In this document: piece by piece, positions 1 to 64,000 of the stretch
Position numbering within the stretch: position 1 is the stretch's first letter
Layout of the letters: the number at the start of each line of letters is the position of its first letter
Assembly (NCBI GenBank): GCA_965645245.1
Contig: OZ287078.1
Location: 1,550,001 to 1,614,000 of the forward strand
From: Massalongia carnosa
Lineage: Eukaryota
Reading direction: 5' to 3'
Length of the DNA stretch: 64,000 nt
Made by a program: the position numbers and the translations under genes
Notes under the pieces: generated by a model
Told to the model about the DNA's origin: nothing
Database searches by the model: none
Seen by the model: only the letters and a program-made list of their open reading frames with translations

Positions 1-527
1 AGACCTATGTTTTGAGGTGAGTGATATCACACCCCCTCCCCTTCTCTATTCATGAATGGTTGGTTCATTGGTTAGTCAGTTCTTTTTCATCTTCTTTCCT
101 CGCATCACACAGTTATGTCAGGTCGAGAGATGCGTAATAAACAAGCTAAAATGTCTATATCTATATTTTATCCGCAAAAGTGTATGAACGGCTTCCAGAG
201 CCCCATTTGCATGCTTGAATCGAATTCCACAGTTGGCAATACAAGAATTTCATTGAACAGGATGATAAGACATGATCAATAAAGAAAACAAGACTAAAAA
301 TAAAAACCTCCTCAGTTGTAAACTATCGGCAATGTAGGGCGTACATAAGCGAGCATTGTTGATCTTTACTGTAATCATCTTCTCCCTACAAAGGACAACT
401 GCTTATCGAAAAAGTGCGGAGTAGACTAGTAAAGACTCTTCACGTCGTATTCATATCTCGGGCCGATCGTCAGTATCTTCAAAAGCTTCCTTGAGCAACT
501 TTCAGTACCGTACCGTAACCCCGCTGC

Positions 528-1767
528 TTATCCCAAATACTCATCCAAGTACAAATTCCCGGTCCAGTTCTCACAATAATTGGTAGGACAAAATTCATCT
601 GCAGGTACATCGAACTGAGGCGTTTGGGCAACCCGCAAACTCGGTATGTGACGAGAGGAGCCATTTGGATCGGACCGTTCTATCTCGTTGGTTGCTGGTC
701 GGAGGTTGGCTGCACTGTTGTAAATGGTGAACTCTGATGGTCGAACCATCCATCCTGAAGATTGAACGTTTGGGATGGTAAAATCATAAGTGTGACTTGT
801 GATATTTGGTGTTTCAAATTCATGAAAATCCTCAGGCTGGTTGCTTTGACATGTTGTAACAGGCTGGCTCTGAAAGAAGGGGCCTTGGTAAATTGGCTCT
901 GGTCCAGGGGCAGAATGGGGGCCAACCATCGGGACACTTTCGGCTAGGGGTGGTGTGCTATTTTCTTGCGGAAGGATTGATATGTCCGTCGACGAGTCGG
1001 CTCCAGGCGAAGAGTGATGCTCTAATTGCTCACCAAGGCGCCGAGCGTGAGAGTGTCGATTTTGATTCCTCTTGTTCCGCCGAACAGCAATGCGGGGCGG
1101 TTTGTTCCTACCTCCATTTTCCCCTTGCGCAGGATTAATCAGACTAGGAATCAAGCCGCGAGTGTTGTTCAATTGTATATGCTCATCCTTCAGGAGGGAG
1201 CAACCCTCCTTCCTTTTAATATAATCAGAGTTCCGTTCGGGCTGCTTCCAGGCGAGCATAAAAAATTTTTTGCGGCCGCGCCAAGCCTCCGAAGTCAGCG
1301 CGCTTGTAGTAGGTGGTTGCATCATCCTCATTGTGATGTCGTCCCATCGGATTCGTCCATCAAGTCTTCGATAGTACTCCAGTACCAGCCAGCTCTCCTG
1401 GGAGCTAATCTATGACAAAATCAGCTGGGACAATCGATAAATCAAAGGAACGTTACCCGGTCTGGTAAGCACTGAAAGTCTAAGAGTGGTCTTGGCTCTT
1501 CACCGGGAGAAGGAGATAGCTCGACCATTACGCGGCCGTTTGAATCGCGCTTCGGAGGTGGTAGATCCAATCTCGCGTTTTTTCTCCATTCGTCGGTAGG
1601 CTGGAGCTGATACATAATCTATCAATTTTATCAGCATTATCTTTAGAGGAAGCAACACAAGGATGCCCTACATCTGGCATGTCTGAAATATCAAATTCTT
1701 GCCGTGGCACATCATTTTCCATGATTAATTGAGTCGATGAGCTTGAAATTATGAGATCGTGTGCCAT
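528..1767 (-). CDS. Hypothetical fungal protein, ~379 aa, 3 exons (1767-1672, 1618-1457, 1409-528)
   Basis: Two GT-AG introns (1671-1619, 53 nt; 1456-1410, 47 nt) with GCTGAT branch-like motifs join the ORF pieces into one open frame: MAHDL...DMPD|IMYQLQP...LLDFQCLPDR|ISSQESWLVLEYYRRLDGRIRWDDITMRM...; low-complexity C-terminus. No named domain recognised. Confidence 0.7.
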
Positions 1768-4700
1768 GGAAGATTTCCGCTTGAGGATGAGATGATAGGT
1801 AGGAGGTTATGCTCGCTCGGGCCGTCAACAGTAAGCTCGAAATCCCAGGGTGTGATAAAATACGATGAAGGAATCACTCTACCAATTTGGCTCACTGGAT
1901 CAACAGTGATGTTTTATACCATACACCACCCTTCCGCAATCCATATTGCAATAATTGTGATCAGGTCGTTCCATAATGTGCATTAAAGGGGTCCCTACAA
2001 ATTAAAAAAGTTCATCACTTGTACACGCATCAGTAGCGTCTTAACAACGGAAAATTATATGGAAACATTTTCGAATCACAAAGTGTTTGAATAGACGAAT
2101 CATATCAACGCAGGTTAGAACGACAGGGATATGCTGAGACAACTGTACTTCTTCCGTGAGGTAATGGTAAGGAGAAGCTATGCCTGGCTGAATTGAGCGA
2201 TTTTTTATTGAAAAGGATCTGATTTCGCTGCTGAATTATGAAGACCATAGCGTGTTACAAGTATCTGCGAATGTGATCGTACGACGCTATTTCAGGACGC
2301 GACAAATTTCTGAAAGGGCTCCTCCTTATACCTAAGCGCACGCAGCACGTGCATGCTAGAGATGTGACGACGCATGGGCAAAACTCAGCGGTAACCCGAG
2401 AAACACGATGAGGAACGAGGGGATGATGGGGAACAGATGAAGGCTTGTGGTGATGACCAAAGTCGATACAATATCCCTACCAATCACAGTGCATAATAAC
2501 CCCTCGCCAGAGTTGGAAGATGTTTTTCCTTTGTAGATACATCCATTCTCCTAGACTAAACCCTATCCTCTCACGACTACATGATCTTGCGAGTAATTCT
2601 CGTGCAATCATGCCATTTCACTTTCGGAAAGACGAAGGGCTTCCCTTAGTGCTTATCAATTCAATAGCTTTTCCCAGAGATTAAAATGCGTTGAGATTTC
2701 GAGCTTGTTGTGATATCATCCATATTTCTCGTTTTTACGCAATACCATTGTTTATTTGCCATATTTTTCCCTCCATCTATTTTTGGTTGTCATCGCAATG
2801 ACCATTCAAATCTGGATAAAAATCATGAACACATTTGATTCTACTGTTGTTACGCAAATGCGAAAAACGACGTTGAGATGACAGGTCCGGCCTTGCATGG
2901 ATGATAGAAACTACTTTCGGAGAATTTGTCAGCGGGGTTGCTAGCATAAGGAGGAAATAGCTGCATACATGACCACAAGTTCCTAGCGGCCTCTACGACT
3001 CATTTTTTGCTAATTAATTGTGTAAGCTGATTTAGAGGAGAAATTGACTTCCATCCGCACTTTCGTCGCCTGAATTGTCTACACCACGGGCCGGATTGCG
3101 AATAGTTAGAGGTTAGCTTCATAATTGCGCTACGGCGTGCCAGTTCACAGGATCTCTGTATGCGTCATCAGCTACCAAATCAGCCACTTGTGACACTGGG
3201 CTCCAGGTCAGACTTGTTCTCGCATTCCTGGCTGGGCTTGGACACGCCTGAAATGGCAGCGTATGTGATGCGCACCGGAGGAGAGGGGAGATGGAAATTA
3301 AGGAGCGATTTCGAACATATTTCTAATCAGCACACCGTAGCGGTTTTTGCAACCACACGTCCACAGAGCATCATTATTGGAACGTTCAGAAATTATGGTT
3401 TACTGTGCCAGTTCAAACGTCGAAATCAAGTGCCGGAGGATGACCCTCTTTCACCCGCTTCACCTTTTCCATTTCCTCCTCATCCACCTTATATCAAGGG
3501 GCCGGGAGCCTCAGCTTCATATGCTGAGATGAATACAGGATGAAACCTATAGAATCACACATAACACTAAAGGCTTTTGTCAGGATGTGTAAAATGCCGA
3601 AGGTTCAAAGGACTTGATTGGTGGGATAATACGAAATCTTTCCTGCGTTTCACCCCTCCACTCTCTCCACTGAAAAGTCGCTTCGATATGTACACGCCAT
3701 TGGCTTCATCATGGCTCTGTTCTACATGATTTGTTCCTCCTTCCCCTCCTACGGCTCTCCCTGACAGCATCACTTCCCATGGGATGCATTGTCAAGTGCT
3801 GACTAAAGGGGACCATGCAGCGTGAAAAGGGGATATGGCATGATATCCAGGGGTGGCTGCTCCAAAGTCCCTACTAGTAGAATTTTGATCTCTTGTAGTA
3901 AGAGTAAATTGGCGGTGAAGGATAAAGTGACGAGCTACTTTGTACACGATCTGGCCAGTAACGTATAGACTAAAAAGACGACGTGGGGTCGGTATTGTGA
4001 TATTTGGCAATACGACCGCTCTTTAGTCTTCGGATTGCTACATCATGGTCCAAACCGACTTTTTGGCTCATGGTCACCCTTTGCTCGTAAGAGACTGTGA
4101 GTAATAAAGTTTCCACGAGGACGCACTCCGGGGAGCCATCAGGTACGCGGTCATGAAAACCCAGACCCTTCTATGTATTGGAATGCAATTCTCGCAATTC
4201 AACACACTCGAGGTGGCGATGAATTAGGGCTTGAATTTTACCAAGTCGGCTGCTCAAGCTCAAAGGAAACTTACCAGGCTCAAAGGGAGGAAGAGCGCTG
4301 TTGAGAAACGAAGAACTCGGTACCTCATCCGGAGAAATGGATTGCCAAGCACGACTTGTACATCCTCCTTCTGGACCCACTGCGCAGGGAAGATACCCAG
4401 CGTGCAGAACCCTTTCATCACCGGTGGAACATGACTGATCGTCAATCTATGAAGAATTTGCCCAACGGTTTCCGACTTTCCAAGCCCAAAAATCCGAGGC
4501 GAAAACGCAAACTCGAAAATGGAGCTATCGGGAATGGGGGACGGCCTCAGCGCGGGAGCTGGTGCCCACATGATTTACAATGCCGGGAATCTCGCCCGTC
4601 GAAGTGAGTATAACGTTTTACACTCCAAACTCAGAGCGCAAGGAATTTTGCGTTGAGAGAGAAGGGACATTCACAGTAAGTGGACAGTGTTGGTGAAGGC

Positions 4701-7700
4701 TTCTAAAACCATCCAATCTTCCTTCATCCCTTAGTTCTCCAGAAACCACCATCATCTGCTAGAACCCAGAGGGATAAGCGGTTCACGAAGTCAATCATGA
4801 TATACCGCAACTTTTCTTCAGCTATTCTAAAGTAAGGATGAGGAGTGTGCTGATACAAAACGATGATCCGATCGGGCTTGGAGTGAGAGCTAAGTCAATC
4901 TACGGGAGCATCTCCATACTAAACAGCGGCTATCATCGACTTAAACCCTGATTTCAATCTCAACTTGGATCTCGGCTCTCAAAGTGGCGCCTCCGCAGAA
5001 TTTTCATGGGGGAACGGATATCACCCTTCTGAACCTTCCCGCGAATCACTTCCTTTGCCAGTTCACCCACAAGAACACACACCTGCGATACGCCTTTCCT
5101 CCCGGACTCTCCAACGCACCGGGAACCCAGTCATGCAGGGGCTCTTAAACTATTACGGACAACAAGGCTAGTATATGGCGTCAATATAACCACAAATATC
5201 CAGCTGGCAGTTCATAGCGCTGAATGCTCGTTGCCTTGAGAGCCCTGGTCTGTGTATGTGTGAACAACGCACCTGTTTCTATTCCTCTGATATTGCAGCT
5301 GCTTTGGGCCCAGAGAACTTGTGGACGAACAAAGGCTGAACAGGATGATTATAAGAGTGGCGGGCAGAAGCCGATATGGAACGCCGGCCGTGGGAACCTA
5401 GGGTCGATGAAAGGAAATGGTTTACAGCTGTCAAGCTACCTTTGGCCGTGGATTTGGCGGGGCGAGATTTGAGTGAGGGCCACACAAAACAAGATCAGAG
5501 AGACTTGGTGTCGCAAGCTACATCAAAGAAGTCACATGGAGCCCTATCGTTGGTTTCTCTTGATTTCTTGCTCTTGATTAGAACCAGGGTCCTTCCTCCA
5601 TCCCCCCGTCCACTGCACGCTTTCTCATGTTCGCAGCACCAGCACCAAAACCTGGCACACAACTCCCCACAAAACTTGGCTTCAAACAGCAAGCGAGACA
5701 ACGAACAATTCCGCTCGTCTGAGCTACTGATGGACATCGCGCCATACCGCGCATCGTACTTCAGCAAGCGATCCCTCTATTAACCCATCGTTGATTTTGT
5801 TCTCGATCAACCCGTTTGGCCTTGACGCCTTGGACAATGAGATTGTTATCGAAGACCTGGAAGCTGGCTGTCAACTGCGAGTTCTTTGAAAAGCTGATTG
5901 TGCTCAGCTACAAACACCCCGAAATCTGGGCGGATGACAGGGATCTCATACACTTTCACAACACTGCCATCTGTCGTCGCGCGCACTCATACGTGTTCGA
6001 CAAAGACTTAATCGTTGAAAGACAGCAAGCAAGAGTCAAGAACTAGGTGATGAAGAAGTCCAGCGGCGTCTAAGAAGACATAGGCTTTTGACCGAGGATG
6101 GAGAAGTATTCCACCATGAGAGAAGGCAACAAAGGATCTGTCACGGGCAGGTGTGAACCACAACGTGGGAAGGTGACATGTTCCATAGAGTTCGTTTGAT
6201 AAGGCCTACTGGTTGGCATTGATGCTTAAGCTCTGCAAGCAAAGCTACAGCATCTAGTGGCAAGTTAGTCAACTGGCTCACTCAGAAAGTTAAAGGATAA
6301 GGGGCCAACCTCTGCTTTGACTTTTGCTTATTACTATCTATGCTTAGTCTATGGGCAGGAGCAAGTGATAGCATTGTACGAAATTGGGCCACCGAAGGGG
6401 AGAAGTAAGGTGAATGGTGTGATCAACTTTACCAGAAACTGAGACGAAGTTTTCTGTTGCTCCCAGACTGAGTACTGGCCACCGAAAGGGCAGGAGAATC
6501 TAAGATACATAGGTTAGCAGTATTGATAAATCTCCCACCAAACCACGGATCGTGCACCTCTCTCTCTCTCTCTCTCGTATGCTGCCCTCGCGTTACTTCT
6601 TATCGCGCAGCGACTTGGCCCGTTGCTGAACTCCCGAAGGGTGTACCCCTCTGGCAGTCTGCAAGATTTCGGCCACGTCGTTACGGGATTTATCCAAAGT
6701 CCGCAGTTTCGGTGCGCTCTTCTAGGCCTAACTTCAGACCACAATGGGAGCGGTTTCGTCGTGGTAGTACTCGAAAGGCCATGTCCTCAGCATGATAATA
6801 AGTCAGCGCTTTCCCTCTACGATCAACCCGCTCGCCCAGCAGTGATCCGATGATTTGGGGAGCGATCCTAGTTCCTTCTGTGAGGTTGAGGATGAATGCG
6901 AAAGGAAACCTCCGACACGCACCAATATTTGCCCTCCAGACGGGTGAATTCGTTGCGAAGAGATGTCCAGAATGGGGGACTGTGAGAACAATGAAACGGA
7001 GAAAGACGCCTGTCTTGTTACCATAGCTGTTTGCAGATGTAGAAGCCATACACAACCAAAGGTTGAAGGCATCGACTTGTTGCTGTCCCTCCCCGTTTTC
7101 AACCAAAGATAACATAACATGAAGCAGATAGCCAATAAATAGCCCGAGTGAGCTTGGACAGACATGTCGACCTATGGCTACCTAAGGATATAACGCTGTG
7201 GCTGCTATTTATATTCAATAAACAGCAGTCAGGAATCGGAAACCTGACCTTCAAAGTATATCCACTCCCTGTTCCATTCGTATTTATCGTAACGAGACCG
7301 CTTTTCTATTGCGCGTTAAGTACACCCAAATCTTCATGCACTCAGGAATCTTATAGACCCGATGAACTGGACCGTGTGTTCACAATTTCGAGATTGTAGC
7401 GTACGTTCCCTCTTCTTGCGGTATTGTAGATAGACGGGCCGCTGATTGAAAGAGCGAGCAAGGTGTCCTCATAGACGATTGTTTGCTGAAAGACTTCTTT
7501 CGGCCCGGAGGGTATGGGCATTCCGCAACGAATGGACTTTGTAGGTCCTCGCGTTGACGACTCATCACTTGAAACGTCGACCAACCGAATAACCATCGAA
7601 GTGGGCTTTCGCATTGGCGACGACCAGTTATTGACCACCTCCACGAAGAGTTTGGTATGTAGATAGCTTGCACCACGTAGAGATTTCCAATCCAGCAGAC

Positions 7701-10700
7701 CCGGACAAGGCTGTCAACGCAGCTGTTCGAAAACGCCTTGCTTTCTAATAATAGCTAATAAAAGAGGCGTGGAGGCACATTCCCTATCTTTCCCAGTTTG
7801 TCACGCCTGTGGAGTTGAGAATGATTTATGCACTTGATAATCCAGTCGCCATGATCTTTCGCCCTAACCGGCATGTACTACATACTCTATCCAGAATACT
7901 GCCTAGGTATCTGTTCATTGCCCGGGAACTCCCAGTAGCCATGCCTACTTCCTGTTATCTTACATCCAGATCCACAGTATATAGTCTGGTTGTGGCTATC
8001 TTTAACTAGACTAATGCGTACTCTTGTTCCACAACCTCCCCCCTCGCGACACTCTTTCCTCTGCATAAGCGCTAAAACGAAAAAGACCAAGAAGAAAAAT
8101 CCAGATCTTTATGTAATTCTCTGAAACATTCATTATCGATAGTCCTGATGAACAAAAAACCGACTGCACAATCTCTTGGAAACGAAAAAAATCTGTCGTT
8201 ATCATAATCGTCATCACGGTTGATTTCGGTTTTGATGAGTATATAGCAATCAGCAATCAGCAACCAGCAACCCTAATTTAGCGGCCTGCGATATGCGCTA
8301 CATAACTTAGGGCAAAAAGGGGAGTGATGTAAAAAGGGATAAAACACGAGTACCTATCTACGGCAAGTTTTAATTATGGAACTAAATACTCCGCTTTTCC
8401 GTACATGACATGATACCCCCAAGAGGCTCAATAGCAGCCAAAAATCAACTCTCTAAACGTTCCGACGTCGCAAAGAACATTGCAAATGATTAGAGCGTAT
8501 ACCATATTGCGGATCTCCAAAAAGACAGCGACTAGAAGGATGTCATCGTTCATAGATTCAAGATTGAAAGATGCCGCGAAACGTGGAAAGAGTCAAGTTG
8601 ATTGTTCTCAATTGATGAGAGAAGGGCACCTTGCTTGCAGCGCTGATAAAAGAGCATCTCCGTTTACCACACCTTTTGCGGGGCACAGTACCTAATGTGA
8701 CAACTGAATATAGGCAAGGATTTAATTGTTTCATAATTTCATTTTACGGATGTCTATTACCCATTGGACGATCCAAACAACGACGAGAAATGGGTAACTA
8801 ATCCTCAACCTTGATCATAGTTTCCTCCTGGTCAGCCTTTCTCCAACGGCCTAAGCGCCACGTCTTCATTGAAATTGAATGCAAGCCTGTCTCAAAAGAA
8901 CCTTTGAGAGGTCTTTCTATAAGCAGCTTAGATTCAGTCCCACTCAGGGGATAGAATCCCAATACGGACGTTGAACATAAACAATAACCCCTGTCATCTC
9001 GTTTGCCCCAAGAAAGAGATCTGGGATATGCAAGGCTGACGCAATGGCCGAAGCACGAAAATGAAAAGCTCTGGAGTTCACTATCAACGCCTTATTTTAG
9101 GGGAAAAAGGCGAGAACCCGTTTCTGCTTATGCGTGTCTATTGGATGGGTTTGGGTTAGGCTAAGACATGGTAACTACCTGAAGAAAAGAAAAGTCTAGA
9201 AAAAATCCATGATGCTTTTGTCAACCCCTTCAGGAGCATTCTAGACTCAACCAGACCAAGAAGCCGATTTGAGAGCCACAACCTTCCAATAGATTGCTAA
9301 TTCGATTTCTTGGCCTTGATATTAAATATTCTCGCCTTTACATGGGACGCAAGCCTCGAAAACATTACTTCCTCTATAGCATTAACAAATTTCACAAGTT
9401 GAGGACAAAATTGATCTTTCTAGGGCTAGTAGTTTCAATCCGTTGTTCTTTAGAGCTACAGATTCTTAATACCACAAATATCAACGGTTTCAAGGAGAAA
9501 AATCGCTAAGTTATTTCGTAGTAAGCCAAAAATACGACGAACAAGCTAATCCTTAGGGAGAATTACAGCAAAGAACCAGAGGCTCTCTCTTGAGATATGA
9601 AGCAATATTGACGGATTATATGGTCCTCGTGAGCAAGGATCTTCTTCAGGTGGAATCTGGAGGCTGTTCGCAAGTTCCCTCTCGATCTACCTCCCTTTGT
9701 TGGCTTATAAATATATACTACGTATTCTAGTGGATGAATTGGTGGGTCATTAGCAAATATCTCCTTCTCTCCTTTTAATTTACAGAATCCAAGGTCCAAA
9801 ACTGATGATGCTGTGCGTATAGGGCCTCCTCCCTCCCAAAATCACAGGCTAATTAACTAAATTAAATCGAGCCAGGACTTTCCTACTCTAACCACGCCTT
9901 CTATTACTTCTGCTTCCTGATTGCACATAGATAGGCAGATAGTCTCCATCAAACCAAATACCTATCCTCTATTTTCAAGGGACGAATACTCTAGATTTAG
10001 AAACAGAAACCGCTTTTCTTATCTATACTCAAATCCGTACCTCATACATTGCATTATTCTTCTTCCTCCTTTTATATAATAAGCTAGCTAGCTCGTTCGT
10101 TTCTCTCATCACCTGCGCTCCGCTTTTAGAGCGTCGATTGAGTGAATTGTTGCTGCGTACAGATATTCGTTCATTCATTAGTACATGCCATGACATCAAC
10201 CAACCACCTGGTCAAGCACCATGCACCACCCCCATTCTCCTCCTCCGGCATCGACGATACCGTTTTGTTTCTACTTATCCACGGAGGGGCGGATAAATAC
10301 TAAGGCATCTGATAGCGATATAATACCTTGACTATTCAAAAACCGGATCGAAAGCGCTGAGATCCTAGATTATTATCATCATCATCAACATTGACTGATT
10401 ACATAATCTTTTTAGCCCCATGACCGTTTTCTGCCATGGCTCGAGACTATTGATTCGCTTCAAGGAACTTTCTCCAACATCTGCTTCCATGAATTGATAT
10501 TCGTTGTCATTAGCCTTTTCTTTCATTTTCGTCTCTTTCCCTAACTTTCTTCCTGCTTATTTTATGTATTCGACTTCCTAGAGAAAAGAAATCCGCTTCG
10601 TGTCTGCGGGGGCTCCCTTTTCAGGTCTGGGGAACTGGGCGAAAGACAGGGATGGGGATCTTCAAGAAACGAGAGTAGTCGAGAGAACTGCGAAGTCAAA

Positions 10701-11145
10701 TTTTGATATCTGAACTTGGGGTTATGTGAATCTTTTAGTCGAGTAAATGGAGATGTTCGGGGGATGGAGAGTAGAAAGCAAAACACGAACAAGGGATAGA
10801 GGATAGTTTGAAAAAATATGATGGAAATGGTAGTAGTGGTACTGGTTTAGATGATCGAGATAGGGAAGTGCATAAATTCAATGAAATAAAGTACCTCGTA
10901 CTTTATTCCATGAACACCGAAGTTTGAAAGAAGATCAGAATGGCCATATCGGTAAGAGATGGTTACGTTAAGCAGGGGCTGGGTACAATAAAAATGGGTT
11001 AACTGATTGGTCTGGAACAAAATTTGGCTATCTAATCTCACCCTTTTTTTTTTAAAAAAAAAAAAAAAAAGATATGTCACATACACAACAATTAATGTCA
11101 AGCTGTTCCCCACGTCTAATGCTGAATTCGGCCAGATCTTCAGGA

Positions 11146-11886
11146 TCAAGAAAGGTTGTTGCCTCCCTCGTTTCGGCGATTGGAGGTCCCCAGCATCTCC
11201 TTCATGTTACCCCGGGTAAATACCAGTATATCCTTGAGCAGCTCGATCTGCAGTGGATTGAGCGGCTGCCTACTACGGCGCAGGGTAAAGCGGAGCACGC
11301 TTTCCATAGCCCTGAACTTGTAGTATTTGCCTGCTTGACGGGTGTAGCGTTCGCCAGAGATCACTTGAAACTTTCTAACATAGTTGATGAGATGCACCCT
11401 GGCGGTAGCAGCTTCGTCGGAGAGCCGAAAGCCCACATTCTTGAGGATTTTTTCCCATAGGAAAAGGCGGTTGCCAATTTCCCCCCAAGATTCGAGAGCT
11501 TCCGGCGCGGCGAAGAACACGCGCCGACATGATGGACAGCTGTTCTTGCCTCCCTCGAACGTCACCTCACTAGCCTGGATCCCCTGCGCTGAGTACTCAT
11601 GTTTCAGTGGGGCTAGCCACCGTCTGATGCAAGACTCTCCGAACATGTGCCCGCAAGGGGTCTGAACTGGCGCGTGGTAGATTTTTATACCCTTTGAAGT
11701 GACCATGGGCTCCATGCAGATGTTACAACAGTCTGTCTCGGAATCTAGCTCTTCAAATCTGATTGGGGTTAGTTCATCTTCCAGTAGCCGTGCGGCATGC
11801 CATACCCTAATGTCTGTGTCGGCGTATGTTTCATCCTCGTCGAATGAGAAAACATTCGCCCAAGGCTGTGGTGGTCCAATCTTCAT
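11146..11886 (-). CDS. RING-finger (C3HC4-type) protein, putative E3 ubiquitin ligase
   Basis: CNICMEP...PVQTPCGHMFGESCIRRWL...CPSCRR RING motif with a long insert; likely ATG at 11886 (MKIGPP) inside ORF 11146..12009. Confidence 0.8.
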   Translation of the reverse strand: MKIGPPQPWANVFSFDEDETYADTDIRVWHAARLLEDELTPIRFEELDSETDCCNICMEPMVTSKGIKIYHAPVQTPCGHMFGESCIRRWLAPLKHEYSAQGIQASEVTFEGGKNSCPSCRRVFFAAPEALESWGEIGNRLFLWEKILKNVGFRLSDEAATARVHLINYVRKFQVISGERYTRQAGKYYKFRAMESVLRFTLRRSRQPLNPLQIELLKDILVFTRGNMKEMLGTSNRRNEGGNNLS

Positions 11887-12841
11887 GCTTGGAGAAAAAA
11901 TATGTGTATGAGTGTGTGAGTGTGTGGGTGAATGATCGAGATGTAACGGGATATTTTTTGAATACAGAAAAAGAAACCGATCAAAACATTTATACCTTGG
12001 CATTCTCAAGAAGCTGGCCAGTCATCGATGTGTAACAAAGACATTTTCGTCGTTGACTTCGCTTGTGAAAGATAGACAAAGAAAGTGCGTACTCTCACAA
12101 AGTTTCTTTATACTATCAACAAGAACCTTAATACCTCAGATAAACGTATGCTCACTACTTGGAGACACAAGCAATATCGAATGAAACACAAAGCAACATC
12201 ACTTGTCAGCTACGACCCTCAGCCTGAGAGTCTAATTAAAGATCAGAAGAATAGTAATCGAGGAAGCTTGAAACAATAAGGAGTAGTAATTTAAAGACCG
12301 GTATAGAGTTGTGATAAGAGGACATATCAACTTTCAAAGAAAGTAGAAACCTCCAACAAAGCCAAACCACACACTAGAAAACCGAAAGAAATCTCAATAG
12401 CGTTGTGGATAAAAATCAAAGGGTATACAATAGCAAAATGGAAGAGGATCAGTGACCATTGAAGTAAACATGGAAGACGAGACACATCGGCTTCTAAAAT
12501 GTTTAAAAAGGATCCCCGACAAATGAGTCCTTGTATTCATTGGTGGTGGCACCACTAACCAATTGAAGCTAGCCTTGACGTTAGATTAGTAAAACGTAGA
12601 TCTTAGAAGGCACTTGTGCAATCAGGATTAGCTCAACTCGCTTCGCATATAATTAGGGCTTAATTGCACTTCATCCGTACCATCACAACACAACCCTAGT
12701 TTCTCTTCTTTGCCCCTTTGTCAGTCATAGACTTATATTATAAATACATAAGAATATATATACACGCTTGTACGTTGGTGGCACCTCTCGAGCAGTCCTC
12801 ACGACGATGAGATCAGTCTAGGCAGGTATCCAGGCCAAGGT

Positions 12842-14428
12842 ATGATTACTGCTACTACGCTGGGTAGGTTGAATTTTTTACAGCCCAGATCTCGTCTTTT
12901 CGTGGCAGTATTGGCTTTTACAGCCATTTTATGGTTTGGCTGGCTGCGATCTCGGAACACGAAAGACACGCCATGGATCCTTCACAACCAAGCCGTAGCA
13001 TCGCCATTGAACATGTTATTCTCTTCAGCGTCATCAATAGCTCATCCATTGATCACCCCATCACCCCCTACTACCCCCCCGGAACTCGTCGACTCCGCAG
13101 CGGAATCGATCAATGGACTCGACGGCAGAATCAAATTCATCGAGTCCATCGCGAATACCGCGCAACATTTTATCAAGCACCCACTAGCAATCTCTCAATT
13201 TGGCGAGATGGGAAAACGAGTGCAGGTCGTCCGAGGATGGATGGAGACACATGCATCTTTATCAGGTCAGATACCCAAAGCTCAGCACGAGAACTTGTAC
13301 GAGCATATTGAAAAGACGATTTTGTCGCTGTTCCCATTTCTTCAGAACTCGTCACAGCCAAAAGGGTCGCATGCGTTGAGTCATCTACGGCAAAGCTTTC
13401 AACCGGAATCTAAAGGAATCGTTATCCCCACGGGCAAGAGAACGTTTCGATTCGCTTGCCATCTTATTAAAAACGTTCGACATGTCTTGAAATCGACGCT
13501 TCCGATTCAGGTCATGTACGCTGGTGCTACGGACTTACCTGCTCCGTATCGTAAGCTACTTGCCAGCGAGTTTGCGGATGTGGAACTGGTCGACATTACC
13601 ACAGCCTTTGATGACGATATCCTACAGCTTCGATCAGGCAGGTGGGCCATTAAAGCTTTCGCAGCTCTTGCTTCTCGGTTTGAACAAGTGATCTTGTTGG
13701 ACGCCGACGCGGTTTTCTTGCAGGACCCTGGCGTCGTATTCACCCATCATACCGGATACAACAATACGGGCGCTCTTCTCTTTCACGACCGTCTATTATG
13801 GCAAGGGGCTTTTGTTCAGCGTCATGAATGGTGGGAAAAGCAACTCGAGCATCACACTCCAAGCGCCACTCTTGCAAAATCTTTGGTTTACAACGAGAAA
13901 TATGCCGAAGAATGTGATTCTGGCATGGTTGTAATTGACAAGCGGCGTCTATCTATCTTGCTAGGTCTCCTCCACGTGTGCTGGCAAAACATGCGCGCCG
14001 TTCGCGAGGCTCACACTTACGTCATGGGCCACGGAGACAAAGAAAGTTGGTGGTTTGGCTTCGAGCTCAGCGACGCCAACTACACCTTTGAGAATCACTA
14101 TGGCAGCATCCTGGGTAGTGTGAAATCAGACGCGCCCGACGGGAAGACCAGGGTATGTGGGTTCACGATCGCTCATCTAGATGAGGACGATCGCTTGTTT
14201 TGGTACAACGGCAGCTTGCTGAAGAACAAGGCTGTTAATAAGGACGAGTTTGATGTACCCGCTCATTGGATGATGGACGGCGTGTGGGAAAAAGGTACCA
14301 CCAAAGCCAATCTGAGCTGCATGAGGGATGCAAGGGTTGTGGATCTTACTGTGGAAGAAAGAAACATAATACAAGAAAGCGTCGATGCTGCTACAGCTAT
14401 AGATGGGGAGATCAAGGGTCTTGATTAG
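12842..14428 (+). CDS. Alpha-1,3-mannosyltransferase, GT71 (Mnn1/Mnt-like), type II membrane protein
   Basis: 528-aa intronless ORF; N-terminal TM anchor; GIVIPTG, LPIQVMY, WAIKAFAALASRFEQVILLDAD (DxD), FHDR, DSGMVVIDK, GDKESWW and WYNGSL motifs typical of Mannosyl_trans3. Confidence 0.9.
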   Translation: MITATTLGRLNFLQPRSRLFVAVLAFTAILWFGWLRSRNTKDTPWILHNQAVASPLNMLFSSASSIAHPLITPSPPTTPPELVDSAAESINGLDGRIKFIESIANTAQHFIKHPLAISQFGEMGKRVQVVRGWMETHASLSGQIPKAQHENLYEHIEKTILSLFPFLQNSSQPKGSHALSHLRQSFQPESKGIVIPTGKRTFRFACHLIKNVRHVLKSTLPIQVMYAGATDLPAPYRKLLASEFADVELVDITTAFDDDILQLRSGRWAIKAFAALASRFEQVILLDADAVFLQDPGVVFTHHTGYNNTGALLFHDRLLWQGAFVQRHEWWEKQLEHHTPSATLAKSLVYNEKYAEECDSGMVVIDKRRLSILLGLLHVCWQNMRAVREAHTYVMGHGDKESWWFGFELSDANYTFENHYGSILGSVKSDAPDGKTRVCGFTIAHLDEDDRLFWYNGSLLKNKAVNKDEFDVPAHWMMDGVWEKGTTKANLSCMRDARVVDLTVEERNIIQESVDAATAIDGEIKGLD

Positions 14429-17274
14429 CGCAGGGAATCTTAACGTTCTCCACTTCCTATGCAGCCCCCATTCATCGTTAGGCTGCCGATCTCTGATACA
14501 CTCACCATCCATCTGAACCTCAACCTGCCTACATTTTCAAAACCCGTCCAGCTATCTGAACATCTAACCACACAGCTAGATACCGAAGATGGCGAAGTAC
14601 TGGCTCTGCAGCAGGTATATAAGGATCAATGGCAACTCATCTATAAAACCTAAAAATAGGCCATTGCGGATAATAAGCACAAAGCTGCTTCATGCCTCTC
14701 ACCAATCCTATCCTGGTAGATGTCTACCCCTAAATAATGAGAGATCTTTCCACTCTATATCGACCAGCTATCCTATCGCCTCCGCTGAGCAATTCCGGCC
14801 CCTCTTCATTCCAAGCTGTGTTCATGATTGCTTACCGAGCAATGCCCGACTAAGCTACTACTCATTGACAAAGCAGGAAATATCCTCGGGAAGTCCTCAA
14901 GATTATCTTACTTAAAGTCATTTACCGATTCGCGCCGGGGCGGGTTTGAGAATTAAATCACGTGGCTGGAGGATTTGTGCCACGGATACAAACCCAATCT
15001 CAAAAACATGTAACTTCCTTCCGCTTAAAAATTGGCAGCTGTGAAAATCGGCGATATTTTATCGTTTTGGCAATATTTTGTCGAGATCAAGGAACTAGAA
15101 ATAAGTCTAATGACAGCTCTCTCCTTCTATCAGGAGATATCTCGGACTATTCGCCTGTCCGAAAATCCGAAAGTTGTAAACATCCCCCCATCATCCTCTC
15201 ATCCCCATCCATCTATCCTTCCCACCTAAAGTATAACATCAATACCCCCCTCCCCAAAAAATCTTCTTTCCCCACTTTCTTCCACGAGTAGATCAAAACA
15301 AAAGCGACGCTGATGAATATTTTATCTACCTACATGAATAATTACATTTTTAAAAAAAATGAAAACTAGCTAGCTGGCCAGAGTATACTGTGCAGAGAAA
15401 TGGGAAACCCCGAATGGAAAGCGGTAACGGGCAGTCCGTTCCTTCGTTTAGCTCACCTATCTAAATATTCCCTTTTACCGTGGGCCTAGGGGGTTGGTAG
15501 AAGGATTTTTCAAGAGATGTGCCAAAACAAACGAAACCAATCTCTTATCTCAATTCTGTATATGTGTTTTTCCCGAACTCGCCTTCAGGAGCACGGAGAT
15601 GGTATGTATTTATGAACATTAACAATGACTCGGTTCCTTTCTAATAATTTTGGTGTTCAACAAAGGCATGCAATTCCGGAACACCCCCTATCCGCTACCT
15701 TGACATCCTCTTTCTTTAACATCAACAACCCCCCCCCCCTCAAGTTAACCTGATCGAGTATATTTTCGAGGTTCACCCGCCCGTAATCTATGACATGAAA
15801 ACAAAGGCTTCCCTGATGTATGATAAGCAGCGATATAAACGAGCAGCTTTTTTCTTTGAAGCAACATTTTAAAGATCCGAAACAACCCGACTCCCTTCAA
15901 CTTCAACCGACTGAGTAACAGCATCGGAAACTTCTTCTTCATCTTGCGATTGAAACATCACGAAATTTTGAAGTTCGGGTGGGCGAATGAACCTTGAAAT
16001 CATATCCGATCAGGTTAGTTTGAGGGAGGAAAATGTCACGATAGCGAATAGGGGTGTCAGACGCCTTAACAAAACTTGAAAATAACCCTACACATACTTT
16101 GCGAGGTAATTAGTAAGAGTAGATTGGTCGGTTTTTTTCCATTTTTTTCCATTTTTATTTTAAAAAAAGAGATCTATAACAGGAAGGGAATTGGGAGAGG
16201 AGGGGAATTGAAATGATAGGTAAATGGAAAAGATATATAAAAAAAAATTGAGCGGATGAGCATATACATACACATATAGGTACATCATATACATCATATC
16301 CTTTAGATATCTCAACCCCCCCTCCCCCCAAAAAATATTTCCTACTCTCCTCTCATCTAAGTCATTTACGAGAGCGAGCTACATACCCTAATCATTTCCC
16401 TTCGCTCGTCGTTAGTTTGGATGTGTTTGGGGGTACGCTCTCTATAACTAGGGTTAGGGGAAGGGAGGCGTTAGGCGTTTATATGTATGCTGGGGTTAAG
16501 GTTTTGGGAGGAAATGGGGGGTTTCATAACTAGTACCGAGATGATCAGGGGGGAAGGGTTGGGAAACAAATCTACTAAAAATTGCCTTGCTTTGGAAAAG
16601 CTGTGGTTTTTGGTTCAATTTTCTAAACAAAGAATTTGAAGACGGGTTTTGCCAGTAGAAATCGCTAGGTTTTTTTTTTAAAATTTTTTTTTGGATCAGT
16701 CCCTTTAAAACAACCTCTCGAGCCCGCAAGAATAATAGCACTCGCACGCGACTAACCAAAATCGAATTGCAGCTCGAATTCCGTCAGTAGTTTAGTTCTT
16801 AAGTTTATTTGAACCCATTGGAATTTAAATCAAATAGTGGAAGGAAATTAACAACAAAGATTCCCCATGCTGTTTTTGTATTGCGTTTTTAAAACCTATG
16901 TTTCGAGGAAATATTCGGGATGAAGAGCAGAGTTTTGGCTTATGTGGAGTGTTTTTTGGGGGGATAGGGGGGGGGTTATATGTGCGTGTATGCGTGCGTG
17001 TGTATGCATGTGCATATTTAAAACTAAGCCCGGGATCTTGAAGAGAAAGGAGGAGGGTTTTACGCTTTTTTAGTTAGCATGATAAATAGACAGATAGACC
17101 TCTAAGTATTGGCTACTTCTTGTTACATTCTGCGATATCTGTGTATGATAGATGTGGCTAGTTGAGATTTTTATGGAATGCTCTTCTGCATATCTGCCTA
17201 GGTGGATGGATACTAAAGTAAAGATTTTCGGACTAGGGTTCCGATTCCCGGTCAGTGTGAGATAGGCTTCGTTT

Positions 17275-17306
17275 TTCTTCTTCTTCTTCTTCTTCTTCTT
17301 CTTCTT
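17275..17306. repeat. (TTC)n microsatellite, ~10 units
   Basis: Direct read: ttcttcttc... run. Confidence 0.9.
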
Positions 17307-17679
17307 TGTTCGTGAATCGCCAATTGAGGAAATCATTGAGGGATTAAAGGTCGTTTTGTTTAGACATTCCTTGGCAGTTACATAACTAGACCCGATATCA
17401 AGAATGAATAAATGAATGTATTAGTGAAGATGAGCCGCGCTTCATCTTGAATAAAGTAGAATAGAACTTTGGAAAAACACCCTTTCAGATGATTCAAATC
17501 AAGCTCGCCCTGAATTTCCTCAATCGAAAATATTTTCAATAAGAGATTCAAAAGCGTAATTAAATGTCAAGGTTGAAGATGCGAGCTGGAAAAAACCAAG
17601 TTTAGGGGATAAAAAGCCGAAGTATACTCTATACGATGTAATTTACTGATTTAGCGGCAGAATGGGGCGGGTGAACAGA

Positions 17680-18284
17680 TTAGACGCGTGGGAACAATGA
17701 CGTAATTGGAATAAGGTGGAAATAGGGGAAAATAGAAGGAATAGAGACTCCTACGGGGGAAGAACACGTGGAGAAAGTGTAGGGATGTTGAATATCCAAC
17801 TCCTATCAGTACAACATCTAGGAAACCGTAGAAGCCGCATTACATAGGCCTAAGTTAGTCCCAAGCTAAGATAAAGATCACCTCACTTAACAGAAGGTGA
17901 CCAGTAATAGGATAAAGACTGCTGAACAGCACTCTTCATCCTTAACATCACGGTTATACATACACTTATTATTACATAGTCATATAGCCATAGTCATATA
18001 CCTATTTCAACAAGGGAATAGAGACGCAAGGAAGGGAGGAAGATGAATGAACGAGAGGAACTACTCCTTACGAGAAAGAAGACTAGGCAAGTCCGAGAAA
18101 CCCCCCCCTTTCCTATAAAGGAAGAAGGATGAACGGAACGAAAAGAAAGAGATAGGGGGCGGTGGATGAATGAATAGATGATTTAGTGAGTACATAAAGA
18201 TGAAATGAAGCTTTATAAAAAACCCGGAATCAATAAGCCACACAGACGGCATTCCAAGATCAAACTTCCTGCGCGCATACAACA
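17680..18284. mobile_element. Probable gypsy-type LTR (left end undefined), interrupted by a solo LTR
   Basis: Purine-rich tract with internal repeat GGAATAGAGAC (about 17738 and 18015) and a TATAAAG; ends ...CATACAACA at 18284, followed by CTTGAG. No second copy in the window. Confidence 0.4.
17786..18012. mobile_element. Solo LTR (227 bp) with 5-bp TSD AGGGA
   Basis: TGTTGAA...TTCAACA inverted termini; AGGGA at 17781-17785 and 18013-18017. Confidence 0.9.
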
Positions 18285-18433
18285 CTTGAGTTGCTCCAAA
18301 GGGGATCTGGAGATCTAGGTATCTATTTCATATTCCATGTACAGAAATGGCAGCCTTTTAATCCGCTTCCGTTTCGCTGGTTCTTCGATTTCCCGAAGAT
18401 TCTTGATTAGAACGGACGGATGCGATCCCAATT

Positions 18434-18954
18434 ATGTCTGATGTACCACCCCCCGCCGCCAGTCGCCGTCGGCCACCCCGAGCGTACGATGTCCATTTGC
18501 CCGACTTTCCTCCCCCTGCTGCAGCGGTGCGGGTGCCTCCCAAATGGGTCGGCCCCACCTCGGAGGCTTCTCTCTGCCATCGGTGTTCCCAACACAATCC
18601 TGAACTTAATTTCAACTGCACCACCGATAACCAGCCTCGGGGAAGTGCGCTGATTGCATTCGTCGAAAGGAGGTTTGTCGCCCGATCCCAGTTCCTTTTC
18701 GGCGGACGGTCCTTCGGTTTCTGTAAGAGGCAACCGCCATCAACAACCTGCCGACCCCAAATCGGGCCCGGTTCGCTGCTCTCGCTGCCAAGCATGAGCG
18801 ATATGTCGCCCATGTGGCCATTTGGGAGCGCGCCCGTGCCAAGGCCTTGAAAACCGACAGCGTGGAGGGACTAGATGCCCTTGCGCAGATCCGACGCCCT
18901 ACTTCGGTGGGAAAAGGGGCTTCCCGTGACCGTCGTGACCGTCCCGGAGGGTGA
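18434..18954 (+). pseudogene. Decayed antisense accessory ORF of the gypsy element with a Zn2Cys6-like motif
   Basis: CHRC-x10-C-x9-CADC-x6-C is reconstructed across a 1-nt frameshift at about 18640; internal TAA at 18724. It lies downstream of the pol/chromodomain on the opposite strand. Confidence 0.55.
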
Positions 18955-19082
18955 GGATCAGGTGTCGGATCATGAGGGGTAGCTAGCTTTCTTTTTAGCA
19001 ATAATCAAAGCTGTTTACTTAACTGTGTCTTAGGTCGATAAGATAAGATTATATTTTTCGCATGCCCGGTATGGGAAAAGAT

Positions 19083-19377
19083 CTATTTGCTTATCTTTCT
19101 TCTCTTTTCCCCGCTTTTCGACGGGTTCGATGGGTATGTTCGATGATAAATCCTAATTAGGTCTTGTGACCCTTCCATGTCTTCCAATGACAGCCATTGA
19201 TTGTCCGAATCCGGATATCCTTTCCATTTGACCAGATATTGCAGTTTCCCGTATCGGATTCGACTGCTCAGTACCTCCTCCACCTCGTATTGCTCCTCGC
19301 CGTCGACCTCGATGGCCGGGGGGAGCTCAGGACCTCTTGCTGAGTCTTCATTGTATGGTTCTAGAAGGTTGACGTGA
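19083..19377 (-). mobile_element. Ty3/gypsy integrase C-terminus plus chromodomain fragment (chromovirus)
   Basis: HVNLLEPY...PPAIEVDGEEQYEVEEVLSSRIRYGKLQYLVKWKGYPDSDNQW. Confidence 0.9.
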
Positions 19378-22300
19378 TTGGCGCCACTATGCGCGAGAAT
19401 CCTTTGATGAAGCGTCTATAGAAGTTGGCGAATCCAAGAAAGACTTGAACTTCTCGATGAGATTTCGGCTCCGGCCATTGCGTCACCGTAAAAATTCGTC
19501 CTGGGTCCATGGCGATGCCTTTTCGGGAGAGTATGTAGCCCAGGAAGTCCAGCTCGTACGTGTGGAAGATGCATTTCGATAACTTTGCGTGTAGTTTCCA
19601 TTTTCGCAATTGATCCAGAACCCATCGAACGTGGCCCGAATGCTCCTCTTCCGTCTTGGAGAAGATGAGGATGTCGTCAAGATATACTACTACGAACTGG
19701 TCGAGATTCTCTTTCAACACCTCGTGAATGAACGCTTGAAAGGAGGCGGGGGCATTGACCAGTCCGAAGGGCATGACTCTATACTCAAAATGGCCATATC
19801 TACATCTGAAGGCCGTCTTCCATTCGTCCCCGGCGGCGATTCGGAGGGTGTTGTATGCGTCCCTCAAATCCAACTTGGTGTAGATAGCCGACCCGCTGAC
19901 GATGTCGAACAGCCCCTGGATCAGGGGTAGAAGGTACTTATTCTTAATCGTAGCAGCATTTAGGGCCCGATAATCGACACAGAGACGTAGACTACCATCT
20001 TTCTTCTTGGTGAATAGGATGGGCGCGCCTAGTCGTGAGGTGCTATGGGTAATATACCCTTTTGCCAGGTTGTCGTCGATGTAGTCTTTTAGGGTTTCTA
20101 GTTCGGTGAGGGAGAGGTTATACATGGCCCGGGTCGGGGGTGGTTCGCCTTCCAGATTGATTTTATGGTCGTGGGGCCCTCGTTCTGGTAGCACTGAAGC
20201 TTTTTCATTGGAGCAGACGTCACTGTAGGATTGATACAGAGGCAGAAGTTTATTGCTAGACGTAGAGATGGCACCAACTATTGACTCCGACTCCGGGCTC
20301 CCACCGAGCACTTCCAGAATGTCTATTAGGAATGCGTCGACGCCCTCGCATTCGCAGATGTCAAAGATCTCCTGCTCACTCACCATTGCCACTACTGGGA
20401 GATTGCTACTTCGATGAGGGGTTTCCTCATCGCCTACAGTGACCCCGGGACGTTCCCCTGGCAGGTCATCTCGTACTTCACCCTCGATGAGGTGGCTTTC
20501 ATGGATTATCCTCCTTTCGCGCCAGCCGATGGATGGATTGGCATGACCCAACCAGGGCAAGCCCAGGATCATGTCCACCCCATACATGTCTGACGCGACG
20601 AATGCCTGCTCGGCCACTCGCTCAAGACCATTGTCATCAACAACCCCGACGCGCAGGGCATGATCAAAATAAGTCTGGAAGGGGGTTCCATCGAGAGTTT
20701 TCAACCCAGATGGTGGAGGGGAGCCGGGAGGATCTCGAACACCTACCTCATTTAGCCAGGTTTGAGCGATAAGGTTCCAAGTTGCTCCGCAGTCGATCAT
20801 TGCTCGGACACGATGCTGACTGTTGTCGTAATATAGGAAAACCGTTGAGAAGAGGTGGCGGCATGGGGATTTCCTCATTTGCCGGGCCAATACGACGGAG
20901 GCAACGTCTATTGGCCCCGACCTTTTCCCGGCCGGCGGGACGATCCCCGCGGCGACGGCCGGGACCGACATTCGAATTGAAGGTGCCCCATTCCCGCAGT
21001 TCCAGCAATCCTTATCCGACCGATTTCCTTTTGGTCTCGTAGGGGGCGGGGCTTCTTGATCTGATGATGCTTTTTGCAGCAGAGTTTCGAGACGACGTCT
21101 CTTTTCGAGCGTTTCTATCGCCCTGTCTTTCGCTGCTGGCGTTTCCTTTTCGGTTTCCGTTATTTCCTCCTCCCACCTCGGTGCCTCTCCGAAAAGGGCC
21201 TCGAATGGGGACATTTTCAGTACGCTATGCCGACTGTTGTTGTAGGCGTATTCTGCCATCGGTAGCCAGTACACCTAGTCGTCTTGTTGATAATTGACGT
21301 AGCAACGAAGGTACTGTTCCAACGTCTGGTTTTGACGTTCCGTTTGCCCGTCGGTCTGGGGGTGAAAGGCCGTACTGTAATTGAGCCGTACCCTCAGATG
21401 ATAGCAGAAGTTGGACCAGAAATTCGAGGTGAACAGGCTTCCCCTGTCGGTCACCAGCGAGACCGGCATTCCAAAGCGGGTGAAGACTTCTTCTACCAGG
21501 GCGTCGGCAAGGTTCTCCGCCGTCCAGTCTTTCCTGGCCGCGATGTATCGGGCGTACTTTGTATACCTGTCAACAATTACTAGTATTGCATCAAAAATAA
21601 GGGTGCGGCGGATGCTCGGGGGCAAATCCGTAATGAAATCTAGTGTCCAATTCTGTCTTGGACCCAGAGGTACTGGCAAGGATTCTAATTCGCCGAATGG
21701 TCTATGCCTGACTGCCTTGACTTGATGACAGCGAGTACAGGTATCAACGTAGTGCTTGACATCAGGGACCATTCGGGGCCAGTAGTATTTTCGTTGGAGA
21801 AGTTCTGTCGTTCTGAGGGTACCGAAATGCCCTGCGTTTGGATCATCATGATTCCTTTTTAGCAGTTCGTTTCTCAGCAATCCAGGCGGTATATACCACC
21901 TGTTATTTCGACAGAGGATGTCATCTTTGAGATGCCAGAGCCCGTCTTCTTTCTCATCGGCAGGAAGGTCGTCCCCTGCGACCCCCTCCGTTCCCTCGGT
22001 GGGCTGCCTCTGACCGTCCCTTTCCTGATCCAGCTCTCCCTACAACGACGATGCGGCGAGGGGCCGTCTTCGCTTCGCAAGGTGATCAGTCTCTTGAAGA
22101 ATACGAAGGACGGTGCTGAGTTCCAGGGGGGGCGATGCAAAGGCAGCTTCCGACTCAGTCACGTCTAGGACGCGCTGGCTTAATGTGTCCGAGTCCCTCT
22201 CGGCCTCGACGAGTCGGAATCCCACAGGCTTGGAGTCAGCCGCGGTCTCGTCTGACTTCGGAGGGGCAGGCTTTTTGCCCTTTTTCTTCCCCCCCTTGGT

Positions 22301-23083
22301 CCTTCTCATTGCCGCCTGGATATCAGGATCCGACGCCCGTGCAGCATTCGGGGTGGTATCCATCCCTACGACAGCAATTGAGGATTCCGTGCGCGTCTCC
22401 GGTGGAGTATTGTTGAAGACGAAGGATTCCTTCGGCCCTTGACCGACTTCATCTGAAGAAACTAATGCGTAGGCTCTCGTTTGATATACCGCGCTTTCCC
22501 CCCCGACGACCCCCTGACCCAGCAGTGTGGCCTCGTCTTGACGATGCAAGCCTGGCCCTGCGTAGTCCGGGCGTCGCGAGGGTCCATCTGCCGGATTATT
22601 CCGACCAGGTCTGTACTCGAGCTGTAGGTCTAGACTGGATAGTCTTTCCCACCAACGCGCTTCGCGTCTAGATAGTGTTTTGGTTGTGAAAAAGGTGCGA
22701 AGGCTTCCATGATCGGTGAGCACTTTGACGGGGAAGTTTGCCCCTTCAAGATAGTGTCTCCAATTTTTGCACGCTTCCACGATTGCTAACATTTCCTTCT
22801 CCCCGACCCCATAATTGATTTCTGCAGGGGTCATTTTCCGGGACCAGAAGGCGATCGGGTGCCATTGGCCCGCTTCTTCGACTAGTTGACTGAGGATTCC
22901 TGATAGGGCGAAATCTGACGCATCCGTCTCGAGCTTAATACGCCTTGCAGGATCGAAATGCAGCAACATTGGGGCGCTAGTGAACGCGATTTTTAACGCC
23001 TCAAAAGCCCCCTTTGCCTTGTCCGTCCACACGAACTTCCCCCGGAAACGGCCTTTGTCCCCACCTTTCAGCAAGGAAGTGAT
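19374..23083 (-). mobile_element. Rearranged Ty3/gypsy gag-pol fragment in the order RNaseH - integrase (H2C2, rve) - gag CCHC knuckle - aspartic protease - RT
   Basis: RNaseH (ETDASDFA, EKEMLAIV, TDH, NNPADGPSRRPDY) 23083-22040; integrase (HDDPNAGHFG..CTRC, LDFITDLP, TDRGSLF, FHPQTDGQTER) 21880-~21055; knuckle CWNCG-/-MGHLQFEC at ~21010-20965; protease IDCGAT; RT (LRLCVDYR, PFGL, YLDD) down to 19374. In-frame TAG stops at 22040 and 21275. Confidence 0.92.
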
Positions 23084-23271
23084 GCAGATACCAACACGTC
23101 TGCAGCAACTGAGGGAGACAGCACCCAGCACTTAGTTGCAGGGGCAACACACCCAACAATAGCAACCCAAGTAGCCAATCTCGTAACAATCCGAATTGGA
23201 CACCGGTCAATAGGAAGGATTGACTAGCCGGCCCATATGACCATATCGCGGAAGGTTTTCCGTACAGACTG

Positions 23272-24831
23272 ATGGACAAACTCGAGGCTCTTCAGCAAGG
23301 ACCACTCATCCTCGCCGGCTGGAAGAAGCAACTAGAAACTCACCCCGATAACGTGTACAAGCAGGTTATTTTTGATATTATTCGGTATGGGGCCAAGATT
23401 GGGTATACCGGCCCAGAACAATTCATCCTCAGCCCCAATCTGCTATCAGCAAAAGAAGCTCCTGATATACTCACTAAAGATGTCGAGGAGCAGAGGGATA
23501 AGGGACGATTGACGCGAGTAGATATTCTTCCCTCCAAGTTCATATCATCCCCATTAGGTCTCGTACCCAAATCAAATGGTACATGGCGCCGTATCCATCA
23601 TTTATCTCATCCTGAAGGATCGTCGGTAAATGACTTCATCCCTCAGGAATGGGGAGCCTTGGAATACCCCACATTCGATGACGCTGTCGCCAAAATAAGA
23701 AAACAAGGAAAAGGGTGCATATTAGTAAAAAGGGATTTCTCCGATGCCTTTCGCCATATACCCGTGGCTAAAAGCGACTGGTGGTTGCTGGGATTTCAAT
23801 GGGATAATGTTTACTGGATGGAGCGCTTTCTACCTTTCGGCTTGCGCACGTCTCCTTTTCTATTCGATTTGTTTGCAAAGGGGATAAATTGGATGTGTTT
23901 ACAAAATCAACATGATGTGCTTCATTATCTAGATGATTTCTTGGCAGTTTGCCGCACTAATCCCGAAGCAGAAGCTTTCACTCGGTACTTCTTCGATCTT
24001 TGCAAAGACCTTGGAATCGCAGTCAACGAAAAGAAAAATAAAACTGGTCATATGATCGATTTCTTAGGCATTGAATTGGATACTATGCTCATGGAAGCAC
24101 GGCTACCACCAGACAAACTGCAGAAAGCCAAAGACCTCGTCAAACAGGCCTTGCAAAAAGCATCGATTAGAAGGGAGGAATTAGACTCCTTGATGGGATT
24201 TTTGTCATTCGCAGCTAAAGTGGTAGTGCCAGGGAGAGCTTTCCTCCGACGTCTTTTTAACGCAAAAGCCATGTCTCGTGGGCGTCATATTCATATTAAC
24301 GAGAATATCAAAGCCGACCTGCAGTGGTGGCATCTTTTTTTACCTAAATGGAATGGCATTCGCATGTTAGACCGTCCTCGCGAGACATTTCGTCTTTGGA
24401 CGGACGCATCAGGGTACGGCATTGGGGCCTACATCCTAGTGGAGGATCATACCAGTTTTACCATGCCCGCTGAGCATGCACTTTCTGAACGTTTCACGTC
24501 TCGGCTTAGGCCAACTCACATCATTGTCAAAGAAATGACAGCGATATTACACGCTTTGCGTAAATGGCTCCCCCTTTGTGCAGGGAGCCATGTGATTTTC
24601 CACTGTGACAACTTTGCTGTCACGTCAGGAATAAGGAAATCATCTATTCGTGGAAACGCTATGCGGCCTCTTCGGGCAATCGCAATGCTGACCGCTATTC
24701 ATGATATTCGGATTGAAATACGTTGGATCCCAACAAAGTCAAATGAGCTCGCTGACCTCCTATCGCGGGGCAAATTGGAGAAAATCGCTAACAAATGGCC
24801 CAATTTACAGGAACTTCTACTCAAATCCTAG
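23272..24831 (+). CDS. DIRS/Ngaro-type reverse transcriptase-RNase H, intact ORF
   Basis: SPLGLVPK..WRRIHHLS, DFSDAFRHIP, LPFGLRTSP, YLDDF, FLGIELD, WTDASG, KEMTAI, CDN, WIPTKSNELADLLSR. Confidence 0.92.
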   Translation: MDKLEALQQGPLILAGWKKQLETHPDNVYKQVIFDIIRYGAKIGYTGPEQFILSPNLLSAKEAPDILTKDVEEQRDKGRLTRVDILPSKFISSPLGLVPKSNGTWRRIHHLSHPEGSSVNDFIPQEWGALEYPTFDDAVAKIRKQGKGCILVKRDFSDAFRHIPVAKSDWWLLGFQWDNVYWMERFLPFGLRTSPFLFDLFAKGINWMCLQNQHDVLHYLDDFLAVCRTNPEAEAFTRYFFDLCKDLGIAVNEKKNKTGHMIDFLGIELDTMLMEARLPPDKLQKAKDLVKQALQKASIRREELDSLMGFLSFAAKVVVPGRAFLRRLFNAKAMSRGRHIHINENIKADLQWWHLFLPKWNGIRMLDRPRETFRLWTDASGYGIGAYILVEDHTSFTMPAEHALSERFTSRLRPTHIIVKEMTAILHALRKWLPLCAGSHVIFHCDNFAVTSGIRKSSIRGNAMRPLRAIAMLTAIHDIRIEIRWIPTKSNELADLLSRGKLEKIANKWPNLQELLLKS

Positions 24832-25825
24832 CATGCGACCCTCCCGAAAGCTGGTACAGCGAAATACCTCTATCCCGACCAGCAGCTAGATACCTGTGGT
24901 GGGGCTTGGCAGTCAAAACCCGCAGTCTGTATGACACAGGGAGAAGAAGCTATGTAACATACTGCAGAATATCAATGAACGCGACTCCATTTCCGGCAAC
25001 CATACAGACCTTGTCATCTTGGATAGCGATGCTAGGAGAACACAAAATACAGCCCAAACCATCAAGGCCTATCTAGCCGGAGTTCGGTCCAGCCAAATCG
25101 ACACGGGCTTTGAGGATCTAGAAACGTTTCACCATCCCATACTAAATAGAATCATTGCCGGCATAAAGCGAAAGAATGGCGAAGCCGACAAGAAAGAGCG
25201 AATGCCCATTACGAAAAACATACTCCTTCGTTTAGTGAAACGATTGGACTTAGCCGACAACACGCAGGCCACTCTACACGCAGCATACTGTCTAGCATTC
25301 GCAGGATTTCTTCGCGCAGGCGAATTTACGTACACTATCAGAGACCTAACAGACCCAAGCTTCGAATCATGGCATTTAACTAGGAAATCCGTCCACTTAG
25401 AAGCAGATAAGCTGTTCCTCTCCTTGCCGGCGTCCAAAACCGACCCCTTTCGTCGAGGCATTACGCTAACGATAGCCGCATCAGGGGACGAGGCCTGCGC
25501 GGTAAAATCCCTTCGTAATTTGATCACCCGGTTTCCACTACCTGCAACCTCCCCTTTATTCTATAAACAAAAGGCTTTCACTCGCGAATATTTGACCACC
25601 GCGATGCGATCAGGGCTTAAGAGCTTAGGCATAACAGGTAATTATTCAGGTCACTCTTTCCGAAGAGGTGCAGCGACGTCGGCCAAGGAAGCCGGTCTTA
25701 GCGAGAACGACATTCAATTACTAGGCCGGTGGAAGTCAGACTCCTACAAGCTTTATATCCAAACGCATCAATCCCACATCTTAGCCACCTCACACCGGTT
25801 TCAACACCCTCCCTCAGCCTCCTAA
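24795..25825 (+). pseudogene. Tyrosine recombinase of the YR element, with one frameshift
   Basis: ORFs 24795..25076 and 25019..25825 join at CAGCCCAAACC (about 25057; QPK|TIKAYL). Catalytic R (FLRAGEF), K (SKTD), HxxR (GHSFRRG), W (GRWKS) and Y (YKLYI) are present. Confidence 0.88.
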
Positions 25826-26006
25826 CAGCATCGCCGCGCGAGCCGTTTCCATCTTGGGCTTGGGAGTATCCACCGCGATCTGCACCAAGGCCCGAAAGGG
25901 GGCGCTAGGTAGAGGCGCCGGCGAGAGTGACGGCGCCAGCGAGGTGCAGATCGCTGTGTTTCCGCCAACCTTAGAAATAGAAGCAATACGAGGTCACATG
26001 AACTAG

Positions 26007-28254
26007 CAACATTATGCCGTCAACTGTTCATTTAATAGGTTATGAGCCCGGCTTACCTCTGCTAGGTCTAAAAAGCCTCCACATTAATTGTCAACCAACT
26101 TACCTCCATCCCTCCATCTACTCCATTTTATACTATATATATTCCCTACCTCCGTCCGCGCCAAAGTCAAAGCATCATTCCATTCCACAGGGTCACTGCC
26201 CTATTTCTCATTTCGTCTTCCTTGTAGCATCATGGCTAAAGGAGAGAGCTTATACACGTTCCCCAAACTGATGAGAAGCGGGAACTATAAGAAATGGTCC
26301 AGAGACATGGCCTTGCCCTGCAGGAAGCGGAACTTTGGAGTTATGTTACTGAGGCCCGGAAAATGCCTCGAGAGATTCCATTTCCATCAAAGAGTTCTGA
26401 TGATGACGAAGTCTCTCTGAAAGAAACACTGGATCAGCTCGATAAGCGGGATCAACGGGACCTTGAACGACCGGAGTTCGAGGAAAAGCAAAGAAGAGTA
26501 GTAGAAAAGATAGGCAAGATGTGCACAGACGACGTGCAGCAAGAATTCTTGTCGATGAGGGACCTAGCCACCGGTGAGATCTTGAATCCCAAGGACCTTT
26601 GAAAGCATTTGAAGACCCGTTATACCTTGAAGAATTGGAGTGCTAAATGAAGCACCTTCAACCGGCTAGAGAAGATCAATTATGAAAAGTGCAAGACCAT
26701 TGAGGAGTACGATAGCCTGGTCAGAAATATCAAGACTAAGATCACCGACATTTCGCTCTCTGTCGAGCAAATAGTGGTGCTCAAGCTTCTCAACGGACTC
26801 GGTAGTTCATTCAGCACCTACCTGACCATCCTGAACGAACAGGCTCGGCGGGAGGATAAATTCCCTACGCTAGATGGACTACTAAAGAACCTAGAGGACG
26901 AAGAAGCTCGCATGCGCCAGGACCCTATTGCCATAGCTAACATGCTGAAGGCAAAGAAGAATAAGAACCCCACCGAAGAGGGTAAGAGCAAATTTAAATA
27001 TTGTGATTATAACCATTCCAGGAAATGCAGGCATAGCAACGCCACATGTAGAAAATGTGATAAGACCGGCCACCTGAAACGCGTTTGCGAAGACAAAGAA
27101 GGTAATGAAACCTCGAAACCCCAAATAGTTTGTACAATAAGGGAATGTTCCGGGAAAAGAACCCAGGAAACACCGCTTATTTGTATGGCAAATCTATACC
27201 GAGGCCCCAAGAATGCCCACGATCTATTGATCGACTCCGGTGCCACCGCGCACATTATATACAATAAAGATCTCTTTCAAGAAGGGACCTTTCGGAACGA
27301 AAACAGCTGTTTAGAAACTGGTTCCGGAGAGATGTTATCGACAGAGGGAAAAGGCTCTCTGCTCGTATCACTGAACAATGGAAATAGAGTTGTAACGGAC
27401 CTCATTTTGACCAACGTCCTTTTCGCCCCCGACCTAAAATTCAACCTCATTAGCACAATACAATTCGGCAAAAAGGGCATATCAACGTACCTGATGGCGG
27501 ATGACAAGCCCGCTCAACTGGTGCATAAAGGAAAGGTGGTTGGACTGGCCAAAACAATCAATAATCAATATGTTTTGCAGACAACCACTATCAGTCCTAC
27601 CGAAGCACGGGCCCTCACCACCACAAACGGTGTAAAGGCCCCTATCCAAACATGGCACGAACGACTCGGCCATCTCAGCTACCCAAACCTCCTAAAATTA
27701 AATCATTTAGCCAATCGAGTCACCACCGAAGGACCCATACCAGAAGAAGTATGCGGCTCATGCATGATGGGAAGACAACAGCGGAAAATAAATCGCACTC
27801 CACGAACCCGAGCAACAGACTTTCTTGGAATAGTGCATAGCGATCTAGGGGGACCATTTCCACTGACAATGTTCGGTGAGCGTTTTTATGCTACGATGAA
27901 AGACGACTTCTCCGGGGTAGTGTGGATTTATCTGCTGAAAAAAAAGGGTCAAACCTTCGAATGTTTCAAGCAGTTCAAGAAATGGATAGAAAATCAATAG
28001 GGAAAATAGAGTCAGAGGAAGCTAGATTCGTTCCGCAAGGGGAGCGAATCGAACACAGCTGGATGAATCACTTCGCAAGGGGAGTGATAAAAATTGAATA
28101 GCTTCAATTTTGGAGGCGAAAGGGGAGCCACGCTCGAAGGGGAGTGTTGGAATACTCGCTTGGCCCCATTAGTTCTAGCTTAGCCCTGTAGGCCGCTATA
28201 AGCAGTCACCTCCGTAGTAATTTCAATATTATGCCGTCAACTGTTCATTTAACA
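26007..28254 (+). mobile_element. Ty1/copia LTR retrotransposon, internally deleted (no RT/RNaseH), 5' LTR truncated
   Basis: 5' LTR remnant 26007-26037 matches the end of the 3' LTR (28145-28254, TGTTG..TAACA); PBS GGTTATGAGCCC 26038-26049; decayed gag (NYKKWSRDM, CRKCDKTGHLKRVC), protease IDSGATAH, GAG-pre-integrase WHERLGH..CGSC, rve start VHSDLGGP..DDFS, truncated at 28000; PPT AAGGGGAG. Confidence 0.92.
28145..28254 (+). repeat. 3' LTR of the copia element (110 bp)
   Basis: TG...CA termini, preceded by the PPT; the last 31 nt are repeated at 26007-26037 with two C/T differences. Confidence 0.85.
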
Positions 28255-28814
28255 CATATATTTGGTCTGCAAGGTATAGCCAGCGAGTTGTATCTACGCT
28301 ACTACTCGCAAGAAGAATAATCCTAAAGTGGGTTTTTTGGATGACGCTTAAGTTCGGGCTAGTGATAACGATAGTGAGAAGAAGAGTGTCAAACGATTGT
28401 TCATTTGCCTCTTCTTCTGTTTAGTTCGTTGATCTGTCATTTTCTCGATCAACTCGAACTGCCAGCGCTTGCTTTCTTTTACCGGTCATTTCAACTCGAT
28501 CATTCTTCACTCGTTCCCGGCATTAAATTTCGCTCCGCTTGAATTATACTGAGTGAAATGATCCGTTGGTGGAATAGTCAATGGCGTTAATTCGACTATT
28601 GGCTTAAAGAAATAAGTTGGCTACCAGAAATACCGAGGGATAGGCAAATTTCTGGATAATTCAATCTGAGCTAGAAGCCATCATTTGTGAGAAAGGGACC
28701 AGAGGATTCGGTTGGCAAGGGGGCAGTTACCTATCGCCTCTCTATATAGGCTTCTTAGAGAAAGACGCCCGCCCTCAAACTATTTTGGTACACCCTACTA
28801 GAACGGATAGTCGG

Positions 28815-31729
28815 CTACCTGAGAAAGATCCGCTCCTGTTTGGGATTTGCTTGCTAGAAAGCGTCGACGTGGCATATTCTAGTCCCAAGCGGATCGCGCC
28901 ACCTCCTACCCTAGCTATCATGATATTGTACACACACCGCGGCCTCGCCTCGAACCTACGTACGTCGAACGCTTCATAGGAGTCTATGGGTTTTTGGTAT
29001 TTAGGCAGCGTCCAGGGCTTGACAGGATCGCGTTTCGATCGTCGCTCGATGGCGGATGTTTGTCTCCCCGGAGAATGATGTAGCGAGTTTTCAGCGAGAT
29101 TTCAACGATACTATGAGTTCGTGAAAAAGGCGCAATGAGCTCCACGGAAAGCCCTTTGGTTGAAAACAGGTTGACCAATCCGCTTGGATTGGGTTTGCTG
29201 AACATCGAGCGGTAAACCCAGTGCTGAGTCCGAACATAGTCTACATGGAATTGTTCGCTTTCGAGGAGAGGTAGGGAGCAACACCAGATTTATTTTACAT
29301 AAGGGACCGATTTGAAAGCAGTAGTAGATCTTAAATGACTGCGAAAAAAACAGCCTCGTAATCATTGCTTTAAATTATGAACAAACCGTCTAGAGCCATG
29401 ATCTGCCTGGCAATGGAATTCTTTTCATTCTCGGTTTAAAGAAGGAAGAGTGTTGTAGAATCTTTAGTCATAACGCTATGAAAATTGGAATGTTAGTTAA
29501 AAGCTCCCAGTTTAGTTTTGGTCCATTATGTCTTGTTCTTACAGTCCAATCCTCGATACTGAGCGCTTGTAAAGGTGGCTTTGTGAAGGGTGTCATACCA
29601 TACAACCCGACTGAAAATCGGATATTGCCAGCTTTGGGCCCCTGTAGGCGACAATGCCCAGGTCACAGGACGAGCCTAACTAGCCCAAGAACATGTTAGC
29701 AACTTATTGTCCCTCCAACGGAGGCCTCCACTATCTGGGTTATTGAGATATGTCCACAGCAGCGCAGTTTCGAGTTCAGTACTTGGCAGGCCCTTCATAA
29801 ATATCCACGAAAGCGGGGCCGAAGAGTTTTGAGAACTCCTCCAAAGGCATCGAGCACATCGCAGCCATTCCATAATTTACGATTCGTGTAATGCTTGACC
29901 GCGAGCGCGTAAATTTGGAAGTTCAAGCCCGTATCATGACTATTGTTGAAACTGAAACCAAAAAGCTGGCAGAAAGGTTTCCACAGCCTGTGGGTTTAGT
30001 TGCTTGGCTTATCGTCAATAAAATCCTCCTTCCAGAGCCTGTATTCTCATTCGAGCCACATCATGTGAGTGTCGAACACCAAAATTCTTCTTGCAAGAAG
30101 CGTTTCTTGAAAGGTCCAAGCTCGAGTATTGTGTGTGGTCCAGTGTATTCTGGGGGCCGGCGAAAACTAGCAAACTGCATCCTCTGCGCGTCTTCTACAC
30201 ACAGTTCCATTTTCGGGACTGTAGCCTAACACTAGGAAGACCTGAGTTTACATGATCGCCATGTGCCGCCATAATTACAATGAATGCGAAACATGATACT
30301 GCGTCCGTATTTGATATCTGGTCATGTTTTGACTCATCATCTTGTGTAATACATATCTGTCAACCCCAAGATACCTCTCTCCGATGATAGAAAGAAGCAT
30401 CATGGCATCTTAGATGGTTTGTGAGATGCGTGGATCGTCTAGGCCGAGCGAATTTTCCCGACTTAGCTGCATTCGAGGGTCTGTTTTTCTCCAGAAGCTT
30501 TGAATGCTTCCCCAAGTGTAGCTTAAAGCAGATTGTCTATAGCGCTGAGTCATTTCGACTATATAGAATTTCCTCACATCAACCAAATGAAACCCCGAAG
30601 GGGGATCCTCGAGCGCGGCCAGTTCTTACCCGGTGCACCTCTGCATCCATGCTTTCACAATTTCGAAATTTACTTGTGGAGCTGTAATACGTCAATGGGA
30701 AGGACGGTTCATTTCTTCAAGTCTTTGTATAGGGACAGGCAAGACCAATTCTTGACAATCCTTGATCATCGCTCCAGGATGGACTGATATATCAACGATG
30801 AATGCATCGATTTTCCTCGAAGGACCGTTGCGTCTGTTCGTGAGAAAACATCAGTGATTTGGATCAGTTGAATTGTGAATTTTCGATATCACTATCACTC
30901 AACTCTTTCATGACCTGATCAGGTTGAGTATCATTCATATCAATAGCTTGATTCATACAAATAGAACGTACTAACAAGTGACAAAACGTATACTTCTGAT
31001 TGGCTAAGAGGTCTTTCATAGAGTCTGGGGTACTATCCTCGAAAATTAACATTTCTTTGCCTCTTAAGATGTTAGATCCTAGGAGGTAAGCTTGAAGCCT
31101 TAGAGAGTACCGAATCATGCGCCACGAAGAAAACGGATTAAAAAAAAGAAGTTCTGGGAGTGAATTGAAGATTACATAGATTTTGAACCCATTTATGCGC
31201 TCAAGCAACCGTTTCATCGATAAAATCTGAAACTGAACAAAATTTGTTCGCATGTAGTAAAAACAAGTCCGTACCTAGTATAGTGCATGAGAAAAGAATT
31301 GTAGGCAGTAGATAAAATGAAAGTTGCTCATTCAGGTTCGATAGCGGAAACTTGCAACGATCAACAGAAGGTATGCGTTCCGAACACAACATGCTCCGTA
31401 AAACTTCCCCCTCTGCCATTTTCTCTCGGAGCATATCCCTGATCATTAGAAGTAATCAACAAACCAGCACCCGTTTGCGCTTGTACGCTCACATCCTGGG
31501 CGTCGACAGAGTAGCGACAGCGCTCGACGCCCTCATTAAGCCTAACGATGTAGGAAATCCCACGAAACAGTTGCCATAACACTCATTATGACTGGCGCCT
31601 AACTTACCACTGAAACCCTTCAGCCCAATCAACAGACGCAGGCATCCTCGTAAATAGAACAGTGTAGAATCGATTCAGCTCCTATCTAGAGTTGGTGCAG
31701 CGACAAAGAAAATGAGCAGTAGGTGTCAT
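28815..31729 (-). pseudogene. HET-domain (heterokaryon-incompatibility, TOL/HET-6-like) pseudogene
   Basis: Across frameshifts and stops: QVNFEIVKAWMQRC, FHLVDV..ALSYTWG, TI*DAM..GERYLGVDR-CITQDD, NSGLPSV, NTRAWTFQETLLARRILVF, GLP..ALLW, CSWAS*, C-terminal NPKQERIFLR*. The 5' boundary is approximate. Confidence 0.8.
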
Positions 31730-32106
31730 GCGCAGTTGAGCAAAATGTGTTGTGTGTGAAATTATTTGTGAGTTTGTGATTTGCTTTTATAACTGGTAAA
31801 GTTCTCTGAGTCTCTCGCCGTCTTTTGATGCTATTGCGAATACACTGTTGTGACTGTTCATAATGATTTGATTTCACTCTGTGAATTGGCTTTTTAGCTC
31901 TATTGTCAGCTGACCCTATCAATTCATAGTTACTCTAATTCGCTAGGTAACTAACCAAGTAGATCACCCAACATATGCTGCGAAAAAGATGCCGAGCACT
32001 TCCGTAGATGAATGATAAACTTCTGACTTCACGATCATACTTTGTACGATTCTCTTGACTATGAAATACTCGCGTTTAGAATCCATGCCCGAGAAATCCC
32101 CCAGTT

Positions 32107-33187
32107 CTAATCCTTATTCCAATACACCCGATACTCAATGATTGGAGGAAAAGGACTGACAGCCAATCCCTGGGTCGCGCGCTGATCAGCATATGGCTTG
32201 AAAACCGTCTGCAACAGCTGCACATTGCTGGGGTCGTGCCAGTCGACTTCCCTGCCATTTTCAAAACGCCTTTTGCAACACCCGCGAAATCGTTAGATAA
32301 AGATGGGTATTTTACGCGGCTCCGAAGAAGACTCAATAGCAACACCGGGGGGGGAACAATATTCAGGCATGAAGGCTTTGCCGGCAATGGGATCATGGAA
32401 GCGGATAGACTCACTTGATGTACTTGAGATAATTTTCCAGGTAATTCCCTATGTACACGGCCGGTGAAGCCACCTCGAAAAGATCGCGGGTAGTCGACCA
32501 CTCGTTACTTGGGCCGTAGAGGAAGGTCGTTGCGCTCATCCGGTTCATGGCTTCTGGGTGGTGGAGCACGGTGAAGCCTTTCGAGGCGATAAGCGCTTCG
32601 TCGAGGGAGTTCATCACCGGGTCTTGGAAATAGACGTTTTTAATATGATGCTTGCGTTCTGTTGAGGGGGTTCGTAGGAATGGGGGGCTTTTGGGTCAGC
32701 CTTTGGATCCTTGAGGGGGTGGGATGGAGAACGGTATGATTGAAGGAGCATCGTCTTGCTTTGTGGGCTTACGTATTATCTCAAGCATAGTCTCGAACGC
32801 AGCGAGCTGATACAAGCTTGGTTCCGGATCAGGCGAACAATAGGTATGCGCGGTAGTGAAGGTTCCTAATCCCATGCAAATGCACGTGTCGAGGCGCAAA
32901 TTTTCGAGCTTCAGGAGCGTGTGTTCGAAGAACTCAACCAAGTCCGTGAACACCTTCGACTCCCTGAACTTGACAACGATATCTTCGTACTTCTCCGTTA
33001 TAGCTGCTAGGGTGAGGCCTTCCGGGACGGTCGTTTTCTGGTGATGTTCTTGGTAGGCTCGATATTTGATGCCATCTTTGAAGACGTGTGTCCACCCCTT
33101 GGCATCTATGGTCAGATGTACTATGGGACAAGGCGGAGATTGCGACTGAGACTGGGCCTGAGGCTGCCGGACAAGTTGTTGAGCCAT
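32107..33187 (-). CDS. SRR1-domain protein, 3 exons (33187-32773, 32658-32415, 32251-32107)
   Basis: CICMGLGTF, SLYQLAAF, VYFQDPVMN, TTFLYGP, terminal RVYW; canonical GT-AG introns restore the frame. Confidence 0.8.
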
Positions 33188-33892
33188 CTCTTGACTGTGA
33201 CGTAGCGAGGCTGCAGGGCAACGAAGACGGGAGTTTATGTGGGGGGGGTTCAGATGGGGGCTGGTAACAGAAGGTTGATGGAATCGGAGCGAGGGGCTTT
33301 CTTATCAAGACTTTATTCTGATAACTTGATCATACGTGAACCCACTGATCCTTCCTTCCAGGTTTACGGCAACCTACATGTAGTACAGCGAAGTCTGATG
33401 ATCGATCGTTCAAGGCGTTCGTGTGAACACAAAACCAGGTTTCCGCCTACTTACCCTATGAGCGTAAGCATGGACTTAGGTACATAGACTCGGCATCGAG
33501 GAAGCCTGACCAACGAAGAGAATCCAGGGTTCATGTCGACGGCATCCGAGGCTTGGCAGTCATCGGTTATGATCAGTAAGGGAGGAAAGCCACTTCCTCG
33601 GTCACGAACGAATTCATCGAACTTTGCCATGATACACAGGTACACCGAAAGGATAGCCAGTCCGAGAGTCAAAAATAAAAAAAGGATCGAAGTAAAGAAT
33701 ACAACATCTTCCGCTTCGTCTCCTCCTTTCCCAAAGTTGCCTTTTCTTGACGAAATAGAAGGCCAGACAAACTCCTTGATGCTATGCACGCACCAGCTAG
33801 ATCAAACCCTTTCCATCCATGCAACCTTTCCCGTGTACCTGCCCGTCCACTGGTTCCCTACGTTGATGAAGTAAAAGCAGTGCCAGCGCCGG

Positions 33893-36800
33893 CTAACCAG
33901 CGGCATCCGGATCCCCCGCCGCCGTAACGCTGGCATCGACCATGGGCTCATCCTCACCATCGACGAAAACGTTGCGTTTAGACCTAGGTTCCTCGTCTGC
34001 GGCCTCGTCCTCATCGACTGCGCCGTCCGGCTCATCGGCATCCTCATCGTCGTCGTCGTCGTCGTCATCGTCGGCGATGCGGTGGGATACCTTCTTACGA
34101 GATTGCTGCGTCACTGCCTCCTCCTCTTCATCATCATCCTCGGGAAGAGCATCCATATCCAGGTCGCCGTTCGTCGTTTCATTAGTAGGCGGGGCAGCGG
34201 CGTCTCCATTCGTAGTTGCCGCGACGGTACCAGCAACATCTTCGCCTTCGCTGGAGCTGTCAACCACCAGCTCACTGCTCTTGAAAGCGTCTTTTCCAGC
34301 CTGGCTTTTCCTTGCCAACCTCTTTCTCCTTTTTGGTGCTCTTGCTGTGTCATCGGCGGCTCCGCTGTCCTCGCCATCGTCCTCCGTGCTCTTCCCCTGC
34401 CTCCGGCTCCGGTCTCCACCTTCTCCATCGGTATCCGTCTCATCGCCTTTCTTCTTCCTCTTTCCTCCCCTCTTCACCTTCTTTCTCCGTACACGCTCCC
34501 CAGTCTCCTCGTCATCTGTATACAGTGCTTCTTCCTTCTTTCGCTCTTCCTCTGCCCTACGCTCTGCCAGCTCCCGACTCACCTCCAGCATCTTATATCG
34601 CTCCTCTGCAATCTTCCGTTTCTGCTCCTCAGCTATTTGGGCCGCAATTAGCCTCTCCTCCTCCCTCCGTCTTAACTCCGCCTCCCGTGCTTCCCTTGCT
34701 TCCTGCAATTTGGCAGCATTCTTCTCTTCGTACTCGCGCTGACTTTGTACTGCACGCTCCAGTTGCCGACGCATCGTGTTCCTTCCCATGTTTGCGCGTT
34801 GTTCGATGTCATTTTTAGGATACGGAGGGTTTTTGGATTGCGCAATGGCAGTAAAGGATTCAATGGCTGCGTCGAGGCCCTCGGCTGCCGCTTGAACTTC
34901 CGCCAAAGTGCGTTGGTGCTCCGGGAGACCGTAGATGAGCTGAGCAAGCTGTATTTGCACAAAGGCGATATTGAATTTGAAATGAATTTGTGCTGGAGCA
35001 ATGGCAAGGGCACGCGAGGAGTAGTCGAGGGAGTTTTTCATTGCGGGCGCGGATTTATCTTGTTTTCCTTTTAAAAGCCATACGCGACCAATGCAGGCAA
35101 GGATTTGGGGGTCCCCGGCCCGATCTTTGGAGAGGGCTACTTCATACTAGGTGGATGGATCCTATCGTTAGTGGAAGGTTTAGCTCGATTCGCTGAGATG
35201 GGGTACTCACGCTCTCAATAGATCTTGAAAACTGCTTCAGCTCTGCAAAGACATGGCCAAGGTTAACGAACACGTTGGCCTCACGGACTGTATCACGAAT
35301 TTTTGAGAATATCTGAACGGCGGCGGTGAGATCTTTCTTGTCCTCTACCAAAGCAATGGCTATTCCTTGAGCGGCGTAGGCATTCTTGGGGTCCAGCTGT
35401 AAAGCCTTATCGTAGAACTCTACAGCTTTTTCATACGTTTTCCGCCGCTTGTCCTTGTCCTGGTCGGTATCCCTCCGCATTTCTCGTGCGGTTGTTAGGT
35501 ATAAGTTGCCCATGCCGGTCAAAGAATAACGGTCATGCTTATCGTGATGTTGCAGAGTATGCTTGTAGTGGCGTTGCTCTTGATCTTCAGCAATGTTTGT
35601 GGTTCGCTTCTTTGATCGACTAAGATACCATCCGAATAGGGCGCGGACTTCAAGATCGGTTGAGTCCGTCTCGTAGAGTTCTGCCATCGCTTTCGGACCC
35701 TCACCTGTTGGGCTCTGGCGAAGCCCAATATATGCTAGACGAGTGCGTGCGTCTGTGTAGTCACCGTGTCGAGCCAACAATCCCTCGTAGACCTGTTTAG
35801 CCTCGTCCAAAAGCCCTGCCGCTTCATAATTGCGCGCCAGGTTATAGCTGATGGTGGTGACCAAAGCGTCTGTGTCAATGGTTTCATCTTTTTCACCTGC
35901 TCTCACGCAAGCATTCAAAGCTGTTTGATAGAAGTCTCTGGCCAGATCGTATTTCTCAGCTTGGTATTGAAAGCAGCCAATATTGTTAAGCAGTTGTGGC
36001 GATAGCTGTTCCCTTAACTTCGCATGATATAATTCCAGGCCATCGGGATCATCCGGTGGATCTTTGTCTGGTAAATCATTGATGCTCATCTGCTCAACTT
36101 GGTGTAAACACTGCAAACTCTTTTCCGGCTGGTCCAGCTCATAAAGCCGAGCAAGATAGACAAGAACGGACGAGTCTGGTGTTAACTTTTTTTGCGAATC
36201 TTTCCAGGCTAGGCGTACAGATTCCAGCAAAGCTATTGCTTTTTTGATTTCCGCCGACTTGTCCTCTTTAGGCCCCGTGGCTTGGTTCGCGAACACATCT
36301 TCTGCATGCAATGCTCCAAGCAACATCATGGCCTCAATGCTTTTCGACTGCTGAATGATTTTTTCAAGCCGAAACTTCGCTCCGTCCATATCTCGAAGCA
36401 TAACCTGAATTTGCGCGATGCCAAACCGAGCCGGTAGAAAACCTTTGTCACCACCTCCTCTAGCTAACTCGGCCTTCCCATAGAACTCGCTGACTTTGGA
36501 TAAATCGGGGTTATCTTGGTAGTGTTCTTTCCGAGCAAGCAGATACCATCCGTCACTCGCAACAGCATTGACATCCGTCAACTCGATCGCTTTGCGGGCA
36601 AGGCTTTCAACAGTCGACCACGCCTTTCGGAGTAGAAAGTAGCTGCCGAATGTTGCGCACGTAAGGGGAAGCTCCTTATCAAGCTTGAAGGCTCGTTGTG
36701 TGTATTGAGTCATGGCTTTCTTATAAATTGGACCAAAGGCAGGGTCGGTAGTCGCATAATGAGAACTCTCGTTTATGTAGTAGAGACCTAACAGTATGTT

Positions 36801-37730
36801 CGCGATCTTGGAGTCAGGGTTCTTCGCCAAGTTAGTTGCGCGTCAGGACGAACAATACTGGTGGCTTACGATATCCAGTGATCTCTCCCAAGACTCCTTC
36901 GCCTCGTCCCTGAAACCCAGCTGCCACAAACAACAACCTAAACCAATCCGAGGGTCCGGATCAATGAGATGGGGCATCTTCATCAGCACCTCCTGGTAAC
37001 CTTCTAAAGCATCCGCATATTTGCCCAGCGAAAAGTAGGCCCTGGAACGTCCCAGCACCGCCATCATGTTTCGCCCGCCTGATACCCGCAACGCATCTTC
37101 GAAGCACTTGAGGGACTGGCGCAAGGTTTCGACTCGCTCCGAGTGATCGACCGCTCCTGGCGCAAGGGGCTTCGACGGAGGGTGAAGGGAAGCGCGTAGC
37201 AGGTATAAAACCCCGCGAGCTAGGAAGAGTGGCGGATAAGCTGGATTGATTCGAGAAGCTTCATTCAAAGAACCAGTCGCAGCTGACAGATATGAGTCCT
37301 TGATCCTTATCTCCGAGGCTATTTGCCCTTCAGGTATAACCCTAGGAGCCTCCCGACTCTTCCATAGAAACAACCAGCAAAGCAAACTGAGCAGGCCGAG
37401 TTTCTCCTTGGGCGATCCTCTTGACAGGGAGCCTAAGCCCTTGTTGAGAATCTCAATCGCATGGTCGGCTTTCCGTTGCTTCGCGTAAGCCTGCGCGATG
37501 ACTAGCCAAAAGTTTTTGGCGGCGCCCTCATTCTCCAGTAGCGTGCAAAGCTCTGTGGGATCATCTAAAAGCTCTTCCAGGTTCACTTCGACGGCTTCTT
37601 CAGCCTCGACTCCAGTGACAGGGATATCGATTGCAGAGGGTATGTCAGAGAAGCGCGTCTCAAATGCTGTGGGATCGGTCGGTAAACCCCGATCTTGCGC
37701 GTTGGAAAATCCGTTGGTGTAAGGTGCCAT
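33893..37730 (-). CDS. CTR9: Paf1 complex TPR subunit Ctr9; exons 37730-36870, 36821-35211, 35146-33893
   Basis: IDIP..EVNLEELLDDPTELCTLLENE N-terminus, TPR repeats, DPRIGLGCC, KALQLDPKNAYAAQGIAI, acidic/basic C-tail. Confidence 0.93.
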
Positions 37731-38280
37731 AGTTGGAAGAGGAGTTGCGGGTGATTAACGAGGGAGGACCTCAAGCATCGATCAGAAGGCGGGAGACATT
37801 GTCACTTATATAAACAGAGAGTGGGACAGTCATGCTCTTTGGATCAGTGGGAAGAAAATTAGAGGATAGTAATGAGTTTCGTAGTAGAAGACGTGAACGA
37901 CGTGGTACATCAAGCTTAGAATTTGTGAGTTCGTTCAGCAAACACTTTCAGATGCCGAATAACTATTAAGAAAGGCCAAAGTGGCTAGTGCCGAGCTCTT
38001 CATGCGCTAAACGCGCTAGTTTGAAGATTGCCTACTCGTTAGCGTTCCCGCATCATTACGTAAGGTACGGAGTCACCCACTTAACGTGATAAGATTTCTT
38101 TCACCCCATAAGTCCCTTGTGGACAAAAAACCAACGAGAGCAAGTGCATTATGCAAGCTGAATTATTGGATTCATAAAACATACACCAAGATATCCAAAA
38201 GATGCTGTTACCAGAGTCATGCGTCAACATCATTTGAAATCCTACACCTCTATAGAGCAGCGCGCGAAACTAAATCCATT

Positions 38281-39634
38281 TCAGCCTTTACCTCGTAACG
38301 TTCCGTGAACTCCAAGGTTCCAAATCTTCGCTAGGATGTTTGCAATTAGGGCGTAAACAACGAGAACCACAAAAATCTGCCCGATTTCGTACCAATGTTC
38401 CAACCTCACCTCAGTTTCAATAAAGCCAGCACCTTGTTTGACATGGAAGCCACTGCTTCCATTAACGGCAGGCTCACGCTCGGAATCATAGCCTTCATCC
38501 GCGGGAAAGCGCCCATTTTGGATGTACTGCTCCAAAAGTTCCTCTTTCTCAAGCCACCGTTGCCGTAGCCATAGTTCGAACTTTTTAGGATCCTCGAGTG
38601 GTATGGAAGCGACAGAATACCTGCGCCAATACATATTCACAGACTTTGGAGGCCGGCCTTGCAAGTAAGTGGAACGGAGAGTGAAGTAATCTTGACCGTA
38701 GCCATCACGCCTGGAAACGGGTCATTATCTACCCGGAGGTAGTATAGTGGAGTGCTTACGGGATGCCTTCGTATGCCATGGTGCAGTCGTAAAGCCATTC
38801 TACCGTACCCTTCAACTCTTGCAAACAGTAGAGGAGCCCTGTACTTCGTGGGAGCAGCTGATGTTGCAGATCTTGCCAACCTTGCTTTTCGGCCCACTTC
38901 TTACTCCCCTTTCTCGTGTTCGCCGAGAGATTGGTGCCCTCAGGGAAGATCATCAACCACATAGGATCCAGGCCTTGGGAACCTGAAAGCGGACCCCCAT
39001 GTCGTGCCTTGAGCTTTTGCAAGCGGTGGCTAAGGCGGAACTTATCTTGAGCCCAATTCCGTGCCATGAAGACAAAGCCATAAAACATCATGCCCGGCCC
39101 AAGAATCGGAATATACTTTAGAGATTCCTTTAAAATAATATAGATATGGCCATGCATTTTGTTCGTATAAGCCACCCACCATAGATACAGCCAGTCAAAG
39201 TAAAGTTGATGGTTGGCAATCATGACGAGCCTCTCCGGAAACTTGGTCTGTAAAAGCCCCTCCTTAGTGCGTAGCAGTTGTCCTCGAACGCTTTCATCTC
39301 CACTGACTCGCACCACAACCGGGCTAAACCATTGGGTAAGAGTTGTCAAGAGTAAAGCAAACGACTGCTTTGTTAAAGCCATGTACGCGTAATAGTAATC
39401 TCGGTTGATGAAATACAACGGAGCTCCAGCATACTGAATGACGCCCATGCTCGTTATGCAAGCATTGAACCAAGATACCCACAGCAGCATCCTCAATACC
39501 TGAACCAAGCCGCCATGTTTTACCCGTCCCGCCGGATGAAGTTCAAGGGCATTTCCGGCAGTACCAGCGCTAAATTCTGGTAAAGGCTCTGGGACTGCCT
39601 GTGTTGATGAATACTTAACATCTTGCTCTGACAT
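38281..39634 (-). CDS. Lysophospholipid acyltransferase (Cst26/Psi1-LCLAT1-like); exons 39634-38760, 38710-38281
   Basis: NHQLYFDW (HxxxxD), LKESLKYIP, IFPEGT, LLPRSTG, Acyltransf_C region. Confidence 0.9.
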
Positions 39635-40173
39635 AACTCGATCTGAAGCTTTGATCAGCAGGTATGTCGACAAGACGAATATATCCCTAGCTCGAGACTC
39701 CCAAGTCGCATAGATATTTAGACAACACAGAGGTGCTCAACAAGGGCGAGGCGACGAAGCCCCCTTGAGTCGTTTCCCAGAGGGGTTTAGTGAATGGCCT
39801 TCATCAGATGAGTTAAAATATGTCTACTCAGTAGGCACGGAGGACAGGTAACACGTCACTGCCATCTGAGGGAAGGGCAAATTTATGCGGCACAGCTTCT
39901 GGCCACAGATGCACAGGAGGAGGTAAGGGGGAAAGGGGCTGGATACCTATCATATGGACATCTACTCTGTTTATAGTTGGTCAACTGTCAAGACTAGGCA
40001 GTCATGTCCAGATGCCGAGCTACCGAAGTGCCGACACGCTAGTTAGTATAGATTGGAGGGTAGCTTAAAACAGTTAGTTCGAGTAAGCTATCTTTCCAGA
40101 CTCCGGACTCCGGGGTGCTCCCAAAGATCCGTATCAACGTCGGCAAACTCCTCTCTCCACAGGAATAACAATC

Positions 40174-41380
40174 ATGACGGAAGACGATGTTTATCGTACG
40201 TCCACGCAGTATCGACTATGGTCATTTACACAGGATGCGCTCCAGTCCATGCGCTCTCAAACAAACTCTCTTGCAGCAGATGGCGTCAGAACCGCAATTC
40301 AAAGTCTGAATTCAAGCAGTGTCGATGGTTCGGAGACCAATTCTCGATCAAATATATCAAACGAGGTTGATTGTCTAACCGTGGAGGAGGAACAGAAGCT
40401 CGTAGGCTTCTACTGCATGCGCACCATGGAGTTCGCAGACTTTTGTGACTTTCCTACAAATGTCAAGGTAGATAGGTGTTAGGTTTGTAGAGCATCCGGT
40501 AACTAATAGAATATGGCAGGCAACAGCCGTACAATATCTCAAACGTTTCTATCTCTCCAACTCGCCAATGACTTACCACCCCAAAGAAATGATGCCTTCT
40601 GCCCTGTTCCTTGCCACAAAGACTGAGAACCACTACACGTCTCTTAAAAGCTTTGTTGCCAAGCTTCCTAAAACCACGGCGGAGGATGTCATTGCGCCAG
40701 AGTTTCTATTGACTCAGGGCCTTCGATTTACCTTCGATGTTCGACATCCTCATCGAGGGCTGGAAGGGGGTTTCATGGAGCTTCTGGCTATGGCAAATGG
40801 CAAAGGCCATGGCTCCTCGAACTCGTCTTCAGCAAGCCAGCTGCAAGAAGATATACTAAGCATTGATCCCGTCAAGGAAGGGAAGCCTAAGCCCAAGTCA
40901 TCCAAAGAATTGGTTCTCCGCATACAAAATGCTCACGGAAAGGCAAAAGATATACTAAAAACTTCTGCGCTTCTTACCGATGCTTATTTTCTGTATACTC
41001 CGTCACAGATCTGGTTCTCGTCGTTGTTCGCCGCGGATTTACCGTTGGCGAGATTTTACTTCCATACAAAATTTGCGTCTTTCTCTGAGTTGGGCGCGAA
41101 GATCTTAACAGCTCTGCAGGAATGCTGCGAGCTTCTTCAATCATCTATATCTGCCAAGCCCGGGGAATTTGAGATGAAGGAACTAACTCGGATCGACAAA
41201 AAGCTTTACAAATGCAGGAACCCTGAAAAGATTGATCTTGTTGGCATCAACAAGGCTCAGAAACGAGATGGTGAAGGCAACGAAGAAGATGGTTTAGATG
41301 AAAAGATTATCAAGAAAAGAAAATTGGAAAGAGAAAATTCAATGAAAGAGGCCGAGGCAATATTCGGGCCACCCTTGTAA
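40174..41380 (+). CDS. CCL1: Cyclin H (TFIIH kinase module cyclin); exons 40174-40467, 40520-41380
   Basis: EDDVYRTSTQYRLWSF, LTVEEE, ATAVQYLKRFYLSNSPMTYHPK, FLATKTEN, EFLLTQGLRFTFDVRHP, TDAYFLYTPSQIW. Confidence 0.92.
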
Positions 41381-44300
41381 GGTATGACACACCGAGATAG
41401 TTACTATCTATATTTACAAGGTTCAGGTAGAGCGCCAGAAGGATTAGACCAAAACCCCAAATGATCAGAGTTGCCAGCTCTTCAACTCCCAGAAGCTTGG
41501 ACATCCTCGTACTTAATCGCTGCAGAATTGGTTGATCAAAATGCCGCTTAAGCTGTGAATTCGACGCACACTGGCAAAGTTATGAGCTTCTCTTTAGCCA
41601 AAGGCGGCTAGTGTTATCATCCCCATCTACCTAGGGCACAGCAAGAGACAACGAGGATCTCATGATGTTCCTTTATGTTCTTCGGTCAGGCATCTCCATT
41701 ATGGGCCGATCTCTCGCCTCTTTTGCCTCTCGTCTGTATTCGGTAAGATTCTTGTTAGGTCCCAGCCAGTGAGAAAAGATTGGATAAGGCAAAGAGCCGT
41801 AATCATACTAGGTGGACCAATAGCAAACTGTCAAGGCAACGTTAGCGTGGCCTAGCTACACGCTGTCTCATTTGAAGAAAACTTATGATAGGACACCGAC
41901 TTCAATGTTTTCTTTTTCTTTCAAACTATTGAGACCCGCTCTTGTTCAGATACTGCGTCTACTACTCATTCCAGCTTCCACGTTTATTTACATTTAATAC
42001 GCTATTCGTAAAAGAGCCTTCGATTATGACGCTGCTGAAAGTATAGAAGATGCTGGTTCTAATGATAGCCATACTTTAGAGGCTTATGGCGCAACGAATC
42101 GCAAGGAGCTACATGAGGAGCTTATTCAGGGGAATGATATTGGACCTGAAGGGCATGTACCAGACAAAGCCTGACAATCACGGGCGATCGACAAGAGCTT
42201 ATGCGTTATAAAACGTGACATGGCGTGTGTTCTTGAGTTCTCTATGCATCCTTGCTCATTGCTAATGTTGTGATAGTAGTATTCAGGATCAACTGCGTAA
42301 AAATATTCAATGAAACCAGACTACTTTCGAAAGCCCAATTCCTCCCTAAAACCACAGGCCGATGCTCGTGCTCACCTAGAGTTAGTTGCAGAACAAGAAT
42401 GGCTCTGACAGCTGTGGGCCAGCAAGAAGATCAAGAATAAAGATGCTATTATATTCGTGCTTGCACTACTTTCGCCTCGCATCTGGAATTCCTCCTCTTA
42501 AGGTATCCTATTCCTTACCACACGAACTGCGTTAGACAAATATCAAAGCCCAATTCATATCTTTCTGGTCACATAACACAAAAAATTATCAATCTCATTA
42601 CGCCGCCGCCGCGGCGTATGGAGGAATTCCTTCTCCGCCCGGTCCGCTTTCCCAATACATCAGTTTTATTGGCGGCTGGTTTGGCTAAATTAGTCGATCA
42701 TACATATAATGAACATAAGAGAGACACGGTTACAACTTACCAAAGACGGCAAAAGCTAGTGGCGAGCAGGGAGCGAGCGAAGTTTGGGGATAGTACATGT
42801 GGAGACTTAGGGGTAGCACGTGTAGAGACGGTAATTAAAACAAAACTTTGTGGTTCTATTTACCTGCATGAAGTCAACACTTGATCTCCACGTTCTAGCT
42901 AGTCCGATCATAGGCCACTCCATCACATACCTTTCCTCAAGTTTAAAAAATTGTATCAAGAAACATTTGAATATGTTATATCCAAAACGTGAACAACTCC
43001 ATCTACTACCCTGTCTTCTCCACCTCCTTAATCAACAAGAAACACGCCAGAGGGGGGGAAAGCATCTCTCTCAACACACAACCTCTTCTTCCTTCCTTGC
43101 TATCGATCGCCTTCAACACTTCCATTATTTCGGCTACTTTCTTCTCCTCTCTCTCTTTCTTTGACACCTGCACCTGCATCTTTCGCTGTTCTCCCAACCC
43201 CCCTAATTAAGCCTCACCATCGCCTCTAAAGACCTCCGCCTTGACGACAGCGAGCTTGGCTTTTCGATGACTAGCATCGCTAATCTCCACCCGCCAGCAA
43301 TGGTCGAGGAGCTCCCGCTTATTAGAGACGGAGTCTCCAACGAATGCTGGCGGTAGTGGTAGTGGTGGAGGGAAGTCTAGATGGCGCCGGTTGGGGTTGT
43401 CGCCTTCCCCCCGTTCCCCCCGAGGGGCTTCTGCCGTCCAACACCAAAAACAAGAGGTTACCGGCAAAGATCCAGCCAGATATTTTCCCTCCCCTCCAAC
43501 GCCTGTTCTGGGGCAGAGTTACCCCCTTCCCCGAGAGCACTTAGGGCCGTGATGGCGATGCCCCGTTAAAATTAATTCGGTGGTGTTCAAATACTGGAAT
43601 AAGGAGAAGAGAAGAAGAAGAAAAAGAAGAAAAAGGGGCATAAATATCTATGTGATTTTTTTTTGGAGATTCTCTTCCCCCCTTATCATCATCATTACAG
43701 GTTTCGGAGTTTAGCATCAAAAGACCCTTTTTTATTTCTTTCATCTTGTTTACTCATTCACTCCCTCCACTGTTCATTATAGGGAAGGGGGTTCTCGGCA
43801 GAGCTGAGCGTCGGGAAAACAATAGCGAGAGAAGAGTTTTTTGCCCAACCATCAAATACCCAATTTATGTATATATGTGTGTATATGTTCAGTCGACACG
43901 ACGAAGCCCGCGAAGCACGAGTCAACAGAATGGTTACTACCTCGTCTCGTTTCTTTCTTGCATCATTCCCCCCCTCCCATTTTCTTCTCAAAATCCGTAC
44001 TAGATACTTACTCCCACCACTTCACTACTCGCTACTCAGTACTACTCCCGATCCTGTTAAAGCGCGTCCCATAACTGAATCCAAAAAAACGCCTCAACCA
44101 AACAAACCGAGTAAAAAAACAACAACAGAAGTTTAAATAGATGCCTCATCGTCGTTATACATTCGGCGTTCGGCACCAATAGAGCTGTTTTCTCTCAAAC
44201 TCATTCACTCACTCACTTCGGTAACCAAGTAAAGTTAATCACTCAAAACCAGCCACATGGTTAAGTCGACGGAGTTCTTTTCTCGCCTCGCCACTGCTGC

Positions 44301-45226
44301 CAGGGGCGATGATGATGAGCCGCTCTATACATACCTAGGAGTGCATCCCTCCCCCCTAAATAGCATAATTAGGCGCTAGCGAGGAAGCGGCAAAGGGGAG
44401 AGGGGGACTTACCCATTTGTAGATAGATGGATGGATGGAGATCATACATAAGTAATTCGATTTCTATATGAGGAAGATTCATAAATTTGTGAATCAATCC
44501 CATAACCAATCAATCACCCATCCACTCACCCTCACCCAGGTATAATAAGAAACCGCAAAGTTTCGTAAGATGCGAGCGACATAGAGTTAATGAGATCTGC
44601 CTGCATTCTGCGTTTGCATTCCGCCGAAGAGAAGAGACATGGGATTGCGGCGGGAAGGGGAATAGGCGTTTATACATCATAGAGAGGGAGGGACATTGAA
44701 GAGGAGGTAGAAAAAGCTGGAGAGCTGTGTAACTAGCTGAGGAGGGGTTTTCGAGGGATGAGCTGGGGGGGGGAGGGGGTGTGAAATCGAGCAATTAAGG
44801 TTTCAAGCAGAAAGAGACAGCCGTGGCCGATTACCAGTGAAAACAATGGAGATTAGGAGATTAGGCAAGGTCAAGTATAGAGCCATGAATCGAAGAGTTA
44901 TCGCTGCGCATGCATGCATGTATCCAGGTTGTTAGATTCATGGAGCTAGTTCGAAACTGTCACTCATCCGGTAAATCCCCGGAAGGGAGGGATACCAAAG
45001 GAGCTGGCTTGAGGAGTCTAGCAAATGATCAAATCTGATCAACTTTTTCTCTTTCCTAATCTTCCTTGACAAACAATAGCACCGTATATTTTCATATCCC
45101 GTCGTTATCGAGAGACATCCGAAGCCAACATCCCAATTTATGGTCGAAACATCACGAGAATAGAGAGCTCCGCTCCGACCACTTCAATCCTCCGATCGCC
45201 ATATTCTCTAGTGTCCCCTTCCCGGC

Positions 45227-48207
<2,981 letters not shown>

Positions 48208-48306
48208 TCTTGCTAGTCAAGGATATATGGTGACCAACTGGTTTGAAGGATTAGAGATGCGCCCATGGATTGGAGAAGAAGGTCGAGTGTGCGGAGTAAG
48301 GAAGTA

Positions 48307-48312
48307 TGACTC
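48307..48312. promoter_or_regulatory. Possible Gcn4/CpcA site (TGACTC) 100 bp upstream of homocitrate synthase
   Basis: ATGACTCT; amino-acid biosynthetic genes are typical cross-pathway-control targets, but a hexamer is weak evidence. Confidence 0.3.
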
Positions 48313-49083
48313 TACAAATTACATTGTGGAGAAGCATATCTTAGCGTCTTCTCGTACTTTGACTTAGTAATCTTCCCGATAACGGCGAACGAGACCTCTT
48401 TTGCCGTACGATATTCTTGAAAATAACTTTCCCAGGTGCGCTTGACTACCAAATTTAGCGAACCGAATGGATATATTTTTTCTCAAGAAATATCTCGACA
48501 AACAGACTCGTGATCATCGAACTAACAAGCGAGTTCTCGTTACTCTAGCACTCTAGTTACTCTAAGTTAGAGAGGCTTCCTTCGTGAGCGGTACTTCGTA
48601 CAGAGTCTCTTAAGTTAGAAAGGAAACCTCCGCCCTAATGCTAAGCCTAATGGAGACATCGCGCCCGCCGTCCCGTCTTCTCCTTCTCAGGTTCATGCCT
48701 AGTAAAGAGAAAAGAGTTGACAAAGTTAGAACAGGCAGATCTGTGCATAATAGTCACATAGACGGTTCTGTTCAATAGCTTCTCCCGGTTTCATTACGAG
48801 AGAAATGAAAGGCTGCTCAGTCCAGAGCGCCAGCCAAGAGAGTGTATATAACCAAATTTACCGCTGGAATATGTCCCTCCAAACCAGCATGCCATGCCCT
48901 AGCAGGCGGCAAATCCCTCTGGTTCAACCGTTCCGTGCCACATTACTAATTTCAGCCTGAGCCCCGACTAAAGAAAATCTATCTAAGCATCTTGTCTAAC
49001 GTCTATAATTCTCACTCGGTTCTTTTATGAATCCGGGATCCATATTGGCGTCAAGCGGCGGGAGACGTCCATTGATAGGAGAC

Positions 49084-49345
49084 CTATGCGGTGCTCGTGG
49101 GGAACGGGGGGGCGGTTGTAGTACCATTAGGATAATGATAGTATCGAGCAGCGATAACGGGGAGTGGGCCAGCCTCAACAGCACGCTGATAGTTCTCAGG
49201 GATGGGCCCGGCAATGATGGGGCTGGATGCTTGTTAGGCATAGCTCTCCTAGACTCCTATTTGTTGGCGCTTACCTCATGACGGACAGTAGGACAACCAG
49301 TACGGGAACGATAGCAGCCATTAGGAGGTTAGATCGAGGGGCCAT
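49084..49345 (-). CDS. Small putative secreted peptide, 69 aa, 2 exons (49345-49275, 49222-49084)
   Basis: 52-nt intron GTAAGC...CCTAAC...CCAG; product MAPRSNLLMAAIVPVLVVLLSVMSPIIAGPIPENYQRAVEAGPLPVIAARYYHYPNGTTTAPPFPTSTA; hydrophobic signal-like N-terminus; TATAAA about 165 bp upstream. Confidence 0.65.
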
Positions 49346-51342
49346 CTTAGAATGATGAATAAGGTTCTGGAAAAGAATGCTGGACGAAGAAGTCTGAGTA
49401 AGGAACCTGGGCTGGAATCTGGGCTGGAGGGCTTTGAACGAGAGGTGTCGATTGTGAAGCTGGATGAATGGAGGAATGAAGTCGAGGTAGAGGGCACAAT
49501 ACTGGATCTTTATAGATGAGTCCGCCGGAGCGGCCGCAAAACGTCATCTAGCTGGGAATGATAGAAGTGCAACACAATGTGCGCCATTTACTACCCCTGG
49601 ATCATGAATCAAAGGAATATCCCTCCTGGCGCAGCTGATGATCGTATCAAGACAGAGGCACTCCAACCCTTCTGCTGTGGTATCGATAAGATAGAATATT
49701 AAAGCAATGAGAATAGCATGCATACCTGCAGGCTGATATCCTTCTCTTGGCAAAAGACCGGGAATCCCGCCCCCAAGCTGGCGCGCCTATCCTCGGGGGA
49801 TCGGTCGGTGAATTTGAGCCTAAAAGCAGATTTTTCAAGAATGACTTGGATTGCCACGTGAAGAGCCAGTAAAAAGAGTCAAGCTAGGATGTTCTCCTTG
49901 TATCTGACCTTAATTGCATTCGTGAAAGCACGCAGGATATGCCCGGCGGAGGTGGATTGCTGCAAGGCGGTGGACTCAGCATATTCTAGCATAGTTAAGA
50001 ATCTAAGAAACTTTCGGCCCATGGGATTATGCTCTTCGCCGTTTATCAAACAAATCCAATGACGAACCCATGCAGGTCTTCGTTGCTATTGCACGGAGTC
50101 CAATTCGAAAATCCAGCTCAACTAACGTGGTTGCGAAGGTGTTCGTGGATGGTAGGCTGGCGCGCAGCCTCATTTGCACCTGCGTTTCGTTTCCTTATCT
50201 GCTAGCTGCAAGACAGAACAACAACGAACATGACGTAGAATACGCCGATATTGCCTAGCACACACTCCTTCACCTTATCGTATCGCAGCAAGCCACAGCA
50301 GGAGTCGCAGTTAGAGATTCAGATAAGAAGGTAGCACTGGATGAAGTAGAGATAACAGGACCACGCTTGGTCAGTTGTTGAAACCCCGATTTCAACAAAG
50401 AACGAAAACACCTTCTAAGAATATCATGATCGTCCCTTGTTCTTGGAAGCGAAGCATTTTCGAGACCGAGAATGCTGGCAAAAACCTCGTCTGCATACGG
50501 AGCAGAGCACAGAGCGTATCGGAGCTAAACGGGGGAAGCTGCATGGACTTAGTATTCATGCAGGGTACCCGGAATCCCTTGATGCAGCCTTGCCCCACAA
50601 TAAACCATGAAGCGATCCACACAAATCCAAAAGGATTACGGAGTAGATCGATAAGAAGAATGGCGCAAAGTGTCATCCTTGTGGGTAACCTTCTTTAGCA
50701 AAGACACTGGGACCACCTTAAAGAACACATACCTAAAGTAGATATCATCTCATGCTTTGCAGGACTAGATCACCTGCAGAGATCGACCTAAGTGCTTGGC
50801 CAAATGAGAAACGGGCTTCTTGTTGCTGATTTGGCTTTCTGCCTCTATCGATCAAACAATAGAAACTCCAATCGGATTCATCGTCATTCTGTCGACGTCA
50901 GAGCTTACTGATAACCTTTCTTCGTAGGCCATCAACCTAATTAGATGGACATTGAAAGCCGGAATAGGTCGCCTTCATGCAATATTACAGGGGGGGAAGT
51001 AAACTCTAGGACAACAAAACAAAGAGGCGTAAAATATCCTGATAGGAACAGGATTGATGATGGGCTAATGAAAGATGAGTCATGGCAAGATCCATTACCA
51101 AACAGTTTTTCTATCTCATCAAACAACATTAATCCAGTGTCTTGGATTCTTGAAGTCAGTCCCACACTGGATGCCGTCAAATCATCAAATTGGCAGTTAA
51201 TGGTGAAGACGCAGGTAAGCTAAAGTAAGAAATGGAAGGCAAAAACAAGGACTCCAAACAGCTTGCTACCTTCCCAATAACTTAAGCATCTTACACGAGC
51301 TTAATAATCTCGAACCAACAAACATATCGTCGAATTCTGAAG

Positions 51343-53604
51343 CTAGGTAGTATATCTAAACTTCGGGTGCCTGTGGCCTAGCAGGCTTTCATCACCTTCG
51401 GCAAGGAGGTAGTTACGCTCACCGTTTTCACGTTTGCGATTCTCTTGCTTCACGTATATGATGGTGGTAGTGGTGAGACATAAGGAAAGCACCAGCATGC
51501 CGGTGTTGATGGCATGCCCAGTCACGTATTTGGGTCTGAGTAAGATTAGCTAGACAAACGTAAAACAAAGACTTAAATCCTTACGAATCTTTCAACACAT
51601 AAGTGAAGGTTGCAATAAACGCAGAGCAATTGGCAACCGCAATCTGCAAGCCTATTCCTGTGGCTCTTGTGTAATGTGGGGCGAGATTATTTGCGAGCCT
51701 GTCAAAAAAATTATTGTTAGGCAGTTGCCCAAAGCATTGGCTAAGAGGAAGTACCAGCCCATGACAGTTGGTGCACTAGGAAAGACACCTGAAAACCCGA
51801 TCATCAGTCAAGATATTTGTCTTGGTGGTTCAGCTTAGTTTACTTGCCTGCAGCTATAAAGAACGTTCTGCGCCTTTGTTAGCCACGGCTTCCCAACCTG
51901 CATCAGATTTACCTTCGTACCCTCCGTAATGTACTGCGGGCCGTGCTGGTACGAGAAGTATAATATAACCAATGATTGCAAGCAAGCAGCAGACAAGCAT
52001 AACAGGGCCTCGGGCTTTGATTCTATCGGACACGAAAGTAGCAATTATCACTGCGAGAAACCCCACCATGTTGGGCGGCACTGTGAACAACTGTGCATGC
52101 ACATTGTTGTACCCAAATGTTTTGATAATGGTTGGGAGGAAAAGGGAAAACGAGTAGATTCTGTAATAGTCAATCATTTGCCCAACCAGTTCCCAGATTT
52201 TCTAGCTTACGGCGTAATAATTGCGAAGAAGTTAAGGCTAAGCAGTACTGTGTTGACATTCCAAAGTGCCATACGAACCTTCATGCCATTAGCAAATGAC
52301 GCAAAATAACTTGGTCTTACGCGTTTACCCAATGCCATGAAAAGTCCCCTTGGTTAATCTCCGACGTAATGCTAGTTCCGCGTGTGTCAAGCTTTAGACG
52401 ATTGAGCGCCATGCAGTGTTCTTCTTCTGTCAAGAACTTGGATTGGCTTGGCGTATCCGGGAGAAAAAACGCCGTCAAGATACCGAACAATATAGTCACA
52501 ATCTACGTTCATAATATCAGCATTAACCCTATCAATTTCGCTCTAGAAAGAAGAATTCTATCTCTGAAGTTGCATGCATATCAGTAAGGGCATAACAGGA
52601 CGAGAAGCGGACAGGCCCGAGCTGCTGCACAGGAGTTACTCACACCCTCCACTATAAAAATCCAGGGCCAGTCTAATGGTTGAGTTAGCGGGATTTTTAG
52701 AGGCACTCGATAACATTTACGATTGAAACCATTGAAACTGATTTCTGCAAGGCCAGTGGCCAGCAGCCCACCAAACGCACCACTTAAAGGAGCTGCACAG
52801 TAGAAAAGGCCCATTCGAAATAGGAGTTCGTGACGTTGATAAAACCTAGCAATTTATTAGATTGGCGGAAATACTAGTTGCCCAAGGCGTAAATTTACAT
52901 TGAAAGGTATAGAATCAACCCCCCTAGGAGGCCACCCTCGAAAAGGCCAAGCAAGAATCGACACGCAAGAAGACCACTTGGAGTTGTCAACTAATGTCTC
53001 GTGAGGTTATTTAGTCTAACATGGTAGTATACCCATAGCTCTTAGTAAATCCAGAACCTTCGTTGTTAGTGGCTATCAGGGAATGAATAGGACTATCGCA
53101 CTTACATAATCCTACAAGGCCCCATCCAACCATCAAACCAGGTAGATAACGTCCAGCGCCAAAATGCTGGATCAGTCAGCGTCCTCGCTATATTGTAGCC
53201 ATGGGATAGAATTGAAAACTTTTATGACCCAGTTGCTTGGCACATCGATCAAGATATATGGGATGTAGAAGACTGTCAATGCCTATAGTGTATCATTAAC
53301 ACAGTTTCCTGAGGTTATCATGGGTTAAGCCTACGATGTTGAATTTATTCCCAGTAAGCTTAAGATCTTTTGATAAGCCGTCGATTCTCGCGTTTCCGAT
53401 ATTACTTCTGTCGATGAAGGCCAAAAGCCACAACCCAAACAGCCATGGAATGAGGTACGTATCAAATTTACGCGTGATGGTTCGGTCAAGAACAGCATCA
53501 ATGTCAATATTTGTAACGTCCGCGTCAAGAGAAGTCTCAAGATGCTTAGAATCTTTTTCAATCTCCGACAAAGAAGAATTGAGTGGTAGAGATTTTGGAG
53601 TCAT
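51343..53604 (-). CDS. MFS transporter, anion:cation symporter family (Tna1/Dal5-like), multi-exon
   Basis: RKFDTYLIP..AFIDRSNIGNARIDG, PSNW, GAFGGLLA, WPWIFIVEG, FLPDTP..FLTEEE, FSLFLPTII, QLFTVPP, terminal HPKFRYTT. Confidence 0.9.
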
Positions 53605-54286
53605 CTCTAACCAAACTTAAACAGAACTAACAAGAGAAGGAGAAGGGAAGAAGTCAGTTCTTATGGGGGAAGTTGAACCATAGTGTGAGTTGAGTTTTGG
53701 ATCGCCACATTCCCCGCATGAATATATGCAATGTCACGTCGTGTGACACGCGACAACTAAAACCATGATGTTCTCGATTGGTCTTAGCAAAGAGGTACAG
53801 AATTGATCGAAGTATCCAACATTGAGACGGGAACTAAGCCGCTATACAATAGCTAGCCCAACTAACAAGTCATCTCAGTACTAGGTACCTGTGCCAGTTA
53901 CAGGACATCTCAAAGGATTATCTTTGCCAGGTATTTGATACAATGGTGTCTAAATGTGTTCCGATTAACTACAAAGAAAACAGAACAGTTTGTCATACAG
54001 CAACTTACAACAGTAGAAGTAAGCAAGTGAACATGCACGCAACTATAACCATCAGGTCAACATCAATTCAGGGACAGCTATTAGCTGAATTGTAAGAATA
54101 CAGCCTTTTCATAAAGGATTGTGTAGTATCAAACCCATCTCCTGCTAAACTGTACTCCGGTATCCCTTCAGGAGAGACGAAAATTCCATAACATGACGCC
54201 TTGCATACGAAATCCGGAATCTTAAGACACCGGTATATGTAACATGAACGTGTGAGAAGCGTGAACATGGAGTAAAACTCATTGAT

Positions 54287-55138
54287 TCAAGGCTCGCCCA
54301 ACAACCGCGCAGTTATATCTCCAATGTATGCCTCCTCCAGAGGGTAATCTTGTCCCTCGTTGGCATCAATACCAACGTAGTCAAAAGCAGCAACGACTCG
54401 CTCAAGGTCGAACCCCATGAGCACAAAGCGATCTACCATAATCGGACTATAACCACCATATCTGATGGCAAATGTTAGTTGGCTGCAATATAATCATTTG
54501 ACATGAGCGCTCACCGAGCAATACGCTCTACTTCTCGCTCCTCCGATGATTTTTCTTGTTTCTGGCTCTTAGAATCGGCCCTCGACCCTCCGCTACCTTC
54601 ACCTCTCTCCCGCTTCGGTGCTCCAGCATGCTTTACAGCCCATTCTTGAGCGACACGGTCAAACTCCTCGGGATTCTGCATCAGCATGCTAGCGACCTCG
54701 GCGTCCTGAGGGTCCTTTGGTTCGGGTGTGCTGAGCAAAGATTGTAAAGATAGTAGAGCTGATTTAATAGTGAGAACCGGAGACCAAGCAGTAGACAAGG
54801 TATCCAGGCAAATAGCACCCTAAATATGACGTATATCAGCCTCGCCCATTAATGCATTGGTTAGGGGTGATGCTTACTGTCTGACTACTGACGTTAGGAT
54901 GCCATACTTTGGTATCGAACTTCATTATTGGAGGTCGAAACGGGTACTCTCCAGGTATTCTAACATCAATGATATAGGTACCCCCTTCATATGGGGTACC
55001 TGGCGGACCTTTGAAGGAGCCCTTAAGATGTGTCAAATCCTCTCCATTTCCCAATGGATTGGCGGATATATTCGACAGGGAATCTGAATGAATATCGGCA
55101 ATCTCTTTCGCAATACGGCGTGTACGGTTGGAAGTCAT
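54287..55138 (-). CDS. UBC1: Ubiquitin-conjugating enzyme E2 with C-terminal UBA domain (Ubc1/E2-25K)
   Basis: RRIAKEIADI, GPPGTPYEGG, YPFRPP..FDTKVWHPNVSSQT|GAICLD, WSPVLTIKSAL, PEPKDPQDAEVA, UBA-like tail; 2 introns. Confidence 0.92.
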
Positions 55139-55737
55139 GTTTGGAAGCGATCTGTCCAAGGCTAAATTGCTTTTCCCAAGGCGGTGTGGCAATAAGTAAT
55201 CAAGGTTTCTTTCAAGTAAGACTTCGATACAGCAGCGTGGTGGAGCTTAATATTTTTCGCGAAGACAGATTCACAAGCAGAAGGTAGAGAATCTGGACGG
55301 AGAACTGTGCTTTGAAGGTATCGATTGAGAGGTGTAGCCTTGAGCTAGGTGAGTCTAGTAAATGTCGTGATCGTTGCTCGTAAGATCTATATGGCGTGAG
55401 CACAACGCATAGTAAGTGAATGCAGATACGGGCAAGAAGTTGAATGAGCTTGACGAAGAGGTTACCTAGTCAGTATTTTCTGATGGAGAGCAAAGATGTC
55501 CAGGAGCTATTGGATACCTTGTCCTTCCGGACAGGACCGGCAGAAAGTTATGAATAGCTTTGGGCGGTGAGATCTCCTTCCAGAATTATGTATGACCAGC
55601 AAGCAACCTATTTACTTTCTACCTATTACAAAAAACCAACAAACCCCAGCGTCATCAGGTCATCCATCAATACTTGAACTTGTGTCATCGCTTTTGGCCA
55701 GTATTCAGGCCACTCTAGATTAAAATCTACCTCAAAT

Positions 55738-57321
55738 ATGGTAAGCTATCGAGGCAAGCTTATAGCATTAAGGCGCGAAAAGTGTTGACATAGCTTTAAG
55801 GGGAATCAAACGTCAAACCTTGGAGGCAACCAACCCGGAGGAGATGGGAAGGATGACAAGGACAAGAAAGTGAGATTTAAATGCTGCTTTCTTTACACTG
55901 GGCGTGTTGCTGCTATTTGCCTGATGCTAATTTCTACAACCTTTAGAAAGAAAAACCCAAGTATGAACCGCCACCACAGCCAACAACACGTATCGGTCGT
56001 CGAAAGCGCAAAGCGGCTGGTCCAAATGCTTCAACTAAGTTGCCAACAATCTACCCTACATCTCGATGCAAGCTCAAGTATCTCCGCATGCAACGAGTCC
56101 ACGACCATCTTTTATTAGAAGAAGAATTTGTAGAAAATCAAGAGCGCATTCGTAAGGCCAAAGCTCAGAGTACTACAGCTCCTGCATCTGCTGGTGGAGA
56201 CTCGGATGCTCTGGACAGGAACGCGGACGAAAGGAGCCGTGTCGATGATATGAGAGGCAGCCCCATGGGCGTCGGGAATCTAGAGGAAATGATTGACGAC
56301 GATCATGCAATTGTCTCTAGTGCTACAGGACCAGAATATTATGTTTCCATCATGTCATTCGTGGACAAGGACCTTCTTGAACCTGGAGCCAGCATATTAC
56401 TTCATCATAAGTCTGTTTCCGTTGTTGGTGTCCTCACCGACGACGCAGATCCGTTGGTGTCAGTCATGAAGTTAGACAAGGCACCAACCGAGTCATACGC
56501 AGATATTGGTGGGCTAGAACAACAGATTCAAGAGGTACGAGAAGCTGTGGAGCTTCCACTACTGCATCCCGAGTTGTACGAGGAGATGGGCATCAAACCT
56601 CCAAAAGGTGTTATCCTTTATGGTGGACCAGGAACAGGCAAGACCTTGCTTGCTAAAGCTGTGGCGAACCAGACTAGTGCAACCTTTCTTCGCATAGTCG
56701 GTAGTGAGCTCATTCAAAAATATCTTGGTGATGGACCCCGCCTCGTACGCCAAATATTTCAGGTTGCCGCTGAACATGCACCATCCATTGTTTTCATTGA
56801 TGAGATAGATGCTATAGGTACTAAGCGCTATGAATCTACTTCTGGAGGCGAACGTGAAGTTCAGCGTACCATGTTAGAATTACTCAATCAGCTTGATGGA
56901 TTTGATGACAGAGGGGACGTCAAGGTTATCCTAGCGACCAACAAGATCGATACATTAGACCCTGCGTTAATTCGCCCTGGGCGAATCGATAGAAAAATAC
57001 TCTTCGAGAATCCCGATCGTATGTATTAGAGGGACAACACTTGATGAGACCAAATGCTGACAATTCAAAGAAAACACCAAGCGCAAAATTTTCACATTGC
57101 ATACCTCCAAAATGTCCTTGAACGATGACGTTGAGATTGATGAGTTCATCAACCAGAAAGACGATCTGTCAGGCGCCGATATCAAAGCCATCTGTTCAGA
57201 AGCTGGGTTGATGGCTCTAAGAGAGCGACGAATGAGGGTGCAAATGGCAGACTTCAGGTCGGCAAGAGAAAGGGTGATGAAGACAAAGAGTGAGGGAGAG
57301 CCAGAGGGGCTATATCTATAG
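55738..57321 (+). CDS. RPT2: 26S proteasome regulatory AAA ATPase subunit 4 (Rpt2); exons 55738-55740, 55801-55869, 55947-57018, 57071-57321
   Basis: M|GNQ N-terminus, GPGTGKT Walker A, FIDEID Walker [11 protein letters not shown]-terminal EGLYL. Confidence 0.95.
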
Positions 57322-57990
57322 AACACCATGCAGCCAATTCGTTGGAGCACTTCTTTAAGGTGCACGTTGCACTGCTCCTATCAGCCACATCTGGTGTATA
57401 CTCAATCTTCACTAATTGCATGATTTCATCATACTCAAACTACCTGTATAGATATCTTGACTATCAAAATTCTTTGCTACAGCAATTCGCCATGTATTTG
57501 CCGTGGGATTGTGTGAAAGGTCTTACTTCCCTATAATTATCTACTTGAACGAAAAGCACTAAAGTAATAACTGGCTGTTGTGTTGTTTGCTAACGCCATC
57601 TAGATTCCCACCTACCACGCCCAAAAAGTAGCTTGTTTTGCTAATGAATCAAGTAGCCACCACTCCATATGATACACTTGCTGGCAACCCTTCTTATCGT
57701 CATTACATATAATAGGGGTTTTCACGGTTGAGTTTTTTTGGCCAGGTTTTCAGGTTTTCAGGGTTTCAGGTTTTTTATGTAAGCACATTAAACCTATTTA
57801 GGTATAAATTCTCAGCCCTACTTTTCGAAAATTAAAAACCTGAAAACCTGAAATTCCGGTCTCATGAGTCCGGAATTTCAAGTTTTAATTTTCGAAAAGT
57901 AGGGCTGAGTCACGTTATTTAGGTTATCTTAGCTGGTTTATTTTAACTCAATTATTATCATCTCATCTTGATCATTCCTAATCATTAAAC

Positions 57991-58219
57991 ATGACGTCCA
58001 TCACTCTTCCAACTCGATCTCGAGGTCCCAATATCCGTTGGAAAGATGAAGACACTCAACTAGTCATTCAATGGCTTTGTATCAGAGACGATCAGGGTAT
58101 TTCCGTCAATCTCAATCTCTATCAAAAAGGAAACAAGGTAGAAGCTTGTAGAAGAATGCTGTTGGAGTCTGGACTGAGTGCTCAACGACCCGATGTATCC
58201 AAGGAAAAAGCCAGAGATT
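57991..58219 (+). pseudogene. 5' fragment of the transposon's second ORF (Myb/SANT-like DNA-binding protein)
   Basis: NIRWKDEDTQLVIQWL Myb-like first helix; convergent two-ORF layout typical of Harbinger-group elements. Confidence 0.6.
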
Positions 58220-59148
58220 GCATGTTCTATGTCTATACGAATTCGCGACAGTCTTTTGTTGAATCGACGAATATCCGGATCTCCAGTATGCGGTGCCTTG
58301 TATGGAGTCACCAGATACGTGGAATTCGTATAGGCACTGTCACCCAATAGATATTGACCGGGAGAGAAATAAAAGGCGGGATTCCGGCACAAATCACCTG
58401 CGGCGAATATACGCTGATCATGCTGAGAATTTGGCCATCCACTGAGAAAGTAAATAAACCTTTTATTCGAGTCACATACGGCACACAAATCCATCGCGTA
58501 TCTCTTTTTTCTGTTGAAGAATAGCTCGCCTTCGTATTTACCACCTGGTTTTGTATGTAGAACGTCGGTACCATCCACCTTGCCAACGACCCCGATAAAT
58601 CCATCTTGTCTCTGATTATTGGTCAAACTTCCTCTTATCCTAGCTCTTGCACTGGGCCATTGAACGAAGTCATTCTTTAGCCGACACAGTGCTTCTATCG
58701 CCCGTTTGGTGCAGTTAAAAACATGCCCTTCTGATATCCCCCACATGGTAGCTGTAGGAAGGAATCCACTGGCACTACCGTCATGTCCCATTCTAAAAAG
58801 AGCGTATTTTAGCTGATGTTCCACGGAGGCTTGAGGGACACGAGATTTATTAAAAAAGACGGGATCATTTCGAATTAAGCCGAGAACATGATCAAAGGAA
58901 AAGCGATTCATGCGTAGCAGACTTCGGAATCGATCATCCGAAAGGTTGGGAAGGACAGCCGACGCCCAATTGGATTTGGGAACGAATAATCGGGGAGTTA
59001 AATAACGCTGTTCTTGAATTCCTTCTGCTAGAAGTAGGAAATTCAATGCTTCATCCGATTCATCCGATGATGATGCAGTAGCATCATGTAGAAAGTAAAG
59101 ACAACGCAAATCTCTTTCCAGCTGCACTTTGCAGCTGACACGAGGCAT
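58219..59148 (-). pseudogene. DDE_Tnp_4 (HARBI1-like) transposase, C-terminally truncated
   Basis: FRSLLRMNRFSF, KVDGT, FFNRKKRY, GWPNSQHD, YLLGDSAY, FNKRLSRIRIDIEHA, then the frame runs into the opposite ORF. Confidence 0.85.
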
Positions 59149-60241
59149 AACTATTTAAAATGACAAAGAATGTCCTCTCGATCGAAGATGAGAAGTTAGA
59201 AAATAGGTTGGTAACATCTGATTGAATGACTAAGCATTAGAATTAATGCCTAAACGCCAAACCCTGATAACCTGAAAAATAAAACCCTGAAAACCTGAAA
59301 TTTGAAAATCAACCGTGAAAAACCCTAATAATCCCTTAAGTGTAACTGATATGTTTAGGTAGAAGCTAGAGAAGCTGAGTTCGTCGAGTGATAGCGACTG
59401 TCAAAATGTCCAACGACATTAGCAAACCAAATCCTTAATATTTTGCTCCTTTAATAATCGGCTGTCATCCGTCAGTATGAGGTTACAGAAGCCAGATTTC
59501 TGTGGATCTTATACCATGCCTTTTTTCTCTTTTTTTTACTGTTTGGCTTGAGGAATCATCATGAAAAGATAGGTGTTCGGTATTGATTTGTGATTTCTTA
59601 TCAAAATCCTTTTGTTTGTTTGTGCAAGAGATATAAGAAGCCAAGACACCAATCCTTAGAAGTGTTCCGAGAAGATAAAGATCTCTAAAATGGACATGTA
59701 CGGAAGTGTCGAACGCCCATAGGGCCGAGGCCAGCTTTGAGCCTCTCTCAATCATATACGGTCTTCTCTTCTACGCTCGATGAGTTTTGTTAAGAGTGTC
59801 TGCCACACTTGTCGTCGTTCTGCCTCTGTGTGTTTATAAGTCAACATATATCTATTCACCAAGAATTACGCAGTCGATATTGTTTTTATCGACTTCATTA
59901 CTTCTCGAATGTGGAGAGTACTATTAACCCAACGGTTGAAGTATATCATTTTCGATGTGCTCGAATGGCTATATCTACTTGGTCCCAGATCTCTTTTCCG
60001 TCTTCCTTTGTTCCATATCAACAGCCATAAATACATTGAACCTCGAATATTTTTTTTTTGATAAACTGTTTTAAGCTATCTAGGATATTTAATCTGAATC
60101 TTCGCTCATTATTTTAATCTCTTGTGGAACCTATCTCATCATCCCTCTTTCATCGAAGCTACCTTAAGACATAAGCTATATCGTCCAGAATTATTATCAC
60201 CGTTTTTCCTTTTGGAAGATGTTATTCAATCTTAGCAAGCC

Positions 60242-62050
60242 ATGGTGGGCTTTTATAACGCGAGTAAAGACAAGAATGTAAGTTTTCTAATTGGTAATTG
60301 AATAATAGCGGCTAATAAGCTTGTATACAAACAGGCCATACCCGAAAACCCGGTCGTCAAGTCGACTGAGGTCTTTAGGTATCGGAAAGCTATAAGGAGT
60401 CTATTCTCAGAAAACACGATGCATGGGTTTCATTTTACTAATGTCGGTTATAAACTAATCTTGTTTCAGGGCTCATTCTGTCTATAACCTACTGAACGAA
60501 CCATTCTGCCACCATGGGCCTGCGCCGCGAACGGTTAACTTTGAGGAGCCAAGCCACTATGCCTTGACATTACTTTCTTCAGCCGCCCCTTATTTTTAAT
60601 CTTTTACATTACCCAGCCTCAAGCATATCATGGCCGAGGCCGACCTAGTATAAAGGCCATTATTTAGCGACTCTCGATTTCAGCTGACGCAGAAGATGCG
60701 ACTCATAGTATCCTCCCCATCAGCGCGGCTAAATCATGGGCGGAATGCGTGTACCCTCAAGACCCACGAGGCACGAGTGTTCTCAGGTAGAACGCTTATC
60801 GGTTTGGATGCTCCGGCGTTGTATCTCCTGTACTTGAAAGCCTTGTAGAGTTTCCAAGTCACCAAGCTGGAGAGTTCGGAATTGCCTTAAAGTTCAGCGG
60901 ATGTGGAAGATACCACATCAGCATATGAAGAAGCCGTTGGGGAAAGCAGTTGTCGAGAAATGGAATTACAGAAACGCCTCGAGGAACTTGTATCGGCTTT
61001 ACAGGAGAAATTGGAGGCAAGAGACTTCATGATCCAGCAGATGACTACGGCTCGACAGTCCATGCAACAAGAGCTCGACTTGTTGAAAGGCCGGCCTACT
61101 TGCTCATCCTCACCTGCTCCCCCCGAGAGCGACCAGCAGCCATCTCTTACGGTAGATGAATTTCAACAAGATAACGGTCGACTACTCTAGGTCATTTCGT
61201 CTTTGCAAGCAAAGGTAAGTGTAGAGGAAGCGGGAGGACAGGATCCTAGCTCAAGCCAAGAAAAAGCAGGGGTACAAGCCATAAGCGAGGAGCTACAAGA
61301 TGCGGGTGCTCGACTATCAGGAGTCGTTAAAGAGAAGAGGATCTTGGCTGCAGGCCTTGCACGAGCACACTATAAGAGGACGTACGAACTCACATACGCC
61401 TTAGAAGACGCTAGCCCTACTTTGACAATGAAGGCCTAATTGAAGCTAAAGATATTCAGTACCAGAAGCTTCAAGAGAATGCCGAATAACGCTTTACTTT
61501 CACTAAGGTGCCTAGAGAAGGAGAGCACCCAGGACGCTGAATAGCTTCAACATGAGAGCTACTAAGTTTTCATCAAGCCAAAGCAAAGATGATGACCCGA
61601 CAGTTCTGTCATAGTGCAGGTTTCAGCTCTGGGTTGAGTAGGGAAATGAAAGCACAAAACGGCAGATGACGACATCACCGCTGATGCTTTGCAGCAGCAG
61701 AAGTGCCATCCAGATCGTCAAGCATTGCCACTAGACAATTGGCAGAAGAAAACTACATGTGGAGATTGGCCCAGAGCCTGGGTAGTCCTAGTACCGAGAA
61801 GACGATTAGAGAGACTCGAAAAGATATGTTGCAGCCAACCAATGCTGCCATCCAAAATGCAGAACGGGTAGCAGAGCAACGGGTCGCCACAAAAGCCACT
61901 GCGGAACATTTCGAAGAACTTGGAATGCTCCTTAAGGCAGGTATCGATCTTATTCAAAGGTGCTTGACAGAGAAAAACTATTCGTCTAATCCACCATCAT
62001 TTCTCTCAGCCCTCAGGCCATTAATAGGGCATCTGATTGAAGAGCTGTAG
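60242..62050 (+). pseudogene. Decayed gene for a coiled-coil protein
   Basis: ATG 60242 with intron-like GTAAGT..GCTAAT..CAG; consecutive coiled-coil ORF pieces 60903-61190, 61203-61439 and 61703-62050 broken by stops and frameshifts. Confidence 0.5.
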
Positions 62051-62929
62051 GCTTGAATACTCAGCTTTCGGGATTGTCGGACGGTTTTTTATAAATTGGG
62101 CTAGACAACTAGGTACCTACCTACTAACTTAGTTAACTTACGTTACCACAACTCAGTCCTGGTTTATGTAAGGAATACTTTCATGCGGCCAATTACTGCA
62201 TTGTCGAGGTTAGGTTTAGGGTAGGATAAGATGTGTATGATAGAATTGGATAGGACGGGGGAAAGGACGATGGGAAAAGAAAAGAAAGGAGAGGAAAGGC
62301 GGTAGGGTACAATATGTTTTTATACCTACATAATATCTCCGCCTACCCAACCCTCCCCTCTTCCTCCAAATTCTCCGTCCCCCCTCCACCTCAACTACTA
62401 AGGAACCTTCCCCCCCTCCCGGCCCACCCAAAAATACTTCTTTTCCTTCTCTTTCCTTTCCCCTAAAACTATTTTCCATTGCCCTTTACCAATCTAGTAC
62501 CGATTACGGTGTAGTCATTTCTCTATCTATGACCTCACACACATATAGAGTTTGAACAGGGATCGGGAATGCAGATCTGCTGGATGGGTAAGGAAGAAGG
62601 CCGGGGGGGGGGGTAAACCGGAATCTTGAGTTCGGAGGGATGGACGGCAGATGCTGAATGTTGGGTATGGAGTAGTGAGCAGGAGTGAAGGGAGTTTTGG
62701 GAGGAAGGATGATTTGGGGGAGCAATGAAGAAGTGAATGAGAAGAAAGGGGGTTAATCCCAACTCCGGGAAAATGCCATGATGCAACCTACCAAAACATA
62801 ACACACACTTGCTCAACCCATCCATCAATAAATCAGGTACAGCGGAAAAAAAACAATGAAGAGGAAAACCCACATAAAGAAGAAAAGCTAGCAAGCGCCC
62901 CCCATGAACACAACATCTCCCAGATCCTT

Positions 62930-63777
62930 TCACAGCACCCCATCCGCCACCCCCGTGACTTTCTTCAAATCCCCCGTTTTCCCAACGGTTTTCCCCACAT
63001 CCGCCGCTTTCTTCGGGTCTCCCGCATCCAACCCTGCAGATTTCGTCGCGTCATTTACTTTGCTACCGCCGGGCACTTTGTTCACGGTCCCATTGAGAGC
63101 GGCGGAATCTTTCTTTTCGCTGCCAGCTTTCTTATCCGCGCTGGGTTTTTTAGGAGCCGGGGTGTGCTGCTTTTCTTCTTTCAGCGCGCCGTTTTGCCTT
63201 TCCGCCCCGTTCGGCGTCTGCTCCCCGTTGAAATCCTCCAACCCTACCATCTTTTCCAAGCCGCTCTTGAACGGGGTGTGAATACCCGGAATCTCCTTTT
63301 GATTGAACCACTTGATGATGTAATACCCCCCAACGCCCCACAACCAGATGAACGCCGCAGCAAAGGTCGTGACGAACAGCACGGGGAGGAGGATCAGGAG
63401 GGCGAAGCCCACGGCCACGACGATGAAGACGAGGGCGCCGAGCAGGCCAATCAAGAGGGCGCCAAGCAGAGAGAAAACGACAACGGTGATGGTCATGATC
63501 GCGAACAAGCCAAGCGGAACACCGGTGAGGGCGACTTGGGAGAGGATGAAGGACTATAGGGGTTGGCTTTAGTCATTTTGGGTAAGGAATAGAGGGGAGG
63601 AGCGGGGGCACGAACGGCTAAAAGGGGTTTCTCGGTGGCGAATTGGGAGAGTTTGGCCCATAGCTCGTTGCGCGTTTCGGGGGGAAAGATGCGGTCGAGA
63701 AAGGATTGGCCTGTGCTTATGGCGCTGGTGATGGTGCCTTGGAGGGCGCCGGTCATGCCGCTGACGAGCTCAGCCAT
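62930..63777 (-). CDS. Promethin/LDAF1-like membrane protein; exons 63777-63616, 63553-62930
   Basis: LDRIFPPETR..FATEKPLLA|SFILSQVALTGVPLGLF followed by a long hydrophobic hairpin and a hydrophilic tail. Confidence 0.75.
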
Positions 63778-64000
63778 GGTTAGGGATTTTGGGGGGGGGG
63801 AGGTTAAGGGGTGGGAATTATTATGAAGAGGTCATTTAGAGTGGGTTCTGGGTTCTTGGTGAATGCACTTAGTTTATTTTATAGAACATCTGATGCCGAT
63901 GTTTTCGTAGTGATATGAATGTTTTCCATCATGGTTATACGAGTGTGCTGGATGTTTTACTCCAACGGGCGGGAAAGTAGCAACGAACTAAAGCAGGAAT

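What the first reader, a model, noticed from the sequence alone, without database searches (positions are those of the whole stretch)
19374..23083. Circularly permuted gypsy pol: a 3705-bp unit opened at a duplicated GTGAT, in one reading frame, abutting a tyrosine-recombinase element
Seen: the domain order on the minus strand is RNaseH-INT-gag knuckle-PR-RT instead of gag-PR-RT-RH-INT. The RT end (...GCG CCA ATC AC, RIVAPIT, 19374-19378) and the RH-side start (ATC ACT TCC TTG, ITSLLKG, 23079-23083) rejoin with no apparent loss or gain, and the 5-mer GTGAT sits as a direct repeat at both ends. The repeats are 3705 bp apart (1235 codons), and all segments share one frame, broken only by two TAG codons (22040, 21275). 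A second seam (about 21055, KASSDQ|EAPPP) fuses mid-integrase to the gag end. The left flank is a gypsy integrase C-terminus sharing TCAC (probably from the same element); the right flank is the gag of a YR retrotransposon. Inference: this looks like an LTR-less internal circle reintegrated Campbell-style through a 5-bp core, possibly by the neighbouring tyrosine recombinase or by microhomology repair. Ordinary autointegration would leave LTR ends at the seams, and none are present.
Basis: partly seen in the sequence, partly recalled or inferred. Interest (0 to 1): 0.8.

Follow-up and report, generated by a model that had tools for sequence, protein, structure and literature searches.

The report
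One retrotransposon scattered over three chromosomes
The scrambled retrotransposon is real but dead: it looks like three of five pieces of one broken retrotransposon DNA molecule that were patched into chromosome breaks at three separate places in a fungal genome, not the product of a site-specific recombinase.

Summary
The permutation is real in the assembly. Against 15 other copies of this chromodomain Ty3/gypsy family (98-99.6% identical), the window holds three pieces of one element in the order B-A-C instead of A-B-x-C, with 205 bp (x) missing. The YR parent lacks GTGAT (1 shared base), so there is no common core. The repeat needs no duplication: it is one clean break plus 4 bp of microhomology. 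The single frame is an accident of a private 2-bp deletion; the parental unit is 3707 bp.

New here: two orphan fragments on contigs C20 (element 394-1358) and C18 (6279-6823) fill the remaining gaps. The five pieces cover 95.7% of a one-LTR molecule without overlap (random placement P about 3-5e-4, post hoc) and point to one sub-lineage. The outer ends lie 6 bp past the primer-binding site and 23 bp short of the LTR end.

Best reading: one reverse-transcription product (or 1-LTR circle) was cut up and end-joined into three chromosomal breaks. Against it: no junction was seen in the four runs laid; they carry the empty allele at the left junction. A one-off, functionless fossil of a known repair process, with an unusual multi-chromosome footprint.

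The parts
18014..18432 (.). Single-copy left flank (target site); 18426-18432 is a 7-bp microhomology with the end of piece C (junction J4)
   Evidence: Only the self match in the own genome for 18015-18425. Contigs of X2, X3, X5 match to 18432 with 0 differences and run on 1275 nt into other sequence; X4's has 29 letters that do not fit
18426..19377 (-). Piece C: integrase C-terminus, chromodomain and 3' UTR (element 5310-6272); stops about 200 bp before the 3' LTR
   Evidence: 3 private substitutions, a 9-bp duplication and a 20-bp deletion
19374..19377 (-). Junction J3 (A to C): 4-bp microhomology TCAC
19374..21062 (-). Piece A: gag end with zinc knuckle, protease, RT (element 1390-3080)
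   Evidence: 4 private substitutions
20990..20992 (-). Private 2-bp deletion in the gag knuckle; the reason why gag and pol read in one frame here
   Evidence: differs from 14 of 14 copies; family allele in contigs of 4 of 4 runs
21055..21062 (-). Junction J2 (B to A): 8-bp microhomology AGATCAAG, present at both parental sites
   Evidence: chance of 8 bp or more about 1.4e-4
21055..23083 (-). Piece B: RT connection, RNase H, integrase zinc finger and core (element 3076-5104), with private stop codons at 22040-22042 and 21275-21277
   Evidence: 6 private substitutions
23083..23083 (-). Junction J1 (YR to B): 1 shared base only
   Evidence: 4 of 4 YR copies compared
23083..26007 (+). Ngaro-like tyrosine-recombinase retroelement, cut in gag (positions 1373-4299 of a 4800-bp full copy); bystander host of the break
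   Evidence: no scored fragment ending near 1372 elsewhere

Best explanation
One DNA copy of this gypsy family that held a single LTR was cut into at least five pieces. It was most simply the reverse-transcription product that runs from the primer-binding site to the end of the 3' LTR; a 1-LTR circle has the same content. Host end joining used the pieces as filler at three chromosomal breaks in one cell lineage. At this locus (contig C12) three pieces were joined by microhomology in the order B-A-C between a unique flank and the gag of a YR element, with loss of target DNA. The gag piece went into a Mutator-like element on C20 and the 3'UTR-LTR piece into another Mutator-like element on C18. 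The 'circular permutation' is two neighbouring fragments of one clean cut that swapped places. Shown: piece boundaries, microhomologies, tiling, shared variants, the C18 empty site. Inferred: that the five pieces are one molecule, the nature of that molecule, the repair pathway and the single time point. The product has no LTR, no start and two stops, and is taken to be functionless.
For: Tiling: C20 394-1358 | 31 | A 1390-3080 | 0 | B 3076-5104 | 205 | C 5310-6272 | 6 | C18 6279-6823; 6188 of 6469 bp of a one-LTR molecule; random placement of the two orphan lengths avoids overlap with P=2.7e-4 (circle) or 4.6e-4 (linear). Lineage: A, B and C match copies L033 and L031 at 12 of 12 informative sites (2 of 15 copies do); the orphans share 2 of 19 single-copy variants of L033 against 0 of 198 of the other 14 copies; the C18 LTR shares a 2-base variant with the 5' LTR of L033. 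Ends: a 9-nt self-priming-type PBS lies at element 380-388, 6 bp before the C20 piece starts; the C18 piece ends 23 bp before the LTR end; a cut that close to this border by chance on a circle has P about 0.05. Repair marks: the C18 piece replaces 7 bp of its host with 2 shared bases at one end and no target duplication (3 of 3 empty copies shown); C20 has 2 shared bases at its 5' end; C12 has 1, 8, 4 and 7. Precedent in yeast: Ty1 cDNA fragments and 2-4-piece complex inserts are captured at breaks by NHEJ (PMC11372161, passages and section 10).
Against: No read or contig across J1-J4 was seen; the 4 runs laid (3 samples, 2 studies) carry the empty allele at J4. The tiling test is post hoc and the orphan list may be incomplete: 40 of 567, 40 of 41, 40 of 88 and 40 of 254 candidates were scored, and gag 800-1390 was covered alone. 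A third partial copy (L034, element 1-4861) overlaps the pieces and was set aside because its haplotype differs and 0 of its 22 single-copy variants are shared. A, B and C share none of the L033 single-copy variants (17 of 19 are not shared overall), and the U3 part of the C18 LTR is not of L033 type, so the molecule must be a recombinant or come from an unsampled sister. Timing is unresolved: the pieces carry 17 private substitutions in 6193 bp, yet the single-copy flanks show 0 differences from the empty-allele contigs in 2032 bp (P 0.08 for the nearest 448 bp, 1e-5 for all, at equal rates) and the C18 host has about 3 in 2704 (P=0.10). That would fit an aged chromosomal donor better than a fresh cDNA, but no solo LTR with the C18 haplotype was found among 14 examined. 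All three C12 pieces keep one orientation, which random ligation gives 1 time in 4.
Confidence: 0.55

Rival explanations
1. Sub-genomic circle, the reader's topology without the recombinase: the A+B fragment (3707 bp) closed on itself through the 8-bp microhomology, was later opened once at the RT/RNase H border and was end-joined into the break together with piece C.
For: B-A is exactly an opened circle; J2 has the longest microhomology; the A/B break lost 0 bp while the other breaks lost 6-205 bp; same orientation is obligatory for A and B. It meets the operational signature of eccDNA-mediated translocation, adjacent segments in reversed order (PMC9694575, passages).
Against: Needs two steps where one suffices; piece C and the two orphans still need fragmentation and capture; the reciprocal deletion junction has 0 matches in the own genome at up to 1 mismatch.
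Confidence: 0.15
2. Scrambled reverse transcription: RT copied C, jumped forward to the end of A (4-bp match), copied A, jumped back to the still intact looped-out RNA of B (8-bp match) and stopped where RNase H had already destroyed the template, which is exactly the A/B border. The scrambled cDNA was then captured at the break.
For: Explains the loss-free A/B abutment, the common orientation and the absence of overlap, since each RNA base is copied once; microhomology at both internal seams. Inference from established retroviral template switching.
Against: The C20 gag piece would need separate priming or a cut exactly at a third jump; the chromosomal seam J4 has 7 bp of microhomology too, so microhomology does not single out RT.
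Confidence: 0.15
3. Local rearrangement of an element that once sat at this locus (breaks, or replication template switches), with the C18 and C20 fragments unrelated.
For: A, B and C share no L033 single-copy variant with the orphans; the tiling test is post hoc.
Against: No LTR, target duplication or other family sequence in the window or the 10 kb to its left; the empty allele has unique DNA, not gypsy, beyond J4; tiling P 3-5e-4.
Confidence: 0.08
4. Assembly or library artefact.
For: No junction support; four runs whose flanks are identical to the assembly carry the empty allele at single-copy depth (134 against 143.5 in X2).
Against: The pieces carry 13 private substitutions and 3 private indels found in none of the other copies; collapsed repeats join at long homology, not at 1-8 bp; matching pieces lie on two other contigs, one in a clean empty site. 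Contig sets drop rare variants and 5081 pieces were not shown.
Confidence: 0.05
5. Campbell-type integration of an LTR-less circle by the neighbouring tyrosine recombinase through a GTGAT core.
For: Physical adjacency to a YR element; the family has near-identical copies, so the enzyme may have been present.
Against: No shared core in the YR parent; target not conserved; break is inside gag, not at the YR terminal repeats; no common motif; the two sister pieces sit in Mutator-like elements with no YR sequence in the 10-kb loci.
Confidence: 0.02

Closest known systems
Capture of Ty1 cDNA fragments and multi-piece inserts at double-strand breaks in Saccharomyces cerevisiae (PMC11372161; seen: passages and section 10)
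   Same: Retrotransposon pieces without LTR ends or target duplication, joined with short microhomology; inserts of 2-4 pieces; replication intermediates proposed as source.
   Different: There the inserts are read at one induced break by amplicon sequencing, so the fate of the rest of a molecule is not seen; here pieces are 0.5-2 kb, natural, inherited, and appear to tile one molecule over three chromosomes.
eccDNA-mediated translocation: wine-yeast Zygosaccharomyces segment and cattle colour-sidedness (seen only as cited and operationally defined in PMC9694575, passages; the originals were not read)
   Same: Two adjacent donor segments in reversed order at a new site.
   Different: Here a third piece of the same donor is joined on, target DNA is lost, the donor is a retrotransposon, and sister pieces lie elsewhere. 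PMC9694575 found no such event in 306 Magnaporthe genomes, with repeats masked.
1-LTR circles and autointegration products of LTR retrotransposons (PMC9694575, passages)
   Same: The five pieces together hold one LTR plus the internal region.
   Different: No seam involves an LTR end, so integrase did not make them; a linear minus-strand product fits the outer ends better than a circle.
Chromothripsis-like complex NUMTs ('mito-chromothripsis', as worded in PMC11372161, passage)
   Same: An extrachromosomal molecule is shattered and its pieces are rejoined out of order at nuclear breaks.
   Different: The donor is a 6.5-kb retroelement molecule, and its pieces can be counted almost completely.
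Tf1/sushi-type chromoviruses (label recalled; features tested below)
   Same: Parent family: PR-RT-RH-INT-chromodomain, TG...CA LTRs, 5-bp target duplications, self-priming-type PBS.
   Different: The window holds only broken pieces of such an element.

Membership tests
Chromodomain Ty3/gypsy retrotransposon (parent family) | pol order PR-RT-RNase H-integrase with C-terminal chromodomain | tested here: met
   Pfam on the pol ORF of full copy L023
Chromodomain Ty3/gypsy retrotransposon (parent family) | Two LTRs (TG...CA) and 4-6-bp target duplication | tested here: met
   377-bp LTRs; exact 5-bp duplication in 11 of 13 copies with both ends in view. Not met by the window fragment itself, which has neither.
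Chromodomain Ty3/gypsy retrotransposon (parent family) | Self-priming PBS complementary to a stretch inside the LTR (Tf1 type; feature recalled) | tested here: met
   9 nt after the 5' LTR are complementary to LTR 299-307; priming itself not tested
Campbell-type / tyrosine-recombinase integration | Common core in both partners, left as a direct repeat at both ends | tested here: not met
   YR parent shares 1 base (4 of 4 copies); the other end is explained by microhomology with piece C
Campbell-type / tyrosine-recombinase integration | Conservative event: target flanks were contiguous | tested here: not met
   1372 bp of YR and at least 1275 bp of flank missing; left neighbour is another piece of the same gypsy
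Campbell-type / tyrosine-recombinase integration | Recurring recognition motif at the seams | tested here: not met
   Best shared 4- or 5-mer at 8 break zones no better than random, P 0.37-0.9
Integrase autointegration product | An LTR end at a seam | tested here: not met
   Seams at element 1390, 3076-3080, 5104, 5310, 6272; LTRs are 1-377 and 6470-6846
eccDNA-mediated translocation | Adjacent donor segments in reversed order | tested here: met
   B before A, abutting without loss
eccDNA-mediated translocation | Donor scar (reciprocal deletion) or the circle itself | tested here: inconclusive
   0 matches for the reciprocal junction; a scar may be lost or never have existed; circles not testable here
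Filler-DNA capture of retrotransposon DNA at double-strand breaks | No target duplication, small or large target deletion, 0-8 bp microhomology | tested here: met
   C18: 7-bp deletion, 2 shared bases; C20: 2 shared bases, host truncated; C12: 1, 8, 4, 7 bp
Filler-DNA capture of retrotransposon DNA at double-strand breaks | Dependence on end-joining genes and on reverse transcription | not testable with these tools
   Needs genetics; source (cDNA or aged chromosomal copy) unresolved

The most novel reading that the evidence does not exclude
A single retrotransposon reverse-transcription product was shattered and 96% of it survives as five non-overlapping pieces at three simultaneous breaks on three chromosomes: a natural, heritable 'retro-chromothripsis'.
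Probability: 0.55. Interest if true: 0.62.

Novelty: new variant of a known kind. Interest (0 to 1): 0.47.

Why it matters
Truncated retrotransposon fragments are usually read as decayed insertions, one per locus. Here five fragments on three contigs appear to be one molecule, so one cell had several breaks open at once and repaired them with the same broken retrotransposon DNA. Induced-break assays cannot show this, because they read one site. It gives a cheap test for any long-read genome (do orphan fragments tile an element?) and a caution: reversed segment order with a short 'direct repeat' is not proof of a circle or a recombinase. The locus itself has no likely function.

Tried and rejected
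Reciprocal deletion junction in the own genome: 0 matches. Missing 5' part of the YR element ending near 1372: none among 40 of 75 candidates scored. Solo LTR with the haplotype of the C18 piece: none among 14 solo LTRs compared; L083 shares the 2-base variant but differs at three adjacent U3 sites; 40 of 54 LTR candidates were scored. A CCAAT-like motif seemed to recur at breaks; not significant. Gypsy sequence resuming beyond the C20 piece: none in 24 kb downstream. Empty allele from JGI metagenomes: 0 matches for a flank pattern; the synteny attempt with the flanking mannosyltransferase gave 1 contig of 2245 bp, uninformative, so deletion versus translocation at C12 and C20 stays open. Family depth in the runs does not tell whether the window's copy is present. 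An apparent sharing of three variants with L032 was an alignment artefact (absent); two 'private' LTR bases of the C18 piece proved shared. Earlier scan notes: nothing found. Literature: 8 searches listed no paper whose title or abstract start describes one retrotransposon molecule split over several loci; only listings were seen except for PMC11372161 and PMC9694575; the Dna2 insertion paper (PMC6346745) is not held, most subscription papers are not searched, and no supplements were read, so absence from print is not established.
Full report
Observation. The minus strand from 23131 to 19361 translates in one frame with two stops, and Pfam finds RNase H, then integrase zinc finger and core, then protease and RT. 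The own genome (52 Mb, 25 contigs; window on C12) holds 15 other copies of the family at 98-99.6% identity. Full copies are about 6846 bp with 377-bp LTRs, 5-bp target duplications in 11 of 13 copies with both ends in view, and a pol of order PR-RT-RH-INT-chromodomain. In coordinates of one natural full copy, the window holds B (3076-5104), then A (1390-3080), then C (5310-6272); 205 bp between B and C and both LTRs are absent.

The seams. J2 (B to A) has an 8-bp microhomology present at both parental sites, J3 (A to C) has 4 bp. At J1 the YR parent shares one base only, in 4 of 4 copies. So GTGAT is not a core common to insert and target. With the shared bases given to C and to the YR, A ends and B starts at one clean cut and nothing is duplicated. 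At J4, contigs of X2, X3 and X5 match the flank without difference up to 18432, 7 bp into piece C, and then run 1275 nt into sequence that is not in the window; X4's contig has 29 such letters. That is the empty allele, and it gives J4 a 7-bp microhomology. The YR element has lost its first 1372 bp and no scored fragment supplies them. The break zones share no motif. Site-specific recombination is therefore out; end joining with microhomology fits.

The frame. In full copies gag and pol lie in different frames and the A+B unit is 3707 bp. J2 joins the pol frame of B to the gag frame of A, and a 2-bp deletion near 20991, absent from 14 of 14 copies, then shifts into the pol frame and breaks the knuckle. 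The 1235 codons are an accident. With two private stops, no LTR and no gag start, no protein is expected.

One donor. At 12 informative sites A, B and C give one haplotype, that of 2 of 15 copies (L031, L033), so the halves do not come from diverged copies. They carry 13 private substitutions in 4683 bp and 3 private indels.

Sister pieces. Searches with the rest of the element found three partial members besides full copies and solo LTRs. One (L034, 1-4861) overlaps the window pieces, has another haplotype and shares 0 of 22 single-copy variants; I set it aside. The other two fill the gaps: C20:510871-511835 is element 394-1358, ending 31 bp before A; C18:186120-186664 is 6279-6823, starting 6 bp after C. 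The five pieces cover 6188 of the 6469 bp of a one-LTR molecule with no overlap beyond microhomology; random placement of the two orphan lengths does so with P=2.7e-4 on a circle or 4.6e-4 on a line. Each orphan shares one variant found in L033 alone: 2 of 19 for L033 against 0 of 198 for the other 14 copies; the C18 LTR also shares a 2-base variant with the 5' LTR of L033. The C18 piece lies in a Mutator-like element and replaces 7 bp, with 2 shared bases at one end and no duplication; the C20 piece follows a truncated element of another Mutator family with 2 shared bases. Neither 10-kb locus holds YR sequence. Limits: the test is post hoc, only 40 candidates were scored per search, and A, B and C share none of L033's own variants.

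What the molecule was. A 9-nt stretch after the 5' LTR is complementary to LTR 299-307, as in self-priming elements (recalled). The C20 piece begins 6 bp past it and the C18 piece ends 23 bp before the LTR end. These are close to the two natural ends of a minus-strand product before the second strand transfer (established retroelement biology). On a 1-LTR circle a cut so near this border has P about 0.05. This favours a linear cDNA. Against it, the pieces' 17 private substitutions in 6193 bp would have to have arisen in place, while the single-copy flanks show 0 differences in 2032 bp from empty-allele contigs (P 0.08 to 1e-5 at equal rates) and the C18 host has about 3 in 2704 (P=0.10). An aged chromosomal copy that was looped out would explain that, but no matching solo LTR was found among 14. 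The source stays open.

Mechanism and rivals. Most likely (0.55) one such molecule was cut into five or more pieces and used as filler at three breaks; at C12 two neighbours swapped places. A sub-genomic A+B circle opened once (0.15) and RT jumps limited by RNase H (0.15) give the same local order and are not excluded. A purely local event (0.08), an artefact (0.05) and YR integration (0.02) fit worse.

Read support. None was obtained. The 4 runs laid are contig sets from at most 3 samples and 2 studies; they show the parental joins and the empty allele at single-copy depth, and no listed piece bridges J1-J4 (5081 pieces and 338 loose ends not shown; contigs drop rare variants). The insert is thus either private to the assembled strain or wrong in the assembly. 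The private variants, the short seams and the matching pieces on other contigs argue for the first.

Known relatives and novelty. Capture of Ty1 cDNA and of 2-4-piece inserts at breaks is shown in yeast (PMC11372161; passages and section 10). Reversed adjacent segments are the accepted mark of eccDNA-mediated translocation (PMC9694575; passages). The process is known. What I did not find in 8 searches of the held library (listings only) is a natural case where nearly all of one retroelement molecule is recovered from three chromosomes. Verdict: real in the assembly, unverified by reads, a new variant of a known kind, without function; interest 0.47.

Noticed in passing
G000:C12:1957097-1962016 (L034, L062): A family copy truncated at element 4861 is joined to an inverted LTR start (1-65), followed by a 99-bp tandem array that reads like ankyrin repeats (label from the period and a glance at the sequence, not tested).
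   Followed up: partly
L083 (C16:107669-108046) and L034: A solo LTR on C16 and the truncated copy on C12 share the same 8 bases left of the LTR.
   Followed up: no
L030 (C11:2109529-2116278): Family copy whose 5' LTR has a 32-bp duplication and a deletion, plus an internal deletion that starts a few bases after the window's B end.
   Followed up: no
window 23083-26007; L037-L040, L047-L058: The YR family has split direct repeats (A-body-B-A-B, 4800 bp in L038); most copies, like the window's, end after the first B repeat.
   Followed up: partly
window 26007-28252: Internally deleted copia element (gag, protease, pre-integrase) with LTR-like ends, starting right at the end of the YR element.
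   Followed up: no
window 57710-59330: DNA transposon with 26-bp terminal inverted repeats, internal sub-terminal repeats and a DDE_Tnp_4 ORF at 58060-59154.
   Followed up: no
window 17785-18013: About 230-bp high-copy repeat, probably a solo LTR of another family, also inserted in gypsy copy L033.
   Followed up: no
G000:C18:176031-176405 (L072): A solo LTR of the gypsy family with a target duplication lies 10 kb from the C18 orphan piece, same strand; it lacks the piece's 2-base variant.
   Followed up: partly
window 23083; L046; L060: All three recipient sites break another transposable element (YR gag, two Mutator-like families); may reflect repeat-rich neighbourhoods or tolerance of damage there.
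   Followed up: no
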